This document shows positions 1 through 25,550 of a DNA stretch of 25,550 bases, piece by piece; positions within the stretch are counted from its first letter, which is position 1; the number at the start of each line of letters is the position of its first letter. The notes beneath the pieces are model-generated. The model searched no databases. It saw only the letters and a list, made by a program, of their open reading frames with translations, and had not been told where the DNA came from. This DNA is from an uncultured archaeon (GTDB lineage: Archaea > Asgardarchaeota > Lokiarchaeia > Sigyniarchaeales > Promethearchaeaceae): contig CAYRPF010000008.1 of assembly GCA_964426185.1 (NCBI GenBank), positions 1 to 25,550 of the forward strand, written 5' to 3'. The position numbers were made by a program, and so were the translations under genes.

Positions 1-2
1 CT

Positions 3-833
3 ATTTCACCAAATCGATTTCTAACATTAATTGGCATTTTTCTTTCGATTATGCCGATATCAATTATAGTTTCAAAGCCAATAGAGCAAATTACTGATGC
101 ATTTTCTTGGGGTATTATATGGAATAATAGTATACTGGAACCTCAGAATATTGTAATATTTATCTTATTAATTTTTAATGTAATCGTAATAATGGGGCGA
201 ATTCTTCATTATTTCATTCATAATATTACTAACGGGCGTTCAATTTATGTATGGTATTTCATCACTTATGTGCTATTCCTTTTTTCAGTTATTTTAGATT
301 TAATCTCCTCTGGGATCACTCATCTTTTTCCGCTGATTATTTTGTTTCTTAGTTCGCTGGTTTTTCTCTTTCAATATTTCCAAGATTCCACAGCTTTCTC
401 AATTTACAAAGGGGAGTTGCTTTATTTAATGCTGATATATAAAAATGGTCTTCCGATGTTTGATTATGATTTTCAACAGAGAGAAATTGTTTCTTTAGTT
501 CCTCAAAAATCTTCATCAGTTAGATTTGCTCACATTCGTTATCTCCTTCACAGTTCTTCTGTTACATTTGAGGTATACGCAGAAAAAAGTTTAAAATCCG
601 GAAAAATCCAAGATTTCGATATAAAATCGTTTAATATCTGTGTATACTCTACCATGAATGTTCAATGGATCCTTATTTCGCAACCTAATGCTCACAATCA
701 TTTTAAAGTACTCAAGTGGCATGCCCGTTTATTTGAACGGAAATTTCCTAAAGAACTTGCTCAAATGGCTCATGGGGTTGTTGCCACCAAAGAGATGAAG
801 GAATATTGTCGAAAACAATGGGAAAAATTGTAA
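3..833 (+). CDS. Multi-pass membrane protein with C-terminal longin-like domain (probably 5'-partial)
   Basis: The frame of ORF 51..833 is open back to the window edge (att tca cca aat cga ttt cta ... att atg), so the gene probably starts upstream. Several hydrophobic helices are followed by ELLYLMLIYKNGLPMFDYDF, resembling the beta-hairpin start of longin-like domains common in Lokiarchaeia. Confidence 0.65.
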   Translation: MSPNRFLTLIGIFLSIMPISIIVSKPIEQITDAFSWGIIWNNSILEPQNIVIFILLIFNVIVIMGRILHYFIHNITNGRSIYVWYFITYVLFLFSVILDLISSGITHLFPLIILFLSSLVFLFQYFQDSTAFSIYKGELLYLMLIYKNGLPMFDYDFQQREIVSLVPQKSSSVRFAHIRYLLHSSSVTFEVYAEKSLKSGKIQDFDIKSFNICVYSTMNVQWILISQPNAHNHFKVLKWHARLFERKFPKELAQMAHGVVATKEMKEYCRKQWEKL

Positions 834-865
834 AATTATAAAGAAAATGTGAAGATGAAAAAATG

Positions 866-1501
866 TTATGAACCTTGCTCCTTTTTCTTCAACATATTGT
901 AATTGAAAATATAGGCTTTTATTAACAAGTCATTTATCAAAATATGCACATTTCGACCGTTTTTTGCCGAAATAATGTACCAATTCTCAATGTTTAAGCG
1001 TTTAGCTAATTTCTCTAAATTTTCTTTCGCTTGGGGCATGGCATCATTATCGATTAAATCCGCTTTGGTACCAACTAAAACAATCGGTGAATCTTTAGGT
1101 GCATTTTCCTTCCAGATTTGAAACCATTCATCAATAAACTTCGTGGTACTATAGCGAGACAAGTCGTAACATAAAGCACCCCCAACCGCTCCTTTACAAT
1201 ACCTGGGTAACATAAACCGAAACCTTTCCTCACCAGCAAAATCCCAGATTTGCGCTTGTAGGTCGATTTGGGGCACATCATCCGCATCTTCGGGCGCGAG
1301 GGGATCAAAAATTGAAGTTTTTAATAAATGAAAATCAACTCCTATAGTCATCCTTGTAGTTGAGTCAAAAATTCCTGTAATAATGCGCTTAGTGAGTGTA
1401 GTTTTACCGACGCCACCTTCTCCGAGTATTGCAACCTTCAAAATATTTTGAGGTTGATGACGGTAAGTTCTTCGAGTGGTTACCATGCTGTACTTCTCCA
1501 A
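866..1501 (-). CDS. Rab-like small GTPase (Ras superfamily)
   Basis: G1 GEGGVGKT, G2/RabF1 MTIGVDF, G3 QIWDFAGEERF, G4 GTKAD, G5 SAK; no C-terminal Cys prenylation motif. Start may be the ATG at 1486 rather than TTG at 1501. Confidence 0.93.
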   Translation of the reverse strand: MEKYSMVTTRRTYRHQPQNILKVAILGEGGVGKTTLTKRIITGIFDSTTRMTIGVDFHLLKTSIFDPLAPEDADDVPQIDLQAQIWDFAGEERFRFMLPRYCKGAVGGALCYDLSRYSTTKFIDEWFQIWKENAPKDSPIVLVGTKADLIDNDAMPQAKENLEKLAKRLNIENWYIISAKNGRNVHILINDLLIKAYIFNYNMLKKKEQGS

Positions 1502-1667
1502 TGCAAATTCAACGAATATTATTGGAATTTGCTATATTTAACTTTGTTAGAAATCGTAAAAGGTTTTTTATTATGATTACCTAGGAAAAAATAAAAATAT
1601 CGAATTTGGGAACAAACATTTGCACACTTAGGAGGAAACGGAGATAGGCAGTAAAAAAGGAAAAAAA

Positions 1668-4229
1668 GTGACACCAGCGATGTTATCACGGAATTACTCT
1701 CGTAGTTCTGCCTATTATACCCCATCTTTTATCATTCGAAGCATTTTGAGAGGTATTGATCACCTTCTTCGGGTGAATTGGCATAAGAATGATGGAATTT
1801 TTACAGATACGGTAGAGTTTCTAGATCCTTCTGCAGGGATATTGAAATTTTCCCAAGAAATGATACGTTTTGCCCATGAACAACTTTTTCAACCTCAATT
1901 TAATAAATGGCTTTATGAACATTTTATCCCTTATAATTTTGCGTTTGACATCGATCAAGGTGCAATTAGAATAGGACTTGAACAACTGTATTCCTATGTA
2001 AACGAAATTATCGAACAAGACCATTCTACAGCAGCTAATTCTCTTTCAGCCAATATTTCATCTTCAGATATCAATTCATCTTCAGATATCGATTCCTCCA
2101 AGCCGCTGAACCCCACTTTAGCAGAAGAATACTTTCACAGAAATCGTGTTAAATATCAATATAATTTACCAAAATTTCACGTTTACCAGCGAAATCCTCT
2201 TTCCGATCCCGAAAATTCACTGATAAATGGAACGCTTCTGCCTCAAAAAGAAAATTCGCTTTTAATTATTTATGGAAATCCTCCTTATGCCGTTAGTTCT
2301 CAATCAAAAAGTTCATGGATTACAGAGTTAGTTAATGATTACAAGACCAATCTTCATCAGCAGGGTACAAAGCGCCTCAAAGGTTTAAAAGGGATTCAAG
2401 ATGACTACGTAAAATTTGTGCGCTATTGCCAATGGTTGACGGTTGATCAAGGTCAACCTGGTATTGTTGCGTTGGTGCTTAACAACTATTTTTTGGATGG
2501 AGATATATTTCGGGGTATGCGGAGTAGCTTGTTGGAGAGTTTTAATACTATTTATATAATTGATCTGTTTGGAGATCCAAAGAAAGGGGTTCCTATTCCT
2601 ACTTCATCCCTTGAAATGCCCTCTTCTGTGAACGACGGGGGTCAGAATGAAGAAAGAGATCAGAATATATTCGAGATTCAAACTGGAATTTGTCTTTTTT
2701 TCGGGGTCTCCAAAATATCTAAAAATTCCAAAAAAAGAATAAAAAAACCCGCAGAAATATATTATTGTGGGTGTTATGGTTCCATTTCGAGAAAAACAGC
2801 ATTTTGCAATCGACAATTTAAAGATCTTCCATTTGAAAAAGTAGAAATGCAACCAGATTTTGCTTTCCGCCCGATATCTGCTGAAGAGAAAAGAATTCAA
2901 CAAGAGTATGATAAATTTTGTTATATGCCAGAAATTTTCCAAGCAAATATAATCGGCATTCAATCTTTGCATGATACTCTCATCACTCATCCTGATCGAG
3001 AGCAACTAATCCACATTCTCACCTCATTTTATGACGGAACTTATGATCGGATTATAATCACCGATACTAAAGGGCAACAGTGGGTAAAATCAAATGGGGT
3101 GGTTTATCATGATGCCCGTGACTGGAAAATCGCCGATGGTAAAAAAGGATCTTTGGAACGGGCTATAAATTCCATCCAACAGTGGCAGTGGCGCGGCTTC
3201 GATCGATGGTGGGTGGCTTATGATAAGTACTTGATGACAAAAGGTTCCAGCAGTTATCGCTTAATGCAATTCATGTATCCTTGGCAGAATAATGTGGCTA
3301 TTGTTGTATCTCGCAAATCTCGGAAAGCCACCGGCGGATCAAGTGTTTTAGCCACGAATATTTTGGCCGAATCTCATTGCGTGGAAGGAGGGTTTGGAAT
3401 AGGTGATTATGTATTTCCATTAAAGATTTCATTGTTAAATTCCCGAAAAAATCATTGGGATTCACCCCTAACTGTTGATTCCTATAATTTCACCCCTCAT
3501 ATTTGGGATTATTTTTCACCCAGTGAAACACCCTCCCCTGAAACATTATTTGCGTATATATATGCTGTGCTATGGACCCCAATATACCGCAACCGTTATC
3601 AACAGTTGCTAAAGAAGGATTTTCCTCGAATCCCTATTCCGAAAGATTTTAAATTACTGCAAGAATTTGCAAAATACGGCTCTACTTTGCTCTCTTTGCA
3701 TACATTTGAATTTTCTGATCCCCAAATTTCTACCGTGATCAAAACAAAATATCCCGTTAGTGAAAATCGCAAACCTATCATAATTTTTCCAAAATTTGAG
3801 CCGCAAGAATCTCGTATTTATTTTAACCACAAATCTCCTTCAGAATCGTTTTGGATTGGTGGTATTTCTCAAGCAGTATGGGAATTTGAAATTGGAGGGC
3901 ATAAACAGATTCAACAATTCTTGCGACATAGAACTGTGCAATCTAGTATCAGTTCTGCTCAAAAATATTCGCAACAAGCTAAACCATTCAAACAGCTCAA
4001 AAAATCCAAAAATTCTAACAAATCTAAACAATCTATCAAATTCAAACGATTTCAGTTTACCCGAGCATTAAATGACACAGAATTACAACGCTTACTGGAA
4101 ATTTGTTATGTAATTTCAGAAACTGTTCAGATTCAATCTAGTATAGATTCAAAATTTCTTCAAATATTGAAATCCGTGAATTTCCAGAACAATTCTCTCA
4201 TTAACCAAGAAGAAATCGCGAAGAAATAA
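1668..4229 (+). CDS. N6-adenine DNA methyltransferase with type ISP-like C-terminal specificity domain (no nuclease or helicase part)
   Basis: YYTP (motif X), FLDPSAG (motif I-like), YGNPPY (motif IV), DDYVKF, FRGMRSSLLESF, DQNIFEIQTG, and YIYAVLWTPIYRNRY...DFPRIP / VWEFEIGG, typical of type ISP C-terminal domains. Confidence 0.85.
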   Translation: MTPAMLSRNYSRSSAYYTPSFIIRSILRGIDHLLRVNWHKNDGIFTDTVEFLDPSAGILKFSQEMIRFAHEQLFQPQFNKWLYEHFIPYNFAFDIDQGAIRIGLEQLYSYVNEIIEQDHSTAANSLSANISSSDINSSSDIDSSKPLNPTLAEEYFHRNRVKYQYNLPKFHVYQRNPLSDPENSLINGTLLPQKENSLLIIYGNPPYAVSSQSKSSWITELVNDYKTNLHQQGTKRLKGLKGIQDDYVKFVRYCQWLTVDQGQPGIVALVLNNYFLDGDIFRGMRSSLLESFNTIYIIDLFGDPKKGVPIPTSSLEMPSSVNDGGQNEERDQNIFEIQTGICLFFGVSKISKNSKKRIKKPAEIYYCGCYGSISRKTAFCNRQFKDLPFEKVEMQPDFAFRPISAEEKRIQQEYDKFCYMPEIFQANIIGIQSLHDTLITHPDREQLIHILTSFYDGTYDRIIITDTKGQQWVKSNGVVYHDARDWKIADGKKGSLERAINSIQQWQWRGFDRWWVAYDKYLMTKGSSSYRLMQFMYPWQNNVAIVVSRKSRKATGGSSVLATNILAESHCVEGGFGIGDYVFPLKISLLNSRKNHWDSPLTVDSYNFTPHIWDYFSPSETPSPETLFAYIYAVLWTPIYRNRYQQLLKKDFPRIPIPKDFKLLQEFAKYGSTLLSLHTFEFSDPQISTVIKTKYPVSENRKPIIIFPKFEPQESRIYFNHKSPSESFWIGGISQAVWEFEIGGHKQIQQFLRHRTVQSSISSAQKYSQQAKPFKQLKKSKNSNKSKQSIKFKRFQFTRALNDTELQRLLEICYVISETVQIQSSIDSKFLQILKSVNFQNNSLINQEEIAKK
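2057..2090 (+). repeat. Tandem repeat TTCATCTTCAGATATC x2 (18-nt period) in a Ser-rich loop of the MTase
   Basis: Copies at 2057-2072 and 2075-2090; encodes SSSDI-N-SSSDI. Confidence 0.8.
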
Positions 4230-4280
4230 AATAAGAAAATTAAGAGAAGGTTGGGAAAAAAGGGGATAGAAATTATCAAT

Positions 4281-4493
4281 TTATCGTTTTGAGTTGGCTC
4301 GGGCGTGTTTTTGAGCTGCAATCGAATTTGCTTGCCCCCCATATCGGTTCAAAACAACTCTTTTGATGTAGAGTTTATGATTTCGGACGCGTGGGATTTT
4401 TTTTGAGCGAGCGTTGACACCGGTACGATCCACTTTTGGAGTTATTTGTCGAACCTTTCCGGCCTTTGTGAGTGATCCATGAGAACCTGGCAT
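4281..4493 (-). CDS. rps30e: 30S ribosomal protein S30e (eS30)
   Basis: [17 protein letters not shown]...PRVRN is the eS30 signature; standalone, with no ubiquitin-like fusion. Confidence 0.96.
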
Positions 4494-4673
4494 AATTTTT
4501 CACTTTTAATTGTTTTTGATTTTAACAAAGATAATTTTTATCTCTTACTGTTTTCCGTTCTGTGCGGCTTAAGAGTTATCAAATATCTTGTATATCTTAA
4601 GTAAAAAAAGCATATCATTGATAAAAAATTTAACGATTTTGATGAATATGGAAGAATTCTCTGAGCGAATAAG

Positions 4674-5711
4674 TTAATGTAATAAATCTTGATAAAAACT
4701 TTGGGCATTTTTCCAATAGATCTTCTCTAAGGTAGATTTCGAGAGGTTCAACCCATTAATTACTGTTTTATTCCCATTTTCGGGATCGGGAAATGGTAAA
4801 GGCACATTTCTTAAATCTGTTTCAAATAAGGTGTGAAATGTGAAATAACGGGTGAGAAAATATTTTTCAGGTGAATTATCTCGAGTCCACCCGAAGCTTA
4901 AATCTGTACCAAAAAGAATTCGATCGGAATATTTTTCAATAAAATCTCGTGATTTTTCTGGATTTCGACTCAATACCCGCCCCATCCATCGCGCCGATCC
5001 TGTATCAATCATTAAATTTGGATAAGTATCTAACCATCGGGCCAATTTAGGTAGATTTTCGGGCTGGGCTCCGAAGTGTGCGACTTGGAATTGAATTTTC
5101 GGATATTGATCCATCACTTGCTCAAAATCTTTCAAATGTTCTGATTTTGTGCCATATTTTGATGCGGGCTGATATTTCTTTTCATACCAAAGATCTGGGT
5201 CAGAGATATGTATGAGAAATTTCAGACCCAAAGTTTCAATAGTTTCAAATATGGGGGCAAATAGGGGGCTGGATAAACCATTAACTTTTATATCCTTAGT
5301 TGATATGTGAAATTCTTGCTCAACATAATCCTTCCATCTTGGTGCAAACCAAAATTTAACCATGCGGTATTCTTGGCTGTAAATTTCCTCAATCATTTCA
5401 GTAGCAGCTTTAGCTCCACCCTCCAATAGGGTTTTACTGCGAAGAAATCTTATGGGAATAAAGCGATCGGGGTAATTAGCATTTAATTCTTTCATTAGAT
5501 CTTCATCGATTATAGCGGCAATTTGGGTGATGTGATTAGCATCGGCAACATTTAAGACTTTATCAAAACCGGTGAAATCGCCATTAGGTCCCAGATGTAA
5601 ATGTGTATGCGCATCAATCTTCAATCCGTTGTATTTTGGAGGCAAAAAATGCCAATCAGGTCCCATTAAGCGAAATATATAATTTTTAAAAGTTGAAGTG
5701 ATAGTTATCAC
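4674..5711 (-). CDS. Amidohydrolase superfamily (Amidohydro_2-like) metal-dependent hydrolase
   Basis: IDAHTH (HxH), IHISDP, VAHFG and DRILFGTD metal-ligand motifs; KIYWKNA C-terminal motif. Start codon uncertain. Confidence 0.88.
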   Translation of the reverse strand: MITITSTFKNYIFRLMGPDWHFLPPKYNGLKIDAHTHLHLGPNGDFTGFDKVLNVADANHITQIAAIIDEDLMKELNANYPDRFIPIRFLRSKTLLEGGAKAATEMIEEIYSQEYRMVKFWFAPRWKDYVEQEFHISTKDIKVNGLSSPLFAPIFETIETLGLKFLIHISDPDLWYEKKYQPASKYGTKSEHLKDFEQVMDQYPKIQFQVAHFGAQPENLPKLARWLDTYPNLMIDTGSARWMGRVLSRNPEKSRDFIEKYSDRILFGTDLSFGWTRDNSPEKYFLTRYFTFHTLFETDLRNVPLPFPDPENGNKTVINGLNLSKSTLEKIYWKNAQSFYQDLLH

Positions 5712-5796
5712 CTAATTATCATAGAGTTGGAAAGGTTCAATCAATTTTAAGGGGGGGAAGCGTATAAGCTTATTGATTTCAGAATTAATTTACTCG

Positions 5797-7587
5797 CTAT
5801 AATACAATTTCTTGACCGGGAATCTGCCAAGGCCGATAGATTCGTTCATAATCTTGAAATAGTGCATTCATTCCATTTGTAATCAGTAGATCTGTCCAAT
5901 GAAATACTGAAGTTTGTCCATGTTTTTCTTTCCGAATGCGACCGAAAAAGTTGGCTAGAAAAACGGGTAATATATTCTGCCGCAGTGATTCAGGGAGGTT
6001 GTTATTTTTTAGCGATTCAAGGCAGATTTGTTCTAAATGAAAAAAGGCCATTTTCATCTGTTTATTGACATGCAAGCATTTCAGTCTAAAATTTGCATGA
6101 TTTTCGGGATTATCGGAGACCTTAAGATTTTTTACCATTTTTTGCAGTTTTCCGCTGGCTTTCATGATAACTTTAATGGTATCTAAAAAATCTGGGATTT
6201 GATGCAGAGAAGGTTCCAAGGCTCGGGTCCATGGGGTATTTCGGGTGATTTTATTATAAAAATAAATTTGTGGTAGAGATATTTTCGGATTTAATCGGGA
6301 AATTAAAGGAAGATCATGCATATAATATCGAGTTTCTCCCGTTCCTGCTACATGAATCTGAGGCTTTATGGTGGAAGAAACTAAGAATTGTCGAGAATCG
6401 ACCCTGGGAGTGAGTCTAAATCGTAAATCCCATAAGTCTGGCTTTTCACTGGCGGTTTCTATTTGGATTATCTTTTTACATTGATCACACACCCCTTCTA
6501 AAATAATAGAATGCATATTCGCTGCAGATGAAATTGCCCGAAGTGTAATTCTTCGGCCATGACAGTCTGGAGTGGAACAAACTGCAAAAAAAGGTACAAA
6601 ATCTTTTTCAACGGCTCGAAGTGTAGATCTAAATCCATATGCTTCCAAAATTGAAAGAATCTCTTGATAATTTCGGATATATTCTTCTCTATTCTTGAGT
6701 AAATATTCATAATGAGGTAGAAAAAGAGTTTGTAAGCGTGGATCGGTGGCATTCACAAAAGTGTAACCATAATCTCCGATAATATTACTAAGAACGCCGA
6801 TTAATTGACCAAACCAACGCGTGTAAGGAGGAATGTGGGAATCACTTGATAAACTATTAAAATACGCGGTTTTTAATAGAGTTAATCCATGTTCCAAACG
6901 TGCTTCCCATAATTGGCGTTGTTCTGAATTTTTGGTCACAGTCTTAAATGAAAAATTCATAGAATTACGGAAATCTTCCAGAATACTTTGAAATTCTACC
7001 TCAGAAGGTAACGGAAGATGGCTAATAGTGCTTTCTGTATATAATTTTTCCAATTTTTTTGGAATATGAAGACTTTTTCCATTTTCCGCATTAATACTGG
7101 GAATTACGGTTCGAGTCAATTCACGATGAACTTTATCGTAATCTCCAATAAAAAGAAAAGGAAGTAGGGAAAAAGAAGTTTTTTGCTGAGAATGATACCA
7201 AGAATTCCGCGCCAAAATGCCACCGCAAGCGATTTTATTCAAAAGAAAACGCTCACCTCCCAAAAATTTAGGCTGATGTCCGACTTCCAAACAAGCTCCT
7301 GTTTTGGTGTAAATCTCTAAATTTTTTTCCACCCGTTCAGTCCAAACTCCTAAATTTCGCGTTGTTGATTGAAAAATTTCCGCAATTTTATGTCGTAATT
7401 CAATGTTTTCTTGATTTTTGTCCTTTGGTATAAGTTTAGCGGCATTTTTAAGGCAATTTGAGGCGGAATTTGGGATTAACTCAGCGAGCTGCAAAGTGCT
7501 ATTTAATTCACCCCATTTTTTATTCGCTTGCTCCGGATTTTCTGCAAAATTGGTGTATAAAGCAAGGGGATCAGTTTCTCTGGTCAT
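5797..7587 (-). CDS. bshC: Divergent BshC-like ligase (bacillithiol cysteine-adding enzyme family)
   Basis: EVGHQPKFLGG...NK (cf. BshC TGQQ.GL..GP.Y...K), PFLFIGDYD...EL (cf. PVFW...EDHD..EI), LTPRVDSRQ...HVAGTGETRY (cf. FSPNV..RP...YVGGPGEIAY); directly downstream of a BshB1-like gene. Confidence 0.72.
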   Translation of the reverse strand: MTRETDPLALYTNFAENPEQANKKWGELNSTLQLAELIPNSASNCLKNAAKLIPKDKNQENIELRHKIAEIFQSTTRNLGVWTERVEKNLEIYTKTGACLEVGHQPKFLGGERFLLNKIACGGILARNSWYHSQQKTSFSLLPFLFIGDYDKVHRELTRTVIPSINAENGKSLHIPKKLEKLYTESTISHLPLPSEVEFQSILEDFRNSMNFSFKTVTKNSEQRQLWEARLEHGLTLLKTAYFNSLSSDSHIPPYTRWFGQLIGVLSNIIGDYGYTFVNATDPRLQTLFLPHYEYLLKNREEYIRNYQEILSILEAYGFRSTLRAVEKDFVPFFAVCSTPDCHGRRITLRAISSAANMHSIILEGVCDQCKKIIQIETASEKPDLWDLRFRLTPRVDSRQFLVSSTIKPQIHVAGTGETRYYMHDLPLISRLNPKISLPQIYFYNKITRNTPWTRALEPSLHQIPDFLDTIKVIMKASGKLQKMVKNLKVSDNPENHANFRLKCLHVNKQMKMAFFHLEQICLESLKNNNLPESLRQNILPVFLANFFGRIRKEKHGQTSVFHWTDLLITNGMNALFQDYERIYRPWQIPGQEIVL

Positions 7588-7592
7588 TGTGG

Positions 7593-8318
7593 TTAATTCT
7601 CTTTTGTGACTTCATTATTGGAAAAAGTAGGTGAGAAAAATACATCCGTCAAGCAAATAATTTCGGGACTAATGAAACCTTCTGCGTATTTAACTCCGCT
7701 TTGGGATCCCAACCATTGTGCTCTGTCCTCCAAATTCTTGATCAAATGCTGGTTGGCGGGATTTGCTGTAAATTGAGAATGATATGTCTTCAAAGCTTCG
7801 ATTTTTCGTGCAAAAAATGGGGAAACATCCACCGTAAAATCTAACTCCCGCGGTTTTTTCAAATGACTGTGTTCAAAATAGAAAATCTGGGGTATCCAAT
7901 AAGGGGGATATTCTGAATCAGTTTTACTGAGTTTCGCTTGAAATCGAGCAGCATTTACCAGTTCATGTGCGTGTATATGATCTGCATGCCAATCATGGTT
8001 TGGATGGGTTATTACTACCTTAGGTCGAAATTTGCGAAAAATATCCCCAAGTTGGATGCGGTAACCGAGTTTATTTTCTAAATAGCGATTAGGCCATTCT
8101 AAAGTTAGACGAGAGAAAATTCCCAAAATTTCGGCAGACTTTTTGGCTTCTTTGGCTCGTGTAATTGGGTCACCGTAAGGAGTGGGTTCTCCATTTGTAA
8201 GATCAATAATTACTACTTTTTTTCCCATTGCGACTGTTTTTGAGATCAATCCGCCGCATCCTATTTCAGCATCATCGGGATGGGCGCCCACAATTAGTAA
8301 ATCGGTATCAGACATCAT
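7593..8318 (-). CDS. bshB1: PIG-L/LmbE family N-acetylglucosaminyl deacetylase, BshB1-like
   Basis: GAHPDDAEIGCGG, DLTNGE, R..EA..SAEILG, HADH and YAEGF motifs. Confidence 0.88.
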   Translation of the reverse strand: MMSDTDLLIVGAHPDDAEIGCGGLISKTVAMGKKVVIIDLTNGEPTPYGDPITRAKEAKKSAEILGIFSRLTLEWPNRYLENKLGYRIQLGDIFRKFRPKVVITHPNHDWHADHIHAHELVNAARFQAKLSKTDSEYPPYWIPQIFYFEHSHLKKPRELDFTVDVSPFFARKIEALKTYHSQFTANPANQHLIKNLEDRAQWLGSQSGVKYAEGFISPEIICLTDVFFSPTFSNNEVTKEN

Positions 8319-8335
8319 TTAAGTAGATTCCATAT

Positions 8336-9358
8336 TTATTTTTGAGAATTTAGCTTGCACATTAAATAAATTTCACAAGTTGGAGAACACCATGAAGTGG
8401 AAAAGCAACAGCACCTCTCTATCTCTTGGGTGGTTATTTGGATGTGAGAAGAATTGAACAAGGTCCTGATTTGCCTATCTATTTTAGATTGAATTTCTTT
8501 GAAATTTTCCTTGGTAATTTTCTCATATTCAAGAAATGAATTCTTGTAAATATCTAATAATGGTTTAATTTTAAGAAAACTGGCCCTTGGATTCATAGTC
8601 TTAATTAATTGACAATATCTTTTTAATCGGTGTTCTGCCCTGTCAAATATAAATCTGTGACTTCTCTCCTCAGTTAAAATGGTTTCTCTATTCTTATAAA
8701 TCAAAGGAATAGGGATTTCTTTAATCTTCCAACCAAGCTGCTGTCCCTTAAGAAGCATTTCTATCGGCATCTCATAACCTGTTAGAGTTAAATGTAAATC
8801 CTTAATTGAATCGACTCGGTGAGCTTTCATACCACAGAAACTATCAGTTAACTCTAAACCGAAATGGGATAAAACAGCTGTAATGATGCTGTTTACTAAG
8901 AATCGATCTTTCCAAGGAGAGTGCCAGAATAAGTCCGAAATAGCATAACGAGTCCCTGAAAACAAGTCGGTTGAATAATTTTTATCGTTCTCAGCCCAAA
9001 TCGCCTCGATAAATTTTGAAAGATAATCGCTGGCATGCTGTCCATCCATATCAAAAGTGATAACCCAATCATAACCCTTTTCTTGGCTATATGAAAATCC
9101 AGTGCGTAAGGTAGCACCGTATCCTTTATTTTGTTTCTCGTGAATTACGTATCCTCGGTTGGGATGAATAGAGTGCCATTGTTCTAAAATTTGTTGACAA
9201 TTATCCTCTGAACCATCATCGATAATGAGAAGATCAATAGGCTGGCGATATTTAGTTCTTAAACTGTCTTGAACCCGAGACAATCTTTCCAAATTTTCTA
9301 ATATCACATTTCCTTCATTGTAGCATGGAATTATGATAAGTATTCTCAATTGAGTCAT
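8336..9358 (-). CDS. Glycosyltransferase family 2 (DPM1/polyprenol-phosphate GT-like) with Cys-rich C-terminus
   Basis: IIPCYNE, IDDGSED, NKGYGA, TFDMDGQH (DxD), GTRY, TDSFCGMKA, EIPI; no obvious TM helix; tail CCCFSTSWCSPTCEIYLMC. Confidence 0.9.
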   Translation of the reverse strand: MTQLRILIIIPCYNEGNVILENLERLSRVQDSLRTKYRQPIDLLIIDDGSEDNCQQILEQWHSIHPNRGYVIHEKQNKGYGATLRTGFSYSQEKGYDWVITFDMDGQHASDYLSKFIEAIWAENDKNYSTDLFSGTRYAISDLFWHSPWKDRFLVNSIITAVLSHFGLELTDSFCGMKAHRVDSIKDLHLTLTGYEMPIEMLLKGQQLGWKIKEIPIPLIYKNRETILTEERSHRFIFDRAEHRLKRYCQLIKTMNPRASFLKIKPLLDIYKNSFLEYEKITKENFKEIQSKIDRQIRTLFNSSHIQITTQEIERCCCFSTSWCSPTCEIYLMCKLNSQK

Positions 9359-9827
9359 ATGGCACCCCTTTTTATAAGATAAATCTACGCTACTAGGTAG
9401 ATCTTCTTTTTATTTTCCATTTGTTAATCTTTCTATTCACGCTATTAACGATATTTTATATCAGTTCATTCATAAAACTATCTATTATTGCGAATATTAA
9501 TTTCCTAAAAAAGGTAAATTATCGCAAAGTGCCACATACTTTTCGCTTAGAAATTATTATGTTTTTTATTATAACTAAAGAAAAAATACACTCCTTAAAT
9601 CTTCATTACATCTTCAGAGGGGAATATTCTGTATTCTTTTCAAATCGACCCACCAGGAGAAATATTTTCCCGAGTCAATTCTTCGTAAATAAATGATATA
9701 ATGTAGGATTTTGGTGTGAAATAATTTTTATCCCAAAAATATTAATATCCAATTTAGGATTCTTATAATAAACCTTTTCATTATACTGGTTGTATAGGAA
9801 TATTTTGGATATCGGGAGATCTAAGTT

Positions 9828-11789
9828 TTGCCACATTTAAGGATGGAATTTATCAAATTGGCTTCTCAGTTAAAAAACGATGAAAAATATAAAGAAGCCA
9901 TCGAATATTTGAACAACATTGGTAGAATTCCCGATCTACCCTATCCCACCCAAATTCGATTTTTTCAATTGCAAGGAGAATTGTATTATCACTTAAATGA
10001 TTATTCTAAAGCCCTAAATGCAGTCGAAGATATTTTTCGACTTTATTTAATCACTAATGATGAATTTGCCCGGTTAGAAGGCATCATTCTCAAAGCTAAA
10101 ATTCTGCTAGATTTAGGGAAATATGAAGAATGTAGAAATACTTTGATGATGAGTGAAGAAATCCTCAATATTCTCAAAGTCATTCCAGAGCAAGATATGG
10201 GGAAAAAAAAACAAGAAATCGCACATTTATGGGCAATTTATTTTTGGGAAATAGGGGTATACTCTAAACTTTTCGAATACGCAAAGCAAAATTTAGTGTT
10301 AAGCCAAAAATACGGTGATACTCATACAATTTCCCGATCTTATTTGATTATGGGTCTGGGTTATGGGGAAAATGGTCATCTAGATCAAGCTATTGTGCAT
10401 TACCAAAAATGCGTTGATCTTGCTCGCCATTTAAACGAACCCCAAAAATCTCGTGTTCTCAGTGCAGCATATAATAATATTGGAGAAAATTACCGATTAA
10501 AGGGTGAACTTGATCGGAGCCTGGTATATTATCAAAAATCCTTTGCTCTTGATAAAAAAACTAATGCATTGGCTTCACAAGCTACCGTTTTGCATAATCT
10601 CGGTCTGGTATACGCTGAAAAGGGAGAGAAAGAAGAAAGTTTGAAATCATTTCTGAAAGCTTTGAAAATTGAACAAGATTTGGAAAATCGCTTCGAAATG
10701 GTAAGAACGTTCTTTGATATTCTGGTAAATCATCATAACTTCCTATCTGAAGCTGAAAAGGAAAGATATCTGCAAGAAATCAAAAAAATTCGAGATAATG
10801 AAAATTACCGCAGTCCTGCTATTGAATTTCGCTATTTGATTGCGCGAGCTTTGGTTATGAAAAGTTCTGGAATTCAGCGTCAAATCATCAAAGCTGAAGA
10901 AATTTTAAGTCAACTTGTCGATAATCCAGCTTTGGGCAATGAACTTCTAATTCTAGCTTTACTCCATCTTTGCGAGATTCTCTTCCAAGAACTACAACTT
11001 AGCTCTGATGCTAGTTTGTTGGCTGAGATCTCTAAAATTATTGATAAATTGCATCAAGTGGCAGAAAAAGAACACTCTTTTTCATTACTTGCTGAAACTT
11101 CTCTTTTTAAAGCCAAATTAAAACTTTTAAATTTGAAATTGATGCAAGCACAAACTCTATTCACTCAAGCTCAACAATTGGCTCTTTCCTACAATCTGAC
11201 ACGGGTGGCAAAGCAAATTTCTCTCGAACACGATAAATTACTCCAAAACCTTGAAATTTGGAAACAAGTTGCTGGCGATCAAGCACCTCTTTCTCAAAGA
11301 TTGCAACTAATTTCATTAAAAGAAGATTTAGAAGTAATGCTACGAAAGCGTCCGCTTGATTTAGCGAGTTTTGAGATTGAAACCCCACTGCTTCTTTCAA
11401 TTATAACCGAAGCTGGTTCACCCCTATTTTCTTATTATTTTTCTGAGAAATGGCAGAATTCTTCTCTATTTTCTTCATTTTTAACCGCTTTCAACACTTT
11501 TAGTCGGGAATTTTTTGATAACACCATTGATAGGGTTAAAATCGGTAAGAACACTATTCTTATGAAACCCTTTCAAAATCTTTTTATCTGCTACGTTATT
11601 AAGGGTCCTACCTACCCTGCTCAAGAAAAATTGACACTATTTATTGAGCATATTCGAAATTCAGCCAGTATCCAGCGAATTTTCGCCGATGCTTTAAAAA
11701 GAAATATAGTGCTGAGTATTAATGAAATTCCAATTTTGAAGGGGATTATTGAATCCGATTTCTTGAAGAAGCCAATTGTATTAACTTAA
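9828..11789 (+). CDS. Tetratricopeptide-repeat protein with C-terminal longin-like domain
   Basis: TPR units (AYNNIGENYRLKGELDRSLVYYQKS; VLHNLGLVYAEKGEKEESLKSFLKAL); C-terminal ETPLLLSIITEAGSPLFSYYF...FSSFLTAFNTFSREFF resembles a longin fold. Start is TTG 9828 or ATG 9843. Confidence 0.82.
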   Translation: MPHLRMEFIKLASQLKNDEKYKEAIEYLNNIGRIPDLPYPTQIRFFQLQGELYYHLNDYSKALNAVEDIFRLYLITNDEFARLEGIILKAKILLDLGKYEECRNTLMMSEEILNILKVIPEQDMGKKKQEIAHLWAIYFWEIGVYSKLFEYAKQNLVLSQKYGDTHTISRSYLIMGLGYGENGHLDQAIVHYQKCVDLARHLNEPQKSRVLSAAYNNIGENYRLKGELDRSLVYYQKSFALDKKTNALASQATVLHNLGLVYAEKGEKEESLKSFLKALKIEQDLENRFEMVRTFFDILVNHHNFLSEAEKERYLQEIKKIRDNENYRSPAIEFRYLIARALVMKSSGIQRQIIKAEEILSQLVDNPALGNELLILALLHLCEILFQELQLSSDASLLAEISKIIDKLHQVAEKEHSFSLLAETSLFKAKLKLLNLKLMQAQTLFTQAQQLALSYNLTRVAKQISLEHDKLLQNLEIWKQVAGDQAPLSQRLQLISLKEDLEVMLRKRPLDLASFEIETPLLLSIITEAGSPLFSYYFSEKWQNSSLFSSFLTAFNTFSREFFDNTIDRVKIGKNTILMKPFQNLFICYVIKGPTYPAQEKLTLFIEHIRNSASIQRIFADALKRNIVLSINEIPILKGIIESDFLKKPIVLT

Positions 11790-11884
11790 AATTTAAGCTT
11801 AACTTTTTTTTCCTTCTTTTCCCATACTTGATTTGCATCCCAAATTTCATCCCTCGTTGCCCAATCTCCAATAATATGTCTCAT
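11786..11884 (-). CDS. Possible 32-aa small protein MRHIIGDWATRDEIWDANQVWEKKEKKVKLKF
   Basis: Translated by hand (below the ORF-track cutoff); ATG at 11884-11882, TAA at 11788-11786 overlapping the stop of the convergent TPR gene. Confidence 0.3.
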   Translation of the reverse strand: MRHIIGDWATRDEIWDANQVWEKKEKKVKLKF

Positions 11885-11902
11885 TATGCCATACTCAACA
11901 AA

Positions 11903-11940
11903 GTACTATCACACCATAAGTCATGGTGCGATAGCACCAT
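11903..11940 (-). other. Nested inverted repeats / two alternative hairpins
   Basis: Minus strand GTGCTATCGCACCAT-GACTT-ATGGTGTGATAGTAC forms 15 bp with two G.U pairs (11903-11937); the overlapping perfect 7-bp IR ATGGTGC-GATA-GCACCAT lies at 11923-11940. Confidence 0.6.
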
Positions 11941-12055
11941 CACGTTAAACCGTTAATCCCACCCTCAACAATTTGGTTCGATCAATTTCCTTTAACCCAA
12001 ATCAAAAACTTTTTTTATACTGGATAATTTCTTTACATAGTTCCAAATTTTGCAT

Positions 12056-12160
12056 AGCCTTGTAGTGTAGTGGCCAAACTGAAGATGCTTTCTGTATCTT
12101 CTGGGCGACGCATCGCGGGCCTTGACCCCGCTGACCGAGGTTCGAATCCTCGCAAGGCTA
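12056..12160 (+). tRNA. trnQ: tRNA-Gln(UUG) with a ~32-nt intron at position 21/22 (about 12078-12109)
   Basis: Acceptor stem AGCCTTG/CAAGGCT + A73 (A1-U72, archaeal Gln identity); D-arm GTGT-AGTGGCCAA^GCAT; anticodon arm GCGGG-CCTTGAC-CCCGC; T-arm CGAGG-TTCGAAT-CCTCG. Spliced length 73 nt; CCA not encoded. Confidence 0.92.
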
Positions 12161-12329
12161 TTGTTTCTTCAAATATTTTTTCTATTTTGGATTTTTTACT
12201 CGATTTAAGTTGAAATTTGCCTGCTTTAAATTGAATCGTTAAAGAAAAAAAAAACAACTTAAATTATAAGGTTTTTAGCAATTATCCTATATTTATTAGT
12301 TAATGAACTATTTCTGAGAAATTAAAACA

Positions 12330-12851
12330 ATGAACTCTCAAAAAAGAAAAGATCTTAACTGGAAAATACTATTATCTCATCATCCTTCTTGTCCCGCTTA
12401 CGAAAATCATACTTTCAAATTGTTTGGTTTGGAATGGTGCATCGGTTGCTTTATTGGTTTTCCTTCTTTGGCAATGGGCATAATTCTGAGTCATATGTGG
12501 ATACATCGAAATTATCACACAGAGATCATCGTTTTGAACTTAATCTTTGGAATTATGTTATTTCTATTTCAAATGCTGAGTTTATTTGAAATTTCCGAGA
12601 AAAAAGGAGTTAAAATGCTGCAGAAAGGTGCAATAGGAACGGGTTCAGGCTTAATCTTGGTTAGTACTTATTATTTGCTTCCATTTCAAATAATTTTCCG
12701 TATAATTATCCTAACTATTTTATTAATTATGGGGGATTTGCCCATAAAGTATCTTCACCTTCAAAAATCCAAAAAAATATGCAATAATTGTCCGAACAAA
12801 TGGGATAAAGAAAAATGTCCGACGGATTATAGTTTTGCGGACGGTGGTTAA
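12330..12851 (+). CDS. Small multi-pass membrane protein with HHPxC...CxxC motif (DUF2085-like)
   Basis: LSHHPSC...HTFKLFGLEWCIGC followed by about four hydrophobic helices and a C-terminal CNNC...C. Confidence 0.65.
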   Translation: MNSQKRKDLNWKILLSHHPSCPAYENHTFKLFGLEWCIGCFIGFPSLAMGIILSHMWIHRNYHTEIIVLNLIFGIMLFLFQMLSLFEISEKKGVKMLQKGAIGTGSGLILVSTYYLLPFQIIFRIIILTILLIMGDLPIKYLHLQKSKKICNNCPNKWDKEKCPTDYSFADGG

Positions 12852-12917
12852 AAAATATCATTTAAATTAAGAAATTAAATCAAAAAATTAAATTTAAATT
12901 AAAAGCGCAGAATTATC

Positions 12918-13502
12918 TCAACCGCGGGCACGTTCTAATATCATCATCATCATAATTCCGAGCAAAACTTGCAGTTCTTCTCGTTCATTTAATTCGGCAA
13001 GCTTTTCAACTTTAAATTTGCTTTCGAACATAGAGGGTGTTTTCTTCGCGCACATTAAAGGAGTTTCATCGGCTCTTTTTACAGTATATGAAGGATTAAA
13101 TACCAACCCTGAACAGCAACCAATTAAAGGAATTCCACTGAATACTCCATCTAAAAAGCGAACCATGACGCTATCTTCCGTTAATGTTAATTCTTGCCCG
13201 CCATCTGTGGTGATGATATAATGGGCCCGCCATAGTGATCGCGCTCCTTTTCGTTTTATTGAACCAAATTCTATGTTGTTTGGATCTAAAAAGCTATAAT
13301 TAGCTGAGAAGTCCAAAATTCTATCGGCCTTAATGCTGAACAGTAAATTTGTTTGATCTTTACTGCTATATACTTTAATATCTTCTTTTAATTTGAACAA
13401 TTTCTGCTTTATATACCAGATAATGTTCCCATTTGCATCAACTACGGTAAATTTCGCCGTTAATGCAATTTTCTTAAAGTTTATAAAAAGTGGATATTGC
13501 AT
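12918..13502 (-). CDS. LURP-one/Tubby-C/scramblase-like protein
   Basis: FTVVDANGNIIWYIKQKLFKLKEDIKVY and FGSIKRKGARSLWRAHY beta-rich pattern with a terminal hydrophobic helix (LQVLLGIMMMMILE). Confidence 0.72.
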   Translation of the reverse strand: MQYPLFINFKKIALTAKFTVVDANGNIIWYIKQKLFKLKEDIKVYSSKDQTNLLFSIKADRILDFSANYSFLDPNNIEFGSIKRKGARSLWRAHYIITTDGGQELTLTEDSVMVRFLDGVFSGIPLIGCCSGLVFNPSYTVKRADETPLMCAKKTPSMFESKFKVEKLAELNEREELQVLLGIMMMMILERARG

Positions 13503-13643
13503 TTTTTTTCATCAATTATTATTTATATTCAATAGTTCCAGTACGGAACGGTCAATAATCCGCCAATATTTTTATTCCATACCAGTTATTAACCATTAAC
13601 CTATCATCCTAAAAAGCTTGTCTTTAAATTTATCTCTTTAAAT

Positions 13644-14744
13644 TTATGTTCTTTTTTTACTTTTTCTTTCTCTTAAGTTAGGAATCCACATTATTCCCTC
13701 AAGAATGAAGAAGAAAGCATAATACCAACCGATCCAAGCCAGAATTGATCCAAATGAAGGAACGGGCCAAAAAAGCGGGGTTGTAACTTCTCCCAGAGCG
13801 ATAAATGGTGCAAAAAATGTGCTCCAAAAAGTTTTAACCGTCTGATGTTCAATTGGATAACCAGATCCGGAAGAATTAAAGAAAATACCCGTTGCTTGTT
13901 TCTGTAATTGATGGAAAATTTCTTCTTCTGTGAATTTAGTTACATTTAGAAGAGTTGCCCCGAAAACTTCTCCAGGTTGATGCATATCGGTACCAGTGAT
14001 TTGCCCCAAATCATTTTCAATCGCAAATTCCATCGAGATCTCATCATATACGTCTTCATTTATAACTTCCAAATAATCTACACCCCAAGCCAGTAGTTCA
14101 GCCCTGGATGGTTGATTTTTGCAGTGTGTCTCGCTCCACGGATAATGATTTACCACAACCAAGCCACCTAATTCGTGAGTATCATGAATAATGGCTTGAA
14201 TTTCCGTATCGGTAACACTCCAACCTGGCGGTGTTAAATGTTCGTAATTTGTAGCATTTGGCGGTAAAATTAAATTCATATGAATACGGCGGGTAGTCCA
14301 TTCTGTTCCGATTAATACCTTAATTGAATCATTAAATTGGGTTCGTGCTATGTTTCGGATTTCCTCAATTCCCTTAAAAGTATTATGATCGGTTAAAACC
14401 ATGGCATTAAATCCCATAGAAAGATGCCACAGCAGATTTTGTTCAGGCGTTAGACTGCCATCACTATATCTGGTGTGAGAATGGCCGTCTAGTACAACAT
14501 TCCACTGGGTTTGATTATATTTAGGGTGATAAATACTGGTATACGGTTTTCCCGAATTTTCGTCTTTCCAATCTTCAGTTAGATAAACGGGTGATAACCC
14601 TCCACCTAAGTTATACAAGAGGCAAGAAATTGCAATTATGATGAAAAACAATAAAAAGCTGATACCCAACCTTTTATAGAGGGTGGTATTCTTCCAAAAT
14701 TTTCGGGTTGTTCGGGGAACAGATTGATTTGAAGAGGAATTCAA
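13644..14744 (-). CDS. Membrane-anchored PHP-family metallohydrolase
   Basis: DGHSHTRYSDG, LTDHN, GTEW, NHYPW, GTDMH; N-terminal and C-terminal TM segments; AGGTGA Shine-Dalgarno just upstream of the TTG start. Confidence 0.85.
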   Translation of the reverse strand: MNSSSNQSVPRTTRKFWKNTTLYKRLGISFLLFFIIIAISCLLYNLGGGLSPVYLTEDWKDENSGKPYTSIYHPKYNQTQWNVVLDGHSHTRYSDGSLTPEQNLLWHLSMGFNAMVLTDHNTFKGIEEIRNIARTQFNDSIKVLIGTEWTTRRIHMNLILPPNATNYEHLTPPGWSVTDTEIQAIIHDTHELGGLVVVNHYPWSETHCKNQPSRAELLAWGVDYLEVINEDVYDEISMEFAIENDLGQITGTDMHQPGEVFGATLLNVTKFTEEEIFHQLQKQATGIFFNSSGSGYPIEHQTVKTFWSTFFAPFIALGEVTTPLFWPVPSFGSILAWIGWYYAFFFILEGIMWIPNLRERKSKKRT

Positions 14745-14772
14745 AAGGTATCACCTAATTTTAAGTAAATTA

Positions 14773-15408
14773 TCATTTAATCGTGGGTGGAGTGGGAAAT
14801 TTTACAGAATTTTGCCATTTTTCTTGAAATTGCTTGTCTTCATTCGAATTTCGAACGGCATCAGGCAATAACTGGGGTATGGCTTCAAAAACAGGATACC
14901 AACGATGGCATTGCGGACAGATAATTATAGCATCTTCAATTTCCATGTGATATTTAAATAGATTCAACAACTCTAAATCGGGAAGAATGGCGGAAATTAT
15001 CTCTTTTGGGGAATTACCAGAGTCTAGATCTTTCATTGCAGCGGATAAATGCTCATTCACTTCAGTGCGTATCATATTTAAGATGTTTTCACCTTCGTCA
15101 CATGAAACATCATGAACAACTGCCAGTTCTGAAATTTTTGACTGTAATTCGTTCAGATATTCGGTGAGAGGTGTTGGTTTAATTATTAGATCATCATGAA
15201 TAAGCCATTTTCCTGATGTTTCGTCATGCTCAAAGTGAACTGGGCTGGACATCTCTTTGAAAAGAACATTTCCTTGTGGATAACCTTCGATCAGTTTCTT
15301 CAATTGCGCCAACGCTTTTTTCGGTTCATGCCAGCTTAAAATTGTGAGTTCCAGAGGGTATTTCTTATCAATTGGGCATGCTAACAGTTCTAATAACCAG
15401 AGTTTCAT
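14773..15408 (-). CDS. trm112: Trm112-family methyltransferase activator with a long central insertion
   Basis: N-terminal MKLWLLELLACPIDKKYPLEL and C-terminal EIEDAIIICPQCHRWYPVFEAIPQLLPD are the two halves of the Trm112 Zn-binding domain. Confidence 0.88.
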   Translation of the reverse strand: MKLWLLELLACPIDKKYPLELTILSWHEPKKALAQLKKLIEGYPQGNVLFKEMSSPVHFEHDETSGKWLIHDDLIIKPTPLTEYLNELQSKISELAVVHDVSCDEGENILNMIRTEVNEHLSAAMKDLDSGNSPKEIISAILPDLELLNLFKYHMEIEDAIIICPQCHRWYPVFEAIPQLLPDAVRNSNEDKQFQEKWQNSVKFPTPPTIK

Positions 15409-15415
15409 AATTTCA

Positions 15416-15451
15416 TTTTATAAAAGGTAACCATTTTTATAAAAGGTAACC
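15416..15451. repeat. 17-bp direct repeat TTTTATAAAAGGTAACC x2 containing a TATA-like palindrome, upstream of trm112
   Basis: Copies at 15416-15432 and 15435-15451. Confidence 0.75.
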
Positions 15452-15573
15452 GTTTAAAGTGCTTATTTACCTAAAGAAGAAGAAAAAGATAGAAGAAGGC
15501 AGAAGAAGGTATAATAAGATAGAACAAAAAAATAAAAAAGGTAATGAAAACGTAATTGAAAATTAAAGCTGTT

Positions 15574-17394
15574 TTAAATCAAATAACTGCGTAATTCATT
15601 AATATTACGGTCAATCTTTCGCTGATTAGATCCCATTTTCTTTTCTAAATCATTAGCCAATTTATCATAGGCGGCTTTTGAAGGTAGTTTTCCTTTTCGA
15701 TATCGGTTGTTCAAATTTCGCAGACTATCCTTCAAAGAAATCTTTTCTGCTTCAAGATAATCCAATTTCTGCACGATATTGGCCACTGCAGAACCTGATT
15801 CCAATAATTCCTTTTTGAATGGAATCAGTTCTTCTGATAATGATTTGAGCTTGGCGCTCAATGTCTTTTCTTCTCGAATGTAGGCCTTCTTTTGGATCTT
15901 TCTACGGAGAAGATTTTGCTCTAAGGTATCTAATTCTATCATTAAGGCATTTTTCTCTTCATAAAGTGTGACAAATTGCTGTAATTCCTTGATAGGAATT
16001 GCGGTAGCACTGATAACTATTTCCTCTTTATGTTCACGCCTTGAAGCTTGCACAATGTAGAGAGCGCTAATAGCCATAAAGACCAGAGTAAAAATAAGTG
16101 CACGATCGATCATAAGTGCACCGTTAATCCGGTAGGATACATCGAAAATGGTATGATGGAATGGTGTGATATAACTTTGAGTTGTTTTAAAAACAATACT
16201 TCGAGCTGTTTCTACAATTTGTTCGTCTGGGAAATTCATTCTTATAATAGAATTTGCATCCATTAATTCTACCTGCACATTGGAGTGAACGATAAGATAA
16301 TCACATCGTGTAGGATATAAATCAATAGCAAAATTCTTCTTGCCGAAGTTGTTTGAGTAATAATCTTCAAGTGGGAGGTTGTATGAGATATAATACATCA
16401 TTTTTTGGCCGTATTGCATGGGTGCTCGATTAGCAATAAAATATACCTTAATATCTATAAACCCATTGGAGTTTGCACTTTCTGCTGGCTCCACACCTTC
16501 AATTTCTCCTAAGTCATCGTATACCTTAAAATTGCTGTAGCTGGCGGGAATTTGAAAATTCAATTGCGTTCCGTAATTATTTGAAAAGAATTGCACTTCA
16601 TGTTTTTCTACGATTTTTATGTATCCCCAAGGATTAACTGAAATCGTTCGTTCAACATTATTTAATTGGAATATTTTAGTTTCAGAATCAACGAAGGAGA
16701 TGCTGTTGGAAATATCGGCAAATGCTGAAGCTGATCCTGGGAAAAAGCGATGTACTGTAGGTAAATCATCAAGTGGACCAACATAGTTTGTAGGATCAGT
16801 GATTTGAACATTTTGAGCAGATTCAGCAACATGAATCTCAGATGTATAATAGTTAATTGGAAATGGAGATCTAGGTACTAATTGAGTAAACACAACCCAT
16901 CGATCCATTACTGATTGAAAATTAATAAAACCCTTTAATGCAACTACCACGTTAATTTTTTTTTCAGAAAAGGGCAATAAAGGCTCGTTAAGAAGGATTT
17001 CCATAATTGAGGTTTGGTTAAATTTCAAATTGGATAGTTGACAAGATAACGGTCCCATTGTTTCATCATATGATTGGAAGAATATGATTTCTTCTGCTTC
17101 TTGATCCGTTAATCCTACTAACACTGAGAAATGACTATTGGGACCATCATTTACGAAAAGATACGAATCTTTATACACGATATATCCACTTTCATTAACT
17201 TCGATAACCCTGGTAAAATTTCGAATATATATATTTGAATCCACTTCAGTGGTAGAACTTGAAGATGGTTTGGTGTTTTGTGCAATTGGAGTTTGATTTC
17301 CTCCTTTCCACCCTTGTACTAAAAAGGGAGTCAAGAAAAGCATCAAGATTCCAGTGAATATTATAAATTTGACAACAGATTTTTGTCGTGACAT
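15574..17394 (-). CDS. Ribophorin I (OST1/RPN1)-like oligosaccharyltransferase subunit
   Basis: Signal peptide; two related beta-rich lumenal domains (NFTRVIEVNESGYIVYKD; NVERTISVNPWGYIKIVEK, cf. ribophorin I LER.IEVSHWGNI.VEE; VYDDLGEI cf. YRDEIGNI); single TM; helical/coiled-coil cytosolic tail. Confidence 0.75.
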   Translation of the reverse strand: MSRQKSVVKFIIFTGILMLFLTPFLVQGWKGGNQTPIAQNTKPSSSSTTEVDSNIYIRNFTRVIEVNESGYIVYKDSYLFVNDGPNSHFSVLVGLTDQEAEEIIFFQSYDETMGPLSCQLSNLKFNQTSIMEILLNEPLLPFSEKKINVVVALKGFINFQSVMDRWVVFTQLVPRSPFPINYYTSEIHVAESAQNVQITDPTNYVGPLDDLPTVHRFFPGSASAFADISNSISFVDSETKIFQLNNVERTISVNPWGYIKIVEKHEVQFFSNNYGTQLNFQIPASYSNFKVYDDLGEIEGVEPAESANSNGFIDIKVYFIANRAPMQYGQKMMYYISYNLPLEDYYSNNFGKKNFAIDLYPTRCDYLIVHSNVQVELMDANSIIRMNFPDEQIVETARSIVFKTTQSYITPFHHTIFDVSYRINGALMIDRALIFTLVFMAISALYIVQASRREHKEEIVISATAIPIKELQQFVTLYEEKNALMIELDTLEQNLLRRKIQKKAYIREEKTLSAKLKSLSEELIPFKKELLESGSAVANIVQKLDYLEAEKISLKDSLRNLNNRYRKGKLPSKAAYDKLANDLEKKMGSNQRKIDRNINELRSYLI

Positions 17395-17570
17395 GTTAAG
17401 TATACCTTTTAATTTCTGCGGTTTATAATCTATGAAGGTTAATTCACAAATTTAAATAAAAGAGATGGTTCAATTTTTTTTTCTAATTCTGCTTCACGAT
17501 GAGGAAGATCTAGTTGTTCAAGGAATCAAATCATAAGTTTTTTTTTACTGTTCCCATTAACAAATTTATA

Positions 17571-17777
17571 ATGGCTAAGAAATCGACTCGAAGTTCCCGG
17601 AGTAAAAGACGCTCAAGTGATGCGCCAATGCCTCAAGGGGGCGCTGGACTTATCCGATTTTATCAAGATGCTTCTAATGGTATCAAGTTCTCCCCCGTTA
17701 CTACTTTAGTTTTAGCGGGAGTTCTGATTGTGGTGGTTATTTTAGCACATGTGGGCATCTTCAATTGGCTGCTTTAA
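17571..17777 (+). CDS. sec61b: Preprotein translocase subunit Sec61beta
   Basis: Basic N-terminus, GAGLIRFYQDASNGIKFSP signature and a C-terminal TM ending in LAH. ATG 17571 preferred over TTG 17514. Confidence 0.93.
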   Translation: MAKKSTRSSRSKRRSSDAPMPQGGAGLIRFYQDASNGIKFSPVTTLVLAGVLIVVVILAHVGIFNWLL

Positions 17778-17872
17778 ACCTATTATTTTGGAATAACGCC
17801 TGGAATTTAAAATAAATTCCGTTTTTTTTCCGGGTTTTGTAGGTTTTTTTCTCCAGAGGTGATGCAAGGATT

Positions 17873-18178
17873 ATGGAGATTCGAGAATTTCAATTACTCA
17901 TGAAGCAATTATATGGAAAATTTGATTCTCAACGCAAAGTCTATCGTACCGCGCTATGGTTGGGTGAAGAAGTAGGAGAATTGATGGCAGAACTTAAAAA
18001 AAGCCCAACAACGCAGAATAAAGATGCAATTGGAGAAGAAATGGCTGATATATTAGCATGGGTGGCATCTTTGGCAAATATATTAGATATTGATTTAGAA
18101 TCCGCAATTCATCAAAAATATCCTGGTTTCTGTATTAAATGCGGGAGAAATCCTTGCGAATGTAATAATGATCTTTAA
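17873..18178 (+). CDS. MazG-like nucleotide pyrophosphohydrolase
   Basis: WLGEEVGEL...EEMADILAW (ExxE...ExxD); KYPGFCIKCGRNPCEC tail; GAGGTGA SD upstream. Confidence 0.9.
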   Translation: MEIREFQLLMKQLYGKFDSQRKVYRTALWLGEEVGELMAELKKSPTTQNKDAIGEEMADILAWVASLANILDIDLESAIHQKYPGFCIKCGRNPCECNNDL

Positions 18179-18231
18179 CTGGATCTTATAATACAGAATA
18201 TTAAATTTTACAAATTAGAATATTATATATC

Positions 18232-19542
18232 ATGCGCTTATTCTCATTTCATAAAGGAATTAGAAGAATTAATATTAATCGAAAAGATTTAGCAATTCCT
18301 GATGATGGTTTATGGTGGCAAGTAGTCGAACAATATATTCCAGAATGGAAAGAAACCCTTGGTATCGATGGATTATGGTTACCTCCAGCTCAAAAAACCC
18401 CCTATGGAGATACTTCGACTTATGGATATGAACCATATGATTATTATGACTTGGGGGAATTTCTCCAAAAAGAACGTGTGAGAACGCGCTATGGTAATCG
18501 AACCACTTTGGAATCATTAATTCAAACAGCAAACAACTATGGAATTGGAGCGGTAGCCGATATTGTAATTAACCATAATAATGGGGGTGAATTGGAAGAC
18601 AACCCTTATGTAGGAGAACCCACATATACAAATTTTATGCAGGTAGCTAGCGGTCGCTTCCCCCGAAACTTTACTCATTTTTATCCATGTCTCTATGGTC
18701 AACACGACAATTTAGCTTGGGGAAATTTACCAGATCTCTGTCATTTTCATCCATATGTACATGATGAGTTATTATCTTATGGAAAGTGGCTTCGAGACGA
18801 AATTGGATATGATGGGTGGCGGTTTGATGTTGCCTATGGAGTAGCACCTTCCATGATAATAGATTGGGCATTAGAAGTAGGGGGCTATTCCGTCTCCGAA
18901 TTTTGGAATGGAGTGCGTATCGGTACTATAGAATGGAAGAAAGAACCAATCCATTTGATTTTTGCTTTTAACACGAAACTTGGCGGAAATCGAGAGGATC
19001 CCGGTTTACACTCGGGGATTTCTTTCACGGGAAATGACTTACCTGATGAAATATATTATGCTATTCTTGACAATCAAACCGAATCCGGATATTTAAAACG
19101 GGTTGAAAATATTTTTCGATATTCGTGGAATGGAGAATCTTGGGAAAATAGAGGGATGATCGATCACTCTTGATTTGTTACCAATCCTTACATGGGTTTT
19201 ATAGAATTTCAGATTCCTTTAGCGGATCTTGGGTTGAATGATTCAGCGACCCACCAAGAATTTCAAATGCTGGTTTACTCCAGTACTGAAGGATGCTATG
19301 GTGCTATGGATAGTTCCCCTCAAAGTGATTTGGTGGATCCCAGCGGAGAGAGTTTTACTTGGCTCACCATGCCTGACAAATTATGTTTAGATACTTACCA
19401 ATCTCCAAATGCCGCTGCTGATACGACCGAAAAATCGAAAATTCCAGGATATTCTTATTTTACACTAACCTTAGTTATTTTGCTTGGATGTGCAGTTTCT
19501 TTTCTTAAATTGAAAAATGAAAGAAATTGGCTACACTTTTAA
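18232..19542 (+). pseudogene. Decayed GH13 (Thermococcales GH13_7-like) alpha-amylase with C-terminal DOMON-like domain and IPGY-TM anchor
   Basis: GYEPYDYYDLGEF, region I ADIVINH, region II DGWRFD and region III SEFW are present. Region IV (NHD), the signal peptide and the MQAFYW start are missing. An in-frame TGA at 19171-19173 separates it from same-frame 19192..19542 (FIEFQIPLADLG ... IPGY + TM + basic tail). Confidence 0.75.
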
Positions 19543-19608
19543 TTTTTTTTTACATACATTTTCAAAGTGTGGGAAATCTATTTATAAGAATAACCCCAAC
19601 AAAAATAT

Positions 19609-20550
19609 ATGGAATTTACGATTACCAATCTTTTTAGCAATGAAACTCTGCCAGGCAGCAATTTTCAAGGTGGTCACGGTCAATCATTTCACATTAAGGT
19701 TTCAGATTCCTTATGTATTGATGAAAATAAGGAAATCGCTTTTCTTTTTGATGTGGGTGCATCCAGTAAAAAATTGCTTCACAATATGCATGAATTAGGA
19801 ATTTCTCCATTTTCAACTCACACAATTTTGTTATCACACGGACATTATGACCATACCGATGCACTTCCAGGATTCTTATCCCAATTTGCCGGAGATTCTA
19901 AAATAAAAATAATCTGCCATCCAGCCGCTTTAGAAAAAAGGTTTTTTAAGTTGGCATTTTTCAAACTGAATTTAGGATTTCCACGGATGAAAGAAAGTTT
20001 GCTAAATCGTATCGAATTTAACTTTTTAGATAAGCCGTTTGAAGTATTTCCAAACTTGTGGTTTTCAGGAGAAATTGAAGATCGACCTTATATTACTGGC
20101 GTTGAACCCAAAGTTTTTCATTCTGTACTCTCTGATACGAAAAATAAGGCAAAAAAAATCACTGAAGTAGATCCCGTTAGAGATGATGCATCGCTCTACC
20201 TTTTAGCCCAAAAAGGTATAGTAATTCTTGCCGGCTGTGGACATGCGGGAATTTTGAATATCGCACGGCATGCCAAAAGACTATTGAATGTTCCCATACA
20301 TGCGATAATTGGGGGCAGCCATATGGTTAGGTATAGTACTGAAGAAGTTGAAGAAGTTGCTTCTATTCTTAAAAAAGAATTTGGAAATCCCATATTATAT
20401 CTCAATCACTGCACAAATCATTTACCTTTACCTCTGCGGAATCCTACTCTAATTTTCAAAATTCTTAAAGAAAATCTCGGTGAAGAAAAAGTTTTACCAT
20501 GCTATGTGGGAAGTAAATTTAAATTTTCATCAAGGGAGAGAAAAGAATAA
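19609..20550 (+). CDS. MBL-fold metallo-hydrolase (COG1237-like)
   Basis: HGQSF, LFDVG, LSHGHYDH, GCGHAG, IGGSH and HCT motifs. Confidence 0.88.
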   Translation: MEFTITNLFSNETLPGSNFQGGHGQSFHIKVSDSLCIDENKEIAFLFDVGASSKKLLHNMHELGISPFSTHTILLSHGHYDHTDALPGFLSQFAGDSKIKIICHPAALEKRFFKLAFFKLNLGFPRMKESLLNRIEFNFLDKPFEVFPNLWFSGEIEDRPYITGVEPKVFHSVLSDTKNKAKKITEVDPVRDDASLYLLAQKGIVILAGCGHAGILNIARHAKRLLNVPIHAIIGGSHMVRYSTEEVEEVASILKKEFGNPILYLNHCTNHLPLPLRNPTLIFKILKENLGEEKVLPCYVGSKFKFSSRERKE

Positions 20551-20603
20551 AAATTGGATATTTATAGTAAAAAAGATGAAAGTGAAAAAAATCTTCTAAA
20601 AAA

Positions 20604-21050
20604 TCAAGCTTGATTTGCTTTAGCAATTGCTTTCTCTTCGGCTTTAATTTGTTTTTCCAGAGCTTTGATATTATTCTTTTGCTCTTTAATTAAACTTTTT
20701 AGTTCCTTTAATATGTTTTTCTCGTTTGATTCATTTTCTTTGATTTGAGATTTACGAGCGCTTTCATATTCCTTCAAAGCCAGCTTGTGAGCTCCTTTTG
20801 TGGTATTGAATTCTTCCTTGGCTTTATTTAATGCATCGATCGCCTTGTCCAACGTTTCCTTTTTTGCAGTAAGTTCACTTTCGAGAGCTTTAACTTTCTT
20901 GCCATGCTCCGATTCGATTTGTTCTAGTTTACTTTTGCCACTATTCGCAGCTTCTTCCCGCTTTGTTTCGTATTCGGCGGTCAGTTCGGCTATTTTGTCT
21001 TCGATTTTCTTTATTTCAGTTTTAAAATTTTCGATATTTTCTTGACTCAT
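20604..21050 (-). CDS. Lys/Glu/Ala-rich coiled-coil hypothetical protein
   Basis: 148 aa of continuous heptad-like charged helix with no Pro or Trp. Confidence 0.75.
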   Translation of the reverse strand: MSQENIENFKTEIKKIEDKIAELTAEYETKREEAANSGKSKLEQIESEHGKKVKALESELTAKKETLDKAIDALNKAKEEFNTTKGAHKLALKEYESARKSQIKENESNEKNILKELKSLIKEQKNNIKALEKQIKAEEKAIAKANQA

Positions 21051-21276
21051 TTTATCTCAACCCTTCCCATAAAAAAAATTAAGGAAATTGATTTTCTATT
21101 AGTTGAATCACCTAATAATGTTTTTGAATTTAGAAAAATATTATGAAAATCACTTAAATGTTTTTTTTTGAAAATTCCGTCTTTTTCCTTCTTATCGTTT
21201 AGCCACTTCTGGCTAAAAATCTCAACTCTCACGCCGAATTTCTGAGTTGAATCATGCTTCAGATAGTATAAATTTT

Positions 21277-22383
21277 TCATTTTTTGCTCTTTTTTTTATT
21301 TTCATTCCTATTTTGAAGGAATTTATCCAAGCCCACCGCCTGACCCCGCTTAACCAGTTGATGGAAAAGATACTTACGCTTCGGGTGAAATCCCTTCGGA
21401 TCGCTCCTATGAATACCCAGAGGTAACGGTCGGCCATTCCTTCCCCCAATATAACGATTTCCTGTTTTTTTACGGCGATTATGACGCTTCGTGGGTGATA
21501 CTGGAATCGGAACGCGAATGGTGCGGAGGTTGAGAAATGGGTGTTGTTCCAGCGAGTAGTAATGATATCGATCTGAAATCGACATGCAAACGTGAATGCC
21601 GGCTAAATGCGCCACTAAGGATCCCCCGCTGGGTCGATATCGCGATTGCGTATGTAGCGGACCCGTCATGACCATGTAGGTATGCGAATTTCGCACTGAA
21701 TGAAGCGCAGAAACTATTTTCTGCACATCTTGGAATATTTTGCGTGGGTCTTCGGTTTGGGGATCCTGCAGCATGTTCTCAAAATCGCCGAAAAAGTAGT
21801 TGGCCAGGACCAGTCGCAGAGTTTGAGGTGTTTGAGGTGGGGGAAGAACCATCAATTGCTCTTGACAAGCACCCACCAAAGAAGGCCAGGTAAATGAACG
21901 CAGAAGCATGATCTTATTCAACACCATCATGGGATTATGTCCGCAGGCGCGGGCTTGCTGGCTGACAAAATAGGGATCGAATCGGTTTAAGGTATCTATA
22001 AAGTAAATTTCCAGCCCCTCATCAGTGGCGTAGCGCTGCATGTATTCGTGGTAAGTGTTCACCGCCAGCATGAGTAGAAAAGGGGTGGCATAATTGCGGG
22101 GAAAAGAAAAGAGGTGGAATAATTCGGGGCGGATGCCGCCTTTGAGCAGTTCATTTAAGGGCTTGGGTGTGACGGGCAAGAGGATCTGCTGTTGCAAATG
22201 CTGCCAGTAATGCATTCCCGATCGATAGCGTCGGAGTTCTGGGTCTTCTTTTGCCCATTGCTCTCGAATCGCTCTCTGAACCGGCGTAACGAGGCCGAAT
22301 GAAGAAGCCTTTCCACCCCCAAAATCTTCGTTATTATCGGCTTTAAAATGCAATTTCCGAATATTGTCGTATTCCATCGGCAC
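21277..22383 (-). CDS. Inactivated RadA/RecA-fold protein
   Basis: PLNELLKGGI (cf. LD.LLGGGI), Walker A replaced by FSFPRNYAT, YFIDTLNRFDP (cf. YIDTE.TF.P), RPSGGSLVAH (cf. P.GG.ILAH). Confidence 0.7.
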   Translation of the reverse strand: MPMEYDNIRKLHFKADNNEDFGGGKASSFGLVTPVQRAIREQWAKEDPELRRYRSGMHYWQHLQQQILLPVTPKPLNELLKGGIRPELFHLFSFPRNYATPFLLMLAVNTYHEYMQRYATDEGLEIYFIDTLNRFDPYFVSQQARACGHNPMMVLNKIMLLRSFTWPSLVGACQEQLMVLPPPQTPQTLRLVLANYFFGDFENMLQDPQTEDPRKIFQDVQKIVSALHSVRNSHTYMVMTGPLHTQSRYRPSGGSLVAHLAGIHVCMSISDRYHYYSLEQHPFLNLRTIRVPIPVSPTKRHNRRKKTGNRYIGGRNGRPLPLGIHRSDPKGFHPKRKYLFHQLVKRGQAVGLDKFLQNRNENKKKSKK

Positions 22384-22452
22384 TTACTATATTGAAATCG
22401 AAGGTTAAAAGCCCGTGGGAGGGAAGAATTAGTTAATCAATCCGGTAAAAAT

Positions 22453-22471
22453 CGGCTAGCATGGCTAGCCG
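22453..22471. promoter_or_regulatory. Perfect 8-bp inverted repeat CGGCTAGC-ATG-GCTAGCCG, candidate operator
   Basis: GC-rich palindrome in an AT-rich intergenic region about 70 bp upstream of the RadA-like gene. Confidence 0.45.
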
Positions 22472-22672
22472 CTAAGATGAATTGTTTTATTTGTGGAAGC
22501 CGAATAATTGAATAACTCATGTAATTTCTCCAGATTTTACAAATTCTCAGTTAAATGCCTCTATACAACGAACCTAAATTTTCCAATAACATCCCTTGAA
22601 AATATAACAAAATTCGGAAAAAAGTATAAAAAAAATGCCATTGAACAACTTCAAAGCAAATTATTCATGCAT

Positions 22673-24841
22673 TTAAACCAAAAGGGGTGTCAAAAGTCCC
22701 ATTCCGCCGCCGATCCGCACGAAAACCACCAAAAACATCGTAGCCGTCAGCGACATTACCGTAATCAATGTATTAATGGATGGTCCTGCCGTGTCTTTGA
22801 ACGGATCGCCAACAGTATCTCCAGTAATACTGGCTGCATGAGCTAAGGTTCCTTTTCCGCCTAAATGTCCGTCCTCTATGTATTTCTTAGCGTTATCCCA
22901 TGTACCGCCCGAATTTGATAATAATAATGCGAAGGTAAGGCCGATAAGAATTGTTGAAGCCAAGAAAGCGCCAAGACCTTGAATTCCGAAGAGTATTCCG
23001 ATCAACAATGGAGATCCAATTGCCAAAATAATTGGAACAGTGAGTTCCTTTAATGAACCTTTAGTGGCAATGTCGATGCATCTTTCGAAGTCGGCTGGTT
23101 CTTCGCCAGTGAGGATTTTCGGATTTTCTTCAAATTGTCTTCGAATTTCTTTGACCATAATTTGAGCGTTTCTATCGACTCCGAAGATAAGGACTGCGGA
23201 GTAAACAGATGGAACTGCAATACCCAAGATGGCGCAAATCATGATAACTGGGTTCATCAAATCCAATTGATAAATGCCGTTGGTGTCAAAGAAGTTTAAG
23301 TTGATTCCGTATGAAGAAGCCACATTCTTAGCATCTTCCATGAAGGAGTAAAGTAAAGCCAATACGGTTAAAGCGGCAGCACCGATAGCGAATCCTTTGG
23401 TGATGGCTTTGGCTGTGTTGCCTGCGGAGTCTAATCGGTCGCACAATTGAATAACTTCTTCATCAAGTCCACCTTGCTCGGCGATACCTCGAGCGTTGTC
23501 AACGATTGGGCCGTAGGCATCATTAGCGACAATGGTTCCCACAATAGCGAGCATACCAGTGGAGGCGTTCGCCACACCAACTAATCCATCTAATGCATAA
23601 GCGATTCCCATAGCTATTGCAATTCCAATTACTGGAGGGGCGATGCTCATCAATCCATATGAAAATCCAGTTAAAATATTCAAAGCATGGCCTTGTTGAG
23701 AAGATTCTGCAGTGGCACGAGTTGGTCGTTTTTCGTCGTTAGTGAAGTAATCAGTGGTGAAACCGATAACTAATCCGGCTAACACACCGAACACACCTGC
23801 ACCCCAGTTTGCCCATAATCTGCCTGGCATTGCAGTATCTAACGGAATTCCTAAGGTCATAAAGAAGGTGAACAATGCACTAATTCCAATAAATAGGATA
23901 GTGGCTATGTATGTTCCCATGTTTAAGGCTTTTCCTGGGCTGTTTTTTACCATTTTGCTGATCAAAAAGATACCCATAATGGATGCGAACAAACCAGCAG
24001 CGCTGATAACCAATGGGAAGGATGTAATTGTTGTTGTGTTTGGGTCCATCATGTCTTTTCCTGCATTGACCATTTCAGAGAATGCTAAAAGCATAGCACC
24101 TAAAATGGAAGCGACATAGGAGTCAAATAAGTCTGCACCCATACCAGCAATATCACCCACGTTATCACCTACGTTGTCTGCAACAGCAGCTGGGTTTCGA
24201 GGATCGTCTTCTGGTAATGAATATTCTATTTTTCCTACAAGGTCGGCTGCAACATCAGCGGTTTTTGTGTAAATTCCTCCACCAGCTTTAGCAAATAATG
24301 CAATTGAGGAAGCCCCAAATGAGAATCCTAAGATGTATTTCGGTTCACCAGAGAAGAAGTATAAAGCCCAGACACCACCTAAAGCGGCACCTGTCACGAT
24401 TAAGCCCATTACAGCGCCTCCAAAGAATGAGACGTTGAATGCAGGGGATAATCCCTTAGTAGCGGCTTGAGCGGTTTTTGCATTAGCATCAACTCCGACA
24501 CGCATTCCGAGCCATCCTGCCCATCCAGAGGCAAGAGAACCGAGAATGTATGAAATGACCATTAAATACCATGGCACAGCTTCAGTAGATGCTCCGATTC
24601 CATATGCCAGACCGATAACAAGAGCAAAAACTCCGACAAAAATTGCCAATGCACTATATTGGCGCTTAATGAACGCACCAGCGCCGTCTCTGATATATCC
24701 TTGAACGGTCACCATGGCTTCATTGCCTGGGTCTGCATCATCTACTTTTTTTTTTAGTAGGAATGCTACCACAAAACTGACAATAGCTGCCGCTAAAACC
24801 AACCAGAGCGTCCATATTTGAATCACAATTCCTTGAATCAT
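22673..24841 (-). CDS. hppA: Membrane-bound ion-translocating pyrophosphatase, K+-independent signature (probable H+-PPase)
   Basis: GGGIYTKTADVAADLVGKIE..PEDDPRNPA..ADNVGDNVGD, DAYGPIVDNA.GIAE, GNTAKAITKG, GDTVGDPFKDTAGPS; many TM helices. Confidence 0.96.
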   Translation of the reverse strand: MIQGIVIQIWTLWLVLAAAIVSFVVAFLLKKKVDDADPGNEAMVTVQGYIRDGAGAFIKRQYSALAIFVGVFALVIGLAYGIGASTEAVPWYLMVISYILGSLASGWAGWLGMRVGVDANAKTAQAATKGLSPAFNVSFFGGAVMGLIVTGAALGGVWALYFFSGEPKYILGFSFGASSIALFAKAGGGIYTKTADVAADLVGKIEYSLPEDDPRNPAAVADNVGDNVGDIAGMGADLFDSYVASILGAMLLAFSEMVNAGKDMMDPNTTTITSFPLVISAAGLFASIMGIFLISKMVKNSPGKALNMGTYIATILFIGISALFTFFMTLGIPLDTAMPGRLWANWGAGVFGVLAGLVIGFTTDYFTNDEKRPTRATAESSQQGHALNILTGFSYGLMSIAPPVIGIAIAMGIAYALDGLVGVANASTGMLAIVGTIVANDAYGPIVDNARGIAEQGGLDEEVIQLCDRLDSAGNTAKAITKGFAIGAAALTVLALLYSFMEDAKNVASSYGINLNFFDTNGIYQLDLMNPVIMICAILGIAVPSVYSAVLIFGVDRNAQIMVKEIRRQFEENPKILTGEEPADFERCIDIATKGSLKELTVPIILAIGSPLLIGILFGIQGLGAFLASTILIGLTFALLLSNSGGTWDNAKKYIEDGHLGGKGTLAHAASITGDTVGDPFKDTAGPSINTLITVMSLTATMFLVVFVRIGGGMGLLTPLLV

Positions 24842-25144
24842 TTTAACTTACTTCCTTTGTATTCCTTTTTTTTATTTTTCTTACCAAAAAAATACGGCGA
24901 TGAGCAAAAATTACCCAACTTTTTACCAAGGTAACAAAAATAAAAATATGGTTAAGGAATGTGTTAGAGAGAGAAGAAAGCATAAAAAATCTTATGATTT
25001 TCGAAATCAATCTATCTACTCAAAAAAGTGGGAAGATTTTCCCAATATTTGTCAACAACACAATTTTATCAGAGAAGGGGAGATCTTAAAGGGATGTAAT
25101 ACTAAGAGATCTGTAAGAGAGCAAATTAAAGAGGGTAAAATAAG

Positions 25145-25550
25145 GTGGAAAATGTAAAAACGGGAGAGAAATCGGCATATCGTCGCAATTTAAGGGCAGC
25201 AAATATGGAAGAAAGCCGACATCCAGAACAAGCAGTTAAATATCTTAAAAAATGCGTGGAAATATTGGAAAATGAGCCGAAACTCAGTCCATTCCAGCAA
25301 CGTGATTTTGATGTTCTTGTTCGGAGAATCATTCATATTGAAAATAGACTGAAAAAATCTCAACCATCAAAAATCTCGGTTCAGAAATCGACCCGAACAG
25401 CAAATACTCCAGAGAATGAAAATGGGACGGAGTTGGTTCAATCAGAAAATCTGCAACCGGACCAAGTTTTAGAGCAAACTCTGATTGAAGATAATCAATC
25501 GAATGACTCAATTTTAGAAACTAATTCAATTTCAGAATCAGCTTTCAACC
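25145..25550 (+). CDS. 3'-partial protein with MIT-like N-terminal helical bundle and acidic/Ser-rich linker
   Basis: Missing from the ORF track because it runs off the edge. Hand translation from GTG 25145 (GAGGGT upstream): MENVKTGEKSAYRRNLRAANMEESRHPEQAVKYLKKCVEILENEPKLSPFQQRDFDVLVRRIIHIENRLKKSQPSK...; open for 135 codons to the window end. Confidence 0.7.
   Translation, partial: MENVKTGEKSAYRRNLRAANMEESRHPEQAVKYLKKCVEILENEPKLSPFQQRDFDVLVRRIIHIENRLKKSQPSKISVQKSTRTANTPENENGTELVQSENLQPDQVLEQTLIEDNQSNDSILETNSISESAFN

Follow-up and report, generated by a model that had tools for sequence, protein, structure and literature searches.

The window, that is the whole stretch of 25,550 nucleotides of Asgard archaeal DNA that was analysed, carries a block of four genes on its minus strand, which code for a family-2 glycosyltransferase (GT2), a BshB1-type deacetylase, a divergent BshC-family protein and an Amidohydro_2 protein. 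The window's assignment to the Asgard archaea follows the names under which close homologues are recorded, namely Promethearchaeota, Harpocratesius and Lokiarchaeum. We read the block as a three-enzyme pathway with an accessory gene, which follows the logic of bacillithiol synthesis with the GT2 in place of BshA and leads to a cysteinyl-hexosamine thiol, and give this reading a probability of roughly 0.55. That the GT2 is the dedicated first enzyme of the pathway, replacing BshA, is very probable; that the product is a thiol is close to an even bet.

The four genes and their products

The preliminary description had listed four co-oriented genes separated by 17, 5 and 85 bp, and the ORF coordinates agree. 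The GT2 (8336..9358, minus strand, 340 aa) is followed by the LmbE/PIG-L zinc deacetylase (7593..8318, minus strand, 241 aa), the BshC-like protein (5797..7587, minus strand, 596 aa) and the amidohydrolase (4674..5711, minus strand, 345 aa from GTG). The 85-bp gap depends on translation from the GTG at 5711. In the ESM Atlas, the amidohydrolase is recorded from Met16 onward (ATG at 5666, giving 330 aa), and since the gap would then be 130 bp, AT-rich and contain a TATA-like run, this gene may be transcribed separately. An AT-rich region of 470 bp (9359..9827, no strand assigned) separates the start of the GT2 from a divergent TPR gene, as read from the sequence; it has a TATA-like run immediately upstream of the GT2 ATG and is the presumed promoter of the unit formed by the first three genes. 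All four proteins lack a predicted transmembrane helix.

The linked transferase had been described as a DPM1-like GT2, and this assignment holds. It scores 85.7 bits against PF00535, its closest solved structures are the dolichyl-phosphate-mannose synthase PfDPMS (5MLZ, E 3e-10) and ArnC (9HWJ), and the motifs of the DPM1 family are invariant, including the internal amphipathic helix (FLVNSIIT..). The invariant residues in alignment A2 include D48/S50/D52, D103-x-D105, S134-G-x-R137-Y138, K178 and R244. No match was obtained at equivalog level: the best NCBIfam match, to the polyprenyl-phosphate-GalNAc synthase PpgS, reaches 77 bits where 370 are required, and ArnC, AglJ and the Dol-P hexose transferase give 36-39 bits against cut-offs of 316-529. 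The protein ends in a helical extension of about 70 aa and a Cys-rich tail. Its lack of a predicted membrane anchor follows from Kyte-Doolittle means over 19 residues, which stay below 1.6 throughout the GT2 and have maxima of 0.9-1.5 across 11 members.

The deacetylase matches PF02585 (PIG-L) at 90.5 bits and just reaches the BshB1 model TIGR04001 (182.7 bits, cut-off 182.5), for which its orthologues score 200-201 bits. The closest solved structures are TT1542 (1UAN), BcZBP (2IXD) and S. aureus BshB (6P2T), with E values of 1e-30 to 1e-32. Equivalents of the zinc ligands and catalytic residues of BcZBP, namely His12, Asp14, Asp15, Arg53, His110, Asp112 and His113, are all kept (residue roles from PMC4101496). 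The position of Arg109 in BcZBP is occupied by Trp. The amidohydrolase scores 60 bits against PF04909 (cut-off 26.4), and its translation shows the metal-binding motif H35-x-H37 together with Asp270; it is predicted to be a metal-dependent TIM-barrel protein of the hydrolase/decarboxylase family, whose nearest Atlas cluster is mostly from Planctomycetota. The searches assigned it to no subfamily and to no substrate.

The third protein had been described as BshC-like, and here the outcome is divided. The curated single-sequence models do not recognise it: there is no Pfam match at E<=10, and TIGR03998 gives only 14.5 bits (E 0.012), where the cut-offs are 265.8 bits for TIGR03998 and 27 bits for PF10079. 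The family profile (A1), by contrast, finds the BshC structure 4WBD in the PDB with E 1.1e-10 over three colinear stretches, and a confident AlphaFold2 model (pLDDT 91.9) has 4WBD as its first Foldseek match (E 8.2e-16, TM 0.59/0.64, 587 columns), followed by the class-I LysRS, MetRS, ArgRS and CysRS; MshC ranks 35th (E 0.15). The predicted fold is a Rossmann fold resembling class-I aminoacyl-tRNA synthetases, with a β insertion that carries four cysteines (C337, C342, C367 and C370) invariant in 28 sequences. Judged by profile and predicted structure, the protein is a BshC homologue, and a very divergent one. An exhaustive phmmer search yielded, among 1.84 billion, no more than 70 representative clusters at E<=0.001, and given this degree of divergence from bacterial BshC the substrate may differ. 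To our knowledge, the cysteine-ligase activity of BshC itself has mainly genetic support, and we know of no reconstitution in vitro.

Conservation of the block in archaea and bacteria

Conserved linkage of the GT2, on which the first reading depended, was borne out: the gene order GT2, BshB, BshC-like is found in 20/20 loci fetched from the taxonomic order, while the flanks vary between lineages. Wherever the contig is long enough, the amidohydrolase adjoins these genes as the fourth member; its strand is theirs in family f1, and in f3 it is convergent. Of the 154 genomes of the order, 29 have this BshC clade; 28 of them also have a GT2 orthologue (E<=1e-40) in single copy, and in the 29th the GT2 is truncated by the contig end. 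The other 125 have none; because sister genomes are related, these counts overstate the number of independent cases. The BshC proteins that are linked to a GT2 all group in one clade (SH-aLRT 100, with a stem length of 0.94), and at E<=1e-5 no paralogue of the GT2 is found in the genome of the window. The block is also carried by the cultivated Lokiarchaeum ossiferum (genome of 6,035,313 bp), and is lacking from a closed genome of the same genus.

Outside the Asgard archaea, the closest relatives of the GT2 are bacterial proteins of about 250 aa (31-36% identity, E 1e-37 to 1e-46), from Phycisphaerae and other Planctomycetota. In 5/5 loci they lie directly upstream of a protein of 500-560 aa without a Pfam match, whose AlphaFold2 model also has 4WBD as its first match (E 3e-11). 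This GT2 clade is thus associated with BshC-fold enzymes in bacteria as well as in archaea. The bacterial two-gene module is uncharacterised. Its GT2s resemble that of the window in being soluble and ending in a Cys-rich tail, but the partner is far more distant from the Asgard BshC-like proteins (hhalign E 0.005) and lacks the four-Cys insertion, and neither a deacetylase nor an Amidohydro_2 gene is linked in the five loci examined.

A proposed pathway and its alternatives

In the pathway that we propose, the GT2, as an inverting enzyme, would use a UDP-sugar to attach an N-acetylhexosamine to an anionic acceptor, either a hydroxy acid or a phosphate ester. The zinc deacetylase would then expose the 2-amino group, and the BshC-family enzyme would acylate this amine with an amino acid, by analogy cysteine. 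The result would be a low-molecular-weight cysteinyl-hexosamine thiol, differing from bacillithiol, which is Cys-GlcN-alpha-malate, in its anomeric linkage, its aglycone or both. The Amidohydro_2 protein, probably transcribed separately, could supply or tailor the aglycone or recycle conjugates. We infer here which sugar is donated, which acceptor and amino acid are used, the thiol nature of the product, its beta linkage and aglycone, and the role of the amidohydrolase. As the pathway starts with a family-2 glycosyltransferase that is unrelated to BshA, its product is probably a sugar-amino-acid compound related to bacillithiol.

The context of the block gives some indication of thiol chemistry. 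In the loci of family f3, two DinB_2 genes lie one to two genes away from the block; one of them is present in 15/19 genomes of this family that have the cluster and in 0/116 that do not, although 4/15 of the copies sit on other contigs. A thioredoxin-reductase-like gene adjoins the GT2 in one locus (L025) and bshC in two loci of the BshA type, and a related cluster of the BshA type contains DinB_2/MST-like as well as thioredoxin-like genes. The window's own genome has no DinB_2, so this evidence is limited to sister lineages. Partner proteins of bacillithiol were searched for in the window's genome and in Asgard genomes with either type of cluster (G000, G142, G137, G312 and G015): bacilliredoxin (TIGR04191), YtxJ (TIGR04019) and YpdA (TIGR04018) gave nothing above cut-off, and the only matches were generic thioredoxin-reductase-like ones at about 80 bits. 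No archaeon has so far been found to contain bacillithiol (PMC7278568).

These observations leave some room for a soluble product that is not a thiol, in which the BshC-like enzyme adds another amino acid or carboxylate to make an N-acyl-hexosamine, which might serve, for example, as a compatible solute or metal ligand, or as the precursor of a cofactor. The missing partner proteins and DinB_2 would fit such a product, as would the long branch of the BshC-like clade and its scores of 14-32 bits on TIGR03998, where BshA-linked Asgard BshC proteins score 65-86; and the bacterial GT2 and BshC-fold pairs without a linked deacetylase hint at varied chemistry in the superfamily. We nevertheless consider it unlikely, because the characterised ligases that act at this step on a glucosamine conjugate, BshC and MshC, all add cysteine (PMC7278568), and because of the DinB_2 and thioredoxin-type genes near the block in sister genomes and in the related BshA-type cluster.

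A lipid-linked route, to which we assign a similarly low probability, would have the GT2 make polyprenyl-phosphate-HexNAc at the surface of the membrane, in the manner of PpgS, DPMS and ArnC, the PIG-L-family enzyme deacetylate it on the lipid, in the manner of PIG-L with GlcNAc-PI, and the BshC-like enzyme aminoacylate the lipid-linked hexosamine, which would later be passed on to a surface polymer or lipid. The PpgS match, the nearest structures and the invariant DPM1-family motifs with their amphipathic helix all point this way, and the characterised close relatives of the GT2 all use polyprenyl phosphate, never a soluble acceptor. Several soluble DPM1-like enzymes act on polyprenyl phosphates, and since some true members of the family also lack transmembrane helices, a lipid acceptor is still compatible with the predicted topology. 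In one bacterial locus (L051 only), a GT-C-like PMT_2 gene lies two genes from the GT2 and BshC-fold pair. Against this, none of the four proteins has a predicted membrane helix, the conserved unit contains no flippase or GT-C gene and its flanks vary by lineage, the deacetylase scores as BshB1, an enzyme known to act on soluble substrates, and what lies beside the block in sister genomes is DinB_2 and thioredoxin-reductase-like genes and not genes of glycan assembly. Compared with DPM1, PpgS and ArnC, the GT2 shares the GT-A fold and the DXD, SG(S/T)RY and interface-helix motifs, but has no transmembrane domain or known membrane partner, falls far short of every equivalog cut-off (as with PpgS), and has cytosolic-type enzymes as its genomic partners.

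The initial report of no GT4 gene in the window agrees with domain searches, and a search of the whole genome (92% complete) likewise found no bshA, the best match to TIGR03999 being 80 bits against a cut-off of 273.7. The genome has six GT4 genes that match this model at 46-80 bits, which we regard as generic, since matches of the same level occur in 14/14 control genomes. In three groups of other genomes of the order, 0/13, 0/135 and 0/4 have a TIGR03999 match at E<=1e-45, and these 152 include several single-contig genomes. Across the phylum, 146/400 genomes have BshA above cut-off, and in other Asgard classes it is usually on the bshC contig, within about 2 kb (up to about 6 kb in f15), as in G337:C54, G370:C8 and G095:C21. 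That ordinary bacillithiol is made, with an unrecognised GT4 (one of these six, or one in the missing part of the genome) doing the BshA step and the GT2 an unrelated neighbour, is very improbable in view of the control and related genomes, the perfect tracking and adjacency of the GT2 and the BshC clade, and the lack of a GT2 paralogue.

Comparison with known systems and significance

The block shares with the BshA/BshB1/BshC pathway of Bacillus, Staphylococcus and Thermus a glycosyl transfer, a zinc-dependent de-N-acetylation and an ATP-dependent ligase of the BshC fold, the last being predicted here. It differs in its transferase, which is a GT-A, family-2, inverting enzyme whereas BshA, an N-acetylglucosaminyl-malate synthase, is a retaining GT-B enzyme of family 4, and in its ligase, which misses the curated BshC models and has the invariant four-Cys insertion. 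The Amidohydro_2 gene, the lack of Brx, YpdA and YtxJ partners and the archaeal host are further differences.

Canonical bshA-bshC clusters of other Asgard classes have been noted at family level (Rawat and Maupin-Furlow 2020, PMC7278568). They share with the window the BshC family (phmmer E 1e-36 to 1e-63) and a nearby PIG-L gene, but have BshA at 285-424 bits beside a bshC whose product scores 65-86 bits on TIGR03998. Their PIG-L proteins score low on TIGR04001 (54-95 bits), and these clusters contain neither the GT2 nor an orthologue of the Amidohydro_2 gene. The mycothiol pathway (MshA/MshB/MshC) has the same logic, in that its deacetylase belongs to the PIG-L family and its cysteine ligase resembles class-I aaRS; MshC, however, is a CysRS paralogue that matches the BshC-like model only at the Foldseek E of 0.15 given above, the MshB models give 43 bits against a cut-off of 224, and MshA is a GT4.

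We found no published description of a GT2-BshC module. Tentatively, GT2 and BshC-fold ligase could form an old and widespread core, present in Asgard archaea and Planctomycetota, for a family of aminoacyl-hexosamines in which bacillithiol would be the GT4-initiated branch, and the compound made here could be the first archaeal sugar-based low-molecular-weight thiol, either beta-linked or built on a new aglycone; we would put this at somewhat less than even. We know of no sugar-based protective thiol detected in archaea. The block is a concrete candidate for a pathway to one, and it is present in a cultivated organism, for which the closed genome of the same genus without the block is a possible natural control. 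The BshC fold is not bound to BshA: in archaea and bacteria alike, enzymes of this fold also occur together with a separate clade of GT2s. New thiols or aminosugar conjugates can thus be sought more broadly, and the block may help to explain what BshC enzymes require for activity.

A glycosyltransferase probably standing in for BshA

The block under study (4674-9358) consists of four ORFs, all on the minus strand: a family-2 glycosyltransferase (GT2; 8336-9358; PF00535, 85.7 bits), a PIG-L/LmbE deacetylase of the BshB1 type (7593-8318), a 596-aa BshC-like protein (5797-7587) and a protein with an Amidohydro_2 domain match (4674-5711). The gaps between them are 17, 5 and 85 bp, and the ORF listing of the window bears out the arrangement of four co-oriented genes given in the preliminary description. 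The window also encodes a Ras/Roc-like small GTPase (866-1501), a Type ISP restriction-modification enzyme (Type_ISP_C plus Eco57I methylase, 1668-4229), a ribophorin I homologue (15574-17394) and a membrane H+-pyrophosphatase (22673-24841). A tRNA on the plus strand (12056-12160; Rfam, 47.6 bits) was missed by ARAGORN; its length of 105 nt implies an intron, for which readings of the anticodon loop (e.g., C33) must allow.

Bacillithiol is made by BshA, BshB and BshC, and it had been proposed that GT2 replaces BshA here, in a bacillithiol-like operon. The genome from which the window comes is 92% complete, and its best match to the BshA model TIGR03999 reaches 80 bits, with the cut-off at 273.7. 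Matches at about this level are present in 14 of 14 control genomes, and those in this genome are therefore generic GT4 proteins. BshA is found above the cut-off in 146 of 400 genomes of the phylum, but in none of those from the three families of the window's order (0/13, 0/135 and 0/4), even at E ≤ 1e-45. The BshC-like protein is nevertheless present in 7/13, 19/135 and 2/4 genomes of these families. In other Asgard classes, the BshA gene is mostly on the same contig as the BshC gene and at most about 2 kb from it, or up to about 6 kb in family f15.

The linkage of GT2 to the block is conserved. The gene order GT2, BshB, BshC-like is kept in all 20 loci fetched from the window's order. Lokiarchaeum ossiferum, which has been brought into culture, also carries the block. 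A GT2 orthologue (E ≤ 1e-40) occurs as a single copy in 28 of 154 genomes, which are the BshC-positive ones (a 29th is cut by a contig end), and in 0/125 BshC-negative genomes. The Amidohydro_2 gene adjoins the block wherever the contig extends, co-oriented with it in the window's own family and convergent in family f3; its orientation thus flips while its adjacency is constant, and it probably has its own promoter. The flanks of the 20 loci have nothing further in common. In genus g6 alone (L007-L010), the block is preceded, upstream of GT2, by a gene for a ~220-aa protein without a Pfam match (e.g., L007:139-804), present singly or as two or three tandem copies.

These results support the core of the proposal, namely that GT2 stands in place of BshA within a conserved bacillithiol-like block. 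A literature search found no paper describing a GT2-initiated variant of bacillithiol synthesis, and a recent preprint based on BLAST against RefSeq found the full bacillithiol pathway in no archaeon (10.1101/2025.07.06.663066).

The BshC-like protein and the deacetylase

The 596-aa protein has no Pfam match even at E ≤ 10, scores only 14.5 bits with the BshC model TIGR03998, and gives nothing usable in a phmmer search of the PDB, so that its assignment required a family profile and a search by fold. Its homologues are nearly all from Asgard metagenome-assembled genomes, and some of them carry the NCBI name BshC. An exhaustive phmmer search among 1.84 billion representatives returned only 70 clusters at E ≤ 0.001. 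A profile made from 28 homologues matches Bacillus subtilis BshC (PDB 4WBD) over three colinear stretches (E 1.1e-10), in which the N-terminal GQQ..G..K of BshC lies opposite HQPKFLGG....NK, and AGPGE..Y opposite AGTGE..Y. The AlphaFold model (pLDDT 91.9) has 4WBD as its first Foldseek hit (E 8e-16, TM 0.59/0.64, 587 columns), followed by the class-I aminoacyl-tRNA synthetases LysRS, MetRS, ArgRS and CysRS; MshC ranks 35th (E 0.15). Because profile and fold both match 4WBD, the protein is, as judged by alignment and predicted structure, a genuine although very divergent member of the BshC family, as had been suggested.

Four cysteines in a β insertion (C337, C342, C367 and C370) are invariant in 28/28 sequences, BshA-linked members included. 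In a BshC tree, the GT2-linked proteins group as a single, fully supported clade on a long stem. Since the base of the tree is unresolved, no direction is claimed for the swap of GT2 for BshA, or the reverse.

Further Asgard BshC proteins show other contexts. A third clade, in family f16 (L027-L036, e.g., L027:4902-6623), has a class I/II aminotransferase gene beside it in every case, and in most cases ArgRS and an LPG_synthase_TM gene as well. No GT2, PIG-L or Amidohydro_2 gene lies within 8 kb, and BshA is found in only 1/22 genomes, as a weak match. The same aminotransferase family also adjoins bshC in BshA-type loci of family f31. In family f18, BshA scores 405-424 bits in 11/12 genomes (G081-G091), and the window-type BshC-like protein is found in 0/12 at E ≤ 1e-10; their BshC may be of another, more bacterial kind, or they may lack one.

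The nearest solved relatives of the deacetylase are the BshB proteins of Thermus, B. cereus and S. aureus. The window protein scores 182.7 bits with TIGR04001, just above the equivalog cut-off of 182.5, and deacetylases of the GT2 blocks score 183-201 bits, compared with 54-95 bits for the PIG-L proteins of BshA-type Asgard clusters. It retains all the catalytic and metal-binding residues described for BshB (PMC4101496). The position of BcZBP Arg109, which is Trp here, was considered as a discriminator of the aglycone pocket and was dropped, because it is also aromatic in BshA-linked Asgard deacetylases and so does not discriminate between aglycones.

Bacterial relatives of the block

The best curated model for GT2 is PpgS, a polyprenyl-phosphate-GalNAc synthase (77 bits; cut-off 370), and its own genome contains no paralogue at E ≤ 1e-5. 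The best matches outside Asgard archaea (E 1e-37 to 1e-46) are soluble GT2 proteins of about 250 aa from Planctomycetota and related bacteria. In 5/5 loci examined, the bacterial gene is directly upstream of one for a 500-560-aa protein without a Pfam match. Two-gene modules of this kind (L047:6001-8486, L049:4149-6629, L050:4108-6644 and L051:4264-6689) occur in Phycisphaerae and other Planctomycetota, the genes sometimes overlapping by 4 bp, and have no linked deacetylase. The profile of the bacterial partner family matches the Asgard BshC profile only weakly (hhalign E 0.005, probability 7%) and has no match in the PDB. However, the invariant residues of the two families coincide in the alignment, and the AlphaFold model of one member (pLDDT 93.3) has 4WBD as its first Foldseek hit (E 3e-11). 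With the direct sequence link being weak, the connection to BshC is made on these aligned motifs and the fold. The GT2 clade thus has BshC-fold partners in both archaea and bacteria, which we read as functional coupling.

The GT2 tail is Cys-rich (8336-8413); Asgard orthologues end in CxC..C and the bacterial relatives in CCC, CC or CxC, which suggests a conserved role in metal binding, redox chemistry or anchoring.

The Amidohydro_2 protein carries HxH and Asp metal motifs; it has no PDB match at E ≤ 0.01 and no NCBIfam match that would place it in a subfamily. The Atlas places it as Amidohydro_2, mostly from Planctomycetota. On our reading, the Asgard block is a mosaic: its ligase descends from the Asgard type of BshC, its GT2 has affinities with bacteria, its deacetylase looks closer to bacterial ones than do the PIG-L proteins of BshA-type Asgard clusters, and its Amidohydro_2 may have bacterial affinities as well.

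Proposed chemistry and product

Given that the deacetylase keeps all the catalytic and metal-binding residues of BshB, GT2 would have to supply an N-acetylhexosamine conjugate; the deacetylase would free its amine, and the BshC-like ligase would then have to act on that amine. The Amidohydro_2 protein could supply the aglycone, tailor it, or recycle conjugates. Enzymes of the GT2 family are inverting, so that the product from a UDP-α-sugar would be β-linked, unlike bacillithiol. Conserved basic residues in GT2 (R137, R152, K178 and R244) would fit an anionic acceptor.

We give a probability of about 0.5 to the product being a thiol. The DPM1-like ancestry of GT2 suggests a phosphate ester as acceptor, which keeps a polyprenyl phosphate in play, and hence a lipid-linked conjugate as product. 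We consider this unlikely, as a transmembrane helix is predicted in 0/4 block proteins and the conserved unit includes neither a flippase nor a GT-C gene. Some other soluble conjugate is about as unlikely.

The genes around the block in sister genomes speak for thiol chemistry. In family f3, the block is flanked by two genes of DinB_2, the superfamily to which the bacillithiol and mycothiol S-transferases belong. Of these two, one occurs in 15/19 cluster-positive and 0/116 cluster-negative f3 genomes, counts that are not independent because the cluster-bearing genomes are related; 4/15 copies are on contigs other than that of the block. DinB_2 is absent from the genome of the window itself. 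A thioredoxin-reductase-like gene abuts GT2 in one locus (L025) and bshC in two BshA-type loci. A related GT4-type cluster (L053:3275-9510) comprises PIG-L, Amidohydro_2 (a different subfamily, 24% identity), BshC, Thioredoxin_9, GT4 and two DinB_2/MST-like genes; Amidohydro_2 and DinB genes thus accompany BshC beyond the GT2 variant as well. The bacillithiol partner proteins Brx (bacilliredoxin), YtxJ and YpdA were found in none of the Asgard genomes tested, with either cluster type, and their absence is therefore uninformative. The block presents a variant of a bacillithiol-like pathway that is open to test in a cultivated Asgard archaeon.
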